NCBI RefSeq assembly: GCF_006345805.1
Contig: NC_042998.1
Span: 82,894,001 to 82,958,000, forward strand
Direction: 5' to 3'
Source: Octopus sinensis
Lineage: Eukaryota
Length of the DNA stretch: 64,000 nucleotides
Each line of letters opens with the position of its first letter. Position 1 is the stretch's first letter. The position numbers were made by a program, and so were the translations under genes. The notes under the pieces are model-generated. The model was not told the DNA's origin, did not search any database, and saw only the letters and a list, made by a program, of their open reading frames with translations. This document shows positions 1 through 64,000 of the stretch, one piece after another.

Positions 1-2
1 AT

Positions 3-46
<44 letters not shown>

Positions 47-81
47 CACACACACACACACCACACACACACACACACACA
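1..81. repeat. (TA)n/(CA)n microsatellite
   Basis: Direct. Similar TA/CA/TACA tracts at ~550-715, 3665-3820, 21420-21470, 23380-23730, 39840-40490, 51545-51810. Confidence 0.95.
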
Positions 82-618
82 CAAGATATGGAATTTATAC
101 AGGTAAGCAGCAAATGCTATGTCACCTGCTGGCTAGTCTTTTAACTGTTAACAACATATATGAAATGAAATGTCTTCAATCAGAAACTGGTACTGGATCT
201 TACACTTCACTTGAGAGAAATTTATTTCTATGCTACAATACTTTTCCAATTATCTCAGCACTGCACAGTCTTGCTTCACAACTTTTTTTTTCTTTTTTAT
301 CATTTACCTTGTTGTCATTGTTACTGTTGTTTATTCATGGGTCAGATTTGATTGAGCAGACTAAGACCATCTCTTTCTGTTTTCAAGCATAATGTAACTA
401 GAACTATGAATTACATAATTCAGTGTGATGTCCTCTTCTAAGATGGTACAGAATGATCTGCAGTAGATTTGGCAGGTATTTTTCACAGAGTATATGACCA
501 TGTGGAGGTTACTCCATTGGGTCATTACCAATCAATAATATTAAAGGTATATATATGTGTGTGTATACATACACATACATATACATACATACATACATAT
601 ATATATATATTATATATG

Positions 619-650
<32 letters not shown>

Positions 651-657
651 ATATATA

Positions 658-712
<55 letters not shown>

Positions 713-715
713 ATA

Positions 716-1265
716 TGGTGGCTGCCCCCTCGTTATTGAGTATGGCCATTGCACGAAGCTTAATCAATGTTGTTATTGTGCAATGCCTGTGCAAGAAGAT
801 GTTTTTTATAGTGAGGAAAGGCTATGCACTGTGTCAATCCCACTCACTAAGCAACAGCAGCCATAATCCGAAAAGAAGAACAAGTCAACATCATCGGTAA
901 CCACTGAGCCGCAGGTTTTATGTTGGAGTTATCCCAGTTACCTGAGTTGCCTTCTCCTAGAAGGATGCCCTAACAAAGGCTAGGAGCCCTTCATTCCCAA
1001 TGGTTTAACAGCGCGATCGGGTATTCAATCCGATTATTTCTATGTCCCCATGCATGAAACAGCCTTAAGACATTTATTGGATGGCCGTTGACTCTCAAGA
1101 ATTCCTCCGCCCTTTGACGGGTTTTGTTTTTCATCCCGCAGGGTGCCCAATAAACACCCTCCTCACCAAGCAAGCTTGGTGGGGTTGCCAGTTTAGTCGC
1201 CAACGACCCAACCATGCAACAGGTTGTACTGGGTTACATGTTACCAGTAGCATTCGAAAGTGACT
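716..1265 (-). mobile_element. Non-autonomous, probably RTE-derived retroposon within (TA)n
   Basis: GC-richer island with TA repeats on both sides; minus strand has GGGCATCCTTCTAGGAGAAGGCAACTC, resembling RTE 5'UTR motifs; no ORF. Confidence 0.4.
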
Positions 1266-1343
1266 TGACATAAATATATATAGAGATATATATATACATA
1301 CATATATATATATATATACATGCATACGTATATATACATATAC

Positions 1344-1391
<48 letters not shown>

Positions 1392-1918
1392 GAAAATATT
1401 TTTGTGGGGAAAGAGAAAAAATGTAAAACCACAGAAGATTTGTTTTGCAGGATTTAAGAGTATATTAGAGCCATGATAATAAAGATATACAATTTTGTAC
1501 AAAATAAGGTTTTGTTCTTTCAACATAATTGATGTAAGGAGCAGTTTCACATTGCTCATCAAGCTGAGAGTTGAAGAACATTTATCTTTTAGCTCTCAGT
1601 TTGATGAGCAATATAAAACCAGTTTCCTTGTATGTCTCCACTGTCCTGTTTTTTTTCCCAACTTTGACCCTCCATAAATCCCAAATTTTATTTTGGTACT
1701 TATGGGAGCAACTGTCTTCGAAGACTCATATTGTCATTCAATGCTCGAAATGAGGAATAGATAGACAGCCGACAACTGTTGAAGGGTTATTCTTTATGTT
1801 ACTTGTCCTGTTTTTCTTTTGTTTCTCTCGTTGTTTGCATATTGAACTTATTTGTTTTCGTATTTCATGTTGTTTACTGTTGGTGACATCCTGTACCCAT
1901 ATATGCATGTATATATAG

Positions 1919-2345
1919 CTTATATATAAAAAGGCAAGTTGTCTGTCTGTCTCTGTGTGTGTTGTATGAACCACTTCTACTCCTACAATTTTCAACCGAA
2001 TTTTGCCAAATTTGACATGTGTGCTCTCTTTGACTTAGGATGCTTTTTCTTATAATTTTTTCCTCAAAATTCTGCACCCCCAATATAAATAGACTACTCT
2101 CAATTCGCCTAGGATATGAACCCACGACGTCTATGCAATGGTAAGCGTTTGATCTTATATATTAAAAGGCAAGTTGTCTGTCTGTCTGTGTGTGTGTTAC
2201 TACTTCTACTCTTACAATTTGCAACTGAATTTCACCAAATTTGACATGTGAACTCTCTTTAACTTAGGACGCTTTTTCTTATAAATTTTTCCTTGCAATT
2301 CCATGCCCCCAACATAAATGGACTACTCTTTATTCACCTAGGATT
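1919..2345 (+). repeat. Tandem pair of Helitron-like 5' ends (~200 bp units at 1919 and 2153)
   Basis: Both begin CTTATATAT(A/T)AAAAGGCAAGTTGTCTGTCTGTC and align for ~200 bp; the second starts A|TC as expected for a Helitron. Confidence 0.7.
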
Positions 2346-3170
2346 TGACTTGAGCCAGCGAAAAAACCTGACACACACACAGCTGGTAAAAATCAATACT
2401 TTACTTTGTCAGCTGTGGTGAGCTCTTATCAACTGCTTGCCCAGTACTGCCAGCAGTATTCATTTGCAAGTTACGATTTGCTTCCGTTTTCGCATGAGCA
2501 CTCTTTTTCATATAATTATTCCAATTTAAACTAACCACTTCAAAACTCTTACCCAAATTTAAAAATCTTTAATTCGGTCTGTTTCATTAACATTTTTGAC
2601 AACTACATTTTATTATTTCTTGGGTGCTACACATTCACCGCTTTTTCCTTAGGAATTTTTCTATTGCATAAACTGATAATTTTCCATCATGCCTTGATGC
2701 AAAAGATCCAATATAGGTCGGCAAACAAATGTTCTAAAGAAAAGTAAATGTATGCACACAAATGAATCTTCTGAGGACGCTGCCAGGAGGAACTCTCACA
2801 ATGCACTTAGGATGGCTTCAGCATGAAGAAAGGAAAGTGAAGAGCAGCATTGTGATCGGTTAGCACATATTGCTGCACAAAAGCCACCCAGAGCAACGAG
2901 CAACATTCAGCACACTGAACAAGAAATGCTTTCTCTACTGCTGCTGCACGAGATTCAGAGACTGCAGCACAATGCGTAGATCAACTTACAAGAGATGCTT
3001 CCTCAACTGCTGCTGCATGAGCTGCAGAGACTGCAGCACAACATGCAGATCGACTTACAAGAGATGCTGCAGCAACTGCTGCTGTGCGTGCTACAGAGAC
3101 TACAGGGGAAAGACAACAACGGATGTTGCTCTATGCGACAAACAAAAAACATCATGTAACCATACCCTCG
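2153..3170 (+). mobile_element. Degenerate Helitron 5' portion with decayed N-terminal ORF
   Basis: From 2689: MP*CKRSNIGRQTN...NESSEDAARRNSHNALRMASA*RKESEEQHCDRLAH, like Helitron RepHel N-termini (MPRxRRSNIGRR, STPR-like repeats); stops fit CGA>TGA decay. Confidence 0.65.
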
Positions 3171-3694
3171 TCACCTTATTTATTTCATGAGCATAATCTT
3201 CACAGTATGCTCTCTGTTAAGTGCCCCCAATTGTGAGGTAGGCAATAGATACATTTTTCATCTTTTTTGCACAGGCCACACGTCAAATTTTTTGTTCAGA
3301 TAATGTTGTATGTGCAACCCAGCAAAACAGCAGGAAAACATACTATTTCTCTTTATGTTATATCTTTAGGCTCAACCTTTCCATCTGCTAAACAGCACAT
3401 GTCAGCAGTTATGTGGTAAGGAAAATAAACTCAATTACTGCTGGCTTTTACAGATTGATATACTGTCCCAATGGAAAACAATGACAATGGTATGGGCATA
3501 TGACTCTGCATGTTCACTATTGTGCTAAATAAATCAAACAATGCAGAGAACATCTGCCATTATGATTTCTTTCATTCAGTTTAGAGGTGCATCTGTAAAT
3601 GGTCTAATAACCAAATACACATACTTAACAAACAGCCCTGGGCAATGCCAGGTATACCTGCTAGTATATATATATATATATGTATGTATGTATG

Positions 3695-3756
<62 letters not shown>

Positions 3757-4949
3757 TATACATATATATATATGCATATACATATATATATTATTTATAT
3801 TATTATTATATATATATACTAAATTACTGGTATGTTTTGTTTCTCAATGAAAGACTTCACTAAACACACCAGCCACATAATATTCAAACTACCTGCAAAG
3901 TAAGATGCAAAGCTACTTAATATACTCCAAGCAATTTTCAAAATATGCAGTATATAAGAGCGTTGTTTGTTTTTCTTTTCATGAACATATTGTGTACATA
4001 AATGGAAGTTTACATCAGTTTTCCCATATAGTGTTGGATATAAAAAAAAATCTCTAGATATGTTCTATGGTGCATTCTATCAGGCATATCATCATCACCA
4101 TTGTCATCATTTTATGTCCATTTTCTCTTCTGCATTTGTTGGGTGTTTTGATGTATTGGAGAACCACCTCTAATGTCTCAGTTCTGGCATGATTTTTACA
4201 GTCAGATGCACTTCATAACACCAATCACTTTACATAGTATACTGGTTGCATTTTTCTTTGCACTAATGCTATTGCAGTTGCCTTGCCATTAGCAAACTAA
4301 AGTGCCCTGTCAGATGTGTATGAGTGAGTGTGGGGGGTAGTTGTACATACACTACACTTATAGTCACTCCTACACAAAGTCACACCTTTGAATTTGTGTA
4401 TTCCTTCTTATTTTATCAATGACTGTCAGTCATTGACCACCAAATCCTATACATTTGCATACAGATTATACATTCCAACATTGGTCTATATTCTTTACAT
4501 CAGTTAATCTGCCCACTACCTCAACAGTTACTTCACAGAACATTTATTACCAATATCTAGCGGGGATTTCTTTTATCTAGCTGTATTAGTACAACTATTT
4601 GCTAATGTTCTACAGTACCCAATGTAAATCCCAAAATGATTTCACGGGATTTTATTCAACTCTCTGTAGAAGATCAGATAATGCTTTTATATAATAGGGT
4701 GACATTCTGTTGGAGGTAACATTTGTAATTGTAGAGGATCAGTTAACTGTTGTGACTGTTAAATATATTTCTATTCTACAAATGTAGCACTGAATAAAGC
4801 AATGGCTTTACTGAAGAGCTTAGTATATGTCAAACACTAATGATTCAAGATAAAAGAGTAGAAAATGTGGCATTTTATAGCATAATCTTGCCTTTTTCTC
4901 ACTATAAAAATTAACGTAGCCAGGGAGGATGAATAAAAGGTAATACTCC

Positions 4950-5345
4950 TTCCTGAGTCATAAGACCAGATTTTTGAGTTCTGACAGGACATCAGTCCAT
5001 CTCAGGACTGCTCCTCTTTGCCAGCTGAGTGGACTGGAGCAGTGTGAAATGAAGTGTTTTGCTCAAGAACACATCACCCAGTTCAGGAACTGGAACCACA
5101 ATCTTACAATCAAGAGCCAAACACCTTAACCACTAAACCACATGCCCCCCACACACACAAAATAAAGTTACCTTCATGCGTCATACTGACTCATAAGGGC
5201 CAGTTTCCTGTTTTCATGGCATATATGTATTCCCCATCTGGACAGGACACCAGTCTGTCAAAGGGTTGCTCCCTTTTGCCAGCTGAATGGACTGGAGCAA
5301 CGTGAAATGAAGTGTTTTGTAGAAGAACACAATGCACTGACTGGT
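4950..5345 (-). mobile_element. Two tRNA-derived SINE copies (V/CORE-like family)
   Basis: Shared GCCAGCTGAGTGGACTGGAGCAACGTGAAATGAAGTGTTTTG block, also at 41862-42112. Confidence 0.75.
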
Positions 5346-5871
5346 CCCTTCAAGCTAATTTCCCACTGCCATTTCTGGCATGCTACAGGTTATCATAAAA
5401 TAATAAACAGGAGCCACAATAAAGTAAGCCAACTCTACTCAATTTGGCCGCTTGTATTAGAAGCACTACACTAAAAGGATTACTGACAATAAGAACCACA
5501 ATTCAAATCCTGTACCTACCTTTGTGATAACCCTAGCAACTGTTCACTTCATGTGCTTTACTGAGCTGCATTCACTTATGCAACAACCCTTCACTGAAGT
5601 TTTACCTTGGACTCGCCAAGGTTGAATTTAATAATAACTCTCTCAAAAAAAAACTTCCTTCGGAATGTTCAAAGCAAGAAACTCAGAGTAAAGATTAATG
5701 AAACTCTCAGTTTTAAATAGGATACGACTCTTCATTTTTTTATTGACTTCTGTTCTTTTTGTTACTGTACATGCTACTGTGTGTGACATAACATACTAAT
5801 CACATGTGTGCACACACACAAACACACACATATATAAAGTTTGATAAAATTTTTTTACGTATGTCACGCAT

Positions 5872-6081
<210 letters not shown>

Positions 6082-6163
6082 GCCTGATGTGTGTAGAAAA
6101 TTTTTATCAAAACTTTTCACTATATATATATATATTATATATATATACATATATATACATACA

Positions 6164-6195
<32 letters not shown>

Positions 6196-6219
6196 CACAT
6201 ATACATATACATATACATA

Positions 6220-7105
6220 CAGGGTGCAATGGGTAAATTTTTGCCATGTTATATATTTTATTTTACACATGTGCATTGTTTGCTTTTGATTTTGTTGACT
6301 ACACAGTATAGTAGGGTCAGTTGCACACCATCTGTGAGAAAAACTGCACCATGACACAATTCACTCTGCCAGAAATTTAGAAACGACATGCTGTTCTGCT
6401 TGGCATTTGTGCTGGAAGCTCTAAGACGAACATTTCAGAGTATTTGGGTGTCAATCTGAGGACAGTACAATCTGAGGACATGTACCAAGAGTGATAAAAA
6501 TCAAACATCCAGTCAACATCATGGTATTTGGAGTGATCACTAGTAATGGCGACATTATGCCTCCATTCATCTTCCCACATGGCCTCACACTCAACATGGA
6601 GGCCTACATCAAGTGCATGGAGGAGGTAGTGCTGTTCTGGGTCAAGAAGGTGGCTGCTGGAAGACAGTATGTCTGGCAACAGGACTTTGCACCATGCAAC
6701 ACTAGCAGGAGAACCCAGTCATGGCTGTCAGACAATTTCTGCAATCACACTCCTAATATCTGGCCACCTAACTCCCCAGACTGCAACCCCCTTGATTATT
6801 ATGTGTGAGCTGCAGTTGTGCAAGAGACCAACAAAACACCTTGTAACACCAAAGATGAACTGAAGGCAAGGATTATGGCAGCATTCACCAAGTTAAACAA
6901 GGAAACTGTCTAGAAGAGTTGCAGGAGATTCTGAAGTCATCTAGAAGCCATGGTTGTAGCCAATGGCGATTTTATTGAATAAATTTACTCTTTAATATTT
7001 CAAGATATTTATATGTAATTTTGGTAAATATGTCTGTTAAAATGAGATGTCAATTTTATTTTCATTTTTGCATAATTTAGATGACAATTTATTCACCGCA
7101 CCCTG
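6220..7105 (+). mobile_element. Internally deleted Tc1/mariner-superfamily element, maT (DD37D)-like
   Basis: TIRs CAGGGTGC...GCACCCTG with TA on both sides; ORF 6491-6808 has QQD...WPPNSPDCNPLDY (36 residues between the last two catalytic D here); N-terminal half missing, in-frame stops. Confidence 0.9.
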
Positions 7106-8279
7106 TATATATACATGTGTGTATATAAATATACATTATATATATATATATATATATGCATTATATGCATACACACAAACATGTAAGCATACAAAAGTGA
7201 ATCCCAGAGACATGTGAGGATTTATATAAAACTGATGAACATTACACGTGAATGTGAAATTGTGTACAGCTACAAGTATTTATTCGCTTTCATGTTTACA
7301 CACAACTAACTCCTATTTACCATAAACAACAAATAAATACACAACTAAATATTATTAACCAGCCTCAAAGTAATTACTCAATTAGATTGAATTGTGAAAA
7401 ATACGGATATTGGGATTCTGTTGTTCATGCCTAAGCACAACACAAATTTTTCTATATACAGTGAGTCAAAAGCCAGAATTTTATATTAAACTTTTGTGGA
7501 GTTTTTTTTTTTTTTGTAATAAGAGCAATGAGAATTGATATTACTACATATTTGGCAGTGGTAATAATATTACTCATAATATTTACTGCTTGTGGGTCTA
7601 TTTCAACTCACGAACAACAATATTATATTTCTTATAAAAAATGCTTTCACGCTGTTAATAACTGGTTATATCTTACATTCTTTCATAAGTTCTTTTGACT
7701 TTTGTTTTTGTTTACTGGGTTTGTGAAGCAGTGGATTTATACCAGTTCATTGATTCAGCTCTTTGACCATACCAGAGTTGGCAAGTATCAGTTCTCAGTT
7801 TTTGTATTTATGCCAAATTTAGCTCAGCTTTTTATTTTTCTACAATTCATAAAAATGGCTTCTGAGAATAACAGGAATAAGCGATCAACAATGAGCAATG
7901 GATAAAATAAATATCTGCCAAGATTTGGGGATTGCTTGTTCAGTTACTTAGTTTTTGTTGTTTTTTGTAAATTGTCAGCATGGAAGTAATTAATGAATTT
8001 TTTTATTTTTATTTTGAAATTCTAAAATGTTATTTGTTAGAAACCCACACAGCTACATTCCTCCTTCATATGCCATCATATTTCTCATTCTGTACACAGT
8101 AGCATTGTTGTTGTTTAGCCCCAGGTCAACCATCATGAAGCAGATATGTGATCAAAAGTGTTCCAGCTGAAATCCCATCACACCTTCATTATTTATATCT
8201 ATCTATTTATCCATATATATGTGTGTGTGTGAGTGTGCATGTGTATTTATATATATATATATAAATATATATATATATA

Positions 8280-8780
8280 AACCCCAAAAAGAACAAACCC
8301 AAAGAAACAGCAATGTAAGGACGTGGTACATGTAATATATTAGCAGATGCTCAGGAAAGGAAAGATATATATATATATATCACATGACCGACTCCTTCAC
8401 CTGTACTTCTACCTGTATCATCTACTGCATCTCCTGTTCTCTTTGCCCTTCTCTATACATCAGGCAAATGGGACGCCACTTGGCTGACTGGTTCGCAGAA
8501 CACTTCCAAGACATCCGACTCAGCAATGGCACTTCGGTCTTGTGCCATTTCTACTCTACCAGTCACTCTTTACATCACCTGTCCGTGTTCAGATTGTCCT
8601 TGCACAGGGGCCATCCGGACTCCCGTTTGTGCCACAAACAGGGATTAATCTTCTCTCTTCGCTCCTTTGTGCCACATGGGTTCAACTCTAATCCCCTCGC
8701 CTCTCTTCCCTCACACCTACTTCCTCCCACCCACCTCTCCTCTCTTGCATCGACTTCTACTTGTATTCACTCCTACTCTC
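8280..8780 (+). mobile_element. Penelope-like element fragment (GIY-YIG endonuclease)
   Basis: ORF 8384: FTCTSTCIIYCISCSLCPSLYIRQMGRHLADWFAEH...HF, a Penelope GIY-YIG domain; preceded by a short inverted pLTR-like piece in TA repeats. Confidence 0.85.
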
Positions 8781-8804
8781 CTTCTCTCTTCTGTGGTGGT
8801 GACT

Positions 8805-8970
8805 ATGATAGAAGGTAAACAGCAAAATATTTTGTGCAATAGCATTAGGAAGGGTATCAAGCCATAGAAATATTGCCAATGTAGACAATGGAGTTTGGTA
8901 CAGGCCACTGGCTTGCCTGTTCCTTTCAAATTATCCAACTTACACCAGCATATGGAAAATGTGCTTTGAA
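8805..8970 (+). mobile_element. RTE 3'-end derived repeat
   Basis: GCATTAGGAAGGGTATC...CCAGCATATGGAAAA matches the 3' ends of the RTE fragments in this window. Confidence 0.7.
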
Positions 8971-9002
8971 TAATGAAGAATAATAATTATAATAACAATA
9001 AT

Positions 9003-9165
9003 AGTGTAGTATCTGTTCTTACCAGCCTTATATCTGATACGGTTCGTATTTGGGGCCATCAATATTAAACTGATTTTTTTGAATAAGGTGAAGAGTTAGA
9101 GGCTTCCTCTACCTTTGCCATGGGTTGACCTGGTATTGCAGTACTTCCAGGATTCAGCCCATCTC
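9003..9165 (+). pseudogene. U2: 5'-truncated U2 snRNA-derived sequence
   Basis: AGTGTAGTATCTGTTCTT (branch-point recognition region), ATATCTGATACG, Sm-like ATTTTTTTG and stem-loop IV CCTGGTATTGCAGTACTTCCAGG, all colinear with U2; first ~29 nt absent. Confidence 0.93.
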
Positions 9166-9269
9166 CCACCTAGAAGATATTGAGAGAAAATGCCCTGATA
9201 GAGCGCTGGCTCTCATGGTTTTTAATCAGTGGTGATCGGAGCGCTGGGCTCAATCCTATTGAAACTTCG

Positions 9270-9413
9270 AGGCTTCTTAAGGCAACTGGAAATCCCATGC
9301 ATGTCTTGCAAAAAGCAACCTTATTGGGCACAGCAGACATCTTAAGGAAAGTATTATCTGTCTAAGGTCCTTGTTGTGACTTGACAGATGACTGAAGACA
9401 CTGTGTAATGAAG
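9270..9413 (+). mobile_element. 3' end of an R4/Dong-clade non-LTR retrotransposon with (TAA)n tail
   Basis: Encodes LQKATLLGTADILRKVLSV* (stop 9363-9365), the typical R4/Dong/Rex6 C-terminus; short 3'UTR, then TAA repeats. Confidence 0.85.
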
Positions 9414-9435
9414 TAATAATAATAATAATAATAAT

Positions 9436-9967
9436 GCAGTACCAGGCAGTGGCTCTCATGGCTTCTCATCTTAACTGATTGGAAGTGTTATCATGTACAT
9501 TGTTTTGTTTTGGGTATAAAAAATAGGCTACAGCAAATATTCTGCTCAATAGCACAGATTTGCTTGTCAGTTGTTTGGCCTTAACCAGCTGAGCATGTCC
9601 CTTAGTGGTTGATGATATGTATATCTCTATCATGAGTAGAAGTAGTGGGGGAGCGTCATAGTCATGTGTTGGGAGGAATTCTTTGGGGTGTGGATAATTC
9701 ACCTCTGGAAACATGGGTGTTTCGTTCAGCATCCTTAAACAACCCTTATTTAGGGACCTTTTGAGCAGGATGGGCTACTTCACCTGAAGAAAATTCTAGA
9801 TGAGCCCCACCTGCAAAGTCATGAGCCATCTTGATACATCATGCACATAGGGTTGTGATGTATGTGCCTGGTGTACCCTTCTCAGATGGGTAGTCATGAT
9901 GGGTATACTGGGTTTCATATATTTTACCCCAGTGTCACTTTGATGTCATTCACTGCTCTCTCACCCA
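9436..9967. mobile_element. Non-coding interspersed element flanked by (TAA)n
   Basis: ~530 bp island bounded by AAT repeats; shares TGGCTCTCATGG with the U2-headed element. Confidence 0.6.
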
Positions 9968-9992
9968 ATAATGATGATGATGATAATAATAA

Positions 9993-10066
9993 TAGCACAT
10001 ACCCAAGGCACACAGAGCTGCGCTCGGTAGTGAAGTGAAAGCACGCTATAAAAATAAAACTACTGA
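9993..10066 (+). mobile_element. Short 3'-terminal LINE-like fragment in (TAA)n
   Basis: ~75 bp island with AATAAA followed by a long AAT tract; AAT also upstream. Confidence 0.5.
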
Positions 10067-10098
<32 letters not shown>

Positions 10099-10114
10099 GA
10101 TAATAATAATAACG

Positions 10115-10155
<41 letters not shown>

Positions 10156-10171
10156 GATAATAATAATAACG

Positions 10172-10216
<45 letters not shown>

Positions 10217-10489
10217 CAACAGTAGTAGCAGCAGCAGCTGCAGTGACGATGACGATGACGATGCTGATGCTGATGATGATGATGATGATTGACAATGATG
10301 ATGATGATTGATGATGATGATGATGACAACAGTGATTATGATGATGATGATGATGACGGTGGTGATTATGTTGCCATTAGTGCATTGATTATCTCAATTC
10401 AAATACCAGTTGTAATGGTTTTATCTTTCTTCTCACTAGCTTTGATGAAATCACTACCAGCTATATATATATATATATATATATATATA

Positions 10490-10820
10490 CCAGCGTCGCC
10501 TTACTGGCACTTCTGCCAGTGGCATGTGAAAATACATTTGAGCGAGGTCATTGCCAGTGCCACTGGCTCCTGTAGAGGTAGCATGTAAAAAACACCATTT
10601 GAGCGTGGCCATTGCCAGTACAGTCTGACTGGCCCTTGTGCCATTGACGCATAAAAGCACCCACTACACTCTCAAAATGGTTGACGTTAGGAAGGGCATC
10701 CAGCTGTAGAAACTCTGCCAGATCAGATTGGAGCCTGGTGCAGCCATCTAGTTTGCCAGTCCTCAGTCAAATTGTCCAACCCATGCTAGCATGGAAAGCG
10801 GACGATGATGATGATGATGA
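10490..10820 (+). mobile_element. RTE 3'-end derived repeat with (GAT)n tail
   Basis: AAAAGCACCCACTACACTCTC...GTTAGGAAGGGCATCCAGCTGTAGAAAC...CCATGCTAGCATGGAAAGCGGACGATGATG. Confidence 0.85.
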
Positions 10821-11931
10821 TATATAAATATATATATATATATATCCTGTATACTGTGAAGGTATTGCAGAACAAACTTTGCCCAAAGACACTGCAATAC
10901 TGTTGTAGTAACTATGATAAAACCTGTATTTACAATGGAGTAATGACAATGATGATAATGAATAGGAAGAGGAGAGGGAGAAGGGAACCGGCAGGAGCAG
11001 GATCAAGAGGAAGTGGAAAGGTGATGAGGAAGATGAAGATTCTGTGTTATTCGCTACAAATCAATAGAAGGAAAGATAATGTGTAATACACAGCATATAT
11101 ATATATATTTATATCCATCCCAATTTCCTTTGATAAAGAGTGTCTTCAGAAAGGTTTATTCCAAAGTCAGATCGTATATAATGGCTGTGGGAAACAACAG
11201 TAGGTGTCAATATCGGGAGTTTCTTGATGATATCTATAGTAATTGGAGATCTTTTATTTACAATACAAATGGGTTTTTCTTCACCAAACATTCATTAACT
11301 TTCATTCTGTGAAAACAATTTCAAACTACAAAATAAATAGACAAAAACCACAACCAACATATATACCAATGCACAAATGGCATCAATTTAGGAAGGGAAT
11401 TTCTTAACTGGCAACAATATGTGTTAAAATTTGGAAGGAATTAATGTGTTTCTGTGAACAAATGTTACCGTTTTGATTGGCTATTGCTTAGAGGCCAATA
11501 AAATTATCTGTCCAAATTGATGCTTGTTTGTATACCATGCAATGTGTGTGTGTATAGATGAATGTGTGTGAATGTACATGTGGGGGTGGGTGGATTTTTA
11601 TCCATCCAACAAGGAGTGACATCCGCACAAGTAGAAACAACATAGATGTTGTTGTTAATGATGTATTCAATTTGTTGTTTTTGTTCTTGTTGCCAACTTC
11701 TTTCCATATAACAAGAACTTATCTATAAAAGATTTGACCTCAATATTGCATGCCAACAAAATATAATTTAAACAGCCTCTCAAAACTCCTTTTACTAACA
11801 AAATTAGCACTAACTCTGAACCACTTCTCTTTCAAATCAGCACGAGAGGATTCATGACTAGATCTGGCTATAAATACATCAACATATTAATTTTCGACAG
11901 ATTCTTAAAGCCAGTCTTTAACTCTATAACC

Positions 11932-12665
11932 CAGAGGTGCCAAACATATTTGGCTTTTCAGGCTGGACTGAAGCATAAACTAGATCTCAGGAGCAGGACA
12001 GCGGAAGTTATTCCTAAAAACCCAATTCATAATGTAGGCTAAAATACATGGATAAAGGGGTTATGTTTTATAAAAAAAAAAAGTGGGGAGGAAGAATGTG
12101 AAATGTTAGCAAAAGTTGCATGTAGAGATATGTGAGAAAAATTCATCTACACAGTATACGTATGGTCCTATTAAGTAAATATCTTTTGAATGAGAATGGA
12201 GATAGAAAGTGTTCAACAGAATGCATATAGTTCTAAATAAAATGTCAATGCATGATAAAAAGCTTGCACTGTTTCAACCACTAAATCTTTCTGGACCATT
12301 CATATCACTAGAACCCATTTGAATGAACATGTGCTTAAATTTGAAAAAAAAAAAACTTCATTTCTAGTTCCATGTGAAAGTAAAGAGAAAACAGCTCATA
12401 ACTATTAGTATGTGAAGTGATAGTCTTCTTTTTCATTTGTTGAAATGACAAAAATTTCTCTATGGTGAACTGATTTGAGTAACTGGAATCAGTGTTGATC
12501 ATGGTTTAAGTTGAGCTCTGATTGTGAACACATGCTAACGCTAGATATGTTTTACAGATTATTTTTAAATTGAAAAGATTCTTTTTTTCTAAAATTGCAA
12601 CAGAGCTGGATTAAACGTTGACACAAGATGTATTCGGCTTGCAGGTTATATGTTTGACACTCTTG
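11932..12665. mobile_element. Old non-autonomous hAT-like element
   Basis: Imperfect TIRs CAGAGGTGCCAAACATA / TATGTTTGACACTCTTG; decayed 8-bp TSD CTATAACC vs CTATAGAT. Confidence 0.5.
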
Positions 12666-12945
12666 CTATAGATTGATGGCTCCATCAGACAATCTAATCC
12701 AGACAAACATTTTCTTTCACTGTCCTTGTGTGCAACATTTACTCTGCTCTGAAATTTACTTCTATCGTGAACACCTCCATATAATTTTTCTTTCCTTAGA
12801 AATGTCCTCATCAAAAGTACGACTCTATAATTTCCTCAGTGTACGATAAAACTACTGATGCCTACATCTAATTCAATAGTCCTTTTTATCCCTAACCTAT
12901 TAAAGCTTACCCTAAGTTTAACTTCCGACATAGATAGATAGATAA

Positions 12946-13026
<81 letters not shown>

Positions 13027-13039
13027 AGATAGATAGATA

Positions 13040-14801
13040 TGTTTCTTTATTAGCCACACAGGGCTGCACACAGATAGAACAAATTACAAGGTAGAGCTTT
13101 TCTTTTGAAGGTTTAAAAAAAAAAAAAAAAAGGAAGGGGGAGTTTCGATCAAAAGGGATCGTAAAAGGAGAGAAAGAGGACAAAAAAAAGGGGGGGTTAA
13201 AAAAAAAAAAAAAAAGGGGGAGAGGAAAAAAAAAAAAAAAATTGATCAATAGGGATCGTTATCACAGAAATGTCAATATGAAGTGTAAAGGGGAGGACAG
13301 GTGAGGTTTACCCGTGGAAAGAAAAGCCTACGGAAAAGACCACGGTAACCTCGGTCAATGAAGTCACATTTTATATTTCTTTTTTTTTTTTTTTTTTTTT
13401 TTTGCAAATAAGCAACTCTCTGTTTTCGATTTCTGGTTTCATAGGACTATGCTCAAGGTGGCTTCGTCATTCATACGTGCCATTCTTGCTACATTCACCC
13501 ATCTTTTTTTAAAACATTCGCTAGACAAAACTTGCCTCTCTACTCTCACTTTCCTTTTCAAGTGGTACTTGAAGAAGTTGATGAGAGATTGACCAGAGAG
13601 GAAAGTGTTTGTCTCCATCCTTTCAGACGCGTCCACCAGATACATTCCTTCGCCATAGCCACAAGGATGATGAAAATAGCTCTTCCTTCCCGTTTGAAGG
13701 AAGGAGGCGTGACAATATTGACGATAGACTCAGCTGATAAACCGACTCGTCCCACACGTGACAGCAGTTGTTCGACATAAGCCCACAGGTCGGAAATTGT
13801 TGGACACTGAACGAGTGCGTGCAGAGCGGTTTCGTCGCTCTGACCGCATCTCGGGCAGGTCGGCCCCGTGTTTCTCGAGCCGTGTCTGTAGAGCTTATCC
13901 CGAACGGGTAGCGCTTCTCGGTAGCACTGCCAGGCCAGGGATCTCTGGAAGTTGTCCATGGGCCCTGGCCCGAAAGTCGTCCCGAACAGGCGGGTCAGGT
14001 ACTCCTCGTCGACGTCCAGGTTCGCCCCGAGCTCGTCGTCGTACCTCCCCTCCACTAAACCCCTATAGAATGCTTTGGTTGTGTTGAAGTCACTTAAGGT
14101 CGACCCAGGACGGCAGAGTTGCTTGAGAGCAACGCGACACTCGCGGTGCCATTCGCCCTTCCTCGGCCTCTTTTGATCCACGACTGCAGTTCAGTCATGG
14201 AGACGAGCTGCGGGAAAGCGTGCCTCACAAACGGCGACCACACCTGTTCACCGTCGTCTACATAGAGCCAGAGATGTCGCAGTCTCAGCGCGTGTCTGCG
14301 CATCATCAACCACGGCATGCCCAGCCCTCCTTTTAACGGGTGTTGACAGCAAATGGATCGCCTGACCATCGGGACGCATCCTTTCCACAAGAAGCGAAAG
14401 AGGATGCGTTGTAGTTTGGTGATGGTAGGGTCGGGACAAGGTACGATGGTCAGGCGGTAGTAGATGACGGACGCGATGTACGTGTTCGCCACCTCCGCTC
14501 GACCTTTTAGGGACAGTTTCCTCTCGGCCCATTGCCGGGCGAGAGTGACCACCCTACTCGTTATCTCGTTCCAGTTCTTCTCCACTTGGAGGTCCGGACC
14601 GAACCAGACCCCAAGCAACTCAACCGGGCCGTCGGTCCAGCGTCCCACGACGGAGGCGCTGGTGGACGGCATGGGCTTGCTTCTCCAGGCCCATGCCGTC
14701 CACCAGCGCCTCCGTCGTGGGACGCTGGACCGACGGCCCGGTTGAGTTGCTCGGGGTCTGGTTCGGTCCGGACCTCCAAGTGGAGAAGAACTGGAACGAG
14801 A
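13040..14801 (-). mobile_element. 5'-truncated Tx1/L1-clade LINE within (GATA)n
   Basis: Frameshifted ORF2 C-terminus (LLGVWFG, LSLKGRAEVAN, GGLGMP, CPRC...ETALHALVQC zinc finger); 3'UTR ends AATAAAGAAAC then (TATC)n; GATA repeats at both junctions. Confidence 0.92.
14564..14801. repeat. Near-perfect inverted repeat, 113-bp arms, 12-nt loop
   Basis: 14564-14676 is the reverse complement of 14689-14801 with one mismatch. Confidence 0.95.
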
Positions 14802-15974
14802 GATAGATAGATTGATAGACAGATTAGAAAGGTAGAAACAATGCTTATATAACGGTGACACTCACTTTGCAACTATCACGCTATGTTAGAAGATATACAA
14901 ACACCCACACAAGTACAGAAATATTGTGCTAAGAAGCACAGAAATATCATCATTGCTCACAAAGTTTTGATCTGTAGATAGTAGAAGACACAGGCCAAGG
15001 TATAATGTGGGATTGAACTTAAATTTGTGTGGCAGAGAAGCAAACTTCTTAACCATTCAGCCATGTTCACATTACACCAAAAAGAAAGAACTACACCATC
15101 TTCTAATAAAAGCTTCGATATTTGAAGATTTAATCTTTTTCAAGTGAAACGATGTCAAATATATCCAACTTTAAATGAATATTCATAGTTTTGTATTCAT
15201 ATTTTAAAAAGTGGGTTGTTTAAGCAACGAAAGTATGTGTGCCTGTATGTGTGTTTATGTATGCATATATGTAAATATGTATGTATACACATTTACATAT
15301 ATATGTATATAAACATATAAGAAAGCGTATATATGTGTGTATATACGCATATGCAGATGGAAATACACACATATATACATATTTACATGTACATATATAC
15401 ATATGCTTATATGTATATGCTTATATATATATATACATATGCACACAAACACACACACATATACGATCATTGATATAGTGAAGTGGTGTTATTGAACAGA
15501 AATCTAAATGTCAAAAATAAATAATGAATTATAGTCTATCATAAACCATGTAATTTTATCTTGTTAAAATTTGTGACATGTATTCATACAATATAATTTG
15601 TTTGTTAAGAGCTCTAGACTGCTTAAGAAAAGATATGGAACAGGTGAATTTTCGCTGGTCAAGTCCACATCCTGACTCTTTAACTTGCTAAACTGTACGA
15701 AATCTAATCTGATTAACATTTTGCAGCAACTCTTAATATATTTTAAGCATTCTGGTATAATATCAGACATTCGTATACATATTTATTTCATATTGCATTT
15801 ATTTCACTGGTTCACTGCATATAAGATGCTAAGAGTGCCAAGGGAATTTCTGTTCAACTCGGTCTGAATAAATACTATCTTTTTTTTTTTTTACCAAAGC
15901 ATTAACTTATAGGTTTTCTTGCCAATGATTTCATCTTTCACTCATATGCATACATGTATGCATACGTATGCATC

Positions 15975-15996
15975 TGTATATATAAAAGGCAGCATG

Positions 15997-16027
<31 letters not shown>

Positions 16028-16737
16028 ACGTGAATATAATTTATGCATGTCCACAAATTAGCACGCATGTCGCTCCAATTTTAGGAGAACATTCATCACA
16101 ATCCTAGCTAGGGTTTGTCAACTTATTTTTCCCGAGGCACCCGCGGATAGCGGTAAAAATCGATTTTCAACCATAACTTTTACCAATTCCGAAGTTTGCT
16201 AACATGAGTTAAGTCCCCTTCTTGCTATAGCGGAGTGAAAGTGTGTGTGTGTGTGTGTGAGGGAGAGAGAAGTTGTGTGTTGAGGTGTGTGTGTGTGTGT
16301 GTGAGTGTGTTTGTGAGGGAGATAGAGTAAGTGACAGCATTCATCAAAATAAAAATGTAAAATGTTATTTTTTTCTTAAACACGAGATATAGTCTTCATA
16401 TTTAGGATGCTTTTGAAAGACACTATATGTTATAATCAGATTATATATACTTTCTCACACAACAATTAAAATACATTTTATTTCAAATCACTTATTTATC
16501 TATTTATTTATAAAAGGCAGGATGTTTGTGTGTGTGTACGTGAATGTAATTTATGCACGTCCACAAATTATCACGCATGTCGCTCCAATTTTAGGACATT
16601 GGTCACGATCATGGCTGTGTTTTTGTCAACTTATTTTCTCCGAGGCACCTGCGGATAGTGGTAAAAATCGATTTTCAACCATAACTTTTACCAGTTCCTA
16701 CGTTGGTGAAATCTGTAAGTTTGCTAATATGAGTTAA
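15975..16737 (+). repeat. Direct-repeat pair of Helitron-like non-autonomous segments (15975-16212, 16508-16737)
   Basis: Both start TATAAAAGGCAG+(TG)n and share CGCATGTCGCTCCAATTTTAGGA...GGTAAAAATCGATTTTCAACCATAACTTTTACC. Confidence 0.7.
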
Positions 16738-16835
16738 GTCACCTGTCTAGCAATGGTGAGAAAGAAAAACAAAGGGTAAATTTTTAGATTAACATCTGCA
16801 CGATTTTCACTAAAAAAAAAAAACCCTTCACATGG

Positions 16836-17465
16836 TCAGTGATTTAGGGATATTCTCTTCAAGAAATTTGATGAGAGGGAGGAGAAACTACAGACATCAG
16901 ACATAGAAGGTAGCTGGAAATTCCTACGGGACAGCTTGCTAAGTGCCACAGACCAAGTCTGTGGATGGTGCAAAGTCCATTCCAGACCTAGAGTTACGTG
17001 GTGGTGGAATAGTACGGTAGACAAAGCCATTAGAGCAAAGAAACAGGCCTGTGAAGCCTGGAAGGGTGAGGGTAGCAGGCAACTGTAGCAGGTAGCTAAA
17101 AGGGAGGCTGTGTGGCAGGTATACATAGCCAAGGGCGAAGCAGAAAAAGCACGTAAAAAGCACCATCCGAACGTAGCCGATGCCAGCGCCGCTTTGACTG
17201 GCTTCCGTGCTTGTAGCACGTAAAAAGCATCAACCGATCGTGGCTGCTGCCAGCCTCACCTGGCTTCCGTGCCGGTGGCAAGTAAAAAGCACCCATTACA
17301 CTTACGGTGAGGGTGACATTAGGAAATGGCATCCAGCTGTAGAAACACTGTCAGATCAGACTGGAGCCTGGTGCAGCCTCCTAGTTTTCCAAACCCCAAT
17401 CGAACTCTCCAACCCATGCTAGCTTGGAAAACGGACGTTAAACGATGATGAAGATGATGATGATA
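16836..17465 (+). mobile_element. Internally deleted RTE LINE
   Basis: Encodes WKFLRDSLLSATDQVCGW...RVTWWWNSTVDKAIRAKK (EN-RT linker) fused directly to the RTE 3'UTR and GAT tail. Confidence 0.85.
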
Positions 17466-17673
17466 TTGGTAAGTTTTCAAATTAGGTTGGTAAGGATATA
17501 CAATCCTAGCAGGTACTGTATTCACTTTTACCAGTTAATAATGCTGGCTAACCTCTGTGAGTTTAAAAAAAAAACTCCAGTTAGTTTATTTTACTATGCA
17601 CAGTAGATCTTCACATCAGTAAATCCATATGTTTCTATTGAGACTGCATGTTGGCAGTAGAGAAGGAATAATG

Positions 17674-17826
17674 AATTAATAATAAAGAGAACAGAGATTT
17701 ATATATCCAGTTTTATTCTGCTGTCAATCACGTGTTTCCATTTCTGCACCATGATACAGAAATGGAAAGACGTGATTGACAGCAGAATTATTCTGGATAT
17801 AAAAATATGTTTTCCTTATTATTGAT
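17674..17826. repeat. Fold-back element (~70-bp arms)
   Basis: TTCTGCTGTCAATCACGTGTTTCCATTTCTG / CAGAAATGGAAAGACGTGATTGACAGCAGAA. Confidence 0.85.
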
Positions 17827-17864
17827 TTAAGATATATATATATATATATATCCATTATGACCTA

Positions 17865-18306
17865 GCTTACCTATCGGTTTCGCACTAAGGGTTCAACGAT
17901 TTGTTTAATAACAGTCCAATTATGTAACCCTGCGATCTTCAGAGGTAGCCACAAAGGAATGAAATATGCTTATTGCCTTCTGCGCCAACTTTATTCCATT
18001 CTTATATTAACTATAAACTTAGCTTATTTCTATTTAAATTTTCTCTATCATCTCTATTTAATTTATTCATTTATTGTTCTAATTCTATTTACCTACTCTG
18101 AGTTATCTCCAATCAACTGGCAAACCCTCGCGCAAACATGTAATACAAATCATAAACTGTATCATTCAGTCTGCTATAATGAATTCATAAACACATAAAA
18201 CATCCAAGGGTATATCCTTTCTCCTGAAGATATTATGCTCAGGTAATATAAATTTAATATCTACTTAATATTTACTGAGTATTAATTGAAACAGCTGTAA
18301 GGGATG
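17865..18306. mobile_element. Penelope-type segment with two divergent degenerate hammerhead motifs
   Basis: Minus 17865-17949: CTGAAGA..CGCA...TGCG-AAAC. Plus 18224-18299: CTGAAGA..stem..GAAAC-AGCT-GTA. Confidence 0.55.
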
Positions 18307-18400
18307 ATTAATTTGCTGTTTATAATAAACAATTATTAACTTCCCAATCTCCATTTTCTTTTTCTTCTTCTTCTTCTTCTGATATATATATATATATTAT

Positions 18401-18434
<34 letters not shown>

Positions 18435-18984
18435 ATATATATATATATAAGAGAACAAAGTGTACGTACGCCATTATATATATATATACAAAATGGGACA
18501 ATAACGCAAAACATGCGGACAGCTAGGTGATACAAAAAGGGACAACAGAACATCCAGATAGATGATACAAAGAAAACAAGGACGGGTCATTCGAAGTTTT
18601 CTTTCTTCAGACAAGTACCAGATCATCCTCGCAATTTCGGCTGATTATTCTTGAGATTGCTCCAATCAGGCCAATAGAAATAATAACAGGACATAACAAC
18701 AGGTGTCTTTCGACTAAGGACGAATTGAATTAAGCAGGCACATGTGGAATGAACGGATGCCCAGATGTTTTGCGTTCTTGTCCTATTTTGTATTTATATA
18801 TATATATATATATATATGAGGTTGTCTCCCTTGTCAGTAAACAGATAGAGCTCTGCCCATGGCTAAGTGTTGTTTTAGCTCTTATTTCTAACAACGCTGG
18901 TGCTGACTTGCACCCTTAGTCATTTTAGTGACATGTGTGTGTGTATATATATACACACACATATAAAGAGATACATACGTACAT

Positions 18985-19995
18985 ACAAAAATACCCTGAA
19001 TTTTGAAATTCCAATGAAGGAGCCTTAAATCTAGGTTAGAAACCAGTTCTTTCTCAATTGGCAAGAAATCTTTAAATAAAACTGAACAATGACATACATA
19101 CATACATACATATGCGTATGTATGCCTGCATCTATGTATGTATGTATGTATGTATTCTCTATCTTATTTCGTGTACAATTATCAGCATAAAACAAAGCAA
19201 CCATAAAATGAAATTCACTGGTCATAAGATAAATTTTCGTTACTACAGATATATTACTTATCTCAGCTGAAAAGTCCAAATGATTTTATTTACATGCTTA
19301 CCACTTCTGTAAGTTTCCAAATTCCTAAGATAAATCATAGTAAATTCTCTTAAAAAACTATAATTTCAAACGAAATGTATTCTGCATGCCTACAACGCCC
19401 ACCAAGTTACTTGACGAAACATCTTTGTTTCGTAAATTATTAAGAAGCCAAAGTCAGATGACGCCAAGTATAAATCTGTTATCAAGGAATTGCGATTATC
19501 CCTCATAAAACACCTTTTTCCCGTCCAAGTGCGTGTGTGTGAGAAAGAGAGAGAGAGAGAGAAATACAAACAATAAAATGACAACACAGCAGGGATAGTT
19601 TCACAAAAAATTTATTTGCTTAACGTTTCATTGGAAAGAGAAAGTGTCTTAATGTTTCGAACGTTAGTCCTTCATCCATTAGAAGAAAGGCAGAGAGAAA
19701 GAAACAGTGAGGTGGGGAAAAAAAGAAATAGTCAATGAGGGAAAAAATCCAGTGAAATGTGAGGAACTAGGAGGGAATTATAATTGTGTATGTATGTCAT
19801 TATTCAGTTTATTTCAGGATTTCTTGCCAATAGAGAAAGAACCGGTTTCTAACCTAGATCCAAGACTCCTTTATTAGAATTTAGTTATGTATGTATGTAT
19901 GTATGTATGTACGTATGTATGTATGTATGTATGTCTATGCGATGGTTACTTTGTTTTATGCAGATAACTGTACACGAACTAAGATAGAGAATGCA
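18985..19995. repeat. Two short (CATA)n-tailed modules, each present in both orientations
   Basis: Module A ~18990-19092(+) and ~19795-19875(-); module B ~19152-19205(-) and ~19941-19993(+). Confidence 0.75.
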
Positions 19996-20067
19996 TACAT
20001 ACATGTATTTATGTATGTATCTATCTACCTATCTATTTATGTGTGTATGTATACATACATACATACA

Positions 20068-20170
<103 letters not shown>

Positions 20171-21419
20171 AACACACAGTTTCTGTTTATCAAATTTTGC
20201 TCACAAATATTGGCCAGCCTGAGATTATGGTAGAAAGCATTGATTAAGGTACTGTTGAAGCAGAATCGAAACTGAAACCAAGTAATTTCGAATTGAATTT
20301 CTAAACCACACAACCATGGCTGTGCCCTATTGAAATGTTTCCTAACCCTTTTGCATCGAAATCCCTATAATTCATTTCAATCTTTTATTGTTTCAGTTTA
20401 GATATAGGCTTAATAGATTCCTATGATTTTTTTCTGATAAAGTTATGTGATAAATAGCCACGGTCTATTGAGTAAGGTGTTACTTCATCACAAGAAACTT
20501 TATCACACATTTTCCCGTAGTTGATGAATGTTGCGGAAACCAGATATAAATTATTCCAATGGAAAAGACTAGCTTGGAAAAACGGAATTGGCTTGAAGAA
20601 AAGGATTAGCGGGACAAAAAGAGGTGCGTTATTTATAACCATCTTTGCACAACCTAAATCACATTATCTAAATCTTTCTTTGAGTACAGATAAACTTTAT
20701 TTATATCTTCAAATTTTACAACAGTCAACTTTAACATACTCATTTAGTTGATAAAATAAAGTGAGGATCATATTCGAGGATCAAATCACACTAATTCCTT
20801 TAACATATATATTTAATATAATGTTTAATAATTATATTGTCTGCCTCGAGTCTATAGACTTATGAGGGGTGACGTTTAGCCGGATTTTCAAGGTGCTTAG
20901 ATTGACAGTACAAGATTCCATCCCCACCGAACGGGACATACTTCATCAGATGGTTAACCCCTAAGAGGCAAGTAATACACATTTTCAACTGTGTGAACTA
21001 GATCAGTATGAAATCAAGTGCATCCAAGAACATGAGATACTATTCGATCCTAGAATCGATCACCTGCCCAACACCTAAACACAAGACTAACGATCGCCAG
21101 TCCAGTACCCTAACCACGAGGCTACACTCCTTCTTCCAGGAATAATATATTAATTAGGAAAAAATATGATATGATTAACCGAACCAATAAGAATTTCTTA
21201 AATTTAACTTTGAAATATCATGTTCGAAACAGCTGTAAGGTATAAGTTATATAGGAACATTGGACAAGATACATTACATAATCTGTTGAATTATGTACAT
21301 TGATTTGATTAAAAACCAAATCTCTTTTTCGCTCCACCTGTCATATCCTGAGTATTCAACTGAGTCAGAGTGAGGGGCATGAGGACTCGTCTATATCTGC
21401 TAGTGACTACATAGGCTGG

Positions 21420-21472
<53 letters not shown>

Positions 21473-21607
21473 CATAAGGATAAAATATATATAAGAATTT
21501 ATCAAGTAGTTAGCGTCGGTACAATGTATATTTATTAAGGTAGTTTTCACTTTAAGAGTCCCTTATAGAGTGAGGCATTTATGTGTAGTAATGCCATTAA
21601 TATAATA

Positions 21608-21675
<68 letters not shown>

Positions 21676-22549
21676 ATCGAGAATAGTACATGCATATGAA
21701 TATTTGTGTGAAATATGCGTGTATGTGTACACATACATACATACATGCATGCATGTATGTATGTGTACAAACATACATACATACATACATACATACATAC
21801 ATACATACACACATACATACACACATTCACACATACATACATATGAAGTTTGCATCGTCTCCTTAGGCTAGCAGCTAGTATTTGATAATAATGATAAGTT
21901 ATTTGATTTCTAATTAGGAAATTAATATTCTTGCAATCATGTTGAAATGTTCAATCTAATTTGTTTGTTTTTGTTGTTTTTCGACATCATAATTCCATTC
22001 TCGGGGGAAAAGGATTCGATCATCATATCATAAAACTATCAAACGATGCATCAGCTTCTCAAACAGTTTGGTGTTATATCTATCAAGTCGATTTGCCTTT
22101 CTCTTCCTCCCTTCATCGTCATTCCTCTCTCTCCGTCTTTTATACGTGTGAACATTTCTACATATTATACGCGCTTATTGGTATGTATGGTATACATATG
22201 TGTGTGCGCGCGCGAGTGTGTATGTATGTATGTATGTATGTATGTATGTATGTATGTATGTATGTGTAGTATTCATTATATTGAATGTTATCGAGTGGAA
22301 ATAGGGGGTGCTGCAGTTCCGCAGTACTTCTACACGAGCCGCCACTGCCCAGGAGTCAGGTAAACGGCTGTATCGAGTCCCAGCTCTCGTAAGACCTGTT
22401 ATCCAATTTCCATGACATACAAGTGACAGAGATTACAACATTGTCCCTGAACAGAATGTCAGTCTATCGCAGGGCTGCTCAATTATAGCTAAGTAAATTG
22501 GAACAATGAGAAATGATGTTGCTTGAGAACACAACGCACTGACCGGACC

Positions 22550-22865
22550 TAACCGGGTGGAGGGGTGGTAGGTAAGGGAAAACGGGAGACGGCTGACGGC
22601 GTGGTGGGTGCGAGGGGAGAGAGCAGATGCACGGTCCACGGAACATGCTCTGGCAAGGGCGGTGTGGATACTGGTGAGGTGATCTCCACGTAAGATGAAG
22701 TGGTGAGCCATGAGTTGAGACTGAGTCTCAAAGTCATAGTTGTTACTGCAGAACCTGCGCAGACGGAGGAATTGGGAATAGGAGATGGAGAGCTTGGTGT
22801 GTTTAGGATGGGAGGAGGAGAAGTTGAGGTATGAGTGTGAGTCTGTGCGTTTGTAGTGGATGGAG
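22550..22865 (-). mobile_element. Penelope-like RT C-terminal (thumb) fragment
   Basis: Minus strand encodes SIHYKRTDSHSYLNFSSSHPKHTKLSISYSQFLRLRRFCS...TALARA. Confidence 0.88.
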
Positions 22866-23620
22866 GTTATTGCAAATTAATACATTATTAAACTTTATAG
22901 TTTAATCACTGAACTACTTTTACTAGGCAGCTATTTATTCTGGCTATATTCTTCATAAAATTTTAATACCAATTTCCGCAACATTTTATTTATTTCTTCT
23001 TGTTAGTGCCATTGGCGAAACGCTGGTTTTGGAATGTCTTTGTGTGTGTTTAAGAGAGAGATTGGGGAGTATGTCTGCTTCTTTTCCTTTTCTCTCTGAT
23101 GTTTTTGAGGGTTTTTGTCAGTAAATTAATACATCCTGGTCTGAAAATATCCTACTAAATTTTAAATGGTTTTTGGATTGATTGAACATAAATCATTTTT
23201 TGTTGTAAATGAAATTAAAAATTATTCATTTATTTACCAATAACGTGGTGTAATTTTTAATAAAAATCTTCTACGGATATTTTTCCGTACAATCATTTTT
23301 TAATAAACTTCATTTTCATTGATTTGACTGCTTAGTGCAAATTAAAAAAAAACTAATGAAATTTGTCTGACACTGATCTTATACATACATACATACATAC
23401 ATACATACGTGCATACGTATGTACATATATGCATACAAACGTACATACATACATACGTACACACATACATACGTATGTACATATATACATACATACGTGC
23501 ATATATACATACATACATACGTATGTACATATATGCATACTCGCATACATAGATACATATATGCATCCATACGCACATGCATGCACACAAACATACACAC
23601 ACATACATATATGTATATAC

Positions 23621-23675
<55 letters not shown>

Positions 23676-23929
23676 TTTGTGTGTACGTGTGCATGCATGT
23701 GTATATACGTGTGCTTGTGTGTGTATGTTTGTGACTTACTATTTATCATATAGAAGTTACTAGTTAATAAAATGATTTTCCAAATCAAATGCAACCATCA
23801 GGTGGTGGTTATCTCAGTTGACTGATGTTGAATGTGCTTCCACCATACATAACTCTGGTGGGAATAACACTCACAACTCAGGGGCAATGAGTCAAAGATT
23901 TAACTCATGTTGCTTGTAGTTGTGAAAAA

Positions 23930-24105
23930 ACCTTTCTTATGTCACCAGTGGTCCTTCACAAGCGAGAAATTGAGCGAAAGCAATGTTATGGCCCTCGACT
24001 TGAACAATACTTTGACCGTATCTGGCACATGAATCTCCTGTCAAAACTGTTTACCTAAAGGCTCTTTTTGCTTTTCATCTTCTGCACCATGGCTTCCTAT
24101 CGGAT
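23930..24105 (+). mobile_element. Degenerate CR1/Jockey-group RT fragment
   Basis: VMALDLNN(fs)FDRIWHMNLLSKL resembles ALDISKAFDRVWH. Confidence 0.65.
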
Positions 24106-24321
24106 TGTACTATTACAGTGAGTACCGATAGAGCTTCAAAGACTGGATTAAAGCCCACTGACAGTAAACAGAATAGGGCAATGTTCCTTTTAATTTTTTG
24201 CTATGAGTGTTCATGGAAATCTGCATGTTTGCAAAATTTGACTTTCATCGCAATGAGAGTGTACATGTACGCGGGCAACCATCTTCAATTTTTTAAAAAT
24301 TTGATTTCATTTTGAAAATTG

Positions 24322-24329
24322 TATCATCA

Positions 24330-24365
<36 letters not shown>

Positions 24366-24435
24366 TCACAGCCTGGAATCGAACTCGGAATCTTGGGGTT
24401 AGTAGCCCGCGCTCTTAACCACTATGCCATACACC
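24322..24435 (-). mobile_element. Minimal tRNA-derived SINE / pseudo-tRNA with (AAT)n tail
   Basis: Minus strand: A box TGGCATAGTGG, anticodon-like loop CTACTAA, B box GTTCGATTCC, then TGA(ATA)n; no proper acceptor stem. Confidence 0.8.
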
Positions 24436-26937
24436 ACATGCGCACACTTTTCTCCTTTGTGAGCTTCTTGTCAAACTTGTGCGCGCACACAAGCGCACAG
24501 TTTAGAGGGGGACATTGGAGTGAGCCATTCTTCAATAGCTCTAAATACAACATATAAGAATTATTTTCAAGTTAAGTTCGTTTATTCTTTTCAAATTCAA
24601 TATTTTCTACCACTCGTGTAAATATAAACGTCTACAGATTTATATAGAGAGAATGAGCACTTTGAAAGTCTCATGCAGATCCATTAATATACGTCCTGTT
24701 TTATTAGCTGCAAAATCCTATACATTAACTGCTCTGCTCACAATCTTGGTCCAACTACTATTTTTGTCAACGTACAATAACTTTTTTTTCTTTTCTAAGT
24801 GTAGAAACACGAACACCTTATCCAATAATGGCTAATTCTGAAAACATGTATAAGTCTTCATGTCTTAGAGAAGAACAATTTCGAGATGTGACGTGCATGA
24901 CTTCTCTAATAAGAATTACTGGCAAAAGAGTAGTGAAAATAACTTCTTTAAAAAATCAGAATCGCAATGCAGACAAGTAGCAGGCAAATATCTTAACTAA
25001 TAGCAGCCGTCACGGAATAATTTCCGAACAGAGATTAAATGAATAACCAACTGCGTATTCATATAGAGACAGTACCAACAATGATCTGAAAGGTGTTCTA
25101 GTGAAGATTTCAAGGCAGGTATATTTTAAAGCTAAAAACAAATGAAATATCGTAAAACAATATATACAGGCATGACATAGAATGAGTTCGAAGTGATTAC
25201 TTATATACTTAAAACTCGGAAGATAAGATAGCTGGTCGAATACGAACGGGGAATGCAAAAGGCAACAATATCTGTCTTAATCAAAGTATAATAATATTAT
25301 AAGACTGTGACAACCACTGGAGGTTACCAACTATCCATAAATCATGTAAAAAGAAAATTACTGCCGCTGTCACTGGAAATCACCTTAGTCTCAGGTAGCT
25401 ATTCTTATTACATGATGTAAAGAACGTGATGACGACGTGTAATCTAGAGAGACATTAATAGAGAAGTTGACAACATGAAGGTTCTTTTCTTGAAAGTGAT
25501 GAGAAAGAAACCAAATACATTTCTTCCAGCCATAAAACCAACAACAGATATACGAAAAGGAGTCATTTTAAGGAGAATTTATTCTTTTGCTGTAGTAGTA
25601 AATTATCGTCGAATACATAATGGATAAATCGTTAAGAAACGTATTATGTCAATGGTACCCTCTCTTTATGGAAAAAAAACTCGAAAGCCTAAAAGATTTT
25701 TCTATGGCAATCAATGTAAGTGTGCCAGCAAATGTATAAACTGTATATGCTATGAACCATATGGCATCCAAATTATGAGCTCGAAGTAGAATTGTAAACC
25801 ATAATTATGATGCAATACCTTGTATGTTAGCATGGGCCCAGCATGCTAACATGTTAAAAAGCTCTAGTTCCGATCCGCACAATATGTCAGTTAGGGCGAG
25901 TGTCTTATGCCTTGACCTTAGGTTGAACAATGTTCTTTGACTGGAATTTGATAAATGAAAACAGTACGAAAGCTCGTCACATAAGTCTTTGTGTATAAGC
26001 GTGTGTTTGTGCGTGTCATGTGATCGTGTGCAGGAATGTGTGTTTTTCTTTTGTCTGTGTGATGTAGGCGTGTTATGAATCAAATGCATAAAAAGTATCA
26101 AACTGACGAATGCAGAATCAAAAATCTCAAAAATATAAAAAAGGCAGAATACAAAATGTATCCCACCTGACCCTCTGGTAAGCTCAACAAAGTTTAATAG
26201 ACACTCTTTAAGATTCCTCGCACGAATAGAAGATTAAACATAGAAGCCATATTCATATCCCAGCATGCAAACAACACACATGAAAAAACTGACACGTGAT
26301 TACTGGCTTGAAAACCTAATAGTAGCAAATTTGCCTGCAACAAACAAATCAACACACGACTGCTGATGCAAATAAAACCTTTGGCAGGGGAACCTACATG
26401 AATTCAACAAGTATATAAGAAATAACACAGACCCCAAGTTTATTCAGTTCTTGGAAATTGAAACTGTGTACATCTGGAAATGTCGAATATGAATTCAGAA
26501 ACTTTAAAAGAGAAAAAAAAATTGCTGCAAACAAAGACACTGACGAAACAGGAACACAGAACAGTGATTTGATTTTAAATGTAATTGATTGCAGATCATT
26601 AACATGTTTCACTATGTTGATTAAAATTTGTCAAAAACTAGGTAGAACTTCATTAGTTTCATCAAGAAAATGATGAGAAAAGAAAAACGTCGTTTCCCAT
26701 TTTAGAATGCATCTACGATTCTATTAAATTTAGTACCAAACTCTCTAACATAAATAATTAAAATAATTAGCTCTAATTTATATCCTCTTGATGTTCCGAT
26801 TGTTATAGGAAATTTTGATTAAGTATCGACTTAAAAACCTTTGGAGACATTTATGGGAATATTTAAATAATCTGCAAGCAATGATTTTATTTCATATTTA
26901 CTTTTCAATTTGACGAGACACATATCGAAACACTGGT

Positions 26938-27440
26938 GTCCTAGAATTCCCTTGTATTAATGAATCGAATGTGTTACGAAAATATATTCGTCGTAAAGGA
27001 GAAGCTTTTGTCCGGCGACGAACACAACAGTGATTACTATATCTACGTTTGAATCTGGTGAAACGTATCAAGAATAAATATGCAAGTTATCATTTTGAAT
27101 CTCGCTATTCACCAAAAATATGATGATTTATTATTGGTTAGCAGATATCAGCACGGATCAGCGAATAGATTGTTTGCCTGAATTATGAACAAGACTGTCG
27201 ACTCTTATATTCATTGGGCCGACGGTGCTTCTGGCTGGCAAGACACATAATGTTGAAGCCTCAGAGTCCCAGAATCCCTTTTATTCATGAAATGAACGGG
27301 TTTTGATGACATATTCGTTGTAAAGGAGAAGCTGTTCTCTTCCGACGAACACAGCAACGATTAGCATACTCACGTTCGAATCTGCTGAAACATATTAACA
27401 ATAAATATTCAAGTCATCGTTTTGAATCTTGCTGTTCCTT
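26938..27440. repeat. Diverged direct repeat (~170 bp; 26938-27110 and 27265-27438)
   Basis: Shared ATATTCGT(C/T)GTAAAGGAGAAGCT...CGACGAACACA...TTTTGAATCT. Confidence 0.7.
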
Positions 27441-28332
27441 TTAATTCACGTTGCTTAATTCTTTAAATTTTACTCAGAAATTACCAAAATACAAGACATC
27501 AAAGATTGTTACCATTCATTTATTAATCGTAGTGTCAAGACCTTGAAATTCAATAATATGCAAATTTGCCTTTACTTCAGGTACAAACTCATTGTGAAGC
27601 TTTCACTTTCCTGTGCAACAATTTGCATTCAAACTGAAATAACTGGCATAGCTGTCGATCGATATTTCTAGTATTCTAAGGAGTTATCTTCAGAAATATT
27701 CGTTATAACCTCTGTTTGTATTTAATGCTGCTGAATCTAACTCAACCATAAAATTCGTTGGGACACTTCGTGCAATCAGAGAATTACAGCTGATTTATTT
27801 CGGAGCTAAAAAGTTATAATCAAATAGTTATAACGAGCGACGAAAAATCCGAATCGTAGACACCAATGTATAATGTGTTCCAAGAATATCTAAAATTATC
27901 TGCCAAGAAATGCTAATAAAGTTTTACCGTCTTAACATCCGTGACAAATCTATTATTAAAAGCATCTGTCTTGTTTTAGAGTTAAATTTGACGAACACAT
28001 AAACTTCATTCTACACGTACATTAATTGATCGGTTATTTATTCAGTTCTCCATAAGACTAAGAAATTACTTAATCGTAATCTATTCAGGAGTCGGGTTAA
28101 CTCCATTGTTATTCCTCAAATTGTCTGCTGTAATTCCTTTTTTCGTCTTACAATAATGAAACACAACAGCGAGAAATATTAAAACAGGGTTTGTATTAAT
28201 ATTATATTATATTCGAATAGCATTTCATTTATGTGTGTCTGTATGTATGTATGTATGTATGTATGTATGTATGTATGTATGTATGTATGTATCTATGTAT
28301 GTATGTATGTATGCAAGTATGTACGTATGTAT

Positions 28333-30235
28333 ATGTGCAGATTTGTACGTCTTTTATGTATATATTCTCATGCATATAATTACATATCTAGACATGTTCA
28401 TATACACTTCTGGAAAGTTTTACAGATTTTTACAGTTCCAGTGATAGATTGGATCTGTAGTCATCGAATTAGCTTTCTCCTTTCTGGTGTTGAGAAGCCT
28501 AATTTCTCAAGATTGGTATTTAGGCAGCGTGTTACATATCTCATGGCCCCAATAATTACAGGTATAAACCTTAACTTGAAATCAGGATAGAGTAACTGCA
28601 GATTCCACAATAGTTCAGCATAGGTATTTTTTTTTTTACTGATCTTCAACTTTATGTTAACATCCGTTGGGCTGCTAATTTCCACAATTGTGTAGTTTCT
28701 CTTCTCTGTCCCAAATAATTATATCAAGTCTCTTGTGATAACATTTTATTGGGGTTTTCACTAGGACATTCGACCAGTACTCCTTTTTATTATGAGTGGC
28801 TATACCTTCTACCATACTGTGGGTTCACATTTCTTTGTCCTCGGAATTATCTTTCCAACGGATTTCATTATAGAGTGCCCTAGCTACAACATCATGTCTC
28901 ATCGGTAGATAATACCGTGATGACATTTTCGGACAAATGCTTACGATGTGGATGATATCTTCGGTGTTAACTCCACAAAGTCTGCATCGGTTGTCACATT
29001 CTACTGCTCTTCCTGCATCTCTCTGCTTTTTGTGCATCAGGTATTTGGTTGAAATTTCCCGTTCATGGATTGCAAATTCATACCCTTCAAAGTGGGAGGT
29101 AGTAATCCGGTTATTCGTCTATGATAGACTGCTTTGATGATCGATGTTATTATCATCTCGGAGCTTTGTATTAAATATCCATACATAGTCTTCTGCTCAT
29201 ATATGTTCATCCTTTCATCTGATGATACGTTGCGGTAGAGTCATGCAACTTCTTTGGACATGTATTTAAGGTTATTAGACAAGGAATGTTGCTCAAGGAG
29301 CTGCCTTACGGGTCTTATGATGTTATCATTCTCATGTAAGCAAACTTGGTCAAGGGATGCACTTCAACACTTGGTAGTTACAAGATGTTGCCGAAGGGAT
29401 ATGGTACCACATTCAAAAGCATTTTGGATTGACGTTAAGCCTCTGCCGCCTTGTTTTCGTTTTAGGTAGAGATGGTTTACGTCACTGTTTATGTGGAAAT
29501 TATGTGTACTTGTTAGTATTTTTCGGGTTTCACCTCAATGGCTCGGATCTCATTAAACGTCCAATCAAGCAGCCCAAATGTTGGTACGAGTATTGGCAAT
29601 GCAAACACATTGTGGGCCAATGCTTTATTGAATGCAGAGTTCTGAGATCCAAATTTTCTTTATTCAGCTGTAATATTTTTTAGTGACACGTGTTTTGTTA
29701 CAGGTGCCATTGTTAGATGTGCTTTCATCCACCACTAAATAGCTGTAGCATTCCTCATCAGATATAGGGGAAACAGTCAAGTCATTGATGGAGATGTTGC
29801 TAGTCTAGTTTACAGTTTTCGCCCTTTTCACAATCATATAACAACATTTGTCCTGACCAAACTCCAACCCTACTTCCTTTGAAAATGTTGTAACTAGGTC
29901 AAAGCTCTTTTTCATCTCGTGCATATTCTTTGCATAAAGTTTCAAGTCATCCACAAAGAAATAATGTGTAATTTTAGTATTTCTGTTTCCTTGTGAACCA
30001 GTGAGATATTCTTCAGACTGCTTAACATGAATGACAAGGGGTTTACAGAAAATATAAACATCACAGACAGGCTGTCTCCTTGGAATATGCCTTTGCGATA
30101 CTGTATTCTATCAGTGATAATACAGTCACTCTTTGTGTTCAATTTCAAGATGGTGGCCCACAATGAAGTCAGGTCATCTATGGCTTTGACTATTTTCAAT
30201 AGAACTTTAGCAAGTTGAAAGGCTTCCAGCATCCA
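28333..30235 (-). mobile_element. 5'-truncated R4-clade (RLE) non-LTR retrotransposon within (CATA)n
   Basis: Disrupted ORF with RT motifs GIFQGDSLS and FFVDDLK, CCHC knuckle CRLC...EDIIHIVSIC, RHD, RLE C-terminus PVIIGA...LQIQSITGTVKICKTF; TATG repeats at both junctions. Confidence 0.92.
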
Positions 30236-30502
30236 TGTATGTATGTATGTATGTATGTATTACGTACATAAGTATATATGTAAGTATGTAGGTATGTATG
30301 TTTGTATGTATGTGTGTGTATGTCTGTATTTCTGTATGTATGTATGTATGTATGTATGTATAAGATTCGGACAAAAACTGTGTAGAATTATGCAAAGCTA
30401 GTCCACATTTATAGGCTACCTGCTGTCATCTTTCAGTAGAAATGCTCCTGCTACTGGATATATATCAGGAATTCCATAGTATCCGTAGAGTTTATATGAA
30501 TA

Positions 30503-30873
30503 GGTAAACGATAGAAAAAAGAATGAACGACATTCTTTATTTAAAAATCACTACAACTGTTTTGACACGTTTCTGCACTCGTAGTACATTATTGAGAGGT
30601 TGCATCCAAGGTATAAAATGTGCCTCCTTAGGTAATTCTTTAAATAAGTCCATTGTTAGATCCAACCGTCTTTTCACCCATTCTCACGCTGAGTGAAATG
30701 ACGGTAAGATCTAACGAAGGGCTTATTTAAACAGTCACCTGAGGTGGTGCATTTTAAACCCTGGCTGCATGATAATGATTACACAACCTCTCGCCAATGC
30801 ACTACGAGTGTAGAAATGTGTTGAAACAATTGTAGTGAATTTTTTAAACGTTCATTCCATTTTCTATCATTTA
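30503..30873. mobile_element. Fold-back element with degenerate hammerhead motif in each arm
   Basis: ~170-bp imperfect arms; right arm TCAC-CTGAGGT...GAAAC-AATT-GTA-GTGA. Confidence 0.7.
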
Positions 30874-32202
30874 TCTATATGTGTTTGTGTTGTGTGTGTA
30901 TCTACGTGTGTATGTCTATGTATCTGTGTGTGCATGTGTAGTTATGTAAGTTGGTATGTATGCATGAATGCATATAAGCATGCATGTATGTGTGTGTGTA
31001 TATGTGTGTGTGCGTGCATATATATGTATGTGCATGTGTGTGTAAGTATGATATATTATATTATATTACAATGACTATATCTCCAGATATGTAAATAGTA
31101 TAAAACACAAAAAAGTTGGATAACGACGCAACTACAAATGTGCTCTCGTTTCTCACGTAGCTGCACTATATGTTGCTTTGCATTCAACAATTTTGATAAG
31201 ATAGAAATTTGACTAAGAGCCTGGCAAAATGCTTTCTTAACAACGAAAGTCCTGCTACACGTGGATATGTTTAGATTAATGTCTCGTTATGTCAGGAACA
31301 ACATTTTGTGTCTCAAAGAACCATATTGAGATCTTCAACACATGCAACTGCTTGTCACATGGACGCGCCTGATCTTTATGCAAGCTAATATTGGCAAGCG
31401 TTACGTGGGATGGTATTAACAATGATACCCGAGCATGGGTCTGAAACTCCATCGCATTTCAGACAGCAAAAGTACATTGCTGCATGTAGTCGCCACTGAG
31501 CACCGATGCGAGACCTGGGTATATATATGCCTATGTTGTGGTACTACTTCCTTCTTCACGTCGATATAGATAACAGCTCACCACTATCAGCAGGTCCACA
31601 AGAGTGCCGAGGTTATTCCACTAGCCAGCATGGTTATCCCACTGGCCGACATGGTTTCTGAGACTTCTATATAGCCCTGTGTACCAGACGTGGTACAGTC
31701 TACCATCATAACTAATAGAGAAAGACAGTTCAAGTTCAACGTCGTTTCAAATCAGCACTGAAATCCTATATAGACTCCAGCAGGTTGTGCGAGTGCTTTC
31801 TTCTTGTAATACTACTACTAGGTATGCATTCTACGGTGGAAGATAAGAGCTGGACGTACTCCAGACGAACTTTTATAAAAGCAACATCAGCAAGTTACCA
31901 GGACAACTGTTGCACTTAGTTTTCCTATTTCAATATTTGACTCATTTAACTATATTCAGTAACTACATGAGCACATTACCAACTATCCCTCAATCACAAC
32001 GGATTTCATCTTCGATATAGATCAAGCACAAGTAACCTTTTTTCCGAGAAGCGAGTCACATAAGACATAACTCATAACTAAAAAAATTGAAGGTAATTTT
32101 TCGTTAGGTGTACCATTAAGAAAAATTCTGTGTGTCACAGTTTGAGGTTAAGCCGTAACGCTTACTCGGCTGTTCAGTGATTCGCTTTCGATTCCTCTAT
32201 AC

Positions 32203-32399
32203 CAGCGCTTCTTAAACTTTTTTCATTCATCACCTCGTTTTTTATCACGAAATTTTTCGTGACCCCAAGTATTAAATATGAAATAAAACATACAAATAAA
32301 TACATAAATCATTTTTTTTTTGCTGAACAATATACATATGAAAAAATTAGTTATATTATTTGTCAAAATAAAAGTAGTTTAGCGTACGCTTGAAGGAAA

Positions 32400-32498
<99 letters not shown>

Positions 32499-35400
32499 AT
32501 ATATACATAAATACGGACGTAGCAGATAACAGCTAGTCTTCGGCCGCCCTTTTGGACCCTGTTGCGTCCACTACTCTGATTGGTTGGTATTGGCGCAACC
32601 TGTCTCTTGCTCTATTGCGCGCCAGTATGCAATCCAACCAATCGTAGCCTTCTGATAAGGTCATGTGAGATGGTCTCTTCAAAACCAAGAAAAGCGACCC
32701 CAAGGGGATAAATAAAGAGGCGGCATTGCCGCCCAAGGAGGCTGTTACACAGCCACTGACCGCCTCTGACAGTAAAAAGGACAGTAACAATGACCCCAAG
32801 ACAAAATACAAAGAGGCGGCACTCCCGGCCAGAGAGGCCGTTACACAGAGAGTGACCGCCTCAACAAGTAAAAACGACCCCAAGAGGAAAGAGGAAGAAA
32901 CAATGCACACAGCCAAGGAGGTGACCGCCTGCACTAGTGGGAAATGCCTCGAAAAATCAGAATGAGTTGAGACACTGTCTACTGAAAATATGGATTTCCA
33001 GACGGTGCCACGAAAGAGAACTAACAAAATGGTGTCGCCTACGGAGACACAGGAAGAGGTTTCAAAAAACAAAATCATTAAGAAACCAAATCTGAACGAA
33101 AAAAGGAAAAAGAACCTATTCGCGGCAATAAAAATTGAGATTCCGGTAAAAAAAAAAAAAAAAGACACGGTGACAGTTGCATACAAAAGCAACAATACAT
33201 ATCTGGACGGGGTCATCAGACCCAGCGACGATACGAATCTATATGTTAATGACTACAAAATGAGCCCAGTTACAGTGGGAAAAATCTCCAGAACACTATA
33301 CAATGACCTAAAAAAAAAGGCACCCTAATGACATTGGTGCGTTAGAACTTCCTGAGGTATTGTTCGGTTTGCCAGGATTTCCCCCTGTCCCCGCTACTGT
33401 ACGTATTGGCTCTTGATCCACTGCTGCGGAGGCTGGGGAATTTGGGAAAAGTCCCGCGTGATCTGTGTAACGGAAGAAATGCGACGGCATATGCGGATGA
33501 TGTCGCTATCATCGTGTCTGATGAAGGGCAGCTACTTCCTGTAGAGGACGCCATCAAAGGATACGAGACAGCGGCAGGGGCTAAAATTAACCAGGAGAAA
33601 TCAGTCGGCTTTGAACTCGGCACCTGGCGTGGCAAGTCGACGCCTCCCAATAGCGTCGTCAGTTAAAATGATCGGGACCAGATCTCCAGGTGGAGACGAA
33701 CTGGAGCGAGGTAGCGAGCAGGATGACGGTCATAACCCAGACTTGGTCTGAGGAGACGTTATCCTTGTTAGGAAGGGCCGAGGTTGCACAGGTGTTTATA
33801 GCATCAGTGATAACCTACCGCCTAACCATCGTGTCTTGCCCCGGTTTGTGCCTCAACAAGTTGGAACGGATCCTTTTCCGCTTTTTGTGGAGAGGGAAAA
33901 CGCCACTTGTGAGGCGTTCCATCTGCTGCCAAAAACCGTTAAAGGGTGGGCTGGGGATGCCTTGGCTGATGATGCACAAGTACGCGCTGAGGCTGAGACA
34001 TCTCCGGTGCTACCTGGATGGTGAGCAGGTGTGGTCACCGCATGCCAAGCAGATCTTTCCACAACTGAAATCCCCCAGGGTCTTAAGCACATGGATCAAG
34101 CAGAGACCTAGGGCGGGAGAATGGCAGAGTGAATGCAGACAAGCACTTACTCTTTTCTCTCGGGTGAGCAATGCTGGCCGCGGGGTTACCACTGCGGACT
34201 ATTATAGAAGGTTGGTAGAGCATAAGTCCGACGATGTCCTAGGGGAGGCTCTGGGCTTCGATGAGGAGCAGCTGACTAACCTGTTCGGAAGAACTTTCGG
34301 GCTGAGGTGTCTGGATAACTTTCAGAAATCCTTGGTCTGGTTGTGCTACAGATCGGCCTTACTGGTTCGAGAGAGGTTGTCTAGACATGGTTTTGACACC
34401 TCCCTCACGTGCCCGAGGTGCGGACGTGCCAGTGAAACGGTCACGCACGCCTTCGTACACAGTGAGGAGTTGAGGGAGTTGATAACCTATGTCGAACAGC
34501 TGATGTCGGATGCAGAAAGAGTACGGCTTTCGACTGAATCCATGATTAAGATCGTACCACCTTCTTCGTTCAGCAACGAAAAGAAGATATCATTTCTCTG
34601 CGTAGCTGCCATACTGAAAGAGACGGTATGGCGACTCGAGTGAAAGGGATTGCGACAGGCCAATTCATCTCCGGACGCGGGCTGATATATTATTTCAACT
34701 ACTACCTGTCACGAAAAATCCGTCTGGAGAAGAGGAGTCTGTCGCAAAGTACGTTCGGGAAAAGATAGATGACAGTAGTAAGAAAGTTGAGAATGAATGG
34801 GGCCGTGCTAGTATAGCCGGTCAAAACAAAAAGGAAGGGAAAAAACCGGCGGGTTAACCTTATAAAATAACCCAGAACATCATTTTATTTTTAATTGTAT
34901 AAATTTTATTAAATCATCCTCATTCGATTCTATAAATTTTTCATCTCATTGTAACTAAAACCGCTTTTTGTAAGAATGTCAATGTCTGTCCCTTGTTATG
35001 TCTCCTCTATGTATACCTTTCATAGGTAAATAAAGAAATTCTTTCGGTTTCAGACCTTTTAAGGTCTAGCCACTGACCACACTGGACACAGCTAGTTCCA
35101 ACGGCAACACAACAGTATCACATGGAGACTCATCAACTTCGTCCAGTAGCATTCAGGACCTCCATCTCTGTCGCCACCATTCGTCCTAACATCAACATCA
35201 TCTCTCTACGTACACAGCAACAGGCAACGTTCACACAGGTTCTAACACAACACTGTTTGTGAATCTCATCACCATGGTTAACAGCAAATACAACCTGCGA
35301 GACCTTCCTGTACCAAGTGACTGGCAGCAGCATCGTAGCCTCAACTTCTTGTACGACATGTACCTCAACCGGCTCTGCATTACTACCACAACTTCTTGAT

Positions 35401-35773
35401 ACAGCGTTTCAACTATTGTGTACCTTGACTACGAACTGGTATTTATCATCCTTGTGTCTGAACATTCTTCTAGCGTCATATTATAGACTCTTTCAATGCT
35501 CTGTACTTATTGCACACGCATACATCCATGTTTGTACCCACACGCTTAATTCTCACGACGGCCTGTCTATTATTATATATACATATGACGCACACACATG
35601 TTAACATATAAATAAAATCTTCTCTTAAAAATTCTACCCGGTTGTGTCTCTCTTTTCCTTCTGGCACATATACGCATTTATTTCTTATCATATTTATTGT
35701 ATGAAATTCAAGTGTTTGAATTTAATTTTCGCGACTCCAAATGGGGTCACGACCCATAGTTTAAGAAGCGCTG
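32203..35773. mobile_element. Non-autonomous hAT element containing a nested LINE
   Basis: Perfect 16-bp TIRs CAGCGCTTCTTAAACT / AGTTTAAGAAGCGCTG and perfect 8-bp TSD CTCTATAC (32195-32202, 35774-35781). Confidence 0.92.
32515..35040 (+). mobile_element. Internally deleted Tx1/L1-clade LINE
   Basis: ORF1-like K/E-rich remnant (~32660-33328), then RT (PLLYVLALDPLLRRL, AYADDV), GGLGMP and CPRC...ETVTHA; endonuclease and RT N-terminus missing; 3'UTR ends AATAAAGAAAT; starts next to (TC)n. Confidence 0.9.
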
Positions 35774-35942
35774 CTCTATACTATAAATTAATTCTATAAT
35801 CGCATGTACGAATTGTTTAGAGTTAGATATTAAAATAGTAGCATACAACTTATATATGTGTCTATATTTATATGTGAGTGCCCATATTTTACATACAAAA
35901 TTGAACTTATATTCTTTTATATATCTAGTAATTCATAGATTC

Positions 35943-36132
35943 TTTTCTACTCTAAGCACAAGGCCCGAATTTTAGGGGGAGGGGGCCAGTCGATTAGATC
36001 GACCCCAGTACGCAACTGGTACTTAATTTATCGACCCCGAAAGGCAGAATTTGAACTCAGAACGTAGCGACGGGTGAAATGCAGCTAAGGATTTCATCCG
36101 ACGTGCTAACGATTCTGCCAGCTCGCCGCCTT
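35943..36132 (-). mobile_element. tRNA-derived Meta-domain-like SINE
   Basis: GGCGGCGAGCTGGCAGAA head, CTTTCGGGGTCGATAAATTAAGTACCAG core; 17-bp TSD TAGTAATTCATAGATTC. Confidence 0.88.
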
Positions 36133-36561
36133 TAGTAATTCATAGATTCGTTATGCAAACTATATTTTTTGTGCTTGAATTATATCATTACAATGAACTT
36201 CAAAATATGCATAAAGAATGAGATCTTCTACTGAACACGTTCTGTGTTTAGTACATGTATTACAAAAGTATTACTTGCATTGCTGATCGAACCACTAAAT
36301 ACAATGACTAAATCTTGCTTAGATTACACTCTACCATCTGAAGAACAAATATCACATTACGAGGTGGGAGCGCTAAGCAGTGATATGTATTAATACAATG
36401 TTATTACAGGTTCAAATATGCCAGTCGCAAGTACGAACTCGTAAGCAAACCATTCACTGTGTTTAATCATTTTCTTGCTGTAGACAAATGTAGACACCTA
36501 AATCAGCTCGCAGCGCCACCAATCCAGACTGTGGTTATCTCTCAGCACTACCGTCTGGTTT

Positions 36562-36609
36562 CTGTGACTGAAGAGGAGATAACCACTCCGAAATGCTTGC
36601 ATCTCACAG
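36562..36609 (+). ncRNA. Type I hammerhead ribozyme (complete core)
   Basis: CTGTGA-CTGAAGA-GGAG-ATAACCA-CTCC-GAAA-TGC-TT-GCA-TC-TCACAG: helix I 6 bp, helix II 4 bp, short helix III, AUC cleavage triplet. Confidence 0.85.
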
Positions 36610-36699
36610 TCTGGGTAGGTGGCACTGTGAGCTGATTTAAGTGTATTTACAGTAAAACTATATTTTTTTATTATTTTTATAATTTGTATATATTTATTT

Positions 36700-37332
36700 G
36701 GATCTTTGCCTTTTGAACGGCAGACAATTTCTAGTTAACTAAACACTTTAAAACTTCGTATACTGGTAGAATGTATCAAAATAAAACATTTTTTTCTCTT
36801 GGCTTTCTTGAGAAAATTGTAATTTGTTTGTTTAACATAGTTTAATTTTTCGAATTTTAACCACTCCTATGCTCTCTTTTGAGCTAAAATCATTTGCTGC
36901 GTCTAAAACTGAGACAACATCCTGTAACTAACCCTAAACCTCCCCCCTAACCCAAACCCTAAATTTTTTTTTCTTAATTGTTAAATTAATTTAATTGTTA
37001 CACCTGTAAAAAATTCTAAAGCAATGGAATTAAATTAATTTAACAATTAAGAAAAAAAATTAGGGTTAGGGGGAAGGTTTAGGGTTAGTTACAGGATGTT
37101 GTCTCAGTTTTAGACACAGCAAATGATTTTAGTTGAATGGAGGTAATCGATTGGTTAAAATTGCCGAAATGCTTGGATTTTCAGACGAAATATCTTACAA
37201 ACTATAGAATTTTCTCAATAAAACCAAGAGAAAATGATGTTTTATAAACACATTCTACCAGTATACGAAGTTTAAAAGTGTTTAGTTAACTACAAATTGT
37301 GTTGACATCTGCCATTCAAAAGGAAAAGATCC
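36700..37332. mobile_element. Palindromic MITE (MULE/Foldback-like) with internal telomere-like repeats
   Basis: ~290-bp arms starting GGATCTTT; 8-bp TSD ATTTATTT; TAACCC/GGGTTA-like units near the centre. Confidence 0.85.
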
Positions 37333-37617
37333 ATTTATTTTATTATAAATGTAAAACAACACCATGGAAAAATCGATGTAAGCTTAAATAATAAACCGCG
37401 ATATGGCGAGGGATTACTGTACACCATTCGTCAACAGCGAGAAATTTTCTCCATGACAAAACACAGTGAATGGCTTGTTTACGAGTTCAAACTTACCACT
37501 GGCATATTCGAACTGGTAATAACATTGCAAATATCACATTGTACAATGTCGCCCCCTGATATACAGGAAGATATGACTATCATGACTGAAACACTTGTTA
37601 GTTAGCTCTAACCCAAA

Positions 37618-37990
37618 GGCGGCGAGCTGGCAGAAATGTTAGTGGTATTTCTGAGTTCAAATTCCGCCAAGGTCGACTTTACCTTTCATCCTTTCGGGGT
37701 CAATTAAATAAGTACCAGTTACGCACTGGGGTCAATATAATCGACTTAATCTGTTTGTCTGTCCTTGTTTGTCCTCTCTGTGTTTAGCCCCTTGTGGGTA
37801 GTAAAGAAATAGATATTTCGACTGCCGTTATATCCTGAGTTCAAATTCCGCCGAGGTCGACTTTGCCTTTCATCTTTTCGGGATCGATAAATTAAGTACC
37901 AGTTGCGTACTGGAGTCGATGTAATCACCTTAATCCCTTTGTCCTTGTTTGTCCTCTCTATGCTTAGTCCCCTGTGAGCAATAAAGAAAT
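37618..37990 (+). mobile_element. Dimeric Meta-domain-like SINE with Tx1-like tail
   Basis: Two GTCGACTTT(A/G)CCTTTCATC cores, each ending ...TAAAGAAAT; 12-bp TSD TTAGCTCTAACC. Confidence 0.88.
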
Positions 37991-38574
37991 GAATTAGCTC
38001 TAACCTAGACCTAAACACCAATAAAAACACCATTTAAAAAATGTGAAAATTATAATTTTCAATGTTTTTTATTTTTTGTATTATCTAAAATTTATTTTAG
38101 TTATGCTTTAACTGTCTATTGCATTTCACACTTAAATTCTTCAGCTTATAAAGATGAACATTGGGTAACTGGACATATTCATTTATCACGTTTCCATAAC
38201 AACACACAGGTCATTTCTATCATGAACTGAACCACATCTGACCCAGATCATCCATCAAAGTTTATCTCCAGATAATTTACTGCCAAACACACTTTTTTTT
38301 ATTATTTGCAACACATTGTTATCCCTAAAATCTGCTTGGAAATTTTTATGTCAGATAGCTCAGTCAAATGAAATTGCCAGCATTTTTTTTTTGAGGGAGA
38401 GGATGTTTGTTTTTGATTTTTTTATTGTTTATTTTTTTTGTTGTTGTTTTGTGTTAGCTTTCTCTTCTTTTCTCTTCTTTTTTTTTGCTCAGGCTTTATC
38501 TAAGACTTTGCTGTTATTTAACAATTTCTTCATATAATTTTTAGTGTTGATCTGTTTTAATGAAGTATGAGATA

Positions 38575-38586
38575 AGTAGTAGCAGC

Positions 38587-38640
<54 letters not shown>

Positions 38641-38682
38641 GGTGGTGGTAGTAGTGGTAGTAGTAGTAGTAGTAGCAGCAGC
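38575..38682. repeat. (AGT)/(GGT)n trinucleotide microsatellite
   Basis: Direct. Confidence 0.95.
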
Positions 38683-39094
38683 ATTAGTATGGGAGAATGC
38701 ACGGTAACAGTGTGTCACTGTATCCACCATCTGCCTGTGATTCATTTCTCCTGGTGGATGACTCTTCTGCACCACTCAGGTGACAACCTTCCTACCCATT
38801 GGGAAGTTGTTAATGTGAGGATTTTATGAGGCTCATGTGCAAATCTTACCTCTACCTCTCTTAGTTGCCTTAAGATCATTAATTACAATCCAATAAATCT
38901 AAGTACAATAAGAGTGATGCTTTTCTTGGCAGGATCAGAACAGAAAACAGAAAGGGCAAGAACTAAAAACCTGAACCATCTTGATATCAATCCCTGATTC
39001 TATGATTAAAAAAATCCTTCTTTCAAAGTTATCTGAATTAAAACTTTTCATAAAAATTTCATGTTAATTTGTGTTCCAATCACCAGCAACATAA

Positions 39095-39540
39095 TCTTTT
39101 CTTCTCTAGGCACAAGGATCCGAAATTTGGGGTGGGGGGGTAGTCGATTATATCGACCCCAGTATGCAACTGGTACTTAATTTATCGACTCCTAAAGAGA
39201 TGAAAAGCAAAGTCGACCTCAGCGGAATTTGAACTCAGAACACAAAGACAGGCGAAATACCGCTAAGCATTTCGCCTGGTGTGCTAACATTTTTGCCAGC
39301 TCGCCGGCTTCGCAGTGATATATTATTCTTTCTACTCTATGCACGAGGCTCGAAATTTTGGGGGAGAGGGCCAGTCAATTAGATTGACCCCAGTATGCAA
39401 CTAGTACTTAATTTATCAACCCCAAAAGGATGAAAAGCAAAGTCGGACACAGTGGAATTTGAACTCAGAACATAAAGACAGATGAAATACCATTGAGCAT
39501 TTCACCTAGTGTGCTAACGTTTCTGCCAACTCACCACCTG
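39095..39540 (-). mobile_element. Two tandem Meta-domain-like SINEs
   Basis: Same family as 35943-36132; further copies at ~60265-60460, 60645-60858 and 61125-61337. Confidence 0.85.
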
Positions 39541-39888
39541 TCACCAGATACATAATGACAGAGTTATTTCACTAAATTCTTTATTATTTTCAAAATTAAT
39601 TGAAAAGAAAGCCAGTGTGTTTCACTAGAAATATAGAAATGATAGAGTTAAAAGCGCTTTCTATGGCTAAATATTTTTTTCATCACCTTTCAAATAATGG
39701 TACCACGTTCTTATTTACTTCCTTCTATGTATAACTCTAATTGACATAAAGTAATGGATGTTTCCACAAAATTTAACATTGTGCAGTGAAGATTTCCTTT
39801 AAAAAAATAATTTTTTCCTACACATCATTTTTTTCATTACATACATACATATATACAGACATACATATATGTGTGTGTATATATATAT

Positions 39889-39921
<33 letters not shown>

Positions 39922-39931
39922 GTGTATGTGT

Positions 39932-39992
<61 letters not shown>

Positions 39993-40116
39993 TAGTTGAA
40001 ATATATATATTTATATGTATATATATATACATATATATATATACATATATATCTATACATATATACACACACACATATATATATATACATATATATATCT
40101 ATACATATATACATAC

Positions 40117-40153
<37 letters not shown>

Positions 40154-40354
40154 CATATATATACATATACATATATATACATATATATATATATACATAT
40201 ACATATATATACATATATATACATATACATATATATATATATACATATTGATAAAACGGTAAGATAACAAAAGATAACAAAAACTCAGAGTTTTATCTTG
40301 ACTATCGAGTAATGTAACATATTATTGTATAGATATATATATACATATATATAC

Positions 40355-40385
<31 letters not shown>

Positions 40386-40426
40386 AACGTATACATATAT
40401 ATATACATATATATACATATATATAC

Positions 40427-40487
<61 letters not shown>

Positions 40488-40490
<3 letters not shown>

Positions 40491-40740
40491 GGAATTTATA
40501 GAAAAACAAAAGATGAAGACAGGTGTATGAACAACAAGCAAGTGTATTAGTTTGATGCTCGGGGAAAATGAAAAAGTCTTTTTCGTTTCGAGCCTATGCT
40601 CTTCAACAGAAAAGAATAAGTGAAAATAAACAGAGAGAGAATGAAAAACAAACTTGTAGATCAAGTGGTTAAGCATGGCGAATGATTAGAAAAAAGTTTG
40701 AAAAAGAGATTGAAAGAAAAGGAGATAATAAAATACTGGT
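40488..40740 (-). mobile_element. Penelope pLTR-like fragment with degenerate hammerhead
   Basis: Minus strand CTGTTGAA-GAGC-ATAG-GCTC-GAAAC; related copy at 54322-54498; both abut TA repeats. Confidence 0.6.
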
Positions 40741-41206
40741 TATCCCAAACGAAGGTGTGCATGCGTGTGTGTGCATGTGATAATGGTGTGTGTAAATGTG
40801 TATATATACATACGTTTCTGAATTTGCAAAATTCCTGTTGTGAAACTGTGTGTTGAAACAGCTATAGTTGTATTTTGGGATGGTCATTGTTTTGTTTCTT
40901 GCTTTTTTTTTTTTTTGCTAATTAAACATTCTTCACTCATTTATTACTGTTCTTATTTTAACTCATGTCCATTATTCGGAAGTCTTTCCTCACACATCTG
41001 TGACCACTTCAGTGACACTTCCCATCCTTGTGTATGCTCCTGCTCCACTTAGTCCGAATGCTTGAAGAAAGATTTCTGGACAATGGACATGAGTTAATAA
41101 CAATAAATGAGTTAATAAATAATAAACAGTAATAAATGAGTGAAGAATAAATACGTAGTACATGTGTTTAATTAGCAAATAAAGAAAAAAAACTACCATC
41201 TCTTAA

Positions 41207-41245
<39 letters not shown>

Positions 41246-41258
41246 ATGTATATGTATA

Positions 41259-41530
41259 GGTGCAGGAGTGGCTGTGTGGTAAGTAGCTTGCTTCCCAACC
41301 AGATGGTTCCAGGTTCAGTCCCACTGTGTGGCACCTTGGGCAAGTGTCTTCTACTATCGCCTCAGGCTGACCAAAGCTTTGTGAGTAGATTTGGTAGACG
41401 GAAACTGAAAGAAGCCTATAGTATATGTATGTGTTTGAGTGCGTGTGTGTGTATGTTTGTGTGTCTGTGTTTGTCCTCCACCCCGCCACCATTGCTTGAC
41501 AACTGATGTTGGTGTGTCTACATCCCTGTA
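41259..41530 (+). mobile_element. tRNA-derived CORE-like SINE (octopus OR-type)
   Basis: GGTGCAGGAGTGGCTGTGTGGTAAG...GGTTCAGTCCC...CCTTGGGCAAGTG; copies at ~47728-48110(+), 58630-59040(-), 62061-62435(+), 20170-20320(-). Confidence 0.85.
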
Positions 41531-41861
41531 ATATCTGGGACTAATGGGTATATGTCAATTAGTGTATTGGATGTGTTGAGTAAAGCACTAGTGTGGTTTG
41601 GACTACCTGGTGTCATCCACAATTGGGGTATATTTCCACTGGATCTACTTCAGGAATTTTACATTGTTAGTAATGTGACACAGACTGCAAGATTGATACA
41701 TCATATGATGCACAGCGTCCCATCCCATAACGGACAGTCACAGGATGGGTCAAAACAATTGTTGTACAAAATAAAGAATGATACCAACTCCATCTTCTGT
41801 TTACTTAATCAATTATCATTCATTCATACATACATACATACATACATACATATAAAATAAG

Positions 41862-42112
41862 TAAAAATGCACCCTTTTAAAGCCTAGCCAGGCTCATGGG
41901 CCCAGTTTCCAGTTTCAATGGCGTATGTGTTCCCCAGCTGGACGGGACGCCAGTCCATTACTGCGTTACTCATTTTTGCCAGCTGAGTGGACTGGAGCAA
42001 CGTGAAATGAAGTGTTTTGCTCAAGAACACAACACGTTGCCCAGTCCAGGAATCGAAACCACAACCTTACAATCATGAATTCAACTCCCTAACCACTAAG
42101 CCATATGTCTCC
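41862..42112 (-). mobile_element. tRNA-derived SINE (V-domain-like)
   Basis: Minus strand has A/B boxes (TGGCTTAGTGG, GTTTCGATTCC) and ATGGACTGGCGTCCCGTCCAG. Confidence 0.8.
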
Positions 42113-43324
42113 ACATACATAAATATGCACTACTTATAATGTATAGAGATAAAAATTGCAATCACCCAAAATATTTATATCAAAGACTAACAGAAGTAAA
42201 TGGCACTACTCAAGTATTGTTTGAAAATAGCATGAGACAGAAATATATGATCTGAGGGAGTATTAGCCACATCTAGATAATACATTAAAGTTCTACTTAT
42301 TAGTTTATGCATGCATAAAAATATACATAGGACATAAGACAGTATAGTGCAGTTTGTAGAAAACTGGCTGCTATTTCTACTATTTTATACCATATATAGG
42401 CTCCTTCGTTGGCTGAGACAGTGGGTAGTGATTTGAATGGTAAAATGGATGTTATTTCTATCAAGTACATCATCTACAGAGTAGACGATGTCTATCTCGC
42501 TGACTCAGACCATAATATGCAATTACCTGAGATGTTTATAATAAAGATAAGAATATTCATTAATTACATTTCACTATATTTATTGATTACTTTTAGGAAG
42601 AGAGACAAAGCTTATAGCTTTTTCCAATTCATCTAGACTGATCTACAGGTCTGGGAGTGCACTTGACACAATTACTAATTAACTTAGATTCCTGAATATT
42701 AGTTGTTAATGAGAAAAGACGTTCTGTGAGGATGGATTCAGTAATGTTCTAAAGTGACAGAAGAAGCTACTAATACAGCAATTAAAATCGTCATCTTATA
42801 AGAAGCTTCTGATATTATAACACTGAGATAGTCTACAGACAACAAAGCAGAAAACATAACTTAAGAAACATCATTTTATAGAGACTGTTGCTAACTAAAA
42901 GTAACAGAAAACATAATCAGATTTTGTTGCCATTGTTATACTTGTTTTGTTTCCTAAATCATTCTCATTGAGTTGACTATGACCAAAGGGTTCCAGTCAT
43001 GACCAACCTATCATTTATTTAAAGATAGTGTATTCACAATCACATTATTCAGCAAGGCATTCCATTTTTATTGATTTGTGATGCATGATTTCATAGAAAA
43101 GTTGCTATTGTTTTTAACAGGTCGAGCTTCTCATTGGTTCACTTTATAATCAGTAAATAGTTGACAGTATACACCAAGGTTCTCTCACATAAACTTCCCA
43201 GTAATCCATAATAATAATACCTCCCTTTTAACTGTCATGACCAATCTATTATGGGAAGTTTAAAAATAAACTGCACTGGTCAGATATTCATGTAATAAAT
43301 ATTAAAATGGGTTTGTTTATTTGC

Positions 43325-43390
43325 AATTTAATTGTACCATCATTATTTCTCACATTGATATGTGAGAAATAATGATGGTACAATTAAATT
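43325..43390. repeat. Perfect palindrome, 31-bp arms, 4-nt loop
   Basis: AATTTAATTGTACCATCATTATTTCTCACAT-TGAT-ATGTGAGAAATAATGATGGTACAATTAAATT. Confidence 0.95.
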
Positions 43391-43880
43391 TGGATTAGAA
43401 ACATAGTTCATTGACTGAGGAAGCAAAGCAGGCAACTCTGAATATAAACAAGTGGAGTTAGAATCTTTGCATGTGTTTGACGACATTCTAGTGACCAGTT
43501 TGTTGTACAGAAGGTTCATAAAATCATCATGAAGTCTCAAGAAATTAGATTAATTGATGATTTCATTATAAAGGGAGCACTAACTACATATTTAAGTAAT
43601 GAGAGAAATTTGATTATTTACAATGGATGATGACTTCACCATGAGAAATAACATTATATTATCTGTTACAACGTAGCAACAGGCAGAGGTGAAGACTATG
43701 CATCAGTTGATGAAGCTTTATTTATCTAAAAGATGTTCAGAGTTGTATCCCTTGTTTGCTCAGCCAAAATATAATGCTAGCTAATGCCAGATTTGTTTTC
43801 CTAATCACTGCATTTAACTGAAGTGAGGACATTTCTTGTGTTGAAAACATTGCAAATAATGACACACGTTATTGAAAATA

Positions 43881-44482
43881 CTGTAAAAACCCATGTAATT
43901 TATGCATTTTTTTCACAAAACTAAAAATAAACTTTAGGGTGCATAAATTACATGAGTAGACCATTTCCAGAATTGTTTTTTGTTGAAAAAAGACGTACAA
44001 AAACATAAACATTCATACCAGAAGTTGACTCATTTAGTGTTAGAATAGGTTTTTACAGAAAAAATGAGGGCTTAAATATAATGAAGTTGGCTTTTATTTA
44101 TGCTGGACGGTATAATGCTTACTTTTACTGTATAAATTTACTAAAACCATTAAATAGTTAACTACTTTTTGAAGACCGACGTTCATGTTGATAATCACGG
44201 TCTGGGCCAATTATTATAAACAACACAAACATTTTGTAAATTAATAGCTTTTAATGTGATATCTGTTAAACAGATATTATTTTTATTGAATGAAAATTTA
44301 ATAAAATCTAAACATAAGTGAAATTATGCTAAATACAACTAAATTGAAAACCTTTCAACCCTAGCCAGATCTGAAAACTTTTGGGTGCGAATTTTACATG
44401 AGTAGAAGCATTTTAACAACTTTTATTCTGAAAATCACCCGCATAAATTACACATCTGCACAAATTACATAGGTTTTTACGA
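43881..44482. mobile_element. Tc1/mariner/pogo-type MITE
   Basis: Imperfect TIRs CTGTAAAAACCCATGTAATTT / AAATTACATAGGTTTTTACGA with TA on both sides. Confidence 0.7.
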
Positions 44483-45011
44483 TAAATTTCAGTGCCACAA
44501 ATGCACATATCACTCATGCTGCCAAAATTTTCAGATCATTATCTTTGACAAAGACATAGTTTTAATACAAATTATCCACTATTTAATATTTCCCTAGAAT
44601 GATATTTAAAGTTCAAGAAAACCAAGCATTTCTATTCCAGGAATCAATCCAGACATTTTTGTTAATAACATTGTTATTCTTAGTTCACTATTATAAATCC
44701 ATCTCATTATGCTGAAAGATAATTGAAGAAGATATATCTTGCAGGTTCAAAAACTACCAAACACTTGTGTCATTGTTAGGATTCTATTTAAAATAAGTAA
44801 GTCTGAAATACAAAATTGTCCCCAATTCCCTAATGGAGCATTCTCGAATATGTGGTTAAGAAGGTTAGGTCACAATCACATGGGCGCAGTAAAAGTCCCA
44901 CAGTCCAGCACATTGAGCAAGTGTCTTCTGTTAAAGCATCAGAGTGACTAATACCTTGCAAGTGCTTTTTGTTCGATGGAAACTGTACAGAAGCCCATCA
45001 TGTGTGAACAT

Positions 45012-45043
<32 letters not shown>

Positions 45044-45180
45044 ATTGAGGTGTGTTCTGTTAAGAATGTATAAGAGTACAAATAGAGCTCATTCACCCTT
45101 AGAATTCCCAAATAGCCGGTAGTGTTCTTATGGTATGTTACGAATTCTAGTCTTAGGTATTCTACGTGTGTGAAAATATA

Positions 45181-45514
45181 AAGTAAAAAGTAAAGAGTCA
45201 AAAGGAAGAGTAAGTATGGTCAGGCAGCTTTTTAATCACTACAAATATTTCAATACATATAGATCCTCGTAAAGAAGAAGCCATGGATGTTGTAGCATGG
45301 AAATCTAAACTTGCATACAGAGACAGCAACTGAGTATCGCCTGAGGAGATACATATAGATCTTCTTATACAGGTAAATCGTTAAATAATTTAATTTAAAC
45401 TTAACTTTAAACCGTGTATATACGAGGATCTGTATGTATCAAAACATTTGTAATGATTAAAAAGCTGCCTAACCGTACTTACTCTTCCTTTTGACTCTTT
45501 TGCTTTTTACTCTT

Positions 45515-45515
<1 letters not shown>
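45181..45515. mobile_element. Fold-back element with near-complete hammerhead (45336-45457, +)
   Basis: ~90-bp terminal arms; ATCGC-CTGAGGA-[GATACATATAGATC...GATCTGTATGTATC]-AAAAC-ATTT-GTA-ATGAT; the other arm retains the G of GAAA. Confidence 0.75.
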
Positions 45516-45545
<30 letters not shown>

Positions 45546-45607
45546 GTGTATGTGTGTATGTGTGTGTAAATATATATATATATGTACGTATGTATATATA
45601 TATATAT

Positions 45608-45647
<40 letters not shown>

Positions 45648-45878
45648 TAGAGAGAGAGAGAGAAAGATACACACACTCACACATACAGAGAGAGAGATAA
45701 AAGATATACATGGGCAATGGTTTCCCCTTTTGACACATTGTAATGAAAACAGCAATATTCTAAGGTTGTCTTTTTTGTCAAGGTCTTTTCATATTCTCAG
45801 CTGAGTTCCACGTATTTTGTGTATTTGTGTGTCTGTGTGAGTATTTTTATATTAGCCAGGTCAGAAAATTGGTGTCGT

Positions 45879-46030
45879 TAATGGAAGGAATGTTTTTATG
45901 ATACTTTGGGGGTATCTTCTTCCATTATAATTATTCTGCTGATTCAAGGAGCTGGAAACACGAAGAATGAAGCTCTCAGGCAGAGTAAATTCAATAACCG
46001 TTTATTCACAGGTGCTTCATACAAGGGGTT
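45879..46030 (-). mobile_element. Partial LTR copy
   Basis: Near-identical to 49003-49158. Confidence 0.75.
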
Positions 46031-47087
46031 TCCCTTTTTATTTCATAACTTAGCTTTTCAATAAATAGTGAACAATAAAGCAAATATCTTACTGAAGTGA
46101 CTATTAAAATCGATATGTTTAAGGGTGTTGGTCTGCCTGTAGACCAATGATAGATCAATTAAAGCTGTTGAAGAAATTATCACAGACCTAACAATAATTG
46201 GCTAAATCTCTTGATCTGGCATGAACCACAGACCAATGAGACTAACAACAGTAAAAGAGAATAAAAGCCAATAAAAAGAATGAAAGAATAATGGAATTTC
46301 GACACAGAAATAATATAAACTAAACCAAGTATTGAAGGTACTTATTCTAAATCTGTCAGATTTGCTAAAGGTCATTCAAAGAACAAGTTAGCATTGGCTC
46401 AAGTCACTTTACTGACTTCATTCACTTGAATGATAATCAAATAAGATATCTTATTAATAGCATTGTAAATAGATATCAGACAATTAATCTGATCGATTGT
46501 GGTAATTTTTACACAATGTTTTGACAACTATATTCTTCTATTGTCTTCACTAGAAATAATGGTGTCAATAAAAAGTGGAAAGATGAAATCAATAATTGGA
46601 TCAATCTATAATATAAAGGAATATTAAACTGTGAAATGCACGGGTGGTGCCTTTAACGTTTAACTCAAATATGTCCGAAATATCATTAATCACACCTTAT
46701 TAAACCATGCAGTCTGTTTCCATTACTCTCATCTAAGAATATGAACAGTTATCATTTTTGTATTTGACACACTGAATAAAAAAGGTTACTGTCTGAATAT
46801 TAACTATGCAAATAAGTCAAGTTTGAATAGAAATTGTCATGGTTTTCTGTCTAAACGAAAAGAACTATGTAAAAAAAAAAAAAGATTTATTGAGGAAGGT
46901 GAAATGAGGTCAATAATTTCTTAGATATTAGTGCTATGTTTGAAAGGAAATAGTTACAACCAAGATTTAATGTAGGCCATAGTCTCAGCTAACCAAAACA
47001 GTGTTTCTAATCAGTGGCATTTGCAAAAGAGATATTTTTTGATATCTTGCAATTCAGCAGTCATGTTTAGAAAGTTAATCTAATTTA

Positions 47088-47432
47088 CATCTGGAGGCGG
47101 GGGACTCCAAACAGGGTCTCAGGGAGTAGTGTCGCTGCCTTCCTGAGCTACTTTTCCACCACATTTCTTAAAAATCGTAGTAGAGGCCTTGGTCTTGGGA
47201 CCACTCATGTCTAGAAACTGAGGTTGGGAGTAAGTAAGGGCATGCTCCCAGTAGAAAATCCAGCTCCAAAAAATTCTCATGACAGCAAAGGAGAATGGGC
47301 ACCAGCCAGCCCAAAGGTTGGGGTGGGCTGCACCTGCCTACTTCAGTTGCTATGGCTTTGAGATAGATCTGGCCACCTCTGTTAACAAGGACAAAACCCA
47401 GATTTAAAACACATGATGATGATGATGATGAT
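47088..47432 (+). mobile_element. Non-autonomous retroposon with (GAT)n tail
   Basis: GC-richer island with GTAAGGGCATGCTCCCAGTAGAAA (RTE-like) ending in ATG repeats. Confidence 0.5.
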
Positions 47433-48149
47433 GATGTTGTTGATGTTGTCATTGCTGCTGTTGCTATTGTTATTGTTGTTATTATTTAGTGTCCAGTCAG
47501 CTCTAATTGGTCAAATGGGTATTTTTTCAAATATAATGGCTTGGTGTATATTTCATGGAATGATGTACATACACTGAGAATTGAACGATGTATACACCAG
47601 GAATAGGATGAGGTTTGGTTGCTATTTCTAGAAAGTCACTCAACATCATGGAGGCATCCTCATTTAGCTCTTTAAAATAAATTATAACAGTAAAACATAA
47701 CTTATTTTTATGAACTGTAAATAATATAGGTGCAGACATGGCTGAGTGGTAAGAAGTTTGCTTTCTAACCACATGGTTTCAGGTTCAGTCCCACTGCATG
47801 GCACCTTAGTATTTTCTACTGTAGCCTCTGGATAACCAAAGCTTTGTGAGTGGATTTGGGGGACAGAAATCAAAAGAAGCCTGTCGTATATGTGGTGAGG
47901 CAGAGGTTATATTTGTCCCTCACCATCATTTGAGAGTAGGTGTTGGTGTGTTTACATCCCTGTAACTTTGTAGTTTGACAAAGAGAGACTGATAGAATAA
48001 GTACCATACTTTTAAAAAAAACTAAGTATTGGGGTTAACTCATTCAACTAAAAATTCTTCAAAACAGTGCCCCAGGATGGCCACCATCTGATGGCTGAAA
48101 CAAGTAAAAAACAAGAGAATTTAAACTATGATATGAACTAACAGAAATA

Positions 48150-49560
48150 ATGATGAGCAAAGGTCAATGACAACAACATTGCTCTCACCTATAATCTCAA
48201 GGGCGAGAAATGATCAGTGGGTTACATAAGGAAACCAATCTCTGATGGCCATGGCTGAACTGAAACCAGTATGGTTGTTTCCAGCTGTCACCCTTAGCTT
48301 TGAGATGTTGTAAACAAGGGTGATAGGCCAATAGGAAATAGGATCAGGGAGTTTCCTTCTAAAGAATGGAAGACAATTTTGCAAGTTTCTACACACTGAA
48401 ATGTTCAGAATGAGGGTGACTGGTCAACAGTAAGTAGGGGTAGAAGTATTTCCAAACATTGAGGGAAAACTATTGATAGAAAATTTTAGTTTGGTTGTAA
48501 TGGGCGCTAGCTTTACAGTAGATTATCTGTGAGATTGTTTGTAGATTGTGGAAGGTGAACAATCAGGACCAGTCTCACGATTGGATTGGAATAATCAGAA
48601 AGGTGTTTGTATAAGATTATTGTATGTTTCTAGTGAGGGGAAAAGATTCAAATGACTTTTGTTGTGTGTGAGAAATATGGAATTTGAAACAAAATGATCA
48701 GCAAATACAGTGACTTGATGAGGTGGTATCCTAGTTAGGTAGCCATTGTTTTTGAAGAGTGGTGATATGAGAATTCCAAAATGTCAGTAGATATCCTCTT
48801 GGAAAGAGATCTAAAGACTCATCTGCAATTTGATAAGTGGATGATCAGATTTTGTGGCCATACAATGCACAAACACCTACTTTGCTTTCCTGGTGGTGAG
48901 GCCTTCAGTATAACAGTTTCATGTTCAACATTAACACATAACCCTTGGATGCTCTCACCAAATACTGTTTATTGTCAGATAATATAATATCTGTGAGCTT
49001 ATAATGGAAGGAATGTTTTTATGATACTTTGGGGGTATCTTCTTCTTTCATTATAATTATTCTGTTGATTCAAGGAGCTGGAAACATGAAGAATGAAGCT
49101 CTCAAGCGGAATAAATTCAATAACCGTTTATTCACAGGTGCTTCATACAAGGGGTTTGCTTTCAGTAACCACCTTCACAGCAGTGCATAGTTAGCCTTCT
49201 CTCCCATATACATGAGGTTCAATAACCCCTGGAGATGGTGCATGTGGTATCACAGCAGGACAAAAGTCCGTTGTCAGCTCCTGGCTTCAAGGTCTTGCTC
49301 GTTGTCAGCATGAGAAGAATGAAGGGGAAATGTTGTTGCCTTTTTCTTAAATAATGGTTGCAGGTGAGATCTCACTATTTCAAAACGGGGCTGGCTTCTT
49401 TGTGCCTCATTACAAGCTTTTGGGAAATGCCTCAGGGAAATGCCTTGGGAAAAATTCCTGATATTGCACCTCACCCAGTATCCTGTTCTCTAAATGAATT
49501 TCAGGAGTTCCACCAAAGCCAAAATCTGCCTACTGGACTATTCATAATAATTTATGCAGC
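48150..49560 (-). mobile_element. Highly degenerate CR1/Jockey-group LINE, interrupted by a solo LTR
   Basis: DPISYWPITL (NYRPI-like), PYVTH, GESNVVVID and VFADHFVSNS remnants. Confidence 0.55.
49000..49414 (-). mobile_element. Solo LTR (Gypsy-like)
   Basis: Termini T(A)TAATG...CATTACA, 4-bp TSD AGCT on both sides, AATAAA on the minus strand. Confidence 0.8.
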
Positions 49561-49872
49561 CACCAGTAGCCATAGTTCCTTCACCTACCAAACTATTAAA
49601 TTCTATCAAAAACATTTAAAAAAAAAAAGTTAAAAAGAATGTCCTATGTTATGCTTCAGTTATAACATAGTTTATCTCTTTGTAGATCACACCAATCAAT
49701 ATCTTATGAATAAAAGCATTTAATTCTATAAAAAAATAGAATTGAGACTTAAAATCTCAGTTAATTAAGGTCAACATAATATCTTTCAATTCATGTAAAA
49801 TAAGCAAAATATATTTTAGAGCAGCCTCAGTTCCAGTGATTAGGAATAAATGAAACTTTGGGTTAATAAAAT

Positions 49873-50632
49873 CATGTTTGTGACATTTTAATTTCTAAAG
49901 GCAAATTCACTGCAGTTATCATGAAGAAAAAATTCTCTTAAGGTAAATGTGTAAAAACACCATATCTGCCCACTGCTTCCCACCATCAGATTCTGGTTAA
50001 AGAGCCAGAAATATCCATCAGGGAATCCAACAGCAGGAAGCTGTGGGTAGATAGGGTAGTTTTATACCTTCTGCCATAAGAGAGAATTTTTTTCTCCATG
50101 AAAATCAAAAATCAAATATCAAATCACAGTCAAAAATGGAAATTGTAGTTGTGGCTGATGCCTGTGCCGCCTAACTGTCTCTCGTGCTGGTAGCACACAA
50201 TAAGCACCATTCGTGCGTGAGTTATTGCCAGTACTGCCTGATTGGCTCCCCATGCTGGTGGCATATAAAAAAGCACCATCCAAACATGGTCGATGCCAGC
50301 CCCCATCGCCAACTGGCTCCTGTGCTGGTAGCATGTAAAAAGCACCACCTGAACATGGCTGATGCCAGTGCCACCTGACTGGCTCCCATGCTGGTGGCAT
50401 GTAAAAAGCACCCACTACACTCTCGGGGTGGTTGGCGTTAAGAAGGGCATCCAGCAATAAAAACATTGCCAGATCAGATTGAAGCCTGGTGCAACCTCCT
50501 AGCTTGCCAGTCCCCAGTCAAATCATCCAACCCATGCCAACATGGAAAACGGACGCTAAACAATGATGATGATGACGATGACGACGATAACTGCAGTGAA
50601 TTTGGCTTTGGAAGTTAAAATGTCACAAACAT
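49873..50632. mobile_element. Fold-back element split by an RTE 3'-end insertion (~50100-50585)
   Basis: ATGTTTGTGACATTTTAA...ATTCACTGCAGTTATC is inverted at 50586-50632; inner arms 49920-50100. Confidence 0.75.
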
Positions 50633-50803
50633 ATATTTTACTTCAGCAAAAAGAGAAACCAATTCTTTAATGCCCAATGGCAAAGGCTGTTGGTATAAAA
50701 CTCTACCCTAACTAACATTTGAGTAGAGTTTATTAGTGATAAGATTGTTAAGAAACTGGATTAAAAACACTAAAAAAATGCAACATTTAACCTTTAGAAT
50801 ATA

Positions 50804-51352
50804 CGAGGGTGAGTCAAAAAGTAATGCCATTTTGCTTAGGACAGGCATTATTACCAACACAGGAACATGTATCATACATCAAAATGAAGCTGGTCCTCTG
50901 TGGATCACATCCCTACTTCTCAACATAGTCACCGTTTCTCACAATAGCAATGTTTCACCTTCAAATGAGAGCATGTATCCCTGCCCCATAAAATTCTGTT
51001 GATTGTTCTTTGAGCCACTTCTTCACTATAGTCCTCACTTCCTCGTCACTGGAATAATGTTTGCCTCTCAAACCCTCTTTCATGGGGCTGAAGAGATGAT
51101 AGTCCAGTGACAAGGAAGTGAAAACTGTAGTGAAGAAGTAGCTCAAAGAACAGTCAACAGAATTTTACAGGGCAGGAATACATGCTCTTATTAGAAGGTA
51201 GAACATTGCTATTGGGAGAAACAGTGACTATGTTGAGAAGTAAGGATGTGATCCACAGAGGACCATCTTCATTTTGATGTATGATACATGTTCCTGTGTT
51301 GGTAATTATACCTACCCTGAACAAATTGGCATTACTTTTTGAATCACCCTCG
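50804..51352. mobile_element. Palindromic mariner derivative made of two 3' ends
   Basis: TA-flanked TIRs CGAGGGTGA; both arms encode the mariner C-terminus (DYHLFSPMKEGLRGKHY..EEV..WLKEQ..EFY..GIHAL). Confidence 0.9.
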
Positions 51353-51557
51353 TAAATGGCATCCAAGCAAAACTCGGTTATTTTTGGCAATGCCTTGACT
51401 TCACGTGATGTTTCCAAGTAACTGAAGTTCCATCTATTGAAAAATGTTACGTCATTGCCACAACAAAGAAATAATTTTTTGCTTGTGGGTTTTCAGTAAG
51501 AACTTGACGGTTTGAATAATGTAGTCCACATGTCCTTGCAAGGTGTGCATGTGTGCA

Positions 51558-51603
<46 letters not shown>

Positions 51604-51705
51604 GGCATGTGTGTATGTGTATGTGTGTGTGTCTCTCTCTCCGTGTCTGTGTGTGTGCAAGTTAAAGTGTGTGTGTATGTAAATGTGTATGTGTATGTGT
51701 GTATG

Positions 51706-51762
<57 letters not shown>

Positions 51763-52381
51763 AAGTGTGTGTGTGTGTATCTGTGTGTGTGTGAGCATGT
51801 GTGTGTGTTAATGCAAGCCATAAAGGTTTTTATGTTGTTTACAGTTAATGTTTCATTAACCTGAATAGTTTCAATTAAAGGTTAGGACTTGTTAAAAACC
51901 AGCACATAGAAAAATGTATTTTTCTCCAATTTCGTTTTGTTAACATTCTATTTTCAAAACTGTAACAATTTGCAAAATGGGATAGAAACCACTTACTCCA
52001 ACACATTACAATATAAATACGTATTTTTACATCTCTTTCTTGTTTTGTTTTTGTCTTTTTCTTTATTCTAGAATACATATAAATCATGCTAACATTGGAA
52101 GGAGAGGAAAATACCTTTAAAAAGCTAAATTGTTTCTGAATGCAATCAACAAATCCCAATTTAACTTTCAATTTCCTAGAAGTCACTTATGTAATTGAAA
52201 CTGATGTAAATAATCAAGTGTTAACATCAAAGATGCAGAATTTTGAAAAAGAATATTTATCATTCCGCCTACTTGATACAGAAATCTAACAAAGTTACAA
52301 GAAATTATCATTTTTTTTTTTTGTCGTTAAATTTAATTAACCAGCTCATCTTTTCAGATATGTACATTTAATATAACTTAC

Positions 52382-52476
52382 GTTTGATAATGTGCTTTGT
52401 GTTTGTTCCTTTTCAAATATGATTTGTGGAAACCAATCTTCCTTGGAGAAGCCTCATGAGTGAATTTGTTCAAAAT
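52382..52476 (-). other. Candidate 95-nt exon of an unidentified gene
   Basis: Acceptor TTCTCACTTTCAG, donor GTAAGT, one open frame (ILNKFTHEASPRKIGFHKSYLKRNKHKAHYQ); no recognisable homology. Confidence 0.3.
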
Positions 52477-53069
52477 CTGAAAGTGAGAAAATACCTTTTA
52501 AAATTATGTTTGTAATATGTTAGTTTGTCTTATTTGCTTTTCTTGTTTTGCATGTTGTTGGTTGTTTTTTCTTTTATTTTTCGATAAAATTCAATTAATC
52601 TGTTTAAATATCAAGATGAACAAATCTTCTGTAATGTGAAGTAATTTAAATCTTTACAACTGGTTCGGTTTTATTCACTGTAATTCATTAGAACAACATA
52701 AACATTAGACATGTTTCAAAAAGGCCAAAAACAAAATATGAGGGGACAAGATCATAAGTAGAAAAATAAACTGTATATAATTGGGCTGTTTATTACCAGC
52801 AATCGTTTAAAAATGGGAAACACACAAGGGAATTCGATGTCTTTCAGTCTCTAAATGTATTCATACAAAAAGTAATATAAACGACATTGTATATTTCAAG
52901 TGGAGTGGAATTGATGCAGGGAATAAGAGAAAAGATTTCTTTAGTGAAAGGTTGTGAACAGAGCAGTAAAACAAACAAATAGAACAAACATCCAAACTAC
53001 AAATATAAGCTTAAAACTTCAGTAATTCATGAAAAAATACACACATGTGTGTGTGTGTGTGTGTGTGTT

Positions 53070-54302
53070 TATCATTATCATCTTCATTCAATGTCTGCTT
53101 TCCATGTTGGCATGGGCTAGACGGTTTGACTGAAGACTGGTAAGCTGGAGAACTGCACTAGATTCCAGTCTGATTTGGCATGGTTTCTACAGCTGGATGC
53201 CCTTTCTAATGCCAATCACTCCAAGAGTGTAGTAGGTAAGTTTTATGTGTCACAAGCACAGGCACCAGTTATGCAGCATCTGCATAAGCCATGGCTATGA
53301 TCTTACTTGGCTTGACAGGTTTTCTCAAGCTTGGTATATCACCCAACATTCAAAGGTGCTTTTTACATGCCACTTACATGGCATTGGTGACAGTCACAAC
53401 TACGACTTCACTTAGCTTCATGGATCTTCTCAAACACAGCATATCACCATAGGTCTTGGTCAGTAGTTATTACCTCCATGAGGCACAACATTACAAGATC
53501 ATGCTTCACTGCTTCATCTTGGGTCTTCTTGGGTCCACCTCTTCCACAGGTTCCCTCGTCTATATGCATCACATGACTACACCAGGATAGTCGTCTCTCT
53601 TGTACACCACATCCAATGTCTCCTATGCCCAACCCCTCTCTCAAGACACCTACACTCTGTTATGCATGCACACTGACATTACACATCCAGCAAAGCACTC
53701 TAGCTGTCACAGCCCATGTTTCACTGCCATGTAGCATGGCCATTCATACACAGGCATCACACAATCTACCTCTCACTCTGTTACCAAAAGAGGTAGGTGC
53801 TCTCTGAACCTTACCCAGCCTACTCTTATTCTAGCAGCTATGCTCTCGGAGTATCCACCCCTACTACCAACTTGGTAACCAAAGCAATGGATGCTATCAA
53901 CTACTTCTAGCATCTTCCACACACAAAATCTATTTTCCCTGTTAACCTTCCTCTGATATTGCTGCACTTCTTATGTGTCCATGGCTTACACCAGGTACAT
54001 CTTATGGAGCTTCTATCTACACCTTTTCTACAGATTGAGCAGGGCTATCTACCTGAAGGGATTTGTGATCCATCTGCTCTCCCACTTACCAACACCCTAG
54101 CCCTTGCCAGATTAACTCTAAGGACCTTTGATTCTAGACCCTGCCTCCACATACGAAACTTCTCCAGTTCTGTGATTTGACTACAAGAACAAGATCATCA
54201 GTACAAAGGAGCTCTCAGGGATATCCCATCTTGAACTCCTTTGTTATTGCCTGGAGGACTATGATGAACAAGAGGGAGCAGAGACGAATCCTTGGTGAAC
54301 CG
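53070..54302 (-). mobile_element. RTE LINE 3' fragment
   Basis: Decayed GDSSL..LLFIIVLQAIT, LEVVDS..GYQV, ARIRVGWVRFRE and ERRLSW motifs, 3'UTR and GAT tail. Confidence 0.85.
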
Positions 54303-54499
54303 CCTATATACATATATATATAGGGAGAGTTTACGAAAAAAACAAAAGACGAAGACAGGTGGTGTACAAAACAAACAGATGTATTAGTATAACACTCAGG
54401 AATAGAAAAAGTGTTTTACGCTCTTCTACAGAAAGGGACACAGAAAAAACAAGGAGAGAAACAAAGCGAGAAAAAAATGTGTGTAGTGGCTAACGATCT

Positions 54500-54538
<39 letters not shown>

Positions 54539-54967
54539 CATGCATCTAAACGTGTATGTGTGTGTGTGTATGTGTGTGTGTGTGTGTGTGTAAGTATGCA
54601 TGCATGTATTTATATTACTTTGGATATAACAATCATGAAAAATGGTTTCTCAAACACATATAAATATATACATACACACATGAATGCATTCACATACACA
54701 CATATATGCGTGTGTGTGTGTGTGTGTGTGTGTAGGTGCGTAGGTGGTGTAAGAATCAATTAATGAATGACAAAGCAGGCGTTTTGCAGTCACTTTCATT
54801 AGCTTACTACTGTTTCTGCTATAAAAAAGTGAGCATCCAGAGCTGAGTGCAAGTGTGGCATCTAATAGTTATAGATTCAGCAGAGTTATTTGAATTAAAT
54901 GTTTCTTCGTTGCATTTAAATACATATAATTGGGTACATCTAGACACACTGAGTTCTTTTTTAGCAG

Positions 54968-55365
54968 GGCCTCATGGAGGCAAAGTGGCTGAGTTCCTTT
55001 TGAGTGTTGGGCCTCATTGAGGCAAAGTGGCTGAGTTCCTTTTGAGTGTTGGGCCTCATTGAGGCAAAGTGGCTGAGTTCCTTTTGAATGTTGGGACTAA
55101 CGGAGGCAAAGTGACTGAGTTTCTTTTGAGTGTTGGGACTAACGGAGGCAAAGTAACTGGGTTTCTTTTGAGTGTTGGGCCTTATTGAAGCAAAGTGGTT
55201 GAGTTCTTTTCAAACATTAGGCCTCATGGAGGCAAAGTGTCTGAGTTCCTTTTGAGTGTTGGGCCTCATGGAGGCAAAGTGGCTGGGTTCCTTTCGAGCA
55301 TTAGGCCTCATGGAGGCTAAGTAGCTGAGTTCCTTTCGAATGTTGGGCCTCACAGAGGCAATGAT
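54968..55365 (+). repeat. 42-bp minisatellite (~9.5 copies) fused to an RTE 3' end (to ~55655)
   Basis: Unit GGGCCTCATGGAGGCAAAGTGGCTGAGTTCCTTTTGAGTGTT; the last unit runs into RTE LGLTEAM sequence. Confidence 0.9.
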
Positions 55366-57764
55366 TGAGACCTTTGTCATTATGTCGTGCTTGAGAAGAA
55401 AACCCATGAAGCCAAGCAGAATTGTAGTCATGGTAGATACTGGTGTCACACAAATGGCACCCATGCCAGTGACATATAAAAGCCCCTATTACACTCATGG
55501 AGTGGTTGGCATTAAGAAGGGCATCCCACCATAGAAAACCATGCCAAATCAGATTGGTGTCTGGTGCAGCCTTCCAGCTTACCAGCCCTAGTCAAACCAT
55601 CCAACCCATGCCAGCATGGACACTGGCTGTTAAATGATGATGATGAAAATGATGAAATCACCTAGAGATTTATAAGTAAAAAATCTTTTGTCTTTCATTT
55701 GGTCCTTTTTATTAAAGAGTTTTTTGTAATTCCCTTTTAATCCTTCATGTTTAGTTTGGAACTAATAACATTCCTAAATCTATCAATGCTTCCAGACTGT
55801 GCTGATCTCACCATTTTAATGAAACAGTAAGTGGCATGTTGGTGATGTGTTTTGTGTGAAGCAACAAAGAATCATGTGAGTAATGTTGTAACTGATAAAA
55901 TCTTTATTATCTTCTTTTGAAATTGTTTAATGGTTAACTTCTGGTCAGTTTCACAGTTTATTTTACGAGTAAACTATTTGTGTGTTAATCTTGGTTTATA
56001 TTTGCTATTATTTAAGTCCCCATTGTTAATCTCTCATGTTTATTTATTGTGAAATTCTATCCAGAATAGTAGTATTGTCAGCTAATGTTTTCCTAACTGG
56101 TTAATGTAGTATATGATTATCTGATATAACAGCTGCTTCAGTGATAAAATTTACAATTTTCATATTTACATTGAAGTTTGTATGTAATAAAGTTATATAT
56201 TATGAATGTATGTTCTCTAGTTTGCCAGATATTAGTTCCATGTTAATGGAAAGGATACATTTTGTGTTCTCATTATAATTATTGTACCAATGTAATATTA
56301 CCTGAATTTATTCACAGTGACATATGTATATTCCCCACAGTAAATGTTATATGATGGGTAACACTCTAGTATCAGTTAATCTATACTCACTGCTTACATT
56401 AGCAATTTACTAATAGATGGGAGAAGGAATAGCAGAAGGAAGAGAAGAATTAAGAAAAGGAGGTGGAGGAGCAAAACGGAAAGTAGGGAGAAAAATGAGG
56501 AGGATAATGGCAGGCAATAAAACAGTAATAATTGCAAGTTACATTCTAAAATATGTCAAATGCAACCCTCTTCTCTTCATCTTCAGGATTTTGTTACTAT
56601 TATGGTTAAGATAAATGAGTGCAAATACACATGCATATGAGCATATATATGTATGCATGTGTGCATCTGTGTATACAAACGCTATTTAAAATAAGATCAA
56701 TAAAGGGGTATTTCTTTCATTGATTTGTTTTAACAAGAAAATCATTTTAATAGTTTCAATGTATCTGAATATATTTTACATATAATTACATATATTTTAT
56801 AGACTTTGTGTAAACTAGGTTCTAACAGAAACTATGTGTTTACATGTTATTAAAAATAAAAACTGAATCTTTCGTGCAGATATATAAAAGCCAGCAGAGA
56901 GGTAATGACTACAAAGGGAAAGACTGAACTCTGGATTTTTATCCATTTTTGTATTAGCTTTGTACGTCACGAAATATGCCATTTAATGAAACATAAACAC
57001 ATATTTAAGTAATGCAAGCCTTTAAAATATGAAACAAATTAAAATCAATCATTGCACTTGAATTTTTTAGTTCAAAACTTTATGGTATTATTCATAAGGC
57101 AGTGAAAACGCTTACTGCTAAAAGAAATGAGATAACTCAAGCACTCAGCATATACTAACAGGCATATACTTGTGTATGTACATACATATATGTACTTGTA
57201 CATGTTAATGTTTGTTTCTTAGTCAAGTTATAATAAAAACAATTTAACATTAAACTGAAGAATTACTTAATAATTTTTGTGGAGCAGATGCTTATTATTT
57301 TTTTTTTACAAGAATAAGGGTGAGAGTGACTTCAAAGTTTCAACCTGCTAATGTTCCTCAGACTGGAAGCCACACACACACACACACATGCATACATATG
57401 TTCATGCATACATACATGCACGCACACACATGCACAGAGACTCATACACACACACATGCACACACTCATACATACATATATTCATGCATACACACACACA
57501 TATACGTACATACATATATATATATACACATGTATGTTCATACCAGATATTGGCAATCGATCTACAGATTGAACCAAGGAAAACAGGTTTTCCATTTGTT
57601 TTGCAAATCAATTATACTATCGGTTGCAACCCCTGATAGAAGTCTTGCTGTTTCTTGGTAATGGGACCAGGTTTGAATTCAGAAAGCACAGACTTGAACA
57701 GACAGTGCAAGGCATCCAATTTGAAGCTCTACCAATTTCACCAATCCAAATGTGATCAATGCCT

Positions 57765-58078
57765 GAGTGGCATGTAAAAAGCACCATCCGAATGTGGTAG
57801 ATACCATAACCCCCAGACTGACTCCCATGCCAGTGGCACATAAAAAGCACCATCCGAACATGGCTGATGTCAGTACCCCTTGATTGGCTCCTGTGTCAGT
57901 GGCATGTAAAAAGCACCCACCACACACTCAGAGTGGTTGGTGTTAGGATGGGTTGTAGAAACATTGCCACATCAGATTGGAGCCTGGCACAGCTTCTGGC
58001 TCTCCAGACCTCAGTCAAACTGTCCAACCCATGCCAGCATGGAAAACAGACATTAAAGATGATGATGATGATGATGAT
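57765..58078 (+). mobile_element. RTE 3'-end derived repeat
   Basis: Tandem GTGGCA(T/C)(G/A)TAAAAAGCACC units, conserved 3' block, GAT tail. Confidence 0.85.
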
Positions 58079-59209
58079 CACCCTTGGCAGTGAATATATG
58101 TAGAATATACCTCTCATCAAAAAGTCCATTTAACTCTAAATTCTATCAACTGTCCAAATTCTACTCTCATTTGATAAGCTCACACTAAACAAACATGTGG
58201 CCACCTGTCATGAATCATTTTGATTTAATTCATTGTATACATGAGTGTGTGTGTTTGTACATATGTGTGCATGTATGTATGTGTTCATGCGTGTGTGTGT
58301 GCTTGTGTGTGTGTGTGTGTGTGTGTGTGTACTGAAAATCTATCATGAATATATGATCAAAGGAAACCAGGAAACTATGAACATTTTTAAATATTTGAAT
58401 ATAGAACCATGTTGAAATAAAAGTATTCCAATATCATAGGTAAATGTTACAAAATAATAAAAATAAAGATTATCAAAAGCTTATGAAAGGTTTTCTTAAA
58501 CTAAGAATCAGGAAATAACTACAAGAACTTATGAGAATGGTTTCATATTAATCTAGGAAGGCTAACTGGAAAAACTAGGAAAGATTGCTTAACTTTTAGG
58601 GCATTTAGACAATTCGTATGGTTTACAATTTTTATTCTTTTATTCTTTTACTTGTTTCACTCATTTGACTGCAGCCATTCTGGAGCACCGCCTTTAGTTG
58701 AACATATCAACCGCAGGACTTATTCTTTGTTAGCCTAGTACTTATTCTATCGGTCTCTTTTGCCAAACCACTAATTTACATGAACATAAACACACCATCA
58801 TTGTCACCATCATTGTCAAGCACTGTTGGTGGGACAAACACATACAGACGTGTATATATATATATATATATATATACGACGGGCTTCTTTCAGTTTCCAT
58901 CTACCAAAACCACTCACAAGGCTTTGGTCAGCCTGAGGCTATAGTAGAAGACACTAGCCCAAGGTGCCACGCAGTGAGACTGAACCCAGAACCATGTGGT
59001 TGGTAAGCAAACTACTTACCACACAGCCACTCCTGCGCCTATATTCAAGAAATATTTGTTTTCGTTTTTACATATAACCATTGACTTTATAGAGACATCT
59101 AAATGTTAAAATTATTCCTATTCTAGTTCATGAATATGCCAAAATTTTGATCTTTTCCAAGTATTATGGTCAGACTTATGTGATCTTCATTGCCAGAAGA
59201 TGTACAAGA

Positions 59210-60095
59210 GACATAAAGACCACAGATACATGGGAAAGTGACTTCCTTAAATGTCCTGGTAGCTCTCTGGAACTTGCAGGTAAATTTTGTTACCTTCGTG
59301 TCCTAATTAGCAATGGAGGAGATTGTGCAGAAAGTACAATTGCTGGAATAAGAATATGATGGAGAAAGTTCAGAGGGCTTCTACCTCCATTGGTAACCAA
59401 AGGTCTCTCTCTCTCTCTCTCTCCCCAAGCGAAGGGAAGATTGTATGATGCATGTGTATGAACTGTGATGCTGCATGGTAGTGAGATGTGGTCTCTGAAT
59501 ACAAAAGACATGCAAAGGCTGGAGAGGAATGAAGCTGATATGCTCCACTGGAAGTGTGATGTCAGTGTGCATGTGTGACAGAGCATTGGTGTATTGAGAG
59601 AGAAGTTGGGCATAAGAGGAATTATAAGCAGTGTGCAAGAGAGGAGACTGCTCGGGTTTGATCATGTGATGCAGATGGATGAGGACACATACATAAAGAA
59701 GTGCCAATCACTTAAAGCTGAGGGCAGTTGTGAATGAGAGAGAGACCCAAGAAGACAAAGGATGAAGTACTGAAAATGCTGAAACAAAAGACATGACAGA
59801 GGGCCAAGATATGTGGTGCATTGCTGTACTCAAGAAGACCCACCCACCACAACAGAATTGAGATCCTAAAACCAAAGTCTCATATAAGAAGCATAGGTGT
59901 GGGTGTTGCTTCCACATAAAAAGCACTGGTGATGGTGCCATGTAAAAAGCACCCAGTACATTCTGTAAATTGGTTGCTGTTAGGAAGGGCATCAAGCCAA
60001 AACTGACAATGGAACCTGGTGTGGGCCCTACCCTTTGCAGTTCCTGTTAAGCTATTCCACCCATTCCAGTATGGAAAACTGATTTCAAATGAAGG

Positions 60096-60131
<36 letters not shown>

Positions 60132-60160
60132 CGACGACAATGATGATGATGATGATGATT
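59210..60160 (+). mobile_element. RTE LINE 3' fragment
   Basis: KFCYL, KGRLYDACV*TVMLHGSEMW motifs, 3'UTR and GAT tail. Confidence 0.85.
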
Positions 60161-62664
60161 CAAGGTATGAGGTAGATGTAAGTTAACTCTGCCTCTACAT
60201 TAGACTCTAATGAATACAGAGTAGTATTAATAAATGATCGGTGATTCTGAAAGTATTGGTTTCAAACTTTAGCACAAGGCCAGCAATTTTTAGAGAAGTG
60301 GGGAAGTTGATTGCATTGACTCCAGTATTGAATTGGTCTTTATTTTATCGATCCTGAAAGGATGAAAGGTAAAGTTGACCTTGGCAGAATTTGAACTCAG
60401 ATCGTAAAGACAGGCAAAATGCCACTGAACATTTTGCCCCATACAATAGCAATTCTGCCCATTTGTCTTCTTAATGATTCTTAAACTATTAAATGTGTAA
60501 TCATCATTTAGAACAATAAGTAATAAGGAAGTCAAAGATTTGTTCCAAAATTCATGAGGTTTAATAATCCTTACTAAGAAAGAAACAAAACTTGCCCAGG
60601 TTCCCAAAAATCAAGCTAGATATTTTCATGGAAATATAATAATGATTTCAAATTTTGCCACAAGGGCAGTAACATTGGGGGAGGGGATGAGTCAATTACA
60701 TTGACCCCCAGCGTTCAACTGGTACTTATTTTATTGACCCCTAAAAGATGAAAGGTAAAGTCAACCTCAGTGGAATTTGAACTCAGAACATAGTGACAGG
60801 CAAAATACCACTAAGAATTTCATCCAGCATGCTAACGATTCTACCAGCTCGCTGCCTTCATGAAAATATAATAATAATAATGAAATTATTGTGTATAGTG
60901 CTCAAGTGCACTACAACAATATAAACAGGCATTTAAGATAATACTTAAGATAATATTTAAATGTATCAATAAATAGGAAGGATATGGAATGAGGTGATTG
61001 GATGCAACTGTTTAGATGTTGATGGTTTGGCACAGCTGACCAGACATTGAACCTGATTTGGCAAAGATGTAATTTGGGACTGGAGGCAAACATGCAGGCC
61101 ACCTTAATCAAGGGTGAAATATTGATTTCAAATTTTGGCACAAGGCCAGTAATTTCAGGGGAAGGGGTAAAACAGTTACATCAACCCCAGTGCTCAACTG
61201 GTACTTATGTTATCAACACTGAAAGGATGAAAGGCAAAGTCAATCCTGGTGGCATTTGAAATCAGAATGTAAAGTCAGAAGAAATGTGGCTAAACATTTT
61301 GTCTAGTGCAGTAATGACTGTGCCAGCTTGCCACCTTAAACAAGACCAGATAATCTTATACTGTGATTATAGCTCAAAGCCGACAATCTAAATAGAAATT
61401 CTGAGAGTTTTCTTACTCTGTTGGTTTATACACTGGCATATATGGTAGTGCCATAATTAATAGCATTTATGTTGTGACTTGTGTGAGATTCCAAATTGTT
61501 ATCTCTCCTGTGAATGCTCACCATGGAATCTGTCATCAATTGTAGATTCTAAGATTTTATAATTGTCTAGAAGCTTCTGTAAGAGCTGATTGGCCGAATT
61601 TCAACAATTGGCAGAACATTCAGGTGATTTCTTTGACTGAAATAAGTTCATGCTTCTAGTATTAATTCTAAAGAAGAGTCACAACACTAATAACATTTTA
61701 GCGCCAAGAGAACTGAACAAAGTTGATTGGTTGCTGCTAACTGCCAATGTATCTATGTATGTAGATGCGCATCTAATTGTCTGAGCATACAAGATAGAAA
61801 CAGGAAGGCCATAAGAAAAGTAATAGTAAAATCTAATATCTCTTTCTGACAGCTATGCAAACTGAGGTAATGTAGAACAAAGTGGGGTCCCCCTCTTCCC
61901 CCAGGAAATATTAAAAGCCTGTAATGGTTTTCAAATAATAATCCATAAGCAAAATAACACAACAGGTTCATACCCTGCAATCCCCATTCTTTATGATGAA
62001 ATACTTCATGGATAAAAAATTCCTTTATTTCATCCGTTGTTTTTTATTTATGAGCTTCATAGGCACAAGAGTGGCTGTGTGGTAAGTAGCTTGCTTTCCA
62101 ACCACATGGTTCCGGGTTCAGTCCTACTGTGTGGCACCTTGGACAAATGCCTTCTACTGTATCCTTGGGCTAACCAAAGCCTTGTGAGTGGATTTGGTTA
62201 ACTGAAACTGAAAGAAGCCTGTCATGTGTGTGTGTGTGTTTGTCTGTATTTGTCTCTCCACTATCACTTGACAACCGATGTTGGTGTGTTTATGAGCCCA
62301 TAATCTAGCAGTTCAGCAAAAGAGACCGATAGAATAAGTACTAGGCTTACAAAGAATAAGTCCTGGAGTCGATTTGTTCAACTAAAGGCGGAGCTCAAGC
62401 ATGGCCACACTCAAGATGACTGAAAACAAATAAAAGGAAAAATTCTGTAACAAGTCATAGACTAGTAAACTCAATCCCTTGCCATATTCTTAGTTGTATC
62501 TTTGTATACCAAGGTTGATGTTTTCATTCTTTCGTGGCTGATCACCAATAATTACCAAATACTGAAATTAATTTAATCAACAATATCCTTTCTCAAAATG
62601 ACATGATTTTATGCTCACATTTGAAATCTTTTACAACAATAATTATCAATTAGCCAGCAGTACA

Positions 62665-63745
62665 TCTTACAAGTTGGCCAGGGGGAGAAACTAGAAGTAG
62701 TTGATAGCTTCTGCAACCTAGGTGACCAAGTTTGTAGTGGGGATGGATGCTCAGGGAGTGCTACCACAAGAATAAGAATAGCTTGAGTAAAGTTTAGAAA
62801 GCTTCTACCACTACTGGTGACAAAGGGCTTCTCACTCAGAGTAAATGGTAGATTGTACGATGCATATGTGCAAACTGCCATGCTTCACGGCAGTGAAACA
62901 CGGGCCATGACTGCTGAAGACATGTGTAGGCTTGAAAGAAATGAAGCTAGCATGATCCGTTAGACGTGTAATGTCAGTGTGCATACACGACAGAGTGTAA
63001 GTGCCCTGAGAGAAATGTTGGACATAACAAGCATTGGGTGTGGCATGCAAGAGAGATGTTTGCATTGGTATGGTCATGTACTACAGATGGATGAGCAGAG
63101 CTGTGTGAAGAAGTGCCACTCCCAAACAGTTGAAGGAAAACGGGGTAGAGGGAGAGCCAGGAAGACATGGGATGAGGTGGTGAAGCATGACCTTCAAACG
63201 TTGGACCTCACAGAGGCAATGATGAAAGACTGAGACCTCTCGAGATATGCTGTGATTGAGAAGACCCGGCAAATAAAGTGAGGTCACAACTGTAACCTAT
63301 ACCAGTGTTGCATAACCAGCCCACTCAAAAGTACCTTGGATCATAGGGTAACATGCTGTGCTTGAGGAGACCTATTGAGTCAAGTACATCAAAATCAAAA
63401 TCAAATCGAAATTGTAGCTGTAATCTCTGTGCAGGTGGCACATAAAAAGCACCATCTGAACATGGCTGATACTTGTGCCACCTTGACTGGCTTCCATGCC
63501 AGTGGTACATAAAAAGCACCTACCGATAATGGTCATTGCCAGCCTCCTCTGGCCCCTGTACAGGTGGCACGTAAAAAGCACATACTACACTCTCGGAGTG
63601 GTTGGCGTTAAGATAGGCATCCAACTGTAGAAATAATGCAAGATCAGACTGGAGCCTGGTGCAGCCTCCAGGCTTCCCAGACCCCAGTCGAACCATCCAA
63701 CCCATGCTAGCATGGAAAATGGGCGTTAAGCGATGATGATGGTGA
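62665..63745 (+). mobile_element. RTE LINE 3' fragment
   Basis: EKLEVVDSFCNLGD, MLHGSET, LHWYGHVLQM, RGRGRARKTW, 3'UTR repeats, GAT tail. Confidence 0.9.
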
Positions 63746-64000
63746 TAAAACTCAGATACAAGGGAAAACAAAAAAAACTAACATGTGAAGATATTACTAT
63801 AATTTATTTTGGAAAATAGTAAAACAAAAGTGATTGTAAAAATCATAATTGAAACTGTGCCGTCACCATACTGTTGACTAGACAGTGTCTCTTGTAACTG
63901 AGATAAGTTAACAGATGTCGATGTTGAAGATTTGGTGCCCAAGAAGGTAAGGGGCATTAACAATATGAAAGCAGACAAAAAAAAATAGGGAAAGAATTAT

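Follow-up and report, generated by a model that had tools for sequence, protein, structure and literature searches.

The window, that is, the whole 64,000-nucleotide stretch of Octopus sinensis DNA analyzed here, contains between positions 9003 and 9435 a U2 small nuclear RNA (snRNA) sequence followed by the 3' end of a LINE, inside TAA repeats. The locus raises the question of whether this genome harbors a U2-headed, Dong-tailed SINE family or whether the unit arose only once, and how its parts came together. The locus is a decayed, single-copy chimera of three pieces, namely, part of a U2 snRNA, the 5' end of a short element, and a LINE tail, and it was likely assembled by the copying enzyme (reverse transcriptase, RT) of a retroposon. 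It is a chimeric snRNA retrocopy, a known type of genomic accident; a new mobile-element family is rejected.

Organization of the unit and its flanks

The unit is bounded by AAT repeats, as the first-pass annotation had stated. On the left, a decayed (TAA)n tract occupies 8969 to 9002 (TRF: AAT ×11.3, 75% matches, tract called at 8969 to 9003); on the right, (TAA)7 at 9414 to 9435 represents the LINE tail or target tract (TRF: AAT, 7.3 perfect units). All three parts are in one orientation (+), as are the flanking features. Both ends lie inside TAA repeats, and no target-site duplication was found around the unit.

The first piece, at 9003 to 9180, is a 5'-truncated U2 copy. Rfam (RF00004) returned a match at 8983 to 9167 with 98.4 bits (gathering score, 46; E value, 1.5e-18); over the first ~30 positions of the model, it covers the AAT tract and not U2 sequence. 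Alignment with the U2 genes of the same genome places 9003 to 9180 on gene nt 31 to 207 at 84 to 89% identity, in agreement with the earlier description of U2 from about nt 30 to its end, and the copy extends ~10 nt beyond the end of the Rfam model. It differs from the gene majority at 21 of 174 positions (12 of 160 outside CpG), lacks the U2-gene upstream element, and keeps neither the upstream nor the downstream gene flank. An insertion of Keno or of Utopia, whose insertion target site is presumably the U2 gene, into a U2 gene was considered and rejected, as the sequence upstream is a TAA tract and no gene flank lies downstream of U2. Keno is known to target U2 (PMC4494074).

Seven A/G-rich bases follow at 9181 to 9187, where other U2 retrocopies have A-rich extensions; they may be either a decayed pre-U2 3' extension or a non-templated addition. 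The second piece, at 9188 to 9227, matches the first 47 nt of a ~560-bp, TAA-flanked, non-autonomous element with a score of 45, which none of 2000 shuffles equaled (best, 36). This linker begins precisely with short-element nt 1, 7 nt from the 3' end of U2, and in it 14 nt of the short element are swapped for 7 nt resembling LINE sequence ~35 bp downstream. The stretch that is neither U2 nor LINE thus spans 9181 to 9227, or 47 bp. The first-pass annotation had proposed two parts, U2 and a LINE 3' end with UTR, joined by a linker of ~100 bp; both parts were recovered, but the proposed linker turned out to be mostly frameshifted LINE coding sequence, with the short-element 5' end as the remainder, making three parts in total. 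Compared with 2.5 kb of a natural LINE copy, the linker gave no significant match (198 of 500 shuffles were equally good). The possibility that it is the LINE's own 5' end, as in an internally deleted LINE (SIDE), was rejected, since the two longest LINE copies (L160 and L171) start otherwise; their starts have one common sequence, which matches neither the linker nor the short element.

The third piece, at 9228 to 9414, is the 3' end of a putative R4/Dong-type LINE. When 9003 to 9414 was searched against the genome, the best 40 scored of 1727 candidates were the window itself, a match to U2 alone, and 38 matches to the tail alone, these 38 all starting at query positions 222 to 230 with 87 to 90% identity. 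LINE homology begins at 9227/9228, not at ~9300. In longer, broken copies, the upstream sequence translates to RT, CxxC..H..C, and RPDIV..IIDVA..KY motifs, which we take to be RT, a zinc knuckle, and a restriction-like endonuclease (RLE); the RVT_1 match of the LINE copies is weak and below the Pfam cut-off. The part present here consists of the last ~45 codons, with a 7-bp deletion, and a 3' UTR with a 20-bp deletion. Positions 9229 to 9300 translate in frame 2 to VIGALGSI..LRQLEI, a frame shifted by the 7-bp deletion relative to the last codons, which read LQKATLLGTADILRKVLSV in frame 1 with a stop at 9363 to 9365. This peptide had been proposed to be a coding 3' end, which is borne out by its identity at 15 of 19 positions to the C terminus of the full-length RT/RLE protein P0001. 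P0001, a single 1196-aa protein with RVT_1, has R2 proteins as its best relatives of solved structure, and it is 51% identical over 77% of a 205-aa piece. The homolog search returned no named Dong or R4 protein, and Pfam gave no match for the window's two short peptides. A TAA run follows the LINE in 35 of the 38 other tails. This TAA association and the predicted architecture fit an R4/Dong source of the tail. R4/Dong elements have been reported from octopus genomes (accessible text of PMC9115989 and PMC13282606), and TAA repeats lie at the 5' junction of B. mori Dong (accessible text of PMC3774820).

The ~560-bp element is abundant (3743 candidates in the genome search, the best 40 of which were scored) and non-coding; its 5' start is fixed, and TAA runs flank it at either end. 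Rfam at its gathering score gave no match for it in the window, with low-scoring matches only at two other loci (L070 and L074), and ARAGORN found no tRNA at L070. Folding of the element's first 150 nt was no stronger than that of shuffled sequences (z, -0.87), leaving a 5' ribozyme unsupported. The element has the appearance of a non-autonomous partner to an RLE LINE that targets TAA. A genome DNA search and alignment place another copy, without its first 10 nt, at 9434 to 9965, directly after the TAA tail of the LINE; starts at nt 8 to 21 account for 9 of 29 short-element starts. A second copy within 300 bp was present at 8 of 24 loci (L062 to L085), a tandem rate that may be biased, these loci being the best matches to a 5'-end query.

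Stacks of 5' fragments (21 to 68 nt) precede full copies of the short element at L065, L080, and L084, and L067 and L083 look similar by eye (20 to 68 nt overall); several units are present at L065 and L084. These stacks suggest repeated jumps or slippage at the RNA 5' end. At L179 (581 to 670), a nearly full-length LINE copy of the same family, with an internal deletion, is preceded by short-element nt 1 to 77 plus three TAA units; this second case of short element/LINE pairing has no short element behind the LINE. Farther along the window, a third TAA-associated repeat has its 3' end at 9997 to 10066; this repeat is also seen upstream of LINE copies L089, L162, and L163, which makes the tract a hotspot of at least three families.

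Contigs from sequencing runs on 8500 to 9800 are swamped by paralogous repeats. One run (X6), whose organism label and study differ from those of the best-matching runs, has a contig covering 8895 to 9158 with 9 other letters and 20 gap letters, and the junction of the left flank and U2 therefore exists outside this assembly. A contig from run X3 covers 8841 to 9163 with 0 differences; it may come from the source sample and was not counted as independent. Positions 9181 to 9206 are covered in none of the four runs with contigs on 8895 to 9262, a gap that is uninformative on its own, and no contig among those listed bridges the U2-linker or linker-tail junction. Two joints (9003-9513 and 9003-9691) were rejected as empty alleles, their sides being only 22 to 25 letters beside a TAA run, as was a joint in run X9 (9001-9207) as an allele, since it resembles the start of a paralogous short element. 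The run contigs contained no orthologous allele in an empty or intermediate state. The matching runs listed include no RNA run, which says nothing on expression.

U2 copies across the genome

A census of U2 copies was carried out on the 2.72-Gb assembly with a 21-mer from the U2 3' end (at most 2 mismatches), and all 56 sites found were examined. Gene-like flanks were recognized at 27 sites by script and at one more (L137) by eye, giving 28, and the remaining 28 are retrocopies. The gene-like copies (27 or 28) have upstream and downstream flanks in common. The 28 gene sites are scattered over many contigs with three or four flank types, and some genes occur in close pairs (contigs C23, C7, C30, and C6502).

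A retroposon adjoins 13 of the 28 non-gene copies, this locus included, and every junction is individual. For the other twelve, adjoining means within ~30 nt: five lie against one tail type (L108, L132, L147, L148, and L032), three against a second tail type (L116, L140, and L142), three against the 5' start of a complete short retroposon (L104, L117, and L144), and one against a coding LINE end (L120) that we take to be RTE-like. The retroposon start of the third group, which we presume to be a "SINE head," contains no tRNA by ARAGORN at any of its three loci. Junctions vary inside each group, and no pair of the twelve has more than one private change in common. In three members of the first group, the joint lies at nearly the same place in the tail, which hints that one site may be preferred for switching. 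A search for target duplications gave nothing convincing at the twelve, and we infer their single-event origin from abutment and orientation.

Stand-alone U2 retrocopies with only A-rich ends are found as well (e.g., L107, L119, and L135). A common ~20-nt 3' extension past the end of the Rfam model was observed in stand-alone copies L119, L122, L123, L129, L131, L134, L135, and L139. It comprises a short possible hairpin and then an A-rich motif that resembles, without equaling, the present gene flanks; its source may be the 3'-extended precursor RNA of an older gene variant.

Assembly of the three pieces

We give an even chance to an origin in which an RT acquired U2 through an end-to-end template jump at the 5' end of the short element and the LINE tail likely came later. 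Judging from the joint itself, the end-to-end capture of U2 is the likely first step, and for the tail, later arrival is rated slightly ahead of the same event. A TAA-targeting RT would carry out target-primed reverse transcription of the full ~560-bp RNA, jump at the 5' end of this RNA onto the U2 3' end, and terminate at nt 31 of U2. A Dong-type LINE would later insert into the TAA tail of the U2-short-element copy. Finally, a deletion guided by the in-register sequence TGATYGGA (short-element nt 53 to 60, LINE 9233 to 9240; 7 of 8 positions match) would remove the rest of the short element together with most of the LINE. The resulting chimera would not amplify, because copying left behind the U2 promoter, which is located upstream of the gene.

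The joint between the U2 end and short-element nt 1 is arranged as in the jumps of R2 to U12 and tRNA, and the U2 retrocopies at L104, L117, and L144 adjoin the 5' start of a complete short retroposon. In addition, the same short element stands directly after the LINE tail here and after none of the 38 other tails, and short elements are arranged in tandem at the 8 of 24 loci mentioned above. A LINE directly behind a short-element tail was seen in 2 of 36 resolved loci, with L019 and L008 alike by eye. Deletions are common, with two in this tail and others at L013, L028, and L179. Outside CpG, divergence amounts to 7.5% for U2, 8.6% for the short element, and 4.8% for the LINE, a trend that fits a later LINE, although the differences are not significant (Fisher p 0.36 for U2 versus LINE and 0.13 for LINE versus short element). 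Against this sequence of two steps, the required deletion left no direct trace. The TGATYGGA microhomology could equally guide an RT switch in a single event and serves both models alike. Moreover, one insertion would be expected to leave both outer ends in the TAA tract, where they are found.

This last feature also speaks for the strongest competitor, a single insertion, still one-off, with two template switches by a Dong-type RT, to which we give somewhat less than an even chance. From priming at TAA, the enzyme would copy ~190 nt of its own RNA, switch by microhomology to the short-element 5' end, continue to nt 1, and pass on to U2; the acceptor would be either short-element RNA or the DNA strand of a neighboring copy. 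The 21- to 68-nt fragments at L065, L080, and L084 (and, by eye, L067 and L083) indicate that short-element 5' ends do get added at 5' ends, and L179 has nt 1 to 77 before the same LINE family with none behind. However, the TAA units between that fragment and the LINE fit a deletion equally well. The 7-nt patch resembling adjacent LINE sequence suggests back-and-forth switching, and tripartite double-switch chimeras have been described (accessible text of PMC2104539). With an RNA acceptor, the neighboring copy of the same family would be a coincidence, given its absence from the 38 other tails. The local-DNA version would explain why nt 1 to 10 are missing from the right-hand copy, but starts at nt 8 to 21 are common (9 of 29), so the missing 10 nt weigh little. 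That the whole unit stems from one R4/Dong-type reverse transcription, with two switches and U2 captured, is a claim we make a shade more tentatively.

Separate arrivals are improbable. U2 would be a stand-alone retrocopy at the TAA edge, of the kind seen at L107, L119, and L135, and the LINE would have inserted independently into the first 47 nt of the short element with a target duplication of ~35 bp, in line with the overlap of linker and right-hand copy over short-element nt 11 to 47. Yet no such duplication of unique sequence was found at the 38 other LINE copies (~17 of which have misplaced 5' ends because the reference copy carries a deletion), and among 30 other short-element copies, only the ambiguous L080 has one. 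The would-be duplicates also differ at 3 of 21 positions in addition to the 7-nt patch, and no other U2 copy matches the TAA-then-U2 pattern.

Junction counts and known chimeras

The first-pass annotation had favored a SINEU-like family, for which the head/tail layout and the TAA flanks speak. Exact patterns for the TAA-U2, U2 end-short-element start, and linker-tail junctions each gave one match in 2.72 Gb, this locus, and 0 control matches. Each junction thus occurs once only genome-wide, the outcome named beforehand as counting against a family. Similarity searches (1727, 82, and 80 candidates) gave one junction-spanning match in the best 40 scored of each. A LINE tail or short-element start lies within 700 nt downstream of 1 of 56 U2 3' ends, again this locus; the one further match is an internal piece on the opposite strand, 570 nt from a gene. 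There is no common run of diagnostic U2 changes, this copy having at most 2 of its 10 private non-CpG changes in common with any other retrocopy. Exact patterns and the 21-mer (at most 2 mismatches) miss old copies, so that one same-age sister would be found with a probability of 0.53 to 0.79, but missing all of five hidden sisters has a probability of only 0.0004 to 0.023. A U2-headed, Dong-tailed SINE family with this locus as one copy is therefore highly improbable, and at family scale it is refuted for this assembly. The other option raised at first, a one-off template-switch chimera, is supported, except that the direct neighbor of U2 is the 5' end of the separate short element instead of the Dong tail.

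The SINEU families described by Kojima (2015) are crocodilian (SINEU-1/2/3), number about 137 to 7,700 copies of common structure amplified from master copies, and have poly(A) tails and Tx1 partners; that study sets them apart from independent chimeric retrocopies (PMC4494074). Like SINEU, the octopus unit has a U2-derived 5' end, presumably added by template switch, and thus the U1/U2 head of these families. Unlike SINEU, it is one copy, without multi-copy shared junctions, and ends in an RT/RLE LINE 3' part and a (TAA)7 tail instead of poly(A) and a Tx1 partner.

The locus has the marks of a chimeric retrocopy: an snRNA 5' part, a retroposon 3' part in the same orientation, no upstream gene flank, and a unique junction. 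Such snRNA retrocopies are of the kind described for L1, L2, RTE, and R2. Doucet et al. (2015) reported U6-L1, U6-L2, U6-RTE, and U6-SINE chimeras, with platypus U6-L2 chimeras having a 5'-truncated U6 upstream of a short L2 sequence (PMC4476161). As in the portion of that work available, a 5'-truncated snRNA here precedes a short retroposon piece in the same orientation, junctions are individual, and several partner families occur in one genome; in contrast to the U6 chimeras given there, the octopus locus involves U2, an invertebrate, TAA-targeting RLE machinery, and three parts, with no readable target-site duplication. In Drosophila, template jumps by R2 have joined it to U12 snRNA and tRNA (Eickbush & Eickbush 2012, PMC3414825, consulted portion). 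Both cases combine an RLE-type RT with a small RNA on the true 5' end of an element. According to the same portion, the R2 involved is full length and lies in 28S rDNA, the U12 form being multi-copy, whereas the element at this locus is non-autonomous, in TAA repeats, single-copy, and decayed. The tripartite chimeric retroelements of Gogvadze et al. (2007) likewise combine a stable RNA, a short retroposon piece, and a LINE 3' end; in the excerpt at hand, a 14-bp duplication proves one event, whereas the octopus locus is without such a mark and its middle piece is a 5' end (PMC2104539).

The first-pass annotation knew of no description of the head/tail pairing. The literature searched, which did not extend to Repbase and Dfam, yielded no paper in which U2 forms chimeras with Dong elements or in which U2 chimeras come from cephalopods. 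An RLE LINE with a 5' snRNA was already known, namely, R2 with U12 (PMC3414825, consulted portion). The repeat annotation of Octopus vulgaris lists automated "U" and "U-L1" SINE classes, known by name only from the accessible part of that report (PMC13282606).

A single dead chimera has little weight alone. It adds U2, TAA-targeting RLE machinery, and a large invertebrate genome to what is known of snRNA capture by retroposon RTs. The more useful product is the census, in which 13 of 28 non-gene U2 copies adjoin a retroposon, each with its own junction. Such U2-retroposon fusions are regarded as the source material of SINEU heads, and none amplified here, consistent with U2 lacking an internal promoter. 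If the single-event reading is true, the locus would represent a tripartite snRNA chimera in a clade and a phylum for which the literature searched gives no earlier example. Together with the 12 other independent U2-retroposon fusions, it would then mean that several invertebrate LINE machineries repeatedly build SINEU-like heads that never amplify.
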